From Halomicrobium mukohataei DSM 12286 (GTDB taxonomy: Archaea > Halobacteriota > Halobacteria > Halobacteriales > Haloarculaceae), in NCBI RefSeq assembly GCF_000023965.1, contig NC_013202.1:1440001-1472000 (forward strand): a stretch of 32,000 nt of DNA. Direction: 5' to 3'. The notes under the pieces are model-generated. The model was not told the DNA's origin. It saw only the letters and a program-made list of their open reading frames with translations, and searched no databases. How positions within the stretch are numbered: the first letter of the stretch is position 1; every line of letters starts with the position of its first letter. A program made the position numbers and the translations under genes. Below, piece by piece: positions 1 to 32,000 of this stretch.

Positions 1-977
1 AACGCGATCAGCTCCGCGAGTACAACGCGGCGGCGGCCGACCTCTTTCCCGCGCTCACCCGGCCGGACGTGATCGGGAAACCGCTGTGGAGCGTCGTTCC
101 GTCCGTCGCCGAGGTGCTCGACTCCGAGTCGGGCGTATTGTCCGTTCGTGACGGCGAGGAAACCCGATACTACCAGCTCACCGAGAGCCCGTTCGCGGCC
201 GGACGGTCACCGGTCGGTCGGCTCGTGCTCTTTACCGACATCACGGAGCGCGAACGCGACCGACGCGAACTCCAGCGCCAGAACGAGCGCCTCGAAGAGT
301 TCGCCAGCGTCGTCTCTCACGACCTCCGGAACCCCTTGCAGGTCTTGCGGGGCGCGTTCGAGGGGGCTCGCGAGACCGGCGACCCCTCGCACTTCGACCG
401 CGGGGAGCGAGCGCTCGACCGGATGGAGACGCTCATCGACGACGTGCTCTCGCTCGCCCGGCAGGGCCAGCCCATCGACGAGACCGAACCGATCTCGCTC
501 GCGTCGCTGGCGGCGTCGTGCTGGGAGGTCATCGAGGCCGGCGACGCCGATCTCGTCGTCGAAACCGATCTCGATCTCGTCGCCGATCCCGACCGCTTCC
601 GTCAACTGCTGGAGAACCTCTTTCGGAACGCGGTCGAACACGGCGGTGACGACGTGACCGTTCGAGTCGGGCGACTACCGGACGGCAACGGATTCTACCT
701 CGCAGACGACGGTCCCGGCATCCCGGTCGACGAGCGCGAGGCGGTGTTCGAGTCCGGCTACTCGACGACCGACGGGGGGACCGGCTTCGGACTGGCGATC
801 GTCAGCGAGATCGTCGACGCCCACGGCTGGGAGATCACGGTGTCGGGGCGAGCGGCCGACGACGCCCCCGACGGACACACGGACTCGGAATCCGGTTCGA
901 GAACGGCCACCGGTGCCTCCTTCGAGATCACTGGGATCGGTTCTCCAGACGGCGTCGACGCGAGCGAAGCGGCTTAG
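1..977 (+). CDS. Sensor histidine kinase (PAS / HisKA / HATPase_c), 5' end outside window
   Basis: Frame 3 is open from nt 3 with no stop before the listed M at 69, so the gene enters from the left edge. H-box 'SHDLRNPL', N-box 'LENLFRNAVEH', G1 'DDGPGIP', G2 'GGTGFGLAIV'. Stop TAG at 975-977. Confidence 0.9.
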   Translation, partial: RDQLREYNAAAADLFPALTRPDVIGKPLWSVVPSVAEVLDSESGVLSVRDGEETRYYQLTESPFAAGRSPVGRLVLFTDITERERDRRELQRQNERLEEFASVVSHDLRNPLQVLRGAFEGARETGDPSHFDRGERALDRMETLIDDVLSLARQGQPIDETEPISLASLAASCWEVIEAGDADLVVETDLDLVADPDRFRQLLENLFRNAVEHGGDDVTVRVGRLPDGNGFYLADDGPGIPVDEREAVFESGYSTTDGGTGFGLAIVSEIVDAHGWEITVSGRAADDAPDGHTDSESGSRTATGASFEITGIGSPDGVDASEAA

Positions 978-1002
978 TCACCCCCGGCGCAACGACGACG
1001 TG

Positions 1003-1911
1003 ATGTCACGTCGGGACGTACTCCGCCGGGTCGGTCTCGTCATCTTGGGCGCGAATCTCGCCCTCGCGCTCCTGAAGGGCGTCGTCTGGGCGGAGACCGG
1101 GAGCCTGGCCGTCGGTTCCGAGGCGGTCAACAGCCTCGCCGACACCGCCTACAGCCTCGTCATCGTCGCCGGGCTCTACCTGACGACACAGCCGCCGGAC
1201 TTCGAGCACCCCCACGGCCACGAGCGGATCGAGCCGTTCGTCTCGCTGTTCGTCGCCGTCGGGATCTTCGCTGCCGGTGGGATCATCCTCTGGCAGGCCG
1301 CCAGCTCGCTGCTGTCGGGCGACGTCGGCGTGAGCCGTGGCCCCGCCGCCGTCGGCGTCCTCGTCTTCTCCGGCGTGCTGAAGTACGCCCTGTATCGGTA
1401 CTGTCTGTCCGCCGGGCGAGACCACAACTCTCCCGCGCTGGTCGCGACGGCACTGGACAACCGCAACGACATTCTCACGGCAGCCGCGGCCCTCGTCGGC
1501 GTCGTCGGCGCGACGCTTGGCTACCCGGTCCTGGACCCGATCGCCGCGATGGTCGTCTCCGTGGGCATCATCTACACCGGCGTCGAGGTCGTCCGGGACA
1601 ACCTCGATTACCTCGTCGGTGCTGCCCCGCCCGAGGAGCTGCGGGCGGAGATCGTCCGCCGCGCGCTCGAACAGGACGACGTGGAGGGTGCCCACGACGT
1701 GATCGCCCACTACGTCGGCCCGGAGATCGACGTGAGCCTCCACGTCGAGGTCGAGGGCGACAAGACGCTGTTCGAGGCCCACGACATCGAGACCGCCGTC
1801 ATCGAGGCGATCCAGGAACTGCCGGAGGTCGACGACGTGTTCGTCCACGTCGACCCCAAGGAACTGGGCGAGTGGAAAGCCGACGCCGACGTGGACCGCC
1901 TCGTCGACTAA
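1003..1911 (+). CDS. Cation diffusion facilitator (CDF) family metal efflux transporter
   Basis: ATG at 1003 (M31 of the listed ORF) gives 'MSRRDVLRRVGLVILGANLALALLKG...'. It has 5-6 TM segments, 'SLADTAYSL' and 'HPHGHERIEPF' motifs, and a C-terminal cytoplasmic domain 'HDVIAHYVGPEIDVSLHVEVEG'. The upstream extension overlaps the kinase gene. Confidence 0.9.
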   Translation: MSRRDVLRRVGLVILGANLALALLKGVVWAETGSLAVGSEAVNSLADTAYSLVIVAGLYLTTQPPDFEHPHGHERIEPFVSLFVAVGIFAAGGIILWQAASSLLSGDVGVSRGPAAVGVLVFSGVLKYALYRYCLSAGRDHNSPALVATALDNRNDILTAAAALVGVVGATLGYPVLDPIAAMVVSVGIIYTGVEVVRDNLDYLVGAAPPEELRAEIVRRALEQDDVEGAHDVIAHYVGPEIDVSLHVEVEGDKTLFEAHDIETAVIEAIQELPEVDDVFVHVDPKELGEWKADADVDRLVD

Positions 1912-2198
1912 GCGCCGGTAAACGCGTACAGCACGGTCAGCAGTCCGGCGATTCGACACGTCTGGGCGAGCAGCTCCGCCTCGGCGGTCGTCGCCAGCGA
2001 GAGGAGGACGAGGGGCTGTTTCAGCACGAACGGAATCGTCGTCAACAGCAGGATGCCGACGGCCAGGGACAGCATCGCACGGCTGGCGTTGCGCCGGTAG
2101 CCCCGGTAGGCCTGGTAGGCGACGAAGCCGCCCACGACCGCCGTCAGGAGCGCGGTCACCGTCGTCAGCGCCAGCGACGTCTGGAGGAGTTCACTCAC
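1908..2198 (-). CDS. Small multi-pass membrane protein, paralog of 2241..2594
   Basis: 96 aa with 3 hydrophobic segments. The motif 'YQAYRGYRRNASRAMLSLAVGILLLTTIPFV' matches 'VQSYRRTHDSALLGMAAGILLLSGVPLV' in the neighbouring gene. Same strand as the wHTH gene upstream. Confidence 0.7.
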   Translation of the reverse strand: MSELLQTSLALTTVTALLTAVVGGFVAYQAYRGYRRNASRAMLSLAVGILLLTTIPFVLKQPLVLLSLATTAEAELLAQTCRIAGLLTVLYAFTGA

Positions 2199-2240
2199 GG
2201 CTACTCGCCCCCGCTGTCGGCAGTGGTGTCGTGTGTCGAG

Positions 2241-2594
2241 TCATCGCTGTGTGCGGTAGATGACGAACAGGATCAGACCGAGCCCGCTCAGTCTGGTCAG
2301 GTCCGTGACGATCCGGATCGTCTCCGTGCTGGCTCCCGTCGTGTTGCCCAGGATCAGATTCACCACGAGCGGCACGCCGCTCAACAGCAGGATGCCCGCA
2401 GCCATGCCCAGCAGCGCCGAGTCGTGGGTGCGCCGGTAGCTCTGGACGCCCTTGATGAGGATGATGATCGAGAGGACGACCGAGAGGACGAACCCCAGGA
2501 AGAACAGCAAGACGAGCAGCTGTCCCGGCGAGGCCGTCGACTGGAGCGGCGTCGACCCGCTCGCGGCGTGTGTCGCCAGTGGTTCGGTCGTCAT
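2241..2594 (-). CDS. Small multi-pass membrane protein, paralog of 1908..2198
   Basis: 117 aa, hydrophobic, with the shared YRR...GILLL motif. Its ATG overlaps the stop of the wHTH gene by 4 nt (2591-2594), suggesting translational coupling. Confidence 0.75.
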   Translation of the reverse strand: MTTEPLATHAASGSTPLQSTASPGQLLVLLFFLGFVLSVVLSIIILIKGVQSYRRTHDSALLGMAAGILLLSGVPLVVNLILGNTTGASTETIRIVTDLTRLSGLGLILFVIYRTQR

Positions 2595-2938
2595 TTGAGC
2601 CCCTCGAACAGTTCGGTGAAGCGGTCGGCCGCGTCGGGTTCGCGGCGTTCGATGTCGATGCTGTACTCGCCGTCCGCCAGATCGACCGTGACGCGGGACA
2701 GCTGAGCCCGGAACACGTCGTAGTGGTGGCCCTGGGGATCGAGCTGTTGCTGGGCGACGACGAGGTCTTGCTCGCGCAGCCGTTCGAGCCGGCGGTACAC
2801 GGTCGGCGGCGAGGCGTCACAGGCGTCGGCCAGTTCCTCTGCCGACATCGGTTCCGTGCTCGTCGCGGCGAGAATCTCCCGTGCGTACTCGTCGTCGAGG
2901 AGTTCGGCGACGGTCTCGATCCCTGGCTCCTCGCTCAT
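2591..2938 (-). CDS. Winged helix-turn-helix transcriptional regulator (ArsR-like)
   Basis: 115 aa, 'DDEYAREILAATSTEPMSAEELADACDASPPTVYRRLERLREQDLV' is a typical ArsR/wHTH recognition region. Acidic composition. Confidence 0.85.
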   Translation of the reverse strand: MSEEPGIETVAELLDDEYAREILAATSTEPMSAEELADACDASPPTVYRRLERLREQDLVVAQQQLDPQGHHYDVFRAQLSRVTVDLADGEYSIDIERREPDAADRFTELFEGLK

Positions 2939-3057
2939 CAGTCACGTCGGCGTGGCGAGTGACGGGGCGGTTCCAGACACGGTTCATATCCGTGATCGAC
3001 GGGGGAGTATAAAAAACGGCCCGGCACACTTTCACGCCGAGAAGCTGTGGGGGGTGG

Positions 3058-3067
3058 TATTTTTATT
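3058..3067 (+). promoter_or_regulatory. TATA-like box 'TATTTTTATT'
   Basis: AT-rich decamer in GC-rich DNA, centred about 28 nt upstream of ATG 3091 (a small upstream ORF) and about 120 nt upstream of the 3183 start. A second AT-rich box 'TATAAAAAA' lies at 3008-3017. Confidence 0.4.
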
Positions 3068-3182
3068 CGGGGGCCAAAGGCGAAAACGGAATGACTACGC
3101 CATCGAAGTCGCCGAACGCGCCCCGCAGGACGACCGATACGCCTTCCGCCCGACGCTGTCTACCCATCGCCGGAGGTGCCCG

Positions 3183-4679
3183 ATGAAACGGCTCCGCTCG
3201 CTGTGTCTCGTCGGATTGCTCGTCGTCGGGACCGTCGCACTCGCCGTCGGTCCCGTCACGGGTGCCAGCACCGGCGTCGTCTCGATCAGTACCACCACGA
3301 CGCCGGACCGACCCGCGCCGGGCGACACCGTGACGATCAGCACGACCGTCTCGAATCCGGAGGCCGGAAGCTCCAGCTTCCAGTTGCGCTCGGTCGAAGT
3401 GCGCGAGACGACCGCCGACAACAGCACGCTGTACAACTCGACCGACGAGTCGAGCACGATCGAGCCCGGCGAGTCGACGACGCGGGATCTCGGGGTCGAC
3501 ATCGAGGAGAGCGGCCAGCAGCAGTTCGTCCTCCACGTCCAGGTCCTCTCGGACGGTGATGTCGTCAACTTCGAACGCAACGTGACCGTCACTGCCGGCG
3601 AGACCGACCCCGCGCTGTCGCTGTCCGGCGGCGATATCGGTGCCGACGGTGACGCGACGTTCGACCTCTCTGTTTCGAACGCTCGCACGGAACCCATCCG
3701 AGCCGTTACGGTCGACGTGTCCGCGGGAGACATCCAGTTCGACGAGGATCGACACGTCGTCTCACAGCTCGCCTCGGGCGCGGAGACGACGCTGAAGCTC
3801 CCCGCGAGCGACGTCGAGCCCGGCGAGAAGACGGTCGAGGCGGCGGTCACGTACACGACCAACGACGGCGAGTTCAAGAGCGTCACGCGCGAACTGACGA
3901 CGACGGCCGACAGCGCCGAGAACCCCGGTGAGGTCTCGCTGAGCGGCATCGACGTGTCGGGTGCCGACGGCGAGTTGCAGATCTCCGGGCAGGCCAACAA
4001 CGCCGGTGAGACGAACGTCTCGGGCGTCACCGTCACCGTCGAGGACGGTCCGTACAGCCTCGGCGAGGCCCAGTCCAGCGCGTTCGTCGGCAGGCTCGAC
4101 GCCAGCACCTCCAGTGACTTCCAGCTCGGTGCGACGGTACCCGACGACACGACGACCGCCACGATCCCACTGACGGTCGCGTACCGTCTCGACGGCCAGG
4201 AGGTGACGCGAACGGTGACCGTTCAGGAAGACTTCAGCTCGAGCGGCAAGGTCAATCTCACCGGCGTCCGCATCGAACAGACCGGCAGTCGGCTCACCGT
4301 CCGGGGCAGCGCCAGTAACCTCGGAACGAGCAACGTCTCCGCCGTGATAGTCTCGGTCGGCCAGAACGAACGGATCCAGCCGGCCCAGTCCCAGTCGAGT
4401 TACTTCGCCGGCAACGTGGCCCAGAGCGAGTTCAAGTCCTTCCAGGTCGACGCTCGATTGACCGGCGACACCAACGAGACCGTCTCGGTTCCGGTCGAGG
4501 TCAGCTATCGCGTCAACGGCCAGCGCATCGACACGACGACGACCGTCCCGTACACGCCGCGGGCGACCGGACCCGCCGCCGAGCAATCCCAGCGGGACTC
4601 CTCGGTCCCGATCGTGTTGATCGGTGGCGTCGTGCTCGTCGTGGTGGCCGGCGGGCTCGGATACCGACGATACCGATGA
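3183..4679 (+). CDS. Secreted, C-terminally membrane-anchored surface protein with four ~100-aa Ig/CARDB-like repeats (COG1361-type partner of the ABC transporter)
   Basis: ATG 3183 gives the signal peptide 'MKRLRSLCLVGLLVVGTVALAVGPVTGAS'. The four repeated modules include 'VSLSGIDVSGADGELQISGQANNAGETNVSGVTVTV' and 'VNLTGVRIEQTGSRLTVRGSASNLGTSNVSAVIVSV'. Many N-x-S/T sequons. C-terminal TM 'VPIVLIGGVVLVVVAGGLGYRRYR'. Stop overlaps the ABC ATPase start (ATGA at 4676-4679). Confidence 0.85.
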   Translation: MKRLRSLCLVGLLVVGTVALAVGPVTGASTGVVSISTTTTPDRPAPGDTVTISTTVSNPEAGSSSFQLRSVEVRETTADNSTLYNSTDESSTIEPGESTTRDLGVDIEESGQQQFVLHVQVLSDGDVVNFERNVTVTAGETDPALSLSGGDIGADGDATFDLSVSNARTEPIRAVTVDVSAGDIQFDEDRHVVSQLASGAETTLKLPASDVEPGEKTVEAAVTYTTNDGEFKSVTRELTTTADSAENPGEVSLSGIDVSGADGELQISGQANNAGETNVSGVTVTVEDGPYSLGEAQSSAFVGRLDASTSSDFQLGATVPDDTTTATIPLTVAYRLDGQEVTRTVTVQEDFSSSGKVNLTGVRIEQTGSRLTVRGSASNLGTSNVSAVIVSVGQNERIQPAQSQSSYFAGNVAQSEFKSFQVDARLTGDTNETVSVPVEVSYRVNGQRIDTTTTVPYTPRATGPAAEQSQRDSSVPIVLIGGVVLVVVAGGLGYRRYR

Positions 4680-5344
4680 GCGTCATCAGCGCCACCGACG
4701 CGGTGAAGATCTACGAGTCCGGCGACAAGACGCTGCGTGCGCTCGACGGCGTCTCCGTCGACGTGAACGCCGGTGAGTTCGCGTCCGTCGTCGGCCCCAG
4801 CGGGAGCGGGAAGTCGACCCTGCTGAACCTGCTGGGCCTGCTCGACGAGCCCTCCGAGGGCAGCGTCACCGTCGACGGGACGGCACTGTCGACGCTCTCG
4901 AAGCGCGAACGGACGGACCTCAGACGCGAGACCGTCGGATTCATCTTCCAGAGCTTCTACCTGGTGCCGACGCTGACCGCGCGCCAGAACGTCGCCGTCC
5001 CCGGACTCGTCCGCGACGATCGGTCGGATCTGCAGGCGCGGGCCGACGAACTGCTCGAACGCGTCGGGCTGGGCGACCGACTCGACCACTACCCAAACGA
5101 GCTGTCCGGCGGGCAGAAACAGCGCGTGGCCGTCGCGCGGTCGCTGATCAACGATCCCGACATCCTGCTGGCCGACGAGCCCACGGGGAACCTCGACCAG
5201 GACACCGGCGCGCAGGTACTGGACGTGTTCGGCGAGATCACCGACGAGGGCGTCGCGATCCTCACCGTCACCCACGACGAGCAGGTGACCGACTTCGCCG
5301 ACCGGACGATCAGGCTCGTCGACGGGAGGTTAGACGATGATTGA
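4676..5344 (+). CDS. ABC transporter ATP-binding protein (MacB/LolD-like)
   Basis: Walker A 'GPSGSGKST', signature 'LSGGQKQR', Walker B 'ILLADEPTGNLD', H-loop 'VTHD'. Confidence 0.95.
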   Translation: MSVISATDAVKIYESGDKTLRALDGVSVDVNAGEFASVVGPSGSGKSTLLNLLGLLDEPSEGSVTVDGTALSTLSKRERTDLRRETVGFIFQSFYLVPTLTARQNVAVPGLVRDDRSDLQARADELLERVGLGDRLDHYPNELSGGQKQRVAVARSLINDPDILLADEPTGNLDQDTGAQVLDVFGEITDEGVAILTVTHDEQVTDFADRTIRLVDGRLDDD

Positions 5345-6476
5345 GAGCCCGCTCGCGCGGTTCTCGCCGTTCCTGGCGTTCGCCCGGAACAACCTCTCGC
5401 GGGCACGCGCTCGGACGATCCTCGCGATGGCGGGGATCACGATCGGCGTGGTCGCGATCGCCTCGCTGGGGATGTTCGGAGCCACGCTCGAACAGTCGTT
5501 TCTCGACACGTCCGACGACGCGATCCGGACCGTCGCCGTCGGTCCCGGCGAAGACTCGGAGTTCGGGTTGCTCCGTCGGGAACAGGTCGCCGAGATCGAA
5601 CGCTACGCCGGTAACGGCGATGTCTACACGCTCACCCGCGGCCGGGGGGAAGTGACCGGATTACAGGAGACGACGAGCGCCTCGCTGGTGTCGCTCTCAG
5701 ATCCAGAGGTGTTCGTCACCGCGGAGTCGGGCCAGATCCCGCAGAACTGGCGCTCTGGTGTCGCGATCGGGAACGAACTGGCGGAGACGCTCGGCGTCCA
5801 ACCCGGGGACAGCGTGCAGGTCGACGGCGAGAGCCGGCGCGTCGTCGCCGTGCTGGCCGAGTCGAGCCGCGCCTCGTTCGTCTCGACGGGCGATGCCGTC
5901 GTCCTGCCGCCGGGCGAACTCGGTGACGGCGCGTCGCAGGTCCTCATCCGAGGGGAGACGCCCCAGCAGGCGTTCGCCATCAGCGATCGGATCGACGAGA
6001 ACCTCAACAGCGACCGCCGGACTCGTTACAGCGTCTTCGACGCCGAGTCCGCCCTCGAACAGTTCAACCAGCAGATCGGCCTCATCCGGACGTTCCTGCT
6101 CGCTGTCGGCGGGATCTCGCTGCTGGTCGCGTCCGTGAGCATCCTCAACGTGATGCTCATGAGCACGATCGAGCGCAAAGAGGAGATCGGCGTCCTCCGG
6201 GCGGTCGGCTACCACCGCCTCGACATCGTCAAGCTGATGCTGTACGAAGCGGCGCTGCTGGGCGTCGTCGGCTCGATCTTCGGCGTGCTCATCAGCGTCG
6301 GCCTGGGGATGGTGATGAACGCGCAGCTCCTCTCGGACCCCCTCGCCTTCTCCGGGCAAGCCCTGCAGTACACGGTGCTTGGCTTCCTCTTCGGGACGGG
6401 TGCCAGCTTCCTCAGCGGCCTCTATCCCGCCTGGAAAGCGGCTAACGCCCGTCCGGTCGAGGCACTCCGGGACTGA
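5337..6476 (+). CDS. ABC transporter permease, FtsX/MacB type
   Basis: 379 aa with an N-terminal TM, a large extracytoplasmic domain and a C-terminal FtsX-like 3-TM bundle ('ISLLVASVSILNVMLMSTIERKEEIGVLRAVG'). The start overlaps the ATPase stop by 8 nt. Confidence 0.9.
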   Translation: MIESPLARFSPFLAFARNNLSRARARTILAMAGITIGVVAIASLGMFGATLEQSFLDTSDDAIRTVAVGPGEDSEFGLLRREQVAEIERYAGNGDVYTLTRGRGEVTGLQETTSASLVSLSDPEVFVTAESGQIPQNWRSGVAIGNELAETLGVQPGDSVQVDGESRRVVAVLAESSRASFVSTGDAVVLPPGELGDGASQVLIRGETPQQAFAISDRIDENLNSDRRTRYSVFDAESALEQFNQQIGLIRTFLLAVGGISLLVASVSILNVMLMSTIERKEEIGVLRAVGYHRLDIVKLMLYEAALLGVVGSIFGVLISVGLGMVMNAQLLSDPLAFSGQALQYTVLGFLFGTGASFLSGLYPAWKAANARPVEALRD

Positions 6477-6569
6477 TCTGTCGCCGGTGTGGGGGTCGTG
6501 ATTCCGGCGCGACGACTCGGAACGCGTCTGGCGGTAACTATTTCCGGTGCGGTGTCGGAACTGTTGGCG

Positions 6570-7262
6570 ATGGACGTGTCTCTCGCCACGCTGCTCGTCC
6601 GGCCGAGAACGGCGTTCGAGGCGGCCGGCGAGCGGCTCTCGCTGGTCCAGCCGCTCGTCCTCGTGTTCCTGGTCGGCGCGAGCAGTATCGCGACTGCGTT
6701 CCCGGTCTACGTCGCCCTGCAACGGCGGCTCTCGTCCGACATCGCGACCGTCGAGTTCGTCATCGGTTCCCAGACCGCGCGGCTGCCGATCTGGTTCGCC
6801 ATCGGCACCGTGGGCGGGATCCTCGTCGTCCTCGTCGGCTGGGTCGTGACGACGGCACTGCTGCACGGGGCCGCGCGTCTCGCGGGTGGCAGGGGACGGT
6901 TCAGGCGGCTGTTGGCCTTCGTCGGCTGGTCTCACGCCCCCTACGTCGTCGTCTACCCGCTCGTCGCGCTCGTCGCGGCCTGGCAGCTGGCGACGACGCC
7001 CGGTGCGACGCTGAACGGCGTCCTCCACGGCACCAGCGGCGTCGAGGGGACGATGGTGACGTTCAACGGCCGGGGACTGATCGACGTGAGTTCGCTCTCC
7101 TCGGTGGCGGTGACGCTGTGGATCGGCTACGTCTGGACCGGCGCGCTGGACGCGACCTACGACCTCTCGCGGCGTCGGGCGACGGCGGTCGCCGCGGTCG
7201 CGACGGTCGTGATGCTCGTCGCGATACAGCTCCCAGCTTATATCGGTTCGCCGAACGCGTAG
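6570..7262 (+). CDS. Yip1-like multi-pass membrane protein
   Basis: ATG 6570 ('MDVSLATLLVRPRTAFEAAGERLSLVQPLVLVFLVG...') and 5 hydrophobic segments. The architecture resembles YIP1-family proteins. A GTG at 6489 is an alternative start. The 3' end overlaps the convergent 7238 gene by 25 nt. Confidence 0.65.
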   Translation: MDVSLATLLVRPRTAFEAAGERLSLVQPLVLVFLVGASSIATAFPVYVALQRRLSSDIATVEFVIGSQTARLPIWFAIGTVGGILVVLVGWVVTTALLHGAARLAGGRGRFRRLLAFVGWSHAPYVVVYPLVALVAAWQLATTPGATLNGVLHGTSGVEGTMVTFNGRGLIDVSSLSSVAVTLWIGYVWTGALDATYDLSRRRATAVAAVATVVMLVAIQLPAYIGSPNA

Positions 7263-8500
7263 ACGGTGTTGTGACTGGTGATCTCGCAGTCGACGAAGTC
7301 GCCGACTTCGAGCCCGCGCTGCTGTGCGTCGACGACGACGACCTGTCGGTACGCCTCGTCGTAGCCCACCAGCGAGTCGTCGGTGCCGTCTTCGGTCAGG
7401 AGGACCCGCTTTTGCTCGCCGAGCATGGCTTCGTAGGCGTCGCCGGTCACGTCCATCTTCAGCTCGGACATCGCCTTCGAGCGGTCCTTCTTGATCTGGC
7501 CGCCCAGCCCCTTCATGTCGGCGGCGTCCGTGCCGGGACGCTTCGAGAAGCGGGTGACGTTGATCTTCTCCGGGCGGGTCTCGCGCAGTAGCGCCATCGA
7601 CTGCTGGAAGTCAGATTCCGTCTCGCTGGGGAAGCCGACGATGAAGTCGGTCGACAGCGTCCAGTAGTCCAGGTACTCGTCGAAGGTGTCGACGACCGCG
7701 ACGTACTCGCCCACGGCGTGCTGGCGGCGCATGTCCGCGAGCACGTCGTCGCTGCCGGACTGGACCGGCGCGTGCAGGAAGTTGTACAGCTCGTCGTGCT
7801 CGGCGAAGACGCGGGCCAGCTCCTCGCGGACGCCGTGGACGCCCTTCGGGTTGGCCATCCCCACCCGGACCCGGAACTCGCCGTCGATCTCGGTGCAGAT
7901 CCGCTCTAGCAGCTCGGGCAGCAGGCTCTCGCCCTGATTGGTGTCCCAGCCGTAGACGCCGGTGTCCTGGCCCGTGACGCGGAGCTCCTTCGCACCGGCG
8001 TGGACCAGCGCTCGGGCCTTCTCGACGTTTTCCTCGACCGACGGCGACTCGATCCGACCGGTCGCCTGCTTGGTGATACAGTAGGAACAGTCGGACATAC
8101 AGCCACGCGCGATCGGCAGGATGCCGACGACGCCGTCGAGCACGGTCTCCGTATCGGGCGTGACCGTCGGACACTCGCCGTTGAGGACGTGCTGGGGCAC
8201 GTCGTCCCAGTGGAGCACCTCGGCGTCAACGTCGGCCGCGCGGAACTCCTCGCCCTGTGCCAGCGCCATACAGCCGGTGACGACCAGATCTCCGGGCGTC
8301 TCCGCGTCGAGTTCCTCGGCCCGTCGAAGCATGTTGCGCTCCGTTTTCTCGAGGACGGTACAGGTGTTGAGGATCGCCACGTCGGCCTCCTCGGGCCCGT
8401 CGGCGGGGTAGTGGCCCCCCTCGCGAAGCGCCTGCTCGATCTCCTGGGTCTCGCCGCGGTTTGACGTACACCCGTACGTCTCGATGTGATACTGGGCCAT
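7238..8500 (-). CDS. mtaB: MiaB-like tRNA methylthiotransferase (radical SAM, archaeal/eukaryal MtaB-CDKAL1 type)
   Basis: ATG at 8500 ('MAQYHIETYGCTSNRGE'). N-terminal Cys triad context ('YGCTSN','NTCTV','TGCMA'), radical-SAM 'CMSDCSYC', and a C-terminal TRAM-like domain. Stop TAA at 7238-7240. Confidence 0.9.
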   Translation of the reverse strand: MAQYHIETYGCTSNRGETQEIEQALREGGHYPADGPEEADVAILNTCTVLEKTERNMLRRAEELDAETPGDLVVTGCMALAQGEEFRAADVDAEVLHWDDVPQHVLNGECPTVTPDTETVLDGVVGILPIARGCMSDCSYCITKQATGRIESPSVEENVEKARALVHAGAKELRVTGQDTGVYGWDTNQGESLLPELLERICTEIDGEFRVRVGMANPKGVHGVREELARVFAEHDELYNFLHAPVQSGSDDVLADMRRQHAVGEYVAVVDTFDEYLDYWTLSTDFIVGFPSETESDFQQSMALLRETRPEKINVTRFSKRPGTDAADMKGLGGQIKKDRSKAMSELKMDVTGDAYEAMLGEQKRVLLTEDGTDDSLVGYDEAYRQVVVVDAQQRGLEVGDFVDCEITSHNTVYAFGEPI

Positions 8501-8621
8501 GCGCTGCGTTACCCGACTCTTGTCCCTCGCGGCCAAAAGCACGACGGAATCGTTCTCGGACGAGTGAGGTTATCCGTCACAGATCCCCGGAGCGAGCCGA
8601 GGGCTTTCGAGGGCCGCACTA

Positions 8622-8701
8622 TAGTAACAATTGAAACGATTTACACACCGATCGCACTGCAGTCGTGCGATCGGGTGTGCATTGATTTTCAATGGCTACT
8701 A
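8622..8701. repeat. 80-nt two-tier hairpin element B (MITE-like, single copy in window)
   Basis: Outer arms 'TAGTAACAATTGAAA' and 'TTTCAATGGCTACTA'. Inner stem 'CACACCGATCGCAC' (8644-8657) pairs with 'GTGCGATCGGGTGTG' (8665-8679) around the loop 'TGCAGTC'. Flanked by TA/TA. Shares 'ATTG..A.CGATTTAC' and the GATCG core with element A. Confidence 0.55.
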
Positions 8702-8772
8702 TAGGTGAGTGTTCGGTACAGTGACTGTCGGCGTGGTAGCGACAGCAGCTGGCGGAGAATCACCTCGATTTG

Positions 8773-8946
8773 CTAGCGCATCTCGTCGAGCGCACGCACG
8801 GTGTCTGACATCAGCCAGGCGTCGTCGCTCTGTTCGTCTTCGATCGAGAGGGCGAAAAACGAGTCGCGGCCGTCGTCGAGCGTGATGTGGTATCCGTGAC
8901 TCGTCAGTTCGTCGTCGCGAGCGGGTGTCTGTTCGGCGTCGGTCAC
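8773..8946 (-). CDS. Small acidic hypothetical protein (57 aa, GTG start)
   Basis: Below the ORF-track length cutoff. Translation: 'VTDAEQTPARDDELTSHGYHITLDDGRDSFFALSIEDEQSDDAWLMSDTVRALDEMR'. Acidic haloarchaeal-like composition. The C-terminal 'AW..SD....L.EMR' resembles a motif I recall from small haloarchaeal proteins. No ATG is available in frame, so I take GTG 8946 as the start. Confidence 0.45.
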   Translation of the reverse strand: MTDAEQTPARDDELTSHGYHITLDDGRDSFFALSIEDEQSDDAWLMSDTVRALDEMR

Positions 8947-9073
8947 GGGCGGCCTAGCCGGTCACGAGGGAAAACAGTCTCGGTCGGGAAAACGGCAGCT
9001 AGAGGTTCTCAAACGCGCGTAGAGAAGAGGCCGCCGTCTGTCAGTTTTCGCCCGATCGGGCGACGAAGCTCGC

Positions 9074-9883
9074 TCACCGCACCGTGTAGCCGCCGTCGAT
9101 CAGCACCGACGAGCCGGTGACGTACCACGAGGCTTCACTGGCGAGGTAGACCACCAGCGGCGCGATGTCCTCGGGGCGAGCCATCTCGTCGAGGAGCATC
9201 TCCGATTTCCACAGCGCTTCCAGTTCGGGGTCCTCGCGCAGCGCCTCGTCGACCGGATCGGTGCGGACGTAGCCCGGTGCGACGGCGTTGACGCGGATGC
9301 CGTCGTCGGCCCACTCCGAGGCCAGCTGTCGCGTGAACGAATCGACGGCACCCTTCGTCGCGTTGTACGCGACCTGGTGCTGGGGGTAGTTGGCGACGCG
9401 GGCAGACATCGACGAGAGGTTGACGATCGAGCCGACGCCGCCGCGGGCGCTCTCGTCGTTCTGATCGGCAGTGTCGAGCATCGCCCGGCCAGCGTGTTTC
9501 GCACACCGGAAGGTCCCGGTGAGGTTCACGTCGACGACGCGCTGGAACTGCTCGACGGTCATCTCCTCGGCGGGCGCGTGGACGGTGATGCCGGCGTTGT
9601 TCACGAGCACGTCCACCCCTCCGAACGCCTCGACCGTCGCCTCGACCAGCGCCTCGACCTGCGCTTCGTCGGTCACGTCGGCCTCGTAGGCCCGCACGGT
9701 CGCGTCGGTCGCGGCCTCGATCTCCTCGGCCGCCCGCCGGCCGCTCTCGGCGTCGCGGTTGCCGATCGCCACGTCGGCCCCGGCTTCTGCCAGCGCCTGT
9801 GCGATCGCTCGGCCGATCCCGCGGTTGCCGCCGGTGACGATCGCCGTCTGTCCGTCGAGGCGGAAGCGATCGAGGACGCTCAC
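9074..9883 (-). CDS. SDR-family oxidoreductase (glucose/ketoacyl-reductase-like)
   Basis: '[12 protein letters not shown]' (TGxxxGxG), 'NNAG', catalytic 'S...YNATK'. GTG start at 9883 overlaps the deoC stop (GTGA). Confidence 0.9.
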
Positions 9884-10527
9884 GCGTCCTCACCGCCCTC
9901 GGCGGCCCGCCACTCCTCGGCGATCGTCACGCCACTCGACGCGCCGATGCGCTCGGCCCCGGCGTCGAACATGGCCTTCGCTCGCTCCCAGGAGCCGACG
10001 CCGCCACTGGCCTTGACCGGCCGGTACTGGCTCAACAGTTCCACGTCGGCGACCGTCGCGCCACCGTCGGAGAAACCCGTCGCCGTCTTGCAGAACTCGG
10101 CACCGGCCTCCGCGACGATCTCGCCGGCCCGGTGCTTCTCGCCGTCGGTCAGGAGCGGCGCTTCGACGATCACCTTCACCGGGATCGGCACGGCCGCGAC
10201 CACTTCCGAGATCGTCTCCTCGACGGCCGCGTCGGCACCGGCCTTCAGCTGGCCGACGTTACAGACCACGTCGATCTCGTCGGCACCGTCGTCCCACGCC
10301 TCCGTCGCTTCCGCCGCGACGGCGTCGGTCGCGCCCTGGCCGTGGGGAAAGTTCACGACCGTGCTGAGCGGTACGTCCGCGTACTCGTCGGCCCGTTCGA
10401 CGTAACACGGTGGGATACAGGCTCGCAGTCCGTGTTGGGCCGCCTCGTCGAGCACTGTCTGTACGTCGGCCCACCGCGTCGTCGGTCCCAGCACCGTGTG
10501 TTCGATGCGCTCGGGGACGGTGTCCAT
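9880..10527 (-). CDS. deoC: Deoxyribose-phosphate aldolase
   Basis: ATG 10527 ('[17 protein letters not shown]...'). Active-site context '[11 protein letters not shown]' and 'PVKASGGV'. 215 aa. The long N-terminal extension of the listed 496-aa ORF is an S/T/R-rich GC artefact. Confidence 0.9.
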
Positions 10528-10651
10528 AGTCACCCATTGGCGGGTCGCCACGTAAGCCTCCCGACGGCGACGCGGTCGTGGCGTCGGCCAGGCGACCGAG
10601 CCGCCACCGAAGGTCGGAACACTTTCGCCCCTCGGCGACGGTTGGCGGGAT

Positions 10652-11485
10652 ATGCAGATCCTACCGACGAGCTTCGCGCTGCCGCCGCTCCCGTATCTCG
10701 TCGTCCTGCTCGGTGGGGCCGGGCTGGTGACGGCACTGCTCTCGGCCGCGGAACCCGAGATCGACCAGCGGGCAGTGGTGTCCCTGCTGCCGTGGATGGC
10801 GATCGGCGGTGCCTTCCACGCCTTCGAGCAGCTGGCGCTGTACCCGCCCCTGTACGAACCGCTGTTCGGGACGCCAGCGGTGTACCTGACGACCCTCCTC
10901 CTGACCGGCGGCGTCTGGCTCGCTCTCCAGGCCGTCGGTATCGTCCGGGGAAACGAAGACACCGTCGTCCGCAATCTCGGGCTGGTCGGGACGGCGATCT
11001 TCGTCGTGCTGGTCGTCGTCCGCATCTGGCAGTCGATCGCACAGCCGACGTTCTCGCCGGTGTGGCCGGCGGTGTCGCTGATCGTCGCGCTGGCCGTGAC
11101 GGCGCTGGTGGTGCTGGCGATCAGCCTGTGGCGCACGCCCGTGTTCGTCCGGACGCGGTACGCGGGTCCGGTCGTCGTCTTCGCCCACGCGCTCGACGGC
11201 GTCTCGACCGCGATCGGTGCCGACGTGGTCGGGGCCAGCGAGCAGTCGCCGCTGCCGCGTCTGATCATGGAGTTCGCCGGCCAGCTCCCGACGGCCGACC
11301 TGCTCGGTGTCGGGTGGCTGTTCCTGCTGGTGAAGCTGGTGATCGCGGCCGCGATCGTCGTCTCGTTCAACCGCTATCTGGCCGACGAGCCGACCGAGGG
11401 GGCGCTCGTCTTCTCGCTCATCGCCGCGGTCGGAATGGGGCCGGCCACGAACAATCTGTTCCTGTTCCTGGCACCGGCGTTCTGA
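10652..11485 (+). CDS. Polytopic membrane protein, probably DUF63 family
   Basis: 277 aa with about 7 TM segments. The N-terminus '[22 protein letters not shown]' resembles archaeal DUF63 proteins as I recall them. Coding-like codon bias. Confidence 0.75.
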
Positions 11486-11600
11486 CGGCGTCGCTGTCGC
11501 GCGCGACGACCGTCGAACGAGTTGCCTGCCGTTCGGAAGCCGAGCGGTCGCTCCCCCGAGGGGGGCGCTCACCGGCACCTCGCTACATCCGTCCGTATCA

Positions 11601-11679
11601 TACGGATTATTGTAGCGATTTACCGGTGATCGTCTACTCCGTGGCGACGATCACCGGCAAGCAACTACAATAAACCGTA
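11601..11679 (+). mobile_element. Hairpin element A, copy 1 (79 nt, MITE-like)
   Basis: 'TACGGATTATTGTAG...CTACAATAAACCGTA' termini (14/15 inverted). 12-bp perfect inner stem 'CCGGTGATCGTC'/'GACGATCACCGG'. Flanked by direct TCA (11598-11600) and TCA (11680-11682). 76/79 identical to copy 2 and 72/79 to copy 3. Confidence 0.75.
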
Positions 11680-11856
11680 TCAGGCCGTCTCGGCCAGCTT
11701 CACCTCTTCGAGCGCGATCTCCTCGTGCCCGTCCTCGGCCGCCAGCTCTTTGGCGGCCTGAATCGCCTCGCCGGGGCGCTTCAGATCGCCGTCGACGTGG
11801 TAGACTGTCGGTTCGCTCTCCGCGTCGACGCTGAGGTGGACTTCGAGCTGTGGCAT
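11680..11856 (-). CDS. Small acidic hypothetical protein (58 aa)
   Basis: Below the ORF-track cutoff. 'MPQLEVHLSVDAESEPTVYHVDGDLKRPGEAIQAAKELAAEDGHEEIALEEVKLAETA'. Acidic, with GC-rich third codon positions and a TATA-like box about 27 nt upstream of the ATG. The stop TGA (11682-11680) is the right target duplication of element A copy 1. Confidence 0.55.
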   Translation of the reverse strand: MPQLEVHLSVDAESEPTVYHVDGDLKRPGEAIQAAKELAAEDGHEEIALEEVKLAETA

Positions 11857-11879
11857 AGGCGTATGTTCATACTCACAGA

Positions 11880-11886
11880 CATTATC
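11880..11886 (-). promoter_or_regulatory. TATA-like box ('GATAATG' on minus strand) for the small ORF at 11856
   Basis: AT-rich heptamer about 27 nt upstream of ATG 11856, a spacing consistent with a leaderless haloarchaeal mRNA. Confidence 0.35.
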
Positions 11887-11911
11887 TGTTTGGGTCGAGC
11901 CAAAGCACGGC

Positions 11912-11918
11912 TATTTTA
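11912..11918 (+). promoter_or_regulatory. TATA-like box 'TATTTTA' for udp
   Basis: Centred 29 nt upstream of ATG 11944, and the only AT-rich stretch in this intergenic region on that side. Confidence 0.45.
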
Positions 11919-11943
11919 GTCGCCGTCGCCCCTCCCGACGGAC

Positions 11944-12669
11944 ATGGCAAAGCAGCCCCACCTGCTCGTCGAGGACGGCGATCTGAACGACATCGCGCTC
12001 GTTCCCGGCGATCCGGGCCGCGTCGACCGGATCGCCGCCCAGTGTGACGAGGCGACGACGGTCGCCCGGAACCGCGAGTACAAGGTCGTCAACGCGACCT
12101 ACGAGGGTTGCGACCTGACGATCTGCTCGACCGGCATCGGCTCGCCGTCGGCGGCGATCGCGATCGAGGAACTCCACGCCGTCGGGGTCGAGACGGTCAT
12201 CCGGGTCGGCACGACGGGCGCGCTCCAGTCCGACATCGAGATCGGCGACATGGTCGTCGCCACGGGCGCGGCCAAAGACGAGGGGACGACCGAGCGATAC
12301 GAGGCCGAGACGGTGCCGGCCGTGCCGGACTACGCGGTGCTGTCGGCGCTGGTCGAGGCCGCCGAGGCCAACGGCGAGTCCGTCCACGTCGGTCCGATCG
12401 CGACGGACGACGCCTTCTACGCCGAGACCGACGAGTACGTTTCGGCGTGGGAAGCGGCGGGCCTGCTGGCCGTCGAGATGGAGGCCGCCGCGCTGTTCTC
12501 GCTGGCCCGTCGCAAGGGGATGGCCGCTGGCGCGATCTGTACCGTCGACGGCAACCTCGTCGAGGGGACCCAGAAGGGCGAGACCGACGACGAGGAACTG
12601 CCCGAGAAGGCAAAGAACAACGTCGAGCGAGCGATCACGCTGGCACTGGAGACGGCCGCGTCGCTGTAG
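11944..12669 (+). CDS. udp: Uridine phosphorylase / PNP-UDP family nucleoside phosphorylase
   Basis: 'ALVPGDPGRVDRIA', 'CSTGIGSPSAAIAIEEL', 'RVGTTGAL' and 'AVEMEAAALF' are collinear with E. coli Udp motifs ('IVPGDPDRVEKIA','CSTGIGGPSTSIAVEEL','EMESATL'). Confidence 0.85.
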   Translation: MAKQPHLLVEDGDLNDIALVPGDPGRVDRIAAQCDEATTVARNREYKVVNATYEGCDLTICSTGIGSPSAAIAIEELHAVGVETVIRVGTTGALQSDIEIGDMVVATGAAKDEGTTERYEAETVPAVPDYAVLSALVEAAEANGESVHVGPIATDDAFYAETDEYVSAWEAAGLLAVEMEAAALFSLARRKGMAAGAICTVDGNLVEGTQKGETDDEELPEKAKNNVERAITLALETAASL

Positions 12670-12706
12670 TCGACACGCTCATGTCGGCGGCGCGGCAGTG
12701 ACCGGT

Positions 12707-14170
12707 ATGCGCGACCGCCTCGGGCGGGCGATTCGGACGACCGTCGAGCGGGTCCGCCAACTCCAGCGCCGCGAGCGCCACGCGTTTCGCGCCTGGCTGG
12801 AGCGGACTTCGACGATCGTCCACCTCTCCGTGCTGGTCTTCGTCCCGCTGTCGATCGGGCTGGTCACCTACCTCTCGAACACGCTCGACGCACTCTCTTT
12901 CCTGCTGTTCCCGCCGCTGGCTTCGGGTGCGTACACGCTCTTTGCCAACCCGGAGGGCGAGTACGCGAACCCCGCGCAGTTCGTCGGCGGGCTGACGATC
13001 GGCGCGGGCTGTGGCTGGGTCGGTCTGGCCGTCTCGAACCGGGTGGTCGGCGCGGCGGCGGCACTGGAGGTGACGGCCGTCTCGGCCGCTCTGGCCGTGT
13101 TGCTCGTCGGTGCGGCCACGTGGTCGATCGGCCTCGAAGAGCCGGCGGCGTACTCGACGGCGCTGCTGGGGTTACTCGTCCCCTCGGGCCAGCAACCGGC
13201 CTTCCTCGGGAGCGTCTTCGTCGCGAGCCTGCTCGTCGCGAGCGTCTTCGTCGTCTGGCGGCGGGAGTTCTACGAACAGCGCGCGACGGTGCTGTACCAG
13301 TCGGTCAAGGGCGACGATCACGTCCTCGTCCCGATGTACGGCGAGCGGGCGGACGCGACGGCGATGCTGGGCGGCGAGATCGCCAGCGCGCACGACGCGG
13401 GCAAGGTGGTGTTGCTCGACGTGGTCGACGACGAGCGACTGGCACGCGCCGAGCGAGACCTGCTGGACGAACCCGAGACCGGTGACCGGGCGGGTGCTGG
13501 GTCGAACTCCGAAGCGGGACTGTGGGACGACATCGACCGGTCGGCGGTCGCGGACACGGTCGGTCGGCTGGAGACGCGGGCCCACCGCATCGAGACGGCC
13601 GCCGGTGTCCCCTGTGAGGTCGTCGTGGCCGTCGAGAGCGGGTCGCTGGGTCGGACGATCCTCGCGACGGCGACCGAGACGAACTGCGATCTCGTCGCCA
13701 CGCCCTACGCCAAGCACCGCGGTCGGCTCGCGCCGTTCGTCCACGAGCTGTTCCGGAGCGACGTGGACGTACTGGTCCACCGCTCGGCCGACGGCACGAC
13801 CCAGTGGGAGCGGGCACTGGTCCCCGTCCGGCGGGCCAGCGACGTGGCCCACAGCATGATCGACTTCGCGATCCGGCTCACCGGAGCCACCGGCGAGGTC
13901 GCCGTCTGTACCTGTATCGGTCCGTCGGCCAACCGGCGACGCGCCGAGTCGATGCTGTCGAACCTCGCGAACCCGTTCGCGGCACCGATCGAGACCCGCG
14001 TCGCCAGACAGGAGATCGTCCCCTTCCTGCGCGGGACGGCACCCGCCTACGACCTCGTCCTCATCGGTGCCAGCCGCGACCGAAGCGCAGCCTCTCGGTT
14101 CGTCGCGCCGCCGACCTTCGAGAGCATCGCCGAGATGGACACCGACGTGGCCATCGTCGACCGCGGCTAG
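12707..14170 (+). CDS. Membrane protein with N-terminal HPP-like domain and C-terminal universal-stress-protein-like domains
   Basis: N-terminal TM region with 'LLFPPLASGAYTLFANPEGEYANPAQFVGG'. The C-terminal soluble half has two Usp-like modules ('HVLVPMYGERADA...', 'CDLVATPYAKHRG...VDVLVHR'). Start is ATG 12707 or GTG 12698. Confidence 0.75.
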   Translation: MRDRLGRAIRTTVERVRQLQRRERHAFRAWLERTSTIVHLSVLVFVPLSIGLVTYLSNTLDALSFLLFPPLASGAYTLFANPEGEYANPAQFVGGLTIGAGCGWVGLAVSNRVVGAAAALEVTAVSAALAVLLVGAATWSIGLEEPAAYSTALLGLLVPSGQQPAFLGSVFVASLLVASVFVVWRREFYEQRATVLYQSVKGDDHVLVPMYGERADATAMLGGEIASAHDAGKVVLLDVVDDERLARAERDLLDEPETGDRAGAGSNSEAGLWDDIDRSAVADTVGRLETRAHRIETAAGVPCEVVVAVESGSLGRTILATATETNCDLVATPYAKHRGRLAPFVHELFRSDVDVLVHRSADGTTQWERALVPVRRASDVAHSMIDFAIRLTGATGEVAVCTCIGPSANRRRAESMLSNLANPFAAPIETRVARQEIVPFLRGTAPAYDLVLIGASRDRSAASRFVAPPTFESIAEMDTDVAIVDRG

Positions 14171-15354
14171 AGCTCGCCGTCGAGAATCCGGTCCGCGAGG
14201 GACTCGGAGTCTTCGTCACCGAGCGCCGACTCGACCAGCAGGTGACCCCCGATGGCGGCGGGGCTGATCACCACGTCCGCGCCCGCTCGCTTGAGCTTCG
14301 CGACGTTCTCGCGGTCGGTCGCGGCGGCGACGATCCGGACGCCGGGGTTGAGCTGTCTGGCCGTCAGGATCGCCAGCGCGTCCTGTGCGTCGTCGTTGGT
14401 CGCCGCCATCACCGCCTGGGCGCGTTCGATTCCGGCCCGGTACAGCGGCTCCTCGTCGCTGGGATCGGCCGTCAACACCGGGATGTCCCGATGCTGGAGC
14501 GCCGCGGCGTCGTCCGGGTCGTTCGTCACGACCACGAACTCGACCGCACCGGACAGTTCGTCGAGAATCGGTTCGCTCAGGTCGCCGTAGCCGAGGACCA
14601 GTACGTGGTCTTCGAGCAAGTCGAGTTGTGATTCGGTCATGGTTCCGAGTGCCTTCGTGATGCGGCTCTGGATCGCCGGCCCCAGCACCGACCCCAGCGC
14701 CAGCGCGAAGCTGGACGTGCCGAGCACGACCACCGACATGGTGAACAGCTTCGCGGCCTGAGACTGGGGGTCGGGAGAGATGTCGCCGTAGCCGACGGTA
14801 CTCGAAGTGACGATGGCGAAGTACAGCGCGTCGGTCAGCGTCGAGACGCCGCCGAACTGCTCGCGCAGCGCGTACGTACCGGTGGTGATGTACACCTGTC
14901 CACCGATCAGGGCCGCGACCGCGGCCTGCTGGGTCGTCGATACGTCGAGCGCCCGGTCGAACAGCCGTCGGTTGATCAGTACGGTGGGCAGTGAGAGGAC
15001 GGAGAGGACGACCAACGGGAGCGAGACGGGGAGTTCGGTGCCGACGTAGGGCAGATCGATGACGCCCTGCAACAGCCCCTGGATGGCTGTCAGCGGGAGC
15101 AACAGGACCGTCGCGTACCAGCCCGCCCGATACCGTCGTCGCAGACCGGAGACGGCAAAGAGGAGCAGAAAGCCCGTGAGCGCGCCAGTGAACCCGACCG
15201 TCTGGCTCACGACCGTCGGGAGGTGTTCCGCGAGCGGTCCCGAAGCGCGCTGCGCGCTGATGTTCGCGACCCCCGTCACGAACGAGAGCCCGGCGACGAG
15301 CGTCGGCAACAGGAGCACCGCGCGTACCCCCAGCAGGTCGCGAACGTCGTCCAT
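14167..15354 (-). CDS. Potassium channel with RCK_N (TrkA-N) domain, no RCK_C lobe
   Basis: Selectivity filter 'TVGYGD'. Pore helix and TM segments, then the Rossmann-like 'VLVLGYGDLSEPILDEL...VVVTND'. The protein ends about 25 aa after the TrkA-N fold. Its stop overlaps the stop of the HPP/Usp gene (CTAG at 14167-14170). Confidence 0.9.
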   Translation of the reverse strand: MDDVRDLLGVRAVLLLPTLVAGLSFVTGVANISAQRASGPLAEHLPTVVSQTVGFTGALTGFLLLFAVSGLRRRYRAGWYATVLLLPLTAIQGLLQGVIDLPYVGTELPVSLPLVVLSVLSLPTVLINRRLFDRALDVSTTQQAAVAALIGGQVYITTGTYALREQFGGVSTLTDALYFAIVTSSTVGYGDISPDPQSQAAKLFTMSVVVLGTSSFALALGSVLGPAIQSRITKALGTMTESQLDLLEDHVLVLGYGDLSEPILDELSGAVEFVVVTNDPDDAAALQHRDIPVLTADPSDEEPLYRAGIERAQAVMAATNDDAQDALAILTARQLNPGVRIVAAATDRENVAKLKRAGADVVISPAAIGGHLLVESALGDEDSESLADRILDGEL

Positions 15355-15414
15355 ACTCCGTTGCTCGCGTCGGCGCGAGTAAAGCTTGTCTTCTCTCCGC
15401 CCGCGCCGACACCA

Positions 15415-15422
15415 CTATAGAA
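15415..15422 (+). promoter_or_regulatory. TATA-like box 'CTATAGAA' for 15444 gene
   Basis: About 26 nt upstream of ATG 15444 in the 89-nt divergent intergenic region. A 9-bp inverted repeat 'GTCGGCGCG'/'CGCGCCGAC' lies just upstream of it. Confidence 0.4.
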
Positions 15423-15443
15423 CAGGAGCGACAGGGCTGTGAC

Positions 15444-16661
15444 ATGGCTTCCTTTCCCGTCGAAGTGCTGCTGGGCATCTATCTGGGGTTGCTCGTCGGG
15501 ATCATCCCGGCGCTGGTCTCGTGGGCGATGGCGTTTACCTTTCGCTACTTCGCTGGCGTGACCGTCCCGGCCTTCGGTGTCGCCGTCCTCGCGATCGCGC
15601 TGGCGGGAGTCAACGGCGGGCTGCTCGCGCTGGCCGACAAGTCGATCACCGCCAGTCCGAACGCCGAGCGGATCGTCGTCGCGATTCTCGTCGTCAGCAT
15701 GGCGTCGATGTACGCCCACAGCAAGGGCGACTCGATGGGGGCGGACTTTCCCAAGCGGCTCACGCTCACGTCGCTCCGGAATCGCACGCTCTCGAAAGAC
15801 GTGGTCGACTTCGTCGGCGGCGCGGGCGAGGTCCGGATCCACGTCGTCGGCGAGGTGGCAGACATGGAGGGGTACCCGCCACTCCCCGAACCGCTCCGCG
15901 CCGAGATCCGTGGCGGCGAGTGGACGTTCCCGGCAGATCTCCGGCTCGACGAACTCGAACAGCGGCTCGCCGAGCGCCTCAAGACGGAGTTCGACCTCGG
16001 CGACGTGTCGGTCACCGTCGACGAACGCGGTCGGGCGACCGTCGTCGCAGCGCCGCCCTTCTCCGGGCTCTCGAAGCGGATCGAGGACGGCCGCCACGCG
16101 GTGTCGGTCGACGCGTTGCTCCCGACCGGGCTCGCACGCGGCGACGAGGTGACGCTGCTGACGACCGACGCACAGGTCCGCGGGACCGTCGTCAGCGCTC
16201 GCTCAGGGAGTTCCGAATCGGTCGCCGTCCCGGAGCAACCGACGGTCGAAGACGGCGAGCAGCTGCCGGCCCCCGTTCAGGCACCGACTACCGACGGCGG
16301 CGAGGGTCGGCTCACGGCCGGCGTCCGCCGGACCGACGCCCAGCCGCTCTTGCGTGCCGACCGGGCGAAAGTCGTCGTCGAATCTCGGGGCACCCGTCGG
16401 GAGTACGAACTCGTCTCGCTCCTGCGGCGTTCGGACATGCGGTTCCGGCGAGTGACACCGCACAGCGGCCAGCCCCTCGACGGCGTGACGATCGGCGAGG
16501 CGGCCCTCCGAGAGCGCTACGACGTGGCCGTCTTCGCCGTGAGGAAACCCGGCGGCTGGCGGATCGCGCCCGAGGACACGACCGAGCTGGTGGCCGGTGA
16601 ACAGCTGTTCGTCGTCGGGACGCGGGCCGACCTCGACGCCTTCGAGGAGGCGGTGGCGTGA
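15444..16661 (+). CDS. Membrane-anchored TrkA-C (RCK_C) domain protein
   Basis: About 4 N-terminal TM segments. Central 'ELEQRLAERLKTEFDLGDVSVTVDERG'. C-terminal RCK_C-like 'GQPLDGVTIGEAALRERYDVAVFAVRKPGGWRIAPEDTTELVAGEQLFVVG'. Confidence 0.85.
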   Translation: MASFPVEVLLGIYLGLLVGIIPALVSWAMAFTFRYFAGVTVPAFGVAVLAIALAGVNGGLLALADKSITASPNAERIVVAILVVSMASMYAHSKGDSMGADFPKRLTLTSLRNRTLSKDVVDFVGGAGEVRIHVVGEVADMEGYPPLPEPLRAEIRGGEWTFPADLRLDELEQRLAERLKTEFDLGDVSVTVDERGRATVVAAPPFSGLSKRIEDGRHAVSVDALLPTGLARGDEVTLLTTDAQVRGTVVSARSGSSESVAVPEQPTVEDGEQLPAPVQAPTTDGGEGRLTAGVRRTDAQPLLRADRAKVVVESRGTRREYELVSLLRRSDMRFRRVTPHSGQPLDGVTIGEAALRERYDVAVFAVRKPGGWRIAPEDTTELVAGEQLFVVGTRADLDAFEEAVA

Positions 16662-18496
16662 CGCTCCAGCTCGTCAGCGGCGTGACGGGGGCCCTCGTCG
16701 ACACGACCGCCCGAATCGCCGGCACGGCGGTGCTCGCCGGCTTCCTCGCGGCGGCGGTCGCGCTGTTCTACCGGTGGTACGTCCGCGAGCGGGTGCCGGT
16801 CGGACTGGCGTTGCTGGTCGGGCTCTCCGGCGTCGCCGCCGTCGCCGGGGCGACCTCGCTGCTGGCCCAGCAGCTCGTGCCGGGCGGTGCCGACCCGGAC
16901 GCCCTCGTGGCGCTGCTCAACGTCGTCACGTTCCTCGTCGGCGGCCTCGGGGCGTACGCAGGCATGCGGGTCGGCGACACACTCGGGATCGACCTGTTCG
17001 CGGCGACGGGGGGCAACGGGATCGACGGCGAGGTCAGCGAACTCGTCAAGGCCGTCGGTCGCGTCATCGCCGTCGAGATCCCCGAGGAGATCGACGACAT
17101 CGTCGGCTACGATCCGGTCGCGGCCGCGACCCGGGAGACCCTCGCCGGTCGGACGTTCCTCTTCCCGCGGCGGCTCACGCAGGCGGAGCTGCGCGAGCGG
17201 TTCGTCTCGCGGCTGAAGACCGACTACGGCGTCGGCCACGTCGACGTGGAGTTCGACGAGGCCGGCAACATCGAGTACCTGGCGCTGGGCTCGCGGGCCG
17301 CCGGGATCGGTCCGACGCTCCCGCCGGCCACCAACGCGGTCGCGATCCGGGCCGACCCGGCAAACGCCGCCAGCGCGGGCGATCTCGTCCAGGTCTGGGA
17401 GACCGATCCCCCGCGGCGCGTGCTCACGGGAGAGCTCCGCGGCGTCGCCGACGAGATCGTCACGGTCGCCATCGACGCTGCCGACACGCCCAAACTCGAC
17501 CCCACGAGCCGGTACAAGCTCGTGACGCTGCCGGTCCAGGACCGGCCGGACCGGGAGTTCGCGTCCCTCCTCCGGGCCGCAGACGAGACCCTCGCCACGG
17601 TCACCGTCGCGGCGGGCTCCCCGATCGACGGGACCCCCGTGGGTTCGCTGTCGGTCACCGTCGCTGCCGTCACACGCGACGACGAGCGGCCCGTCCCGCT
17701 TCCGTCACGAGACCGGGTCCTCAGGGCTGGCGACGTACTCTACGCCATCGCGACGCCGGACGCGCTCCGGAAGCTGGAGGCCGCCACCGCGGCCCCCGAG
17801 GGCGCGGTCGCGGAGCCGGCCGACGGGACGGACGACGAACCGGCGACGGCCGCCGAGGACGCGACAGCCCCGGAACCCGCGGCGAGCGACCGCCCACCAG
17901 CGGACCACCGGCCCGACCAGTCGGAAAGCGAGCGACGAGCGGACGCGTCCGACGGGCAACCGGACGCCGGAGACGAGGTGGTGGGCGACGACGCGGACGA
18001 CACATCGACGACAGAAAGCGAGGCCGATGCGTCGGGCGACGACGGCGCGGACGATGCCGCCCTCTCTGGCGACGCGTTCCCCGACAGCGACGACCTCCCG
18101 GGCATCGATCCCGAGGACGCGACGGCGTCCCCGTCCGACGGCGGAGACGACGACACCGAGGCGATCCCCGACACCGCCGCGTTTCCCGACACCGACGACC
18201 TCCCCGGATCGGAGCTGACAGACGAGGGAGACGCCCGAGCGGATCGGGAGGACGACGGGGACGGAACCGACGGCGCGACGGCGCGGAGCGCGCCGTCGGA
18301 CGAGGACGAAGCCGCGGGCGACTTCGCCGACCTGCTCGACACCGATGTCGGCGCGGGCGACGACCTGGACGACCTCCTCGACGAGGACACCGGCGACACG
18401 GTCGATCTCGACGACGAAACGGCGGACGGATCGGAAGCGGACGACCGCCTCGACGAGGACACCGACGAGACGGACGACCGCGACCGGACCGCCTGA
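16658..18496 (+). CDS. Membrane-anchored TrkA-C (RCK_C) domain protein with long hyperacidic C-terminal tail; paralog of 15444..16661
   Basis: GTG 16658 overlaps the upstream stop (GTGA). 'AELRERFVSRLKTDYGVGHVDVEFDEAG' parallels the paralog. RCK_C-like 'GSPIDGTPVGSLSVTVAAVTRDDERPVPLPSRDRVLRAGDVLYAIA'. From about nt 17780 onward the protein is a roughly 240-aa D/E/A/T-rich tail. Confidence 0.85.
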   Translation: MTLQLVSGVTGALVDTTARIAGTAVLAGFLAAAVALFYRWYVRERVPVGLALLVGLSGVAAVAGATSLLAQQLVPGGADPDALVALLNVVTFLVGGLGAYAGMRVGDTLGIDLFAATGGNGIDGEVSELVKAVGRVIAVEIPEEIDDIVGYDPVAAATRETLAGRTFLFPRRLTQAELRERFVSRLKTDYGVGHVDVEFDEAGNIEYLALGSRAAGIGPTLPPATNAVAIRADPANAASAGDLVQVWETDPPRRVLTGELRGVADEIVTVAIDAADTPKLDPTSRYKLVTLPVQDRPDREFASLLRAADETLATVTVAAGSPIDGTPVGSLSVTVAAVTRDDERPVPLPSRDRVLRAGDVLYAIATPDALRKLEAATAAPEGAVAEPADGTDDEPATAAEDATAPEPAASDRPPADHRPDQSESERRADASDGQPDAGDEVVGDDADDTSTTESEADASGDDGADDAALSGDAFPDSDDLPGIDPEDATASPSDGGDDDTEAIPDTAAFPDTDDLPGSELTDEGDARADREDDGDGTDGATARSAPSDEDEAAGDFADLLDTDVGAGDDLDDLLDEDTGDTVDLDDETADGSEADDRLDEDTDETDDRDRTA

Positions 18497-18618
18497 TACG
18501 GAACGTTGTCGTCGCTTCCCGGTCGGTCCTCACGGGGGAGGACCACCGGTCGATCGCGGCGACCCGCGCGACCGACCCAACCGCTACCGTTATTTTGCGG
18601 CCGCCGTAGGGCACTGAC

Positions 18619-19395
18619 ATGGCTGGGCACGACGGCGTCGGGCGGCGACTCGAACGGCTAGTCGGGCGCTACTTCGGCGTGACGTTGCCAGACACTGAGA
18701 GATTGCCCCGGTACGTCGCGCCGCTGCCCGAGTGGCTCGAAGACCTGGGACTCCGACTGGCCTGGCCGATCGCGCTGGTCAATCTCGTCGGGACGCTCTT
18801 TGGGTTCTGGTACTACGCGGGTCGGCCGCTGAACCTCGCGCCGCCCCTGGTCGAAGGACAGCTCGGCGCTGCACCGGCGCTGGCCTACCCACTGATCCCC
18901 GACTCGCCCGTCGCGACGATGTTCATCGGGCTCTCGCTCGTGGCCTGGCGACTGGACTACGACGCCGACTGGCTCCACATGCTGGCGTTCTTCGGCTGCC
19001 TGAAGCTCGGGCTGTGGACGCCCTACGTCCAGCTCGTGATCAACGGGCCGGCCGGCGTCCCGCTGTGGCTCTACTGGTTCCTGATCCTGAGCCACATGGC
19101 GATGGCCGTCGAGGCCTTCCTGATCCACCGCTACGCGTCGTTCTCGGTGTCGGCCGTCGCCGTCGCACTGGGCTGGTACGGCTTCAACGACGTGGTGGAC
19201 TACTTCGTCCCGGTTCTGGGCGGGCCACACCACACCTGGCTGCGAGCGGAGTCCGTCGTCGGCGGGTTCGACCACACGCTCCCGGCCCACAATCTGGCCG
19301 CCGGCTGGGCGGTGGTGCTGACGTTCGTCGCCGTCTTCCTCGCACTGGCGACGCGGGTCGAGAAGTGCAAACGCCGCGAGGCCGCCCCGGAGTGA
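18619..19395 (+). CDS. Polytopic membrane protein, probably DUF1405 family
   Basis: 258 aa with about 6 TM segments. 'LAWPIALVNLVGTLFGFWYYAG' resembles the conserved N-terminal region of DUF1405 proteins as I recall them. Confidence 0.75.
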   Translation: MAGHDGVGRRLERLVGRYFGVTLPDTERLPRYVAPLPEWLEDLGLRLAWPIALVNLVGTLFGFWYYAGRPLNLAPPLVEGQLGAAPALAYPLIPDSPVATMFIGLSLVAWRLDYDADWLHMLAFFGCLKLGLWTPYVQLVINGPAGVPLWLYWFLILSHMAMAVEAFLIHRYASFSVSAVAVALGWYGFNDVVDYFVPVLGGPHHTWLRAESVVGGFDHTLPAHNLAAGWAVVLTFVAVFLALATRVEKCKRREAAPE

Positions 19396-19807
19396 GACTG
19401 CGAGAAGCGAACGCCGCCCCCCTCAGGCCGCGCCGACGGCGGCCGCGACGAAGGTCCATCGGGTACCGCTGCGGGTTTCGGTCTCTTTCTGTGCTGCACG
19501 GTGCTGGTCGCGTCGGTGTTGCCAGTTCATCGTAGCCGAATAGAGGGGACGTACACGCATGAGTGTTTCGTGAAATTGATATAATTGTCGTGAACGTCAG
19601 TTACAGTTAGAGTGTCTATGTAGCACGGATAGTCGGCTAACCATCTCTCCCTCATCGAAATAGGTAACTGAACTGTCTGCTAGAATCGCGGTAGCACACC
19701 GCAGGGGCGACGGACGACGCCGCCGATCTCGCGCACGTCGCGTGGCGATGGCCGACACTTCGCGCGGCTCGGGACCCTCCACAGACCGAGCGCCACTGCC
19801 GTCCGTA

Positions 19808-20782
19808 TCAGTCGGACTCGAAGCCGTTTGGCTCGGTTCGGACCGGGGGGTCGTTCGGCCGGAGACCCGGAACGCGGCGGCGGACCGCCGTGGCGTCGAC
19901 GGACTGGCTTCCGAGCACGGCGAAGCCGGCGAAGATCGTCAGGAAGCCGGCGACGGCAGTCGGTGCGATCGTCTCGTCGAGCAGCGCCCACCCGCCCAGC
20001 GTCGCGACGACCGGGACGACGTAGAACACGAGGTTCGCACGGATCGGCCCGGCCGTGTCCAGTAGCTCGAAGTAGGCGATGTAGGCGATCGCACCGGCGA
20101 AGACCCCGACGTAGCCAAGCGCCAGCAGCGCCTCGCCGCTCCAGGTGATCGCGCCGACGGATTCGCCGGCAGCACGGCTCAGGGCGTGCGTGAGGCCGGC
20201 ACCGAGGGGGAGTCCCCAGGCAGTGCGGACGCTGCTGGACAGCTCTCCGTCGGCCCAGCGGATGAGCACGCTGCCAAGCGCGCCGCTGACCGCACCGGCA
20301 AAGAGGATCGCCTTGCCGAACCCACCGGCGAGGAGGTTCGCCGGGTCGGGGCTGACGACCAGTCCGACGCCGAGCAGGCCGAGGATCATCCCGGCGCTGC
20401 CCCGAGCCGAGAGCCGATCGTCGGCCAACAGGACTGCCGCGAACACCGGCGTCAGGATCGGGTTGAGGCTGAAGACGATCGAACCGACGGCACTGGTGGC
20501 GTACTGCTGGCCGACGAACAGCAGCGCGTTGGTCAGCCCGATGGCGAAGATCCCGGTGGCGACGATGCCCACCACGTCGCCGCGAGTGCGCGGCAGGAGT
20601 GCCTCGCGGGGCGTCGTCGCGACGGCGTAGCCGATCAGGACGACCGACGCCACGTCGAAGCGCAGGGCGACGAACAGCAGGGGCGGGAAGTAGTCCAGTC
20701 CCGCCTTCGCGGCGACGAACGTCCCCCCGAAGAGGACGCTCGCGACCGCGAACGACACGAGCGTTCTGCGGCTGCCGTTCAC
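19808..20782 (-). CDS. DMT-superfamily transporter (two EamA repeats)
   Basis: GTG 20782 ('VNGSRRTLVSFAVASVLFGGTFVAAKAGLDYFPPLLFVALRF') and 10 TM segments in a 5+5 arrangement. The upstream part of the listed 439-aa ORF is R-rich and non-coding-like. Confidence 0.85.
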   Translation of the reverse strand: MNGSRRTLVSFAVASVLFGGTFVAAKAGLDYFPPLLFVALRFDVASVVLIGYAVATTPREALLPRTRGDVVGIVATGIFAIGLTNALLFVGQQYATSAVGSIVFSLNPILTPVFAAVLLADDRLSARGSAGMILGLLGVGLVVSPDPANLLAGGFGKAILFAGAVSGALGSVLIRWADGELSSSVRTAWGLPLGAGLTHALSRAAGESVGAITWSGEALLALGYVGVFAGAIAYIAYFELLDTAGPIRANLVFYVVPVVATLGGWALLDETIAPTAVAGFLTIFAGFAVLGSQSVDATAVRRRVPGLRPNDPPVRTEPNGFESD

Positions 20783-20946
20783 TCGCCGCTCACCCCGTCG
20801 GGTCCCCAGCCTGCGGCGATGCCGATACGATATCGCTGTGCGTCGAGACGAGTCATACTCGAACGGAGGGTCTGCAAACGCATGAACTACGTTCGAAAAT
20901 CGGAGCCGCTGTGCAAGGCCCGGCTCCCGATCGGCGACGACACCCT

Positions 20947-20963
20947 CGTGAAAATCTTTCACG
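20947..20963. promoter_or_regulatory. Palindromic operator-like site 'CGTGAAA-ATC-TTTCACG'
   Basis: Perfect 7-bp inverted arms with a 3-nt spacer, immediately upstream of the TATA-like 'TTTAC' (20976-20980), about 41-57 nt upstream of ATG 21004. Confidence 0.4.
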
Positions 20964-20975
20964 CTACGAAAGCGG

Positions 20976-20980
20976 TTTAC
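20976..20980 (+). promoter_or_regulatory. TATA-like element 'TTTAC' for 21004 regulator gene
   Basis: Located 26 nt upstream of ATG 21004, a leaderless-type spacing. Confidence 0.3.
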
Positions 20981-21003
20981 ACCGGCGAGTGCGAACGTGA
21001 CGT

Positions 21004-21798
21004 ATGGAGGCTGCGCTGTCGGAAATCGAGTTTCTCGCGCTCTCCGAGAACCGAGTGTCGGTGCTCGCCCTGCTCGCGAGCGAGCGCCACACCCGCCGAG
21101 AACTGGCCGACGAGACCGGCGCGTCACAGGCGACGCTGGGCCGCATTCTGGGCGACTTCGAGGACCGGTCCTGGGTCCGGCGCGAGAGCGGCGGCTACGT
21201 CGCCACCGCGACGGGCGAACTCGTCGCCTCGGGCTTTACCGACCTGCTGTCGACGCTGGAGACGGAGCGCGCACTGCGACCGATCGTCGAACACCTCCCG
21301 GCGGACGCGATGACGTTCGACCTCCGGCGGCTGGCCGACGCCACAATTACGACTCCCAGCGGGACCCGCCCCAACGCGCCCGTCCAGCGGGTCCTCGACA
21401 TGATCGAAACCGCCGCGGACGTGCGTGTCTTCTCACACGCGTTCAACGAGCAGAGCCTCACGGTCGTCCAGGAACGCACCGCCGCCGGCCAACAGACGTT
21501 CCGCGGCGTGTTCTCCCGGACCGCGATCGAAGCCCTCGCGGAGGACTCTGCGCTGCGCGAGCGACTGCTCGCGCTCGTCGCGACGGACGGCGTCGAGATC
21601 AGGCTCGCACGCGACGAGCTGCCACTGGCCGTCACCGTCGCGGACGAGACCGTCCATCTGCTCGTGCGCGACGACAACGGCGTCCTGCAGGCATCGATCG
21701 ACGCCGACGACCCCGCGGTGCTGTCGTGGGCCGACGAGACCTTCGAGCGGTACTGGACGGCAGCCGAGCCCCTCGATCGAACGGAGTTCGCCGAGTGA
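21004..21798 (+). CDS. wHTH transcriptional regulator with DUF1724 / FilR1-like C-terminal domain
   Basis: N-terminal wHTH 'LSENRVSVLALLASERHTRRELADETGASQATLGRILGDFEDRSWV'. The roughly 170-aa C-terminal domain ('RALRPIVEHLPADAMTFDLRRLADATITTP...') is typical of this archaeal regulator family. Confidence 0.85.
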   Translation: MEAALSEIEFLALSENRVSVLALLASERHTRRELADETGASQATLGRILGDFEDRSWVRRESGGYVATATGELVASGFTDLLSTLETERALRPIVEHLPADAMTFDLRRLADATITTPSGTRPNAPVQRVLDMIETAADVRVFSHAFNEQSLTVVQERTAAGQQTFRGVFSRTAIEALAEDSALRERLLALVATDGVEIRLARDELPLAVTVADETVHLLVRDDNGVLQASIDADDPAVLSWADETFERYWTAAEPLDRTEFAE

Positions 21799-22824
21799 TC
21801 AAGCGGCTTCGACACTGCCTTGGCTCGGCTTGTAGGGGACGGACACGTCCGACGGACTGTAAACGAGCGTATTGTCGTCGTCTTGCACGCTGAGTCCACT
21901 AACCAATAGACTAGCGGACGCGGTGTTGAGCGTCGCCGTCGCCGCACCCTTCGCGTCGATCGTCGCATATTGAAGCTCTATCGAACTCTTAGCAGAGAGG
22001 GCCACCCCTTCGTTCTTCGAGCGGAACTGTGCATAGTTAGCACTCAGCGGTCCACCGGCGTCGACCTGTATCTGTTTGTTGCTCTCGATGGTTGCGTAAC
22101 TGAGATCTACGGATCCGTCCGCGTCCAGAGTGATCGGTCTGTTCGATTCGAGCGTCGTGTTCTGAATTCGGATCGTGTTCGCCTTTACCGATATCGGCTG
22201 GCCCGTGGCATCGAGCGTGCCCGCATTTCTGATAACAAGTTTTACACTTCGATTCTCGAAATCTTCCAGATCGCCGATAGAGTACGTCTGTTCGCCCTCG
22301 TCGTACTCGCCGTCACCGTCGGCGTCGTCGAACGCCGGCCGATCGCCCGGCTGGCCGCCACCACCGGGACAGTCGTACGCCACGTCGACGGTCAGCAACG
22401 CGTTCCGTATCGTCACCCCGTCACCGGCCGCCTCGGTGACGTGGACCTGCAACTGGGCCGTCCCGCTCTGTCCGTTCGGCTCGCATTTGACCGCGATGTC
22501 CGTTCCACTACCGGAATCTAGGTTCGTCGTCGTCCCGGTAGTGACGACGGTGAGCGCGCCCCCGTCGCCGTCGACCGAGACGCTGTAGGTCGTTTCCAGT
22601 GGCTCACCGGCGTTGTTGCGCAGCGTCGCGACCGTCGTCGCGCTCGGGTTCGTGACGGTCGTTCCGCTCGGTTCGAGCGCGATCAGTGCCGAGCCGTCGG
22701 GTGCCGTGCCCACCGAGACGCCCCGATCGGCACCCGCGGTCGTGAGACCGACCGTCGGAGCCAGACCGACCACTACGCCCGCGACTACCAGCACGACGGC
22801 GACCGTTCTGAGGACTCCTAACAC
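21799..22824 (-). CDS. Secreted or membrane-anchored protein with C-terminal beta-helix-like repeats
   Basis: I chose GTG 22824 ('MLGVLRTVAVVLVVAGVVVGLAPTVGL...' after fMet substitution) because the upstream frame is R/G-rich junk with no ATG. The C-terminal half has repetitive 'IxLxxAxIxSN..I.VDA.G' units (N/S/T/I/K-rich). Stop TGA abuts the regulator stop (TGATCA at 21796-21801). Confidence 0.65.
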   Translation of the reverse strand: MLGVLRTVAVVLVVAGVVVGLAPTVGLTTAGADRGVSVGTAPDGSALIALEPSGTTVTNPSATTVATLRNNAGEPLETTYSVSVDGDGGALTVVTTGTTTNLDSGSGTDIAVKCEPNGQSGTAQLQVHVTEAAGDGVTIRNALLTVDVAYDCPGGGGQPGDRPAFDDADGDGEYDEGEQTYSIGDLEDFENRSVKLVIRNAGTLDATGQPISVKANTIRIQNTTLESNRPITLDADGSVDLSYATIESNKQIQVDAGGPLSANYAQFRSKNEGVALSAKSSIELQYATIDAKGAATATLNTASASLLVSGLSVQDDDNTLVYSPSDVSVPYKPSQGSVEAA

Positions 22825-23006
22825 TGACCACCACCCCGTTTTCGCGTGTCCCGCGTCCCGCGACGAGCGGGCTGCCCACCGCCCAGCACCCAACTGCAGC
22901 GGTCGTCTGTTGTGTGCGTAGGGGTCCGCTAACGGATAATCTTTCCGGGCACACGTCTGACAGACCGCGGGGACGCTGCCAGCGAGGCGGCCGTCGTCGC
23001 TCTCGC

Positions 23007-25733
23007 CTACCCGACGATGACGACCGCGGTCTCGGTCTCGATCATCTCGCCGTCGCCCGAGTAGGTGCGGGCTTCCTCGATCTCGAACATCTCCGCGTCG
23101 AGGGTGACGCCAGCGACGTGCAGTCGACCGTCTTCGATCTCGTAGTCGCCCTGTGCGATGCCGGCCTCGATGTCGCCGACCTGGTTGCCGTACTCCGGTC
23201 CGACGATCGAGTAGTCGAGGTCGATGTCGCTGATCTCCGTCGTGATGTCGGGGGCGTCCGCGAGCAGTTCGAGATCGGCGACGTGCATGGCCTCGGCGAC
23301 GGCGTCTGCCAGCCCCTCGACGTGGCCGTACACCTGGACGTGGTCGAGATCCGCGTTCAGGGGCAGGCCGTTGTCCGTCTTGTACGTCCGCAGCGCGGAG
23401 ATGACCTCCATCGCCGTCTCGCCGGCTTCGAGGTCGGCGTCGTAGCCGCCGGGGGTCGGCCAGTCGGTCGTGTGGATGGAGCTGTCGCCCCCGGCGAGGC
23501 CCGCCCGGTCCGTGGAACCGTCGGTCCGGTAGATTCGATCCCACAGTTCCTCGGTGATGTGGGGGAGGAACGGCGCGAACAGCTTGAGGAAGGTGCGGTG
23601 GGCGCGGGTCAGCGCGAACTCCGTCGAGGCGCTGCCATCGCCCGAGAGGCGCTGTTTCGCGATCTCCAGGTAGTCGTCACAGAAGCTGTTCCAGAAGAAC
23701 GACCGGAGCTCGTTTCGCGCCTTCGAGAACTCGTAGGCCTCGAAGCGGTCCGTCACCGACTCGACCGTGGCGTCCAGTTCGGCGAGGAACCACTCGTCGA
23801 TGGGCGCGAGATCGCTCTCGTCGACGGGATCGACAGCCTCCGGGGCCGGCGCGAGCTGTTCGACCAGCCGCGAGGCGTTCCAGAGCTTCTGGAGCAGGCG
23901 CTCGCCGGCTTCGAGGTCGCCTTCCTTGTACGGGAAATCGTCGCCGATGGAGGTGCCGGCGGCCCAGTAGCGGGTCGCGTCGACCGGGAACTCTTCGAGC
24001 ACGTCGCTCGGGGGGATGACGTTGCCCTTCGACTTGGACATCGCCTCGCGGTTCTCGTCTAGCACCATCCCGTTGATCATCACGTTGTCGAACGGCACCT
24101 CGCCGGTGTGTTCGTAGCACTTGACGACGGTGTGGAACAGCCAGAACGAGATGATGTCGTGACCCTGTGGGCGCAGGTCGAACGAGTAGAGCTCGGGGTT
24201 CTCCATACTGAACGCTTCGGCCTCGGCATCCCAGTCCCACCCGGCGTTGACCAGCGGCGTCAGCGACGAGGTCGCCCACGTGTCGAACACGTCTTCTTCC
24301 GGCCGCAGGTCGTCGTGGCCACACTCGGGGCAGGCGTCGACGGGCGGCTCGTCCGAGAGCGGGTCGACGGGGAGGTCGGCCTTGTTCGCGGGGATCGGCT
24401 CCCCGCAGTCCTCGCAGTACCACACCGGAATCGGGATCCCCGAGTCTCGCTGGCGGGAGATACACCAGTCCCACTCCAGTCCCTCGATCCAGTGCTCGTA
24501 GCGGCTGAACATCTTCTCGGGGTGCCAGTCCATCTGGCGGCCCGCTTCGAGGTACTCGTCGGTCCGGTCGAGCATCTCGACGTACCACTGCTCGGTGACG
24601 AGATACTCCACCTCCGTCTCACAGCGCTCGTGGACCTGCACCGTGTGGTCGTGATCGCGCTGTTCGAGCAGGTACCCCTCGGCGTCGAGATCGGCGAGGA
24701 TGGCGTCGCGCGCGTCGCGAGTGCTCTGGCCCTGGTAGTCGCCGGCCACGTCGGTCATCGTCCCGGACTCGTCGATGGCGATCCGCAGCGGGAGGTCGTG
24801 TGCCTGGTACCACTCGATGTCGGTCTGGTCGCCGAAGGTACAGCACATGACGACGCCGCTGCCGGTCTCCAGATCGACTCGGTCGTCCTCGATGATGGGC
24901 ACCTCGTGACCGAACAGCGGGACGCGTGCGGTGCCGCCGACGAGGTGCTGGTTGGCGTCGTCGTCCGGGTGGACGAAAATCGACACACAGGCCGGCAGCA
25001 GCTCCGGCCGGGTCGTCGAGATCGTCAGCGTCTCGTCGTCGGCTGGTCCCGTCCCGTCCTCGACCAGCGGGAACGCGATGTCGTTGAACAGCGTCTCCTG
25101 GTGTTCGTCCTCCTGTTCGACCTGGGAGATCGCCGTCTCGCAGTCGGGACACCAGATCGTCGGCGCGCGCTGGCGGTACTCCCGGCCCTTCTCGTAGAGG
25201 TCGATAAAGGACAGCTGGGAGACCCGCTGGACGCGGGGCTCGATGGTCTTGTAGGTGTTGTCCCAGTCGACCGAGATCGCGAGCGACTGTACGTCCTCGG
25301 TGAACTCGGCCTCGTAGGTCTCACAGACCTCCCGACACTTCTCCTGGAACACCCGCCGCTCGAAGTCCTGGTGGCGAATCCCCTTCTCGCGCTCGGTCAG
25401 GCGCTCGGAGGCGATGCCGTTGTCGTCGTAGCCGAAAGGGAAGTAGACGGTGTCGTCGGCCATCCGGTGGTAGCGGGCCACGAAGTCCTGCAGCGTGAAC
25501 TGGTAGAGGTGGCCCATGTGGAGGTTGCCCGACACGGTCGGCGGGGGCGTGTCGATGCTGTATCGGGTGTCCGGGTCGACGGTCTCCCCCGATTCGGGCT
25601 CCTCGTAGGCGTAGGTCTCCGCTTCGACCCAGTGGTCCTGCCACCGGGGCTCGACGGCGTCGGGATCGTACTCTCCCTCGATCCCCTGTTGCTCTGCTGG
25701 CGATTCGTCGGTCGCGTCCTGTGTGTCACTCAT
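23007..25733 (-). CDS. valS: Valine--tRNA ligase
   Basis: 908 aa. 'TPPPTVSGNLHMGH' (HIGH region, ValRS-type context), 'AMSKSKGNV' (KMSKS), Zn-ribbon-like 'CPDCETA' and 'CEDCGEP...CPECGH' inserts, and a C-terminal anticodon-binding and coiled region. Confidence 0.9.
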   Translation of the reverse strand: MSDTQDATDESPAEQQGIEGEYDPDAVEPRWQDHWVEAETYAYEEPESGETVDPDTRYSIDTPPPTVSGNLHMGHLYQFTLQDFVARYHRMADDTVYFPFGYDDNGIASERLTEREKGIRHQDFERRVFQEKCREVCETYEAEFTEDVQSLAISVDWDNTYKTIEPRVQRVSQLSFIDLYEKGREYRQRAPTIWCPDCETAISQVEQEDEHQETLFNDIAFPLVEDGTGPADDETLTISTTRPELLPACVSIFVHPDDDANQHLVGGTARVPLFGHEVPIIEDDRVDLETGSGVVMCCTFGDQTDIEWYQAHDLPLRIAIDESGTMTDVAGDYQGQSTRDARDAILADLDAEGYLLEQRDHDHTVQVHERCETEVEYLVTEQWYVEMLDRTDEYLEAGRQMDWHPEKMFSRYEHWIEGLEWDWCISRQRDSGIPIPVWYCEDCGEPIPANKADLPVDPLSDEPPVDACPECGHDDLRPEEDVFDTWATSSLTPLVNAGWDWDAEAEAFSMENPELYSFDLRPQGHDIISFWLFHTVVKCYEHTGEVPFDNVMINGMVLDENREAMSKSKGNVIPPSDVLEEFPVDATRYWAAGTSIGDDFPYKEGDLEAGERLLQKLWNASRLVEQLAPAPEAVDPVDESDLAPIDEWFLAELDATVESVTDRFEAYEFSKARNELRSFFWNSFCDDYLEIAKQRLSGDGSASTEFALTRAHRTFLKLFAPFLPHITEELWDRIYRTDGSTDRAGLAGGDSSIHTTDWPTPGGYDADLEAGETAMEVISALRTYKTDNGLPLNADLDHVQVYGHVEGLADAVAEAMHVADLELLADAPDITTEISDIDLDYSIVGPEYGNQVGDIEAGIAQGDYEIEDGRLHVAGVTLDAEMFEIEEARTYSGDGEMIETETAVVIVG

Positions 25734-26084
25734 GGGTTCTGTCGGTCGCTGTCGGCGTGATCGGAAAGCGGTGCGAGCGTCGAGCGGAGTGAGTTAGTGG
25801 GGCGTAGCCGCCCCTACTACGGGCCGGAGAACGAGCGCAGTGGGTGCTCGACGCATCATCTGCTGTGATCGTACACTCAGACGGTTCCTAATGGCTTCGG
25901 TTTCGAACGGGGCCGTGTCTGGGTAGTGTCCTGACGCTCGGTAGTGTGCCCAGGCCCTGAGGCGGTGTCGCACGGTAACACGGTGATTTCAGTCCGTCGA
26001 GAGACTGACGCACAGCGAACTCATCGGTTCGACTATTCGACTACCGTAGACCACTGGTCGTCTCCATTGAATTTTACATTCCAC

Positions 26085-26094
26085 AAATTAAATA
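26085..26094 (+). promoter_or_regulatory. AT-rich TATA-like box 'AAATTAAATA' upstream of M48 peptidase gene
   Basis: About 30 nt upstream of ATG 26120. A second candidate 'ATTTTACATT' lies at 26071-26080, and a GGAGG at 26102-26106 lies 14 nt upstream of the ATG. These three signals are mutually ambiguous. Confidence 0.35.
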
Positions 26095-26119
26095 CGATAC
26101 AGGAGGAGAGAATGAGACA

Positions 26120-27826
26120 ATGACGAACAGATCTCTCCTCGCCGCCGTCTGTCTACTGTTGTGTCTTAGCGCCGGCCCACTCGTAACCAGTGCCGACGAG
26201 GACATACGTCCTCCAGACGAAGATGCAGTCGTCATCGATATCGACCCCGCTGGATCAGACACGGTGACACTGTTCTTCCAGACCGGCCCGACCTACGAAC
26301 CCACCGAACGGGCGCGAGAACGTGCCGAGGACGCCGATATACCGGTGATAGATATTCGCACGAGAGAAGTCGACGCGGTGCAGACTGTTCGGATCAACGG
26401 TAATCTGGTGGAGGGTGGTCCTCTCTACGAGACGACGATCGAGACGGATCTCGGTCGTCAGACGGGCGTTCTCCAGCGAGAGATGACCAGCGAAACTATC
26501 CGGGGACTGACCGTCGAGGAGTCGACGGTTATCGTCGATGTGCCGACGGGCGCGACGGTACACCCGGCGTCCCAGCAGTCACACTCGTTCGGCCGGGAAC
26601 GATACGGTGTCGACGGTCGGCCGTGGCTGTCCGGCGATGGGATCACCTACGGTGTCGGACCGATCGATCTCGCTCTCCTCTGTGGACTCCTCGTCGGCTC
26701 GTTTCTCGTACCCTACCTGTTCTTCCGAAGATGGGGTCGTTCGATCGCCGGCTGTGACGAGTCGCTTGCCGAGCGCGTCCACTCTGTGAGGGAAACACGA
26801 AGTATCGCGGCGTTCTATGGACCTGTGGTCCCGCTCGTGGCAGCACTATGGTTCGGTGCGTTCGCACCGATCGAGTTCTTGACCGCATCGATACTCTCAG
26901 CGAGTCCATCGGGAACGTGGTGGACAGTGACACTGTGGTTCGTCGCGTTCACACCGTTCGCCTGTGTCACTTGGCTCGGTTCGACGCTGGCGACCACTCC
27001 GATCTATCGGAGACTGGTCGACGCTCCGTACGATCGTCGTCGCGTCCTCGTCACGTGGAGTAAATCGACCGTCATTACCGTAGTCTGGTACTGGCTCGTC
27101 GTCGTCGTCCTGTACAGTTTCTCATCTCGGATTGTCGATTATCCTGCCGTCGGAGCACTGCTCGTCGGCCTCCTGCTCGTCGTCAGAGCCGGAGTAACAC
27201 CGGCCCTGGTGGTGCTTGCCAACGGCATCGACTCGGTGACAGACGAAGTGGCGGCCGATATCAGAGAACTCTGTGACGACGTGGGCATCGATGTCCGTGG
27301 CGTTTATCGGCTCGAAACCGGCGACAGTCCTCAGATGAACGGACACCTCACCGGCCTCCCGGGTCTCTACTGGATCTTCGTCACCGACGACCTCTTGGAG
27401 CAGTGTGACTCGGCACAGATACGAGCGGTAGTAGCACACGAGATCGGCCACCTCCGGGGCTATCACATCCCCAAGCGGATCTTGTTCTCGGTCGGATACT
27501 GGTTCGTCGGATTCACTGCGTACTCGGTGGTACCGAGCATCTGGTTGCTGTTGATCGCCGTGGCCTTCTATCGCTTCTACGCACTGGGGTGGGTCACAAC
27601 AGCCCAAGAGTACGCCGCCGACGCGTACGCAGCCTCCGCGACGAGTCCCGAGACCGTCGTCAGCATGCTGGAACGTCTCGCACAGTTCAATATAATGAAA
27701 AGGGATAGGGGGCGTCAAAAAGACCTCGCGAACGGACATCCGTCCATTCAGAAGCGTATCACACAGCTCCGAGACGATGCCGCAATTTCCGGAGACGACC
27801 CTGACGGAGATCCCGGAGATGCCTGA
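26120..27826 (+). CDS. Membrane M48-family zinc metallopeptidase (HtpX/Ste24-like) with N-terminal extracytoplasmic domain
   Basis: Signal peptide 'MTNRSLLAAVCLLLCLSAGPLVTSA', a soluble domain of about 170 aa, at least 6 TM segments, 'HEIGHL' (HExxH), a downstream 'EYAADAYA' and 'GHPSIQKRITQL'. GC is clearly lower than in neighbouring genes. Confidence 0.85.
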   Translation: MTNRSLLAAVCLLLCLSAGPLVTSADEDIRPPDEDAVVIDIDPAGSDTVTLFFQTGPTYEPTERARERAEDADIPVIDIRTREVDAVQTVRINGNLVEGGPLYETTIETDLGRQTGVLQREMTSETIRGLTVEESTVIVDVPTGATVHPASQQSHSFGRERYGVDGRPWLSGDGITYGVGPIDLALLCGLLVGSFLVPYLFFRRWGRSIAGCDESLAERVHSVRETRSIAAFYGPVVPLVAALWFGAFAPIEFLTASILSASPSGTWWTVTLWFVAFTPFACVTWLGSTLATTPIYRRLVDAPYDRRRVLVTWSKSTVITVVWYWLVVVVLYSFSSRIVDYPAVGALLVGLLLVVRAGVTPALVVLANGIDSVTDEVAADIRELCDDVGIDVRGVYRLETGDSPQMNGHLTGLPGLYWIFVTDDLLEQCDSAQIRAVVAHEIGHLRGYHIPKRILFSVGYWFVGFTAYSVVPSIWLLLIAVAFYRFYALGWVTTAQEYAADAYAASATSPETVVSMLERLAQFNIMKRDRGRQKDLANGHPSIQKRITQLRDDAAISGDDPDGDPGDA

Positions 27827-27829
27827 CGT

Positions 27830-28756
27830 TTAGGTGTCCTCTCGGTCCCCGTGGGCGCGCACCCACAGCTCCCCGATCCGCGACAGGCGCGTCCGGTAGG
27901 ATTTCCCGTGTTCCTCCTGCTCGATGTAGCCTTTCCCGCCCGGCCCCAGTCGGTCGACGTTGTAGATCACCTTCGACCGGAAGCTGTCGGTGTACTCCTC
28001 GCCCATGTCGCGGGCCAGCGCCTGTGCCAGCTCCGAGACCGACTCGAACTCGCCGTGTTCGCCGAGCGTAAAGAGGATGACCTCCTCGAAGGGCTTGACG
28101 TTCGAGAAGGAGGCGACTGGGAGCTCGACGACGTGGCTGCCGTCGATCTCCTTGGCTCCGATGGTGGTCCCGCGCTCGTCGAACTCGTCCAGTAGATCCC
28201 GGGCGGAGTCGAGACGAGCCGTGACGCGCTCACCGAGGTCCTCGTCGACCTCGTCCGGCGCGATTCCGTCGGCCTCCGCCTTCAGCTCCTCCAGCAGATC
28301 GTTCTGGCGGCGCAGCTCCTCGGCCAGCTCCGTTTCGAGGTACTTCTCGGGGACGGTGTAGTACGTGTGGATGCGGTCTCGGTCGCCCTCTCGTTCGACC
28401 ATGATCGAGTGCGACGCCGTCGCGAAGGCAAAGGAGACGGTCCGGGGCATCGCGGAGATGTTGACCCACACCTCGTTGCCCTCGTCGAGCTCGGCGTTGA
28501 TCAGCTCGAATGCCTGCTCGAAGGCCGCGTCGTAGTCGTACACGTCCTCGATGACGAACCGCTCGGTAGTCGCCCCCAGCAGGTTCTGGTAGTCCGTCTC
28601 CAGTTTCTCGGCGAGATGCTGGGAGTACTCGACGTTGGCCTCGCTACCGACGGCTCCCTCCAATAGAATGACGTGGTCCACGTCCAGTTGCTCGCGCACG
28701 AGCGGCGCGATGAGCCGGTCGTAGTCGAACCCGACCGGGACGATGTGGGTCTGCAT
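27830..28756 (-). CDS. Csa3/CARF-like N-terminal domain + C-terminal wHTH transcriptional regulator
   Basis: ATG 28756 ('MQTHIVPVGFDYDRLIAPLVREQLDVDHVILLEG'). 'VWVNISAMPRTVSFAFATA' parallels the Csa3 'DLTMGMR' loop. Central acidic coiled linker. The C-terminal 'FEEVILFTLGEHGEFESVSELAQALARDMG...YNVDRLGPGGKGYIEQ' is wHTH-like. The upstream 85 codons of the listed ORF are non-coding-like. Confidence 0.8.
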   Translation of the reverse strand: MQTHIVPVGFDYDRLIAPLVREQLDVDHVILLEGAVGSEANVEYSQHLAEKLETDYQNLLGATTERFVIEDVYDYDAAFEQAFELINAELDEGNEVWVNISAMPRTVSFAFATASHSIMVEREGDRDRIHTYYTVPEKYLETELAEELRRQNDLLEELKAEADGIAPDEVDEDLGERVTARLDSARDLLDEFDERGTTIGAKEIDGSHVVELPVASFSNVKPFEEVILFTLGEHGEFESVSELAQALARDMGEEYTDSFRSKVIYNVDRLGPGGKGYIEQEEHGKSYRTRLSRIGELWVRAHGDREDT

Positions 28757-29110
28757 GTCCACCGCTACTCGTGTCGAGGGCAAAAGAGTAGCTTCTCGCG
28801 TGTGTCGGGGCGGTCGACACTGTCGTTTGCGGGCCGCCGCGAGCAAGAGTGTGCGGTATCTGACACTCACGTTTCCGGGGTCGCCCTCCTCTGAGCGCGA
28901 AGACGCGCTGGTTCCGGGCCTCGACGTCGACCACGGGACGATCTGTACGTCTTCGTTCACTCCCGGCCGAGTGCGGAGCTGGCAGAGTTGCTCCGAATCG
29001 TCGAGCGCCACCGGCTGATCGTCGAGCTACACGACAACCTCTCGTTTGCTCCCTCGATCACGCTTCGTCCAGACGGTCCCGTCGAGATGACGGTCCGCCG
29101 TCGTGACTGA

Positions 29111-29189
29111 TACGGATTATTGTAGCCATTTGCCGGTGATCGTCTACTCCGTGGCGACGATCACCGGTAAGCAACTACAATAAACCGTA
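29111..29189 (+). mobile_element. Hairpin element A, copy 2 (79 nt, MITE-like)
   Basis: 76/79 identical to copy 1 with no indels. Flanked by direct TGA (29108-29110) and TGA (29190-29192). It lies 39 nt downstream of the stop of the pilin-like gene (minus strand). Confidence 0.75.
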
Positions 29190-29228
29190 TGAGAAAGAGT
29201 GCGGCACCGACCGCCGGGGTGCAAAGCG

Positions 29229-29798
29229 TCACTGGCTCGTCGCGGTCAACGTCTTCGTGATCGGAACCGACTCCGTCGGCGTGTGAACGACGCGGACGGT
29301 GATCTCCTCGGCTTTCTCGATCGTACAGTCCGTATCGGGAATACGGAACGCGATCTGATCGCTGGCCGTGTACTCCGATCCGTGGATCGCGTTCTCGTCG
29401 GGCGTGCCGTCGCTGTTGTACGACCGCTCGTCGAAGATGTCGTCGCCCTCGATGTTGGCGGGACCGATCGCCTTACCGCCGTACCGGTCGACGGGGAGAT
29501 TCACGAGCCGCCCCTTCTTGCCGCAGGCGTCGGTCGCGTCGACGACGACCTCCATCTCGGGGACCGGGATCCGGTCGCCTGCGACGTGGGTGAGGCGGAC
29601 GATGCCGTTGCCGTCACCCACAGTGTTCGCTTCGAGCGTGCCACTGGACTGGCCGACGACGGGTCCCGGCTTGGTCGCCTCCTCGGCGAACCCGAGCGCG
29701 AACACCGAGACGGTCGCGGCCAGGATAACGACGACTGCGACCAGCAGGACGTTCGCTACCACCGGGGAAACGGCGCGACCGGATCGAGACGACATCAT
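29229..29798 (-). CDS. Archaeal type IV pilin-like protein (class III signal peptide, DUF1628-type N-terminus)
   Basis: ATG 29798 ('MMSSRSGRAVSPVVANVLLVAVVVILAATVSVFALGF'). The 'RAVSPV' plus hydrophobic helix is the archaeal prepilin/archaellin-like N-terminal domain. The listed start at 29807 is a TTG. Confidence 0.8.
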   Translation of the reverse strand: MMSSRSGRAVSPVVANVLLVAVVVILAATVSVFALGFAEEATKPGPVVGQSSGTLEANTVGDGNGIVRLTHVAGDRIPVPEMEVVVDATDACGKKGRLVNLPVDRYGGKAIGPANIEGDDIFDERSYNSDGTPDENAIHGSEYTASDQIAFRIPDTDCTIEKAEEITVRVVHTPTESVPITKTLTATSQ

Positions 29799-29824
29799 GT
29801 TCGGCAATTCAGCAAAGCTAACAC

Positions 29825-29830
29825 AAAAAA
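29825..29830 (-). promoter_or_regulatory. T6 tract on minus strand: TATA-like box for pilin-like gene and/or oligo-U terminator of DUF2892 gene
   Basis: The minus strand reads 'GGAATTTTTTGTGTT', 27-32 nt upstream of ATG 29798 and about 89 nt downstream of the 29919 stop. Confidence 0.3.
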
Positions 29831-29918
29831 TTCCGTCTCCGGTTATCGGTCGTGAGCACGAAGTAACAGAACGACTGTAATTCGTTGACTGTCCGTCGGT
29901 GAGGCGTCCGCGACAGTG

Positions 29919-30299
29919 TCAGTGACAACGATCGTGGACGATCTCGCCGCCCTCGTCGGGGCCGCGACGCTCGCCGGGGACGATCGGCTCGCCGCAGTCG
30001 GCACAGGTGAGTCCGCCGTCGTCGGACGCGTCCTCGACGACGGTCTCCGTGTCCTCGCCTCGCAGTTCGTCGATGTCGACGGTGACCTCGTCGCCGGTCG
30101 TGTCGATGCCGAGCGCGTCGTTGAGCCCGCAGTACTTCGTCGTGGCGTTGAATCCGAAGGCCAGTGCGCCGATCCCGGCGAGCAGACCGCGCAGTCGCTT
30201 GCCGTTCCGGAGCGACCGAAGCGCTGCGACACTCAGCACGACCGCCAGTAGCGCGCGTGCGATCCGATCACGGCCGCCAACGTTGTCCGTTGAATCCAT
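29919..30299 (-). CDS. DUF2892 (YgaP-like) membrane protein with C-terminal zinc-ribbon
   Basis: 'GGRDRIARALLAVVLSVAALRSLRNGKRLRGLLAGIGALAFGFNATTKYCGLNDALG' matches the DUF2892 two-TM pattern. The C-terminal 'CADCGEPIV...HDRCH' is a CxxC...CH metal site. Confidence 0.8.
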   Translation of the reverse strand: MDSTDNVGGRDRIARALLAVVLSVAALRSLRNGKRLRGLLAGIGALAFGFNATTKYCGLNDALGIDTTGDEVTVDIDELRGEDTETVVEDASDDGGLTCADCGEPIVPGERRGPDEGGEIVHDRCH

Positions 30300-30365
30300 A
30301 CTCGAATAGTTGGGTTCGACGCTCTTGTATCTTCACCTATGGGTCTCGGACGACCGGTAGTGTCG

Positions 30366-30444
30366 TACGGATTATTGTAGCGATGTACCGGTGATCGTCT
30401 ACCCCGTGGCGACGATCGCCGGTACGCAACTACAACAAGCCGTA
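30366..30444 (+). mobile_element. Hairpin element A, copy 3 (79 nt, MITE-like, most diverged)
   Basis: 72/79 identical to copy 1 with no indels. Flanked by TCG (30363-30365) and TCA (30445-30447). It shows a compensatory T-A to G-C change at element positions 20/60 (nt 30385/30425). Confidence 0.75.
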
Positions 30445-30447
30445 TCA

Positions 30448-30525
30448 TACTGCCGGCTGTAAGTCTGTATAGAATTTCGCGACCGCATTGTCGCGAATAT
30501 CTTGAAACAGTTACAGCCGGCAGTA
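30448..30525. mobile_element. Hairpin element C (78 nt, MITE-like), tandem to A copy 3
   Basis: Perfect 15-bp terminal inverted repeat 'TACTGCCGGCTGTAA'/'TTACAGCCGGCAGTA'. Inner 8-bp stem 'TTCGCGAC'/'GTCGCGAA' (30476-30483 / 30490-30497). Flanked by TCA (30445-30447) and TCA (30526-30528), the latter being the symporter stop codon. Confidence 0.7.
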
Positions 30526-32000
30526 TCAGTCGCCGTCGACACCCGAGACGCTGTACAGGCCGGCGTCCTCGCCGGGGGACGCGCTCGTCACGAGCGAGAC
30601 GCCGACGGTCAGGACCAGTCCCAGCGCCATGCAGACGACGCTGGCCGACCAGCCACCGAGGTAGCTGCCGGGCACGAACGGGAGGAAGACGCTGGCGAGG
30701 TAGAACAGCTGCGAGCCGCCGACGCCGGCGTACATCCCCCAGCGGGTCGTCCGGGGCCAGTACAGCGCGACGATGACGGGCAGGGCCAGCTGGGCGAAGC
30801 CGCCGAACGCGGTGTCGCCGATCTGGACGAGCGTTCCCGGCGCGTAGAGGCTGGCGACGAACGAGACCGTCGCGAAGACGACCACGCCAGCGCGGGCGAG
30901 CAGCGTCTCGCGGTCGCGGTCGGAGTGAAGCGTGCGACCGACGGAGACGGCGACTGCGAGCAGGGATCGGCGGACGCGGTTCACCAGCGACGCGCGGTCC
31001 GGCAGCGTCGGCTCCTCCTCGGCGAGGTCGGTCACCGGTCGGTAGAGGTCGCGAGTGAGGTAGGAGGCGCCCGAGAGCAGCATCGAGTCGCTGGAGGACA
31101 TCATGGCGGCCAGCGCCGCGGCGACGACGGCCGCCGTGAACCACCCGGCGGTGTACTCGTTGAGCACCGCCGGGATCACGTTGCCGTTCTCCGGAACGGT
31201 GACGCCCAGGCCGGCGGCCCACGCGCCGAGCATGAACGCGGGGACGAACAGCAGGACCACCAGTACGGGCCACAGCGCCAGCGTCCGCTTGAGCACTTTC
31301 TGGGAGCGAGCGACGAAGAAGCGCTGGTTGATCTGGGGGAACATCGTCACGCCGAAGGCGATGGAAATCGCCGTCGAGAGGACGTACTCCGGCGTGTACA
31401 GCCCGCCGCCCAGTGCGAGGAACTCGGGGTTGGTCTCGGCCAGTCGGTCCGTCGCCGCCGCCGGGCCGCCGACCGCCGAGAGGATCCAGGCGACGGCCGC
31501 CCAGATCAGCCCGAGCATGACGATCCCCTGGAGCGTGTCGGTCCAGGCGACCCCGCGCATCCCCGAGACGGCGACGTAGACGATCATAAAGAGCGTGATG
31601 CCGCCGGCACCGACCCAGAACGGGACCGCGCCGTCGGTCAGTCCGACGACCGCCTGGCCGGCACCCTTCTGCTGGAGCATCACGTAGGGAAAGAGCCAGA
31701 AGAGACTGATCGCCGCCACGAGCCCGCGGAGGAGACGCGAGCCGAAGCGATCGCCCAGCATCTCCCCGAGCGTGACGTAGCCGTGGCGCTGGCCGACGAG
31801 CCACTGCTTGTACCCCAGCACGTACCAGAGGACGGCGAAGATGATCCCGTCCATCAGCCCCATCACCAGCAGCCACTCGGGTCCCTGCGCGAAGGTGAGG
31901 TTCGGGCCGCCAAAGAAGGTAAAGGCCGACAGCAGCGTCGCGAACGTCGTGAACAGGAGTACGACCGTGCCGAATGTCCGGCTGGCGAGGTAGTAGTCTT
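30526..32000 (-). CDS. Sodium:solute symporter family (SSF) transporter, 5' end outside window
   Basis: The reading frame stays open upstream of the listed GTG 31866 to the window edge ('..DYYLASRTFGTVVLLFTTFATLLSAFTFFGGPNLTFAQGPEWLLVMGLMDG..'), which is the canonical SSF N-terminus. At least 12 TM segments. Confidence 0.9.
   Translation of the reverse strand, partial: DYYLASRTFGTVVLLFTTFATLLSAFTFFGGPNLTFAQGPEWLLVMGLMDGIIFAVLWYVLGYKQWLVGQRHGYVTLGEMLGDRFGSRLLRGLVAAISLFWLFPYVMLQQKGAGQAVVGLTDGAVPFWVGAGGITLFMIVYVAVSGMRGVAWTDTLQGIVMLGLIWAAVAWILSAVGGPAAATDRLAETNPEFLALGGGLYTPEYVLSTAISIAFGVTMFPQINQRFFVARSQKVLKRTLALWPVLVVLLFVPAFMLGAWAAGLGVTVPENGNVIPAVLNEYTAGWFTAAVVAAALAAMMSSSDSMLLSGASYLTRDLYRPVTDLAEEEPTLPDRASLVNRVRRSLLAVAVSVGRTLHSDRDRETLLARAGVVVFATVSFVASLYAPGTLVQIGDTAFGGFAQLALPVIVALYWPRTTRWGMYAGVGGSQLFYLASVFLPFVPGSYLGGWSASVVCMALGLVLTVGVSLVTSASPGEDAGLYSVSGVDGD

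Follow-up and report, generated by a model that had tools for sequence, protein, structure and literature searches.

A 79-nt foldback repeat of Halomicrobium, probably a non-autonomous transposable element that duplicates T(G/C)A triplets and often lies at stop codons

Introduction

Three copies of a short hairpin, equal in length and orientation, lie in a 32,000-nt stretch of the Halomicrobium mukohataei DSM 12286 genome (NC_013202.1, positions 1,440,001 to 1,472,000; hereafter the window, whose coordinates apply wherever no sampled locus, L001 and so on, is named). The locus raises the question of whether such hairpins are mobile DNA or structural elements of host transcripts and, if they are mobile, how their sites are chosen and by which enzyme they are moved. 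Archaeal MITEs are poorly documented, and those of haloarchaea have so far been described with target duplications of 6-10 bp and identified parent transposons (PMC3119063, Table S8). The repeat, here called family A, was analyzed in the window, in other haloarchaeal genomes and in metagenomes. We put at about 85% the probability that it is a non-autonomous haloarchaeal foldback MITE with a 3-bp T(G/C)A duplication and a life cycle that targets stop codons.

Results

Three family A copies in the window

Copy 1 (subfamily A1, with the loop form termed 'flip') is a 79-nt foldback MITE at 11601-11679, copy 2 (A1, flip) lies at 29111-29189 and copy 3, a more diverged A1 member, at 30366-30444, all on the plus strand. 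All three are 79 nt long and align without gaps, with pairwise identities of 76/79 (copies 1 and 2), 72/79 (1 and 3) and 71/79 (2 and 3). They were the sole long dispersed repeat family returned by a repeat search of the window, and each was recovered by nhmmer with E of about 1e-25, far past chance. The design consists of two inverted arms of about 34 nt around an 11-nt loop and has no coding capacity. The outer stem (1-15 with 65-79) holds 14, 14 and 13 Watson-Crick pairs in copies 1, 2 and 3, respectively, and the inner stem (23-34 with 46-57) holds 12, 12 and 11 plus one G-T wobble. Folding energies were -39.6, -44.3 and -41.5 kcal/mol, which corresponds to z scores of -6 to -9 against dinucleotide shuffles, none of 200 of which was equally stable. 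The coordinates, equal length, gap-free alignment, identities to copy 1 and two-tier stem architecture with an 11-nt loop in the initial annotation of this DNA were all reproduced. That annotation had also recognized no known RNA family or repeat, and we obtained the same outcome: Rfam gave no match in the window at the gathering threshold and merely sub-threshold chance matches to miRNA hairpin models under relaxed thresholds, while our literature search found no paper containing the terminal sequences of family A and no such family in reviews or haloarchaeal mobilome papers.

The flanks first reported for these copies (TCA/TCA, TGA/TGA and TCG/TCA) were likewise found. The left TCA of the copy 1 duplication (11598-11600, plus strand) also flanks an older decayed copy, and the right TCA (11680-11682), read on the minus strand, is the TGA stop codon of a 58-aa gene (11680-11856, minus strand; public-contig gene call at L001 9737-9913). 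Copy 2 is flanked by TGA at 29108-29110 and 29190-29192, and the stop codon of a pilin-like gene (29229-29807, minus strand) lies 36 nt from it. The left TGA of copy 2 also terminates a putative 40-codon ORF at 28988-29110, which may be a genuine small gene or a fragment of a larger one. Copy 3 lies between TCG (30363-30365), which is one substitution away from the right-hand triplet, and TCA (30445-30447).

Copy number, spread and subfamilies

One genome per GTDB species was scanned with a degenerate 34-nt arm pattern, which was present in 105 genome blocks. Of these, 88 came from H. katesii DSM 19301, the collection's representative for the Halomicrobium species of the window, and other blocks came from the Halobacteriales MAG QS_4_62_28, three Haloarcula species, Salinirubellus, Natrialba, Natronolimnohabitans and a Natronomonas MAG; two blocks were chance bacterial matches. 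The same pattern had no match in the viral contigs scanned. A profile search of the sampled H. katesii blocks recovered at least 117 full-length and 16 partial copies, a density of at least 37 copies per Mb, and 98 of the first 115 profile matches were exactly 79 nt long. BLAST placed the element at nine positions on a plasmid of H. mukohataei JP60, and 62 contigs from JGI/ENA metagenomes contributed 66 full copies of unchanged length and design.

Subfamilies A1, A2 and A3 have their termini in common; A2 (TACGGACGGTTGTAGGAAT...) also retains the core, while A3 has a different core of 80 nt. Among the H. katesii copies, 15 were identical to a 'flip' master and 14 to a 'flop' master, two sequences which differ solely by the reverse complementation of the 11-nt loop. 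Family A has therefore been active recently, as this burst of identical copies demonstrates.

Mobility and the duplicated triplet

Identical trinucleotides flanked 106 of the 117 H. katesii copies (TGA/TGA 57, TCA/TCA 48, TTA/TTA 1), and the other 11 flank pairs were one substitution off an identical pair. In the metagenomes 52 of 66 copies had perfect flank pairs. Copies identical over all 79 nt differed in their flank pair (TGA/TGA, TCA/TCA or TTA/TTA), and the base at the center of the triplet did not depend on the orientation of the element (37/20 and 20/28). Because identical elements differ in their triplet and the central base ignores orientation, the triplet is a copy of target sequence and does not form part of the element; a right triplet belonging to the element, in the style of IS200/IS605, was rejected on the same observation.

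The clearest case of mobility was a single TGA at 8565-8567 (plus strand), which is an empty target site. On the reverse strand the window reads AACC-TCA-CTCG, and H. katesii reads AACC-TCA-(79 nt)-TCA-CTCG with a family A copy at L046 6535-6613, so that the filled and empty sites differ by the element plus 3 bp. There is no TA at the junction of the empty site, and a TA duplication of the IS630/mariner type was accordingly discarded. This was the one perfectly clean empty site recovered; other polymorphic loci were complex, and two of them (cases 2 and 4 of the strain comparison) were rejected as empty sites since they were too rearranged. Copies 1 and 2 have orthologs in H. katesii at L046 3099-3177 and L022 2321-2399, respectively. 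Copy 3 is absent at the orthologous site of L022 together with the family B element that adjoins it (see below), and the symporter stop codon there is followed by no more than an old B-like end (..CCGGCAGTA-TCA).

Family A thus combines inverted repeats that reach the ends, a duplication of fixed length, no coding content, high copy number and strain polymorphism, and columns 1-5 and 75-79 were nearly invariant among 66 distinct sequences. The proposal that these hairpins are mobile, non-autonomous MITEs was borne out by the empty site in a related strain, by the consistent 3-bp direct repeats on 106 of 117 full copies and by the 29 copies identical to the two masters. As for the TNA target suggested initially, the length of 3 bp was confirmed; a freely variable central base was not, since TGA or TCA was the triplet in 105 of 106 clean cases, TTA occurring once and TAA never.

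Pairing and loop inversion

Among the 66 distinct 79-nt sequences, 92.9% of paired cells were complementary compared with 87.8% in column shuffles and 30-51% in slid controls. Double changes which preserve pairing were observed at 9/71 (A-T to G-C, 20 sequences), 30/50 (T-A to G-C, 20 sequences), 20/60 (10 sequences) and 14/66 (5 sequences), although with sequences related by descent these represent few events. The palindrome is clearly maintained across subfamilies, in agreement with the earlier statement that substitutions between copies preserve pairing. Given two inverted arms, kept pairing is by itself no argument for RNA.

The loop TACTCCGTGGC was also present in reverse-complemented form (GCCACGGAGTA) on otherwise identical arms, as in L033 1267 (flip) and L033 1994 (flop), with a further example on the JP60 plasmid (L005 44583). 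There were 46 flip and 27 flop loops in A1, and 18 and 9 in A2. Since both orientations occur in A1 and in A2, the loop has been inverted on more than one occasion or passed from copy to copy, and both forms are able to amplify. Copies were mildly skewed in orientation with respect to the gene upstream (37:20).

These data bear on the idea that the hairpins are primarily host RNA elements, such as 3'-end stabilizers, terminators or small RNAs, which are kept by selection and whose repeat structure is secondary. Such a role would suit a very stable fold beginning at the first base after a stop codon, pairing kept by compensatory changes, and an architecture, size and central CCGTGG motif common to families A and B. 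It does not suit the bursts of identical copies, the weak orientation bias, a loop that occurs in both orientations, the lack in copies 1-3 of a T-run of the kind used in archaeal termination, the lack of an Rfam family or the insertion of ISs into copies. As the sole explanation it is refuted by the empty site and the presence/absence polymorphism between strains, and we regard it as extremely improbable, though hairpins may have been co-opted secondarily. The pattern is better explained by constraint acting on the palindrome as DNA, or by copying of one arm from the other via fold-back intermediates, than by a strand-specific RNA.

Target choice and stop codons

Genes were called with a codon log-odds model trained on 209 long ORFs, which reproduced the public-contig gene calls for the window. 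The flanking triplet coincided with the stop codon of a gene for 64 of the 117 H. katesii copies, while three copies abutted another family A copy, 50 were elsewhere in intergenic DNA and none was inside a gene. Occupied were 59 of 400 TGA stops (15%) versus 45 of 3514 other non-coding TGA/TCA triplets (1.3%; Fisher p = 6e-33), a comparison in which the absolute occupancies are inflated through the choice of blocks for their element content and the contrasts within blocks are fair, and in which, with 23% of the DNA left non-coding by the gene caller, part of the 'other' sites may be stops that the caller missed and part of the background may be coding. TAA stops were occupied in 1 of 86 cases. 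The excess at stop codons was still 3- to 5-fold once conditioned on C-TGA-G or AC-TGA contexts.

Independent annotation gave the same picture. On the JP60 plasmid, 6 of 10 family A copies start at a stop codon of the RefSeq annotation, as does a family B copy, and single copies on Halomontanus and Natrialbaceae plasmids also lie at RefSeq-annotated stop codons. Two plasmid matches (H2 and H3) that had been considered as IS ends were in fact 79-80-nt copies at annotated stop codons. Target bias and stop-codon enrichment are features of family A, and the overlap of its triplet with stop codons, its most distinctive property, had escaped the initial annotation, as had the decayed copies and family B described below.

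Reconstructed empty sites revealed an extended preference of approximately (G)AC-TGA-GAC(GG). At position -2, A was found at 70% of occupied and 39% of unoccupied TGA stops, and at position +3, C was found at 75% and 31%, respectively; the motif downstream of TGA consists partly of debris from older elements, so that preference and history are confounded in it.

Could random insertion over T(G/C)A triplets, followed by purifying selection on genes and promoters, have left the excess at stop codons? No copy was genic even though coding TGA/TCA triplets outnumber non-coding ones by about 2.5 to 1, and a stop codon regenerated by the duplication would be the sole triplet of a gene that tolerates insertion, the position directly behind it being the safest one under this model. 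Selection after the event should, however, not produce several of the patterns observed. The youngest copies, identical to the masters, were at stops as often (16/34) as those with more than two substitutions (23/41). A flank motif distinguishes occupied sites from unoccupied TGA stops, non-coding AC-TGA-GA sites were occupied in 18 of 28 cases wherever they were located, and different A subfamilies inserted at least five times into the internal TGA of another repeat, family C. Later selection as the source of the excess is consequently unlikely. We conclude that sequence preference at insertion is the main cause, to which immediate loss of genic insertions adds.

Decayed copies and related repeats

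Several sites in the window contain more than one element. Next to copy 1 lies an older, decayed family A copy (11517-11597, minus strand), inverted relative to copy 1 and having the TCA at 11598-11600 in common with it, as expected of a tandem insertion. A longer, apparent 8-bp repeat (CCGTATCA) beside copy 1 arises because this decayed inverted copy shares the left TCA. A second decayed copy (18497-18568, minus strand) directly follows the TGA stop (18494-18496) of a gene at 16658-18496 (plus strand), and a remnant of a family A end (TACGGACGGCAGTGG...; 19766-19807, minus strand, inner limit approximate) directly follows stop codon 19808-19810 of a gene at 19808-20758 (minus strand). New copies accumulate beside decayed older ones, and many right flanks start with GACGG, TACGG, GACTG or TACTG, several of them being recognizable older elements.

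Immediately beyond copy 3 lies a member of family B, a foldback element of 77-78 nt (TACTGCCGGCTGTAA...TTACAGCCGGCAGTA) represented by the window copy and 15 more (for example L004 11725-11802 and L099 3033-3110). The window copy (30448-30525, plus strand, 78 nt, TACTGCCGGCTGTAAG...TTACAGCCGGCAGTA) is flanked by TCA/TCA, its left TCA being the right TCA of copy 3 (30445-30447) and its right TCA (30526-30528), read on the minus strand, being the TGA stop of a sodium:solute symporter gene (30526-31866, minus strand). All 16 family B copies have perfect TCA/TCA or TGA/TGA flanks, and they are more diverged from one another than the copies of family A. TAC.G ends, TGTA at positions 11-14, a central CCGTGG/CCACGG and size are common to both families, and on these sequence features one enzyme probably moves both.

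A third repeat, family C, is a hairpin of about 84 nt (TATAGTAACAATTGAAACGATTTACACACCGATCGCACTGC.GTCGTGCGATCGGGTGTGCATTGATTTTCAATGGCTACTATA) found at 8620-8703 in the window and in 28 copies in the sampled loci, with flanks that are possibly TA. Its internal AAT-TGA-AAC is the site of the repeated landings of different A subfamilies mentioned above.

Other stop codons are followed by shorter sequences. The TGA stop of the gene at 18619-19395 runs into GACTGCGAGAAGCG (19393-19420), which resembles a family B-type end, and short palindromes (GACTGCCGGCAGTC or GACGGCGGCCGTC) directly follow TGA stops at, for example, L107 7728, L085 2655 and L092 5143. These post-stop palindromes look like collapsed family B or A hairpins, or are possibly a natural target. 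The region 3' of an EamA-type gene (19606-19799, compared with L086 2997-3152) is divergent between strains, with two tandem family A copies in L086 and, in the window, a TACGGACGG stub followed by about 190 bp of unrelated DNA.

Three unrelated ISs have in turn inserted into the AT-rich right arm of A1, and interrupted A1 copies were noted at L041 3633-5741, L094 ~4721, L084 ~1545, L020 7875 and L055 ~891. One of these ISs has GAGGGTGTCATAGAAC ends, with an 8-bp duplication ACAATAAA in L041; another, ISH1-like, has GGCCTTGTTTAGACGC ends (full copy L063 1162-2097); and the third, of the DDE_5 type, has ACTCAGCTTTGAACG ends (full copy L022 6318-7599). Beside the ortholog of copy 2, H. katesii L022 3005-7597 is a low-G+C island containing an IS1595-type transposase, a 735-aa low-G+C ORF and a DDE_5 transposase.

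Search for the mobilizing enzyme

In accordance with the initial annotation, the window contains no transposase gene. Neither a long element with family A ends nor, when ORFs of 150 aa or more were compared all against all, a multi-copy transposase ORF occurred in about 1.57 Mb of DNA that carries the element. Long candidates bounded by TACGG/TACTG with equal triplets were just separate pairs of MITEs around ordinary genes, L120 7976-10678 for instance being two family B copies. IS1595-type, DDE_5 and DDE_Tnp_1 transposases found by a Pfam scan of low-G+C ORFs were rejected on account of their ends, and a 'transposase' beside a Natrialbaceae copy proved to be TnpB. The ends of the ISs found in the sampled DNA are GGCCTTGTTTAGACGC, GAGGGTGTCATAGAAC or ACTCAGCTTTGAACG, not TACGG. 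It is possible that the partner lies outside the sampled DNA.

In sequence terms, a 3-bp staggered cut at a C-TNA-G-like core would fit a DDE enzyme; a core preference of this kind is known for IS5-family targets. A contrasting proposal is mobilization as single-stranded DNA by an HUH/Y1 enzyme, as for REPIN/RAYT or PATE/TnpA systems, in which case the 'duplication' would be a fixed target triplet plus the last three bases of the element. The whole element is indeed one hairpin, positions 12-15 are a near-invariant GT(A/C)G reminiscent of the GTAG that REP sequences reportedly carry, both loop orientations on the same arms suggest fold-back intermediates, and the sampled DNA yielded no DDE partner. 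IS200/IS605-type elements are, moreover, abundant in haloarchaea (PMC3119063). Variable triplets on identical copies with a central base independent of orientation nevertheless indicate a copied target and no fixed end, and PATEs and REPINs have neither inverted repeats that reach their ends nor a duplication (PMC3119063). Neither a TnpA nor a RAYT gene adjoined the copies in a non-exhaustive survey of the sampled loci, where the IS605-type genes met encoded TnpB alone. An enzyme of the HUH/Y1 class is thus highly unlikely to be responsible.

Discussion

The reading we favor is that of a non-autonomous foldback MITE with a life cycle built around stop codons. A transposase supplied in trans would make a 3-bp staggered cut at T(G/C)A, the TAC...GTA ends would be joined to the target, and repair would duplicate the triplet. 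The right half of the target resembles the end of family A itself (TGA-TACGG). This genome uses TGA as its main stop codon, and an ORF remains intact after insertion on its TGA stop because the duplication regenerates the stop codon. After insertion there, the 3' untranslated region would begin with the hairpin, a position in which about half of the copies are found. The long palindromes would then decay by arm-to-arm deletion and point mutation to stubs that consist of a triplet and an end-like sequence, and such stubs may attract further insertions, leading to tandem and nested arrays. The DDE-type chemistry, mobilization in trans, the cycle of decay and retargeting and any effect on host transcripts are what we infer from these patterns.

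A more far-reaching version would see in family A an orphan haloarchaeal transposition system whose natural site is the TGA stop in its context, rebuilt by the duplication, with a single-copy or domesticated RAYT-like enzyme, a fold-back intermediate and hairpins co-opted as 3'-end modules of mRNAs. A fold-back intermediate is hinted at because flip and flop loops occur together with co-variation from arm to arm. We consider this combination as a whole to be doubtful.

Family A is abundant and occurs in several haloarchaeal genera and in hypersaline metagenomes. A hairpin of -40 kcal/mol marks the 3' ends of dozens of genes and may affect transcript ends and stability. Such hairpins confuse gene and sRNA prediction, and they are ready markers for strain typing. 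Through its overlap with stop codons, a transposon fits into a compact genome of 67% G+C with genes unbroken; if the insertion preference is true, it offers a testable case of target choice.

Among DDE-type systems, the IS1031 group of the IS5 family, to which the initial annotation pointed, has a similar target and would be a candidate mobilizer. Ends of the IS1031/IS427 group start with GAG, whereas those of family A start with TAC. The duplication of family A is also 3 bp long at a TNA-type triplet, and the IS1031 group is described as inserting into three-nucleotide sites (PMC2516522). The sampled DNA contained no IS5-family element with family A ends, and the sole IS5-like element met there (L063 1162-2097, DDE_Tnp_1) has GGCCTTGTTTAGACGC ends and no 3-bp duplication. 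Eukaryotic PIF/Harbinger-Tourist elements are relatives of the IS5 family.

Compared with REP/REPIN sequences, family A has in common extragenic hairpins of about 80-100 nt in hundreds of copies, a location just 3' of genes and a GTAG-like tetranucleotide. REPINs have no duplication and a single-copy Y1 gene flanked by REPs, whereas family A has a clear duplication and the sampled loci showed no gene of this kind. We know of no RAYT described in archaea. PATEs derived from IS200/IS605 are defined by the lack of terminal inverted repeats, by subterminal palindromes at both ends, by the lack of a duplication and by a fixed target of 4-6 nt on one side (PMC3119063), while family A has terminal inverted repeats, a single hairpin and a duplicated triplet with a variable, orientation-independent central base.

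In Haloquadratum walsbyi, HqIRS41 (79-80 bp, ITR 17/21) is of the same size as family A (PMC3119063, Table S8) and similar to it in having prominent inverted terminal repeats unlike any known transposon, strain-specific insertions and an enigmatic mobilization (PMC3119063). The small mobile repeats of Haloquadratum are described as lacking target duplications and as targeting other mobile elements, a description that sets family A apart (PMC3119063). Prokaryotic foldback MITEs with almost no internal sequence include Correia of Neisseria, the cyanobacterial Nezha, SM of Sulfolobus and HqIRS of Haloquadratum. Like prokaryotic MITEs in general, family A is short and non-coding, has terminal inverted repeats, a duplication of fixed length and near-identical copies, is intergenic and polymorphic between strains, and is nested with other mobile elements (PMC10969869, PMC3119063). 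It differs in that no parent IS with matching ends is known, in that 79 nt is at the lower limit of size and in that about half of the copies have a stop codon as their triplet. In a 2024 census the archaeal genome with the highest number of MITEs was an unclassified Haloarculaceae MAG (PMC11602168), and family A copies may sit uncharacterized in such bulk catalogues. On this comparison we rate family A not as a new category but as a new MITE family, a modest variant by virtue of a duplication that coincides with stop codons.

Follow-up and report, generated by a model that had tools for sequence, protein, structure and literature searches.

Several groups of mobile elements invite comparison with the short hairpins considered here. 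The IS1031, ISL2 and IS427 subgroups of the IS5 family generate 3-bp duplications of the form T-N-A, and the eukaryotic PIF/Harbinger elements and their Tourist MITEs duplicate TTA/TAA inside the palindrome CWCTTAGWG. Stowaway-like MITEs of the IS630/Tc1-mariner type duplicate TA at a CTAG-type target. Among haloarchaea, the MITEs of Haloquadratum have been catalogued (PMC3119063) and a MITE census gives very high counts for the Haloarculaceae (PMC11602168); neither paper reports a C-TGA target or an association with stop codons. The Haloquadratum element SMR-A, of about 110 bp, has prominent terminal inverted repeats, a strong target preference and no known mobilising enzyme, makes no target duplication and is targeted to the palindromes of IS605-type elements (PMC3119063). 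In bacteria, the REP/REPIN elements are extragenic hairpins mobilised by RAYT (PMC3733652, PMC2817692).

Here we describe two hairpins, A3 and C, stacked on the stop codon of a haloarchaeal symporter gene. Both are MITE-like mobile elements and members of dispersed families.

Two elements on the symporter stop codon

The window, i.e., the whole stretch of DNA that was analysed, comprises 32,000 nucleotides of Halomicrobium mukohataei DSM 12286. The locus lies close to its right end and is organised as follows:

29919..30299, minus strand: gene for a YgaP-like membrane protein (126 aa), downstream of the symporter gene
30363..30365: TCG (CGA in gene orientation), the flank of A3 farther from the gene, interpreted as a TGA duplicate that has diverged
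30366..30444: element A3, 79 nt, family A, ends TACGG...CCGTA, 89 % identity to the reference copy A1
30445..30447: shared TCA (TGA in gene orientation), distal flank of C and proximal flank of A3
30448..30525: element C, 78 nt, family C, ends TACTGCCGG...CCGGCAGTA (TAC...GTA)
30526..30528, minus strand: TGA stop codon of the symporter gene and proximal flank of C, with a C before the TGA (GAC TGA)
30526..32000, minus strand: 3' part of the sodium:solute symporter gene (full gene 524 aa in the source genome)

The pair is thus bordered on one side by the symporter stop and on the other by the region upstream of the YgaP-like gene. When the coordinates are re-read, the layout TCG-[A3]-TCA-[C]-TCA given in the preliminary description is exact to the base. 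Its identification of the last TCA (30526-30528) as the TGA of the minus-strand symporter is borne out by translation of the ORF 30526..31866, whose product ends in ...GVDGD* and matches the Pfam SSF symporter family (E 3.6e-37). This in-frame ORF comprises at least 300 codons, with a GC content of 0.94 at codon position 3.

Hairpin architecture and family relationships

Each element forms one long hairpin, far beyond shuffled controls: A3 folds at -43.5/-47.3 kcal/mol (z -5.8/-6.9) and C at -46.1/-47.3 kcal/mol (z -11.5/-10.2), with 0 of 200 shuffles equal in either case. The terminal inverted repeats (13–15 of 16 end bases complementary) are part of a pairing that takes in the whole unit of 78–79 nt, which is without coding capacity, and TGTA occupies positions 11–14 in both. 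The reported likeness of A and C in size, hairpin build, TAC...GTA ends and subterminal TGTA is therefore confirmed. The accompanying statement that they are unrelated internally is wrong at the family level, since the apex motif CCACGG(G/A)G is common to the A/A' and C families while the arms differ; in the window copy of C, the apex has diverged from this motif.

Family A is represented by three copies within the window, 89–95 % identical to the reference copy (A1, 11600-11683), and by further copies on plasmids. Family C has a single copy in the window, which shares 84–91 % identity with Halomicrobium and Haloarcula plasmid copies, and occurs at 29 places in seven haloarchaeal plasmid records. 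Both belong to a wider group of 76–81-nt hairpins with TA(C/G)...(C/G)TA ends and subterminal TGT(A/C), spread across the Halobacteriales. Compensatory changes preserve the hairpin in 9 of 21 and 14 of 29 pairs. A and C hence combine the properties used to recognise MITEs: they are short, noncoding and multi-copy, with inverted ends, target duplication and insertion polymorphism. Rfam holds no match at gathering score, and a permissive scan (E up to 10) gave chance-level matches only. An energy-based hairpin scan of the RNALfold type was uninformative at 65 % GC, where it returned hundreds of matches, and complementarity scans were substituted for it.

The window contains further elements of this build:

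8622-8701: family B element, 80-nt hairpin, TA flanks in (C/A)TA..TAG context
11545..11597: right half of an A'-type remnant (...GCGCTCACCGGCACCTCGCTACATCCGTCCGTA), joined to A1 via a shared TCA; compared with the plasmid copy at 145116
11601-11679 (with flanks 11598..11682): element A1, TCA/TCA flanks
18497..18575: degenerate A'-like element (TACGGAACGTTGTCGTCGC...), right boundary approximate
29111-29189 (with flanks 29108..29192): element A2, TGA/TGA flanks

A called minus-strand gene of 58 aa (11680-11856) has its TGA stop in the right TCA of A1, and the A'-like element at 18497 directly follows the TGA stop (18494-18496) of a TrkA-C-domain ORF (16658..18496). A2, which is kept at the orthologous position in H. 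katesii, has no convincing stop codon, just an ORF of 40–71 codons ending there. Stacking recurs elsewhere, namely at 11545-11682 in the window, at position 1360 of locus L062 and at plasmid position 46521, the last being a tandem array of one unit with a period of 81. In both window pairs, it is the intact element that adjoins the gene.

Target site and flanking duplication

An unbiased scan for TA(C/G)..(C/G)TA palindromes in 1.8 Mb (the window, the plasmid and 80 loci) returned 33 matches, flanked by TGA/TGA in ten cases, TCA/TCA in eight and TCG/TCA in three; TAA/TTA flanks number zero. Over 22 unique sites the target is C-TGA(-G): position -1 is occupied by C at 20 of them and position +1 by G at 11, and none has A or T as the central flank base. 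The TNA target initially proposed has to be replaced by this motif. A palindromic CTSAG target was also considered but is weakened by the asymmetry between C(-1) and G(+1) (Fisher P = 0.007).

Single copies can have matching flanks, as in A1 (TCA/TCA), A2 (TGA/TGA) and the plasmid copies of C (TGA/TGA). With the orientation of the element fixed, both flanks change together, TGA..TGA or TCA..TCA, as is seen when A1 is compared with A2, or C with L013-1212 and L112; this points to a genuine 3-bp duplication. The distal flank is altered to CGA in eight cases, to TAA in two and to TGG in one. That the leftmost TCG of the symporter locus is a decayed TCA, as was originally suggested, is also how we read it, CGA being the commonest distal variant among other copies too. 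The recurrence of CGA is nonetheless not predicted by neutral decay and counts against the explanation that we favour.

The co-varying flanks bear directly on the possibility that these are single-strand hairpin elements of the IS200/IS605-PATE or REPIN/RAYT kind, inserted 3' of CTGA by an HUH tyrosine transposase with no true duplication. The distal TGA would in that case be the element's own 3' cleavage site. Such elements are strand-specific and make no duplication, and for one that carries its own 3' TGA the occurrence of TGA..TGA and TCA..TCA flanks in one orientation is impossible. A flank that is always TGA, an asymmetric target (C at -1 in 20/22 vs G at +1 in 11/22) and an element that is entirely one hairpin would all suit an HUH enzyme, and bacteria offer a precedent in the GTAG REP ends, which often supply the stop of the flanking ORF (PMC3733652); yet the terminal inverted repeats are perfect to the very ends, unlike those of IS605/PATE elements (PMC3119063). 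As to candidate enzymes, TnpB/IS605-type genes are present in this genome (TnpB was seen on the plasmid), and scanning of 1.8 Mb revealed no DDE partner that shares these ends, but the TA flanks of the sister family B stand in a (C/A)TA..TAG context, as is typical of DDE elements. In the part of the genome searched, a RAYT gene was not detected. Altogether, insertion by an HUH transposase appears unlikely.

Association with stop codons

The preliminary description considered a stop codon to be a tolerated or preferred landing site and proposed a count against random expectation. Of the 18 elements on the 222-kb H. mukohataei plasmid, 10 lie on annotated stop codons, where intergenic TGA/TCA sites would lead one to expect 12 % (P = 1.4e-5), and elements occupy roughly one in five of all C-TGA stops. 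In an annotation-free check, the TGA is in frame with a coding signature in about 13 of 19 elements, and in H. hispanica and H. urmianum, too, C-like copies occupy annotated stops. The association is thus real, but most of it follows from the C-TGA motif plus selection: given the intergenic region hit, 8.4 stops are expected and 10 observed (P = 0.11).

The occupation of one C-TGA stop in five could also mean that the hairpins have been recruited as 3'-end modules (terminators, mRNA stabilisers or protein-binding sites) and are held there by selection for function, not by target choice, but the motif alone nearly produces this association, as the 8.4 expected stops indicate. No T-run follows the A3–C pair and a terminator scan finds no terminator there. 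An apex conserved across families with differing arms and the compensatory changes that preserve the hairpin would agree with such a function, while neither the sense nor the antisense RNA hairpin is consistently the more stable; the idea that the sense hairpin is systematically stabler was rejected (among at-stop copies, 12/20 sense vs 8/20 antisense). There may be an orientation bias at stops (7/8 vs 2/6 elsewhere); a strong bias was apparent by eye, and orientations assigned by alignment give P = 0.09. Copies are likewise found in divergent-promoter regions (plasmid positions 193671 and 145116), the elements are absent at the same site from the 98 %-identical H. katesii orthologue, and they match no Rfam family. 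We regard a recruited 3'-end function as quite unlikely to be what places these elements at stops.

The same locus in related genomes

At the orthologous symporter stop, the window and loci L011, L014, L018 and L062 carry five different families in five lineages. L014 is filled and L015 empty. H. katesii differs from the window by a 163-nt indel, which equals 78+3+79+3, the sequences being otherwise 97–99 % identical. The whole block is absent from H. katesii, but this is not a clean empty site since the 9 nt after its stop are identical to the C terminus, so that H. katesii may have lost the block in one piece. Comparison of relatives has in this way yielded a zero-element state (H. katesii) and a two-element state (the window), while no one-element intermediate was found at this locus, for which H. 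katesii is the only close relative compared. A metagenome scan for zero-, one- or two-element states with a 19-mer from the symporter 3' end gave six unrelated chance matches only, and when viral contigs were scanned for the A and C termini, nothing beyond chance matches in unrelated viruses came up.

The stepwise insertion envisaged in the preliminary description is consequently supported in one respect, A and C occurring singly elsewhere with their own flanks, and lacks its one-element state in the other. Could the 163–165-nt block instead be one composite unit, or the product of local duplication or recombination? H. katesii, without the entire block and with no intermediate found, would be compatible with this, and tandem arrays of one unit do exist (the period-81 array at plasmid 46521). 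However, solitary copies of A and of C, each bordered by its own TGA flanks, are numerous, and the arms of the two elements show no sequence relationship. The length of the block corresponds exactly to 78+3+79+3, and the copies examined (window, plasmid and fetched loci) include no other A+C pair. An origin other than by two insertions is very improbable.

A model for insertion and survival at stop codons

Most of these observations are probably best explained if A3 and C are non-autonomous, MITE-type hairpin elements inserted in trans at C-TGA(-G), with duplication of the TGA. The candidate trans-acting enzyme would insert elements at 5'-C-TGA(-G)-3'; the simplest such enzyme would be a DDE transposase that cuts with a 3-nt stagger, comparable to those of the IS5 and PIF/Harbinger groups. 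That A and C are moved by the same or a related enzyme, as had been supposed, is plausible since they share size, ends, target and flanks.

In a GC-rich genome, the C-TGA motif would arise mainly from stop codons (NNC TGA). Insertion at a stop would regenerate it, leaving the gene with its TGA, whereas insertions within genes or promoters would be lost. We infer that it is this selection, rather than recognition of stops as such, that would let survivors accumulate exactly on stop codons. The symporter stop would have received two insertions. The earlier was most likely that of A3, which would have produced gene-TGA-[A3]-TGA, and C would next have entered the gene-proximal TGA, this being the sole copy still preceded by C, to give gene-TGA-[C]-TGA-[A3]-CGA.

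An asymmetric target is unusual for a dimeric DDE enzyme, and the C(-1)/G(+1) asymmetry counts to that extent against a DDE transposase. Likewise, an apex conserved across families with divergent arms is not expected of a purely selfish MITE and also speaks against the trans-insertion model. Both features would be accommodated if hairpins found throughout the Halobacteriales homed to C-TGA stops, restoring the stop as they insert, by means of an enzyme with an asymmetric 4-base target, the apex CCACGGGG acting as a functional signal at the level of protein or RNA and the elements as portable 3'-end modules; we consider this alternative fairly unlikely.

To look for a parent IS, TAC..GTA ends and, more generally, inverted repeats bordered by TGA/TCA were scanned for over spans of about 130–4000 bp. 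Across the window, the plasmid and 80 loci (1.8 Mb), this revealed no autonomous element that has matching ends or TGA flanks, only chance GC-rich matches. Two possible partners on the plasmid were rejected: an IS5-family copy, whose ends (TGCYYTGTTGAATCC) are unrelated to the TAC/TAG ends, and an ISH3-like ORF, around which no matching terminal repeats were found. Other transposase-type genes on the plasmid are of the IS1595 and TnpB types.

If trans-insertion at C-TGA holds, a mobile hairpin directly follows about one in five C-TGA stops on one Halomicrobium replicon, and the identical stop codon has been struck independently in several genera. The locus would then be a natural case in which a short target motif and selection turn stop codons into safe transposon landing pads, and the elements would provide haloarchaea with a ready source of 3'-UTR structural variation. 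They would also break short-read assemblies and mislead gene callers into short spurious ORFs across them. The mobilising enzyme, the asymmetric target and the conserved apex CCACGGGG together pose a mechanistic puzzle.

Comparison with known systems

A literature search found no description of these elements; while MITEs as such are already known, the Halobacteriales hairpin group is apparently undescribed. Like prokaryotic MITEs in general, A and C are short, noncoding and multi-copy, have terminal inverted repeats and a target duplication, lie mostly between genes and vary between close relatives. Unlike them, an A/C-type element is wholly one near-perfect hairpin of fixed size with an apex conserved across families; its flank is invariably TGA in a C-TGA context, hence its position on stops, and no parent IS was found.

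With the IS5/Harbinger groups the elements have in common a 3-bp duplication of T-N-A form flanked by C...G, and a further likeness is that MITE derivatives there have nothing but their ends in common with the parent. In A/C-type elements, the central base is G or C only, giving a T-S-A form in which A or T is never central, and the right half-site (G in 11/22) is much weaker than the left. No relationship to IS5-family ends emerged from the one plasmid copy compared.

High-copy extragenic hairpins that often lie directly after genes are also characteristic of REP/REPIN. REPs, however, are strand-specific and without duplication, whereas A/C-type flanks show both states in one orientation, co-varying while the element stays fixed, and the host lineage is archaeal. 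SMR-A comes closer in being haloarchaeal, with terminal inverted repeats, a strong target preference and no mobilising enzyme found; it differs in that A/C-type elements duplicate TGA and are targeted to C-TGA sites and stop codons. Finally, A and C are set apart from Stowaway-like elements by 3-nt TGA flanks in place of TA, but family B, in the same genome, combines the Stowaway signature with the same 80-nt hairpin build as A and C, which suggests that it is their kin.

The symporter stop codon and its two hairpins

Re-reading of the sequence confirmed, to the base, the layout TCG-A3-TCA-C-TCA proposed in the preliminary description, as well as the identity of the last TCA with the symporter stop codon:

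30363-30365: TCG flank, distal to A3
30366-30444: A3, copy of hairpin family A, 79 nt
30445-30447: TCA between A3 and C
30448-30525: C, hairpin of family C, 78 nt
30526-30528, minus strand: TCA, i.e., the TGA stop of the symporter ORF
30526..31866, minus strand: sodium:solute symporter ORF (Pfam SSF), C-terminal end ...GVDGD and stop
29919-30299, same strand as the symporter: YgaP-like gene

The pair is located between the symporter stop and the YgaP-like gene (126 aa), whose coding is identical on CP045142.1 (GCA_009217585.1). On both strands A3 and C fold into a single long hairpin (-43 to -47 kcal/mol; z-scores -5.8 to -11.5, equalled by 0/200 shuffles), and both start with TAC, end with GTA and carry TGTA at positions 11-14.

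Repeat families and a common apex

Family A has two further window copies, A1 (11601-11679) and A2 (29111-29189), in addition to plasmid copies. C occurs once in the window, with 29 matching places (72-91 % identity) in seven plasmid records from Halomicrobium, Haloarcula and Haloplanus. The 222-kb JP60 plasmid (NZ_CP039376.1) contains the same repeat families as the window, a piece of the chromosome, with about 18 hairpins of sequence families A, A', C, C-like, D, E and F, all 76-80 nt long with ends TAC...GTA. A' has the inner stem of A but different arms.

A and C had been thought unrelated internally. This holds for the arms, which differ and which diverge with compensatory changes in 9/21 and 14/29 pairs, but the families have the apex in common: GTCGCCACGG(A/G)GTAGAC in A/A' and GCGACCACGGGGTCGC in C. 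The kinship was overlooked because the window copy of C has a diverged apex. In an A copy on the plasmid (94583-94661) the apical loop is inverted relative to the arms, reading GCCACGGAGTAG where A1, A2 and A3 have CTACTCCGTGGC, and loop orientation differs between A and A' as well; the apex seems to invert across the inner palindrome.

Another 80-nt hairpin family of the same build, B (TAGTAACAATTGAAACG...), has copies in the window (8622-8701), on the plasmid (62863, 106386, 140562 and 194615) and at a further locus (L010 9577). It is flanked by TA within (C/A)TA...TAG, an IS630/Stowaway-like signature, and the copies, nearly identical by eye, suggest recent activity.

Target duplication

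Palindromes of 60-95 nt were scanned for in 1.8 Mb (the window, the plasmid and 80 loci of other Halobacteriales), imposing only TA(C/G)...(C/G)TA bounds and leaving the flanks free. Among 33 matches, flanks were TGA/TGA in 10, TCA/TCA in 8, TCG/TCA in 3 and TA in 7, the last all of family B. In the same element orientation A1 is flanked by TCA..TCA and A2 by TGA..TGA, and likewise within the C family; this co-variation favours a genuine duplication of 3 bp rather than an element with a TGA of its own. A strand-specific, HUH/REPIN-like mechanism is favoured by the asymmetric target and the invariant TGA, but contradicted by the co-varying flanks. MITE-type elements with a 3-bp duplication are the best explanation of A and C.

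The target is not TNA, as had been supposed, but C-TGA(-G): in 22 unique intact sites the central flank base is never A or T (chance about 2e-6 if A/T is assumed to make up ~45 % of intergenic central bases), C precedes TGA in 20/22 and G follows it in 11/22, a significant half-site asymmetry between C(-1) and G(+1) (Fisher P = 0.007). Where the gene-distal flank is not TGA, it is CGA in 8 cases versus two TAA and one TGG (window 30363-30365; plasmid 20566, 213041, 145195 and 220163; L014, L062 16123 and L113). Such repeated T-to-C change at one position is not predicted by random decay.

Stop codons as landing sites

On the annotated plasmid the flank is an exact annotated stop codon in 10/18 elements, one of which is wedged between two convergent stops (139055-139141), while stops make up only 12 % of intergenic TGA/TCA sites (P = 1.4e-5). 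An annotation-free test, which asked whether the TGA lies in the frame of a long ORF with high GC at third positions, places about 13/19 elements on stops. C-like copies also lie on annotated stops in H. hispanica and H. urmianum; in the window, A1 lies on a stop that ends a called gene of 58 aa, and a degenerate A'-like copy directly follows a TrkA-C ORF stop (18494-18496).

The suggested preference for stop codons stands as an association, but the CTGA target, conditioned on the intergenic region hit, already predicts 8.4 stops against 10 observed (P = 0.11). These regions are short and usually contain no CTGA besides the stop. C precedes TGA at 10/10 occupied plasmid stops versus 44 % of TGA stops (P = 3e-4), and about one in five C-TGA stops on the plasmid is occupied. 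As far as can be told, the association is mostly not stop-codon recognition. Against all intergenic CTGA sites, 20 % of which are stops, an excess persists (P = 1.9e-5), which a putative loss of promoter-region insertions would fit. Target motif plus purifying selection is the simplest account.

Some short ORFs of hypothetical proteins, whether annotated or called, span an element or end inside one (plasmid 94428-94628 and 144684-145154; window 28988-29110) and look like gene-calling artefacts from repeats.

The locus in relatives

A genome-collection search with the symporter protein gave 80 loci. In H. katesii (98 % protein identity, 97-99 % flanking-DNA identity) A2 is retained and the symporter stop carries no element, a difference of one 163-nt indel (78+3+79+3). 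Within L013 11573-11590 its stop is followed by 9 nt, TACTGCCGG, with the same sequence as the C terminus; the window flank after A3 (within 30340-30365, CACTACCGG) matches them in 7/9 positions as an imperfect repeat, so this is not a clean empty site. By sequence, the H. katesii state would be either a deletion between imperfect repeats or an older remnant. The window flank may itself be left over from an even earlier element, the stop then having been hit three times. No state with A3 or C alone was found at the symporter stop among the loci compared.

A selected 3'-end function of the hairpins, which the conserved apex might favour, lacks support: no T-run follows the A3+C pair, there is no sense-strand stability bias and this near-identical relative does without the element. 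One site alone in the region resembles a terminator: between the pilin gene and A2, just past the pilin stop (29229), a CTCTTTCT run follows a short hairpin rich in GC (29201-29216, minus strand).

Symporter orthologues end in C-TGA in 65/78 cases, and in four other lineages a different family member sits right at this stop: L011 (TAGTGG..., 80 nt), L014 (A'-like), L018 and L062. L015 has no element, though its symporter C-terminal residues are the same as in L014.

Logan read-archive assemblies from three sequencing runs (strain unchecked) contain the same A3 and half of C, the contigs breaking inside the hairpin. Short-read public assemblies of H. mukohataei also break exactly inside hairpins (L002-L004 begin mid-C, L115 ends within A1); the elements thus split assemblies, and counts of them from draft genomes will be too low.

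Stacking and probable order of insertion

Pairs with one common TGA recur beyond the symporter locus, as gene-TGA-[A1]-TGA-[A' remnant] at window 11545-11682 and in the same arrangement at L062 1360. The element adjoining the gene is the intact one in both window pairs. Since a first insertion would leave just the proximal TGA with its preceding C, A3 first and C second is the likely order at the symporter. A period-81 array on the plasmid (46521-46720) has the look of tandem duplication rather than repeated insertion: its D-type unit begins on the stop codon (TGA) of a gene with an HTH domain and runs head to tail for at least 2.5 repeats.

Relation to known elements

The plasmid IS5-family copy was rejected as parent since its ends are unrelated, and no parent element for the A/C hairpins was found in the 1.8 Mb of window, plasmid and 80 loci. 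A literature search found no description of these hairpin elements. A MITE census reports very high counts in Haloarculaceae, with targets not analysed (PMC11602168), and in bacteria GTAG REPs are a known source of stop codons (PMC3733652). By analogy, the elements would act in the manner of IS5 or PIF/Harbinger-type elements, a likeness and not a family assignment. A C-like half-copy on the plasmid (118725-118790, right arm only), which precedes an IS605-type TnpB gene by ~240 nt, is reminiscent of the reported Haloquadratum MITEs, which are often found inside IS605-type elements.
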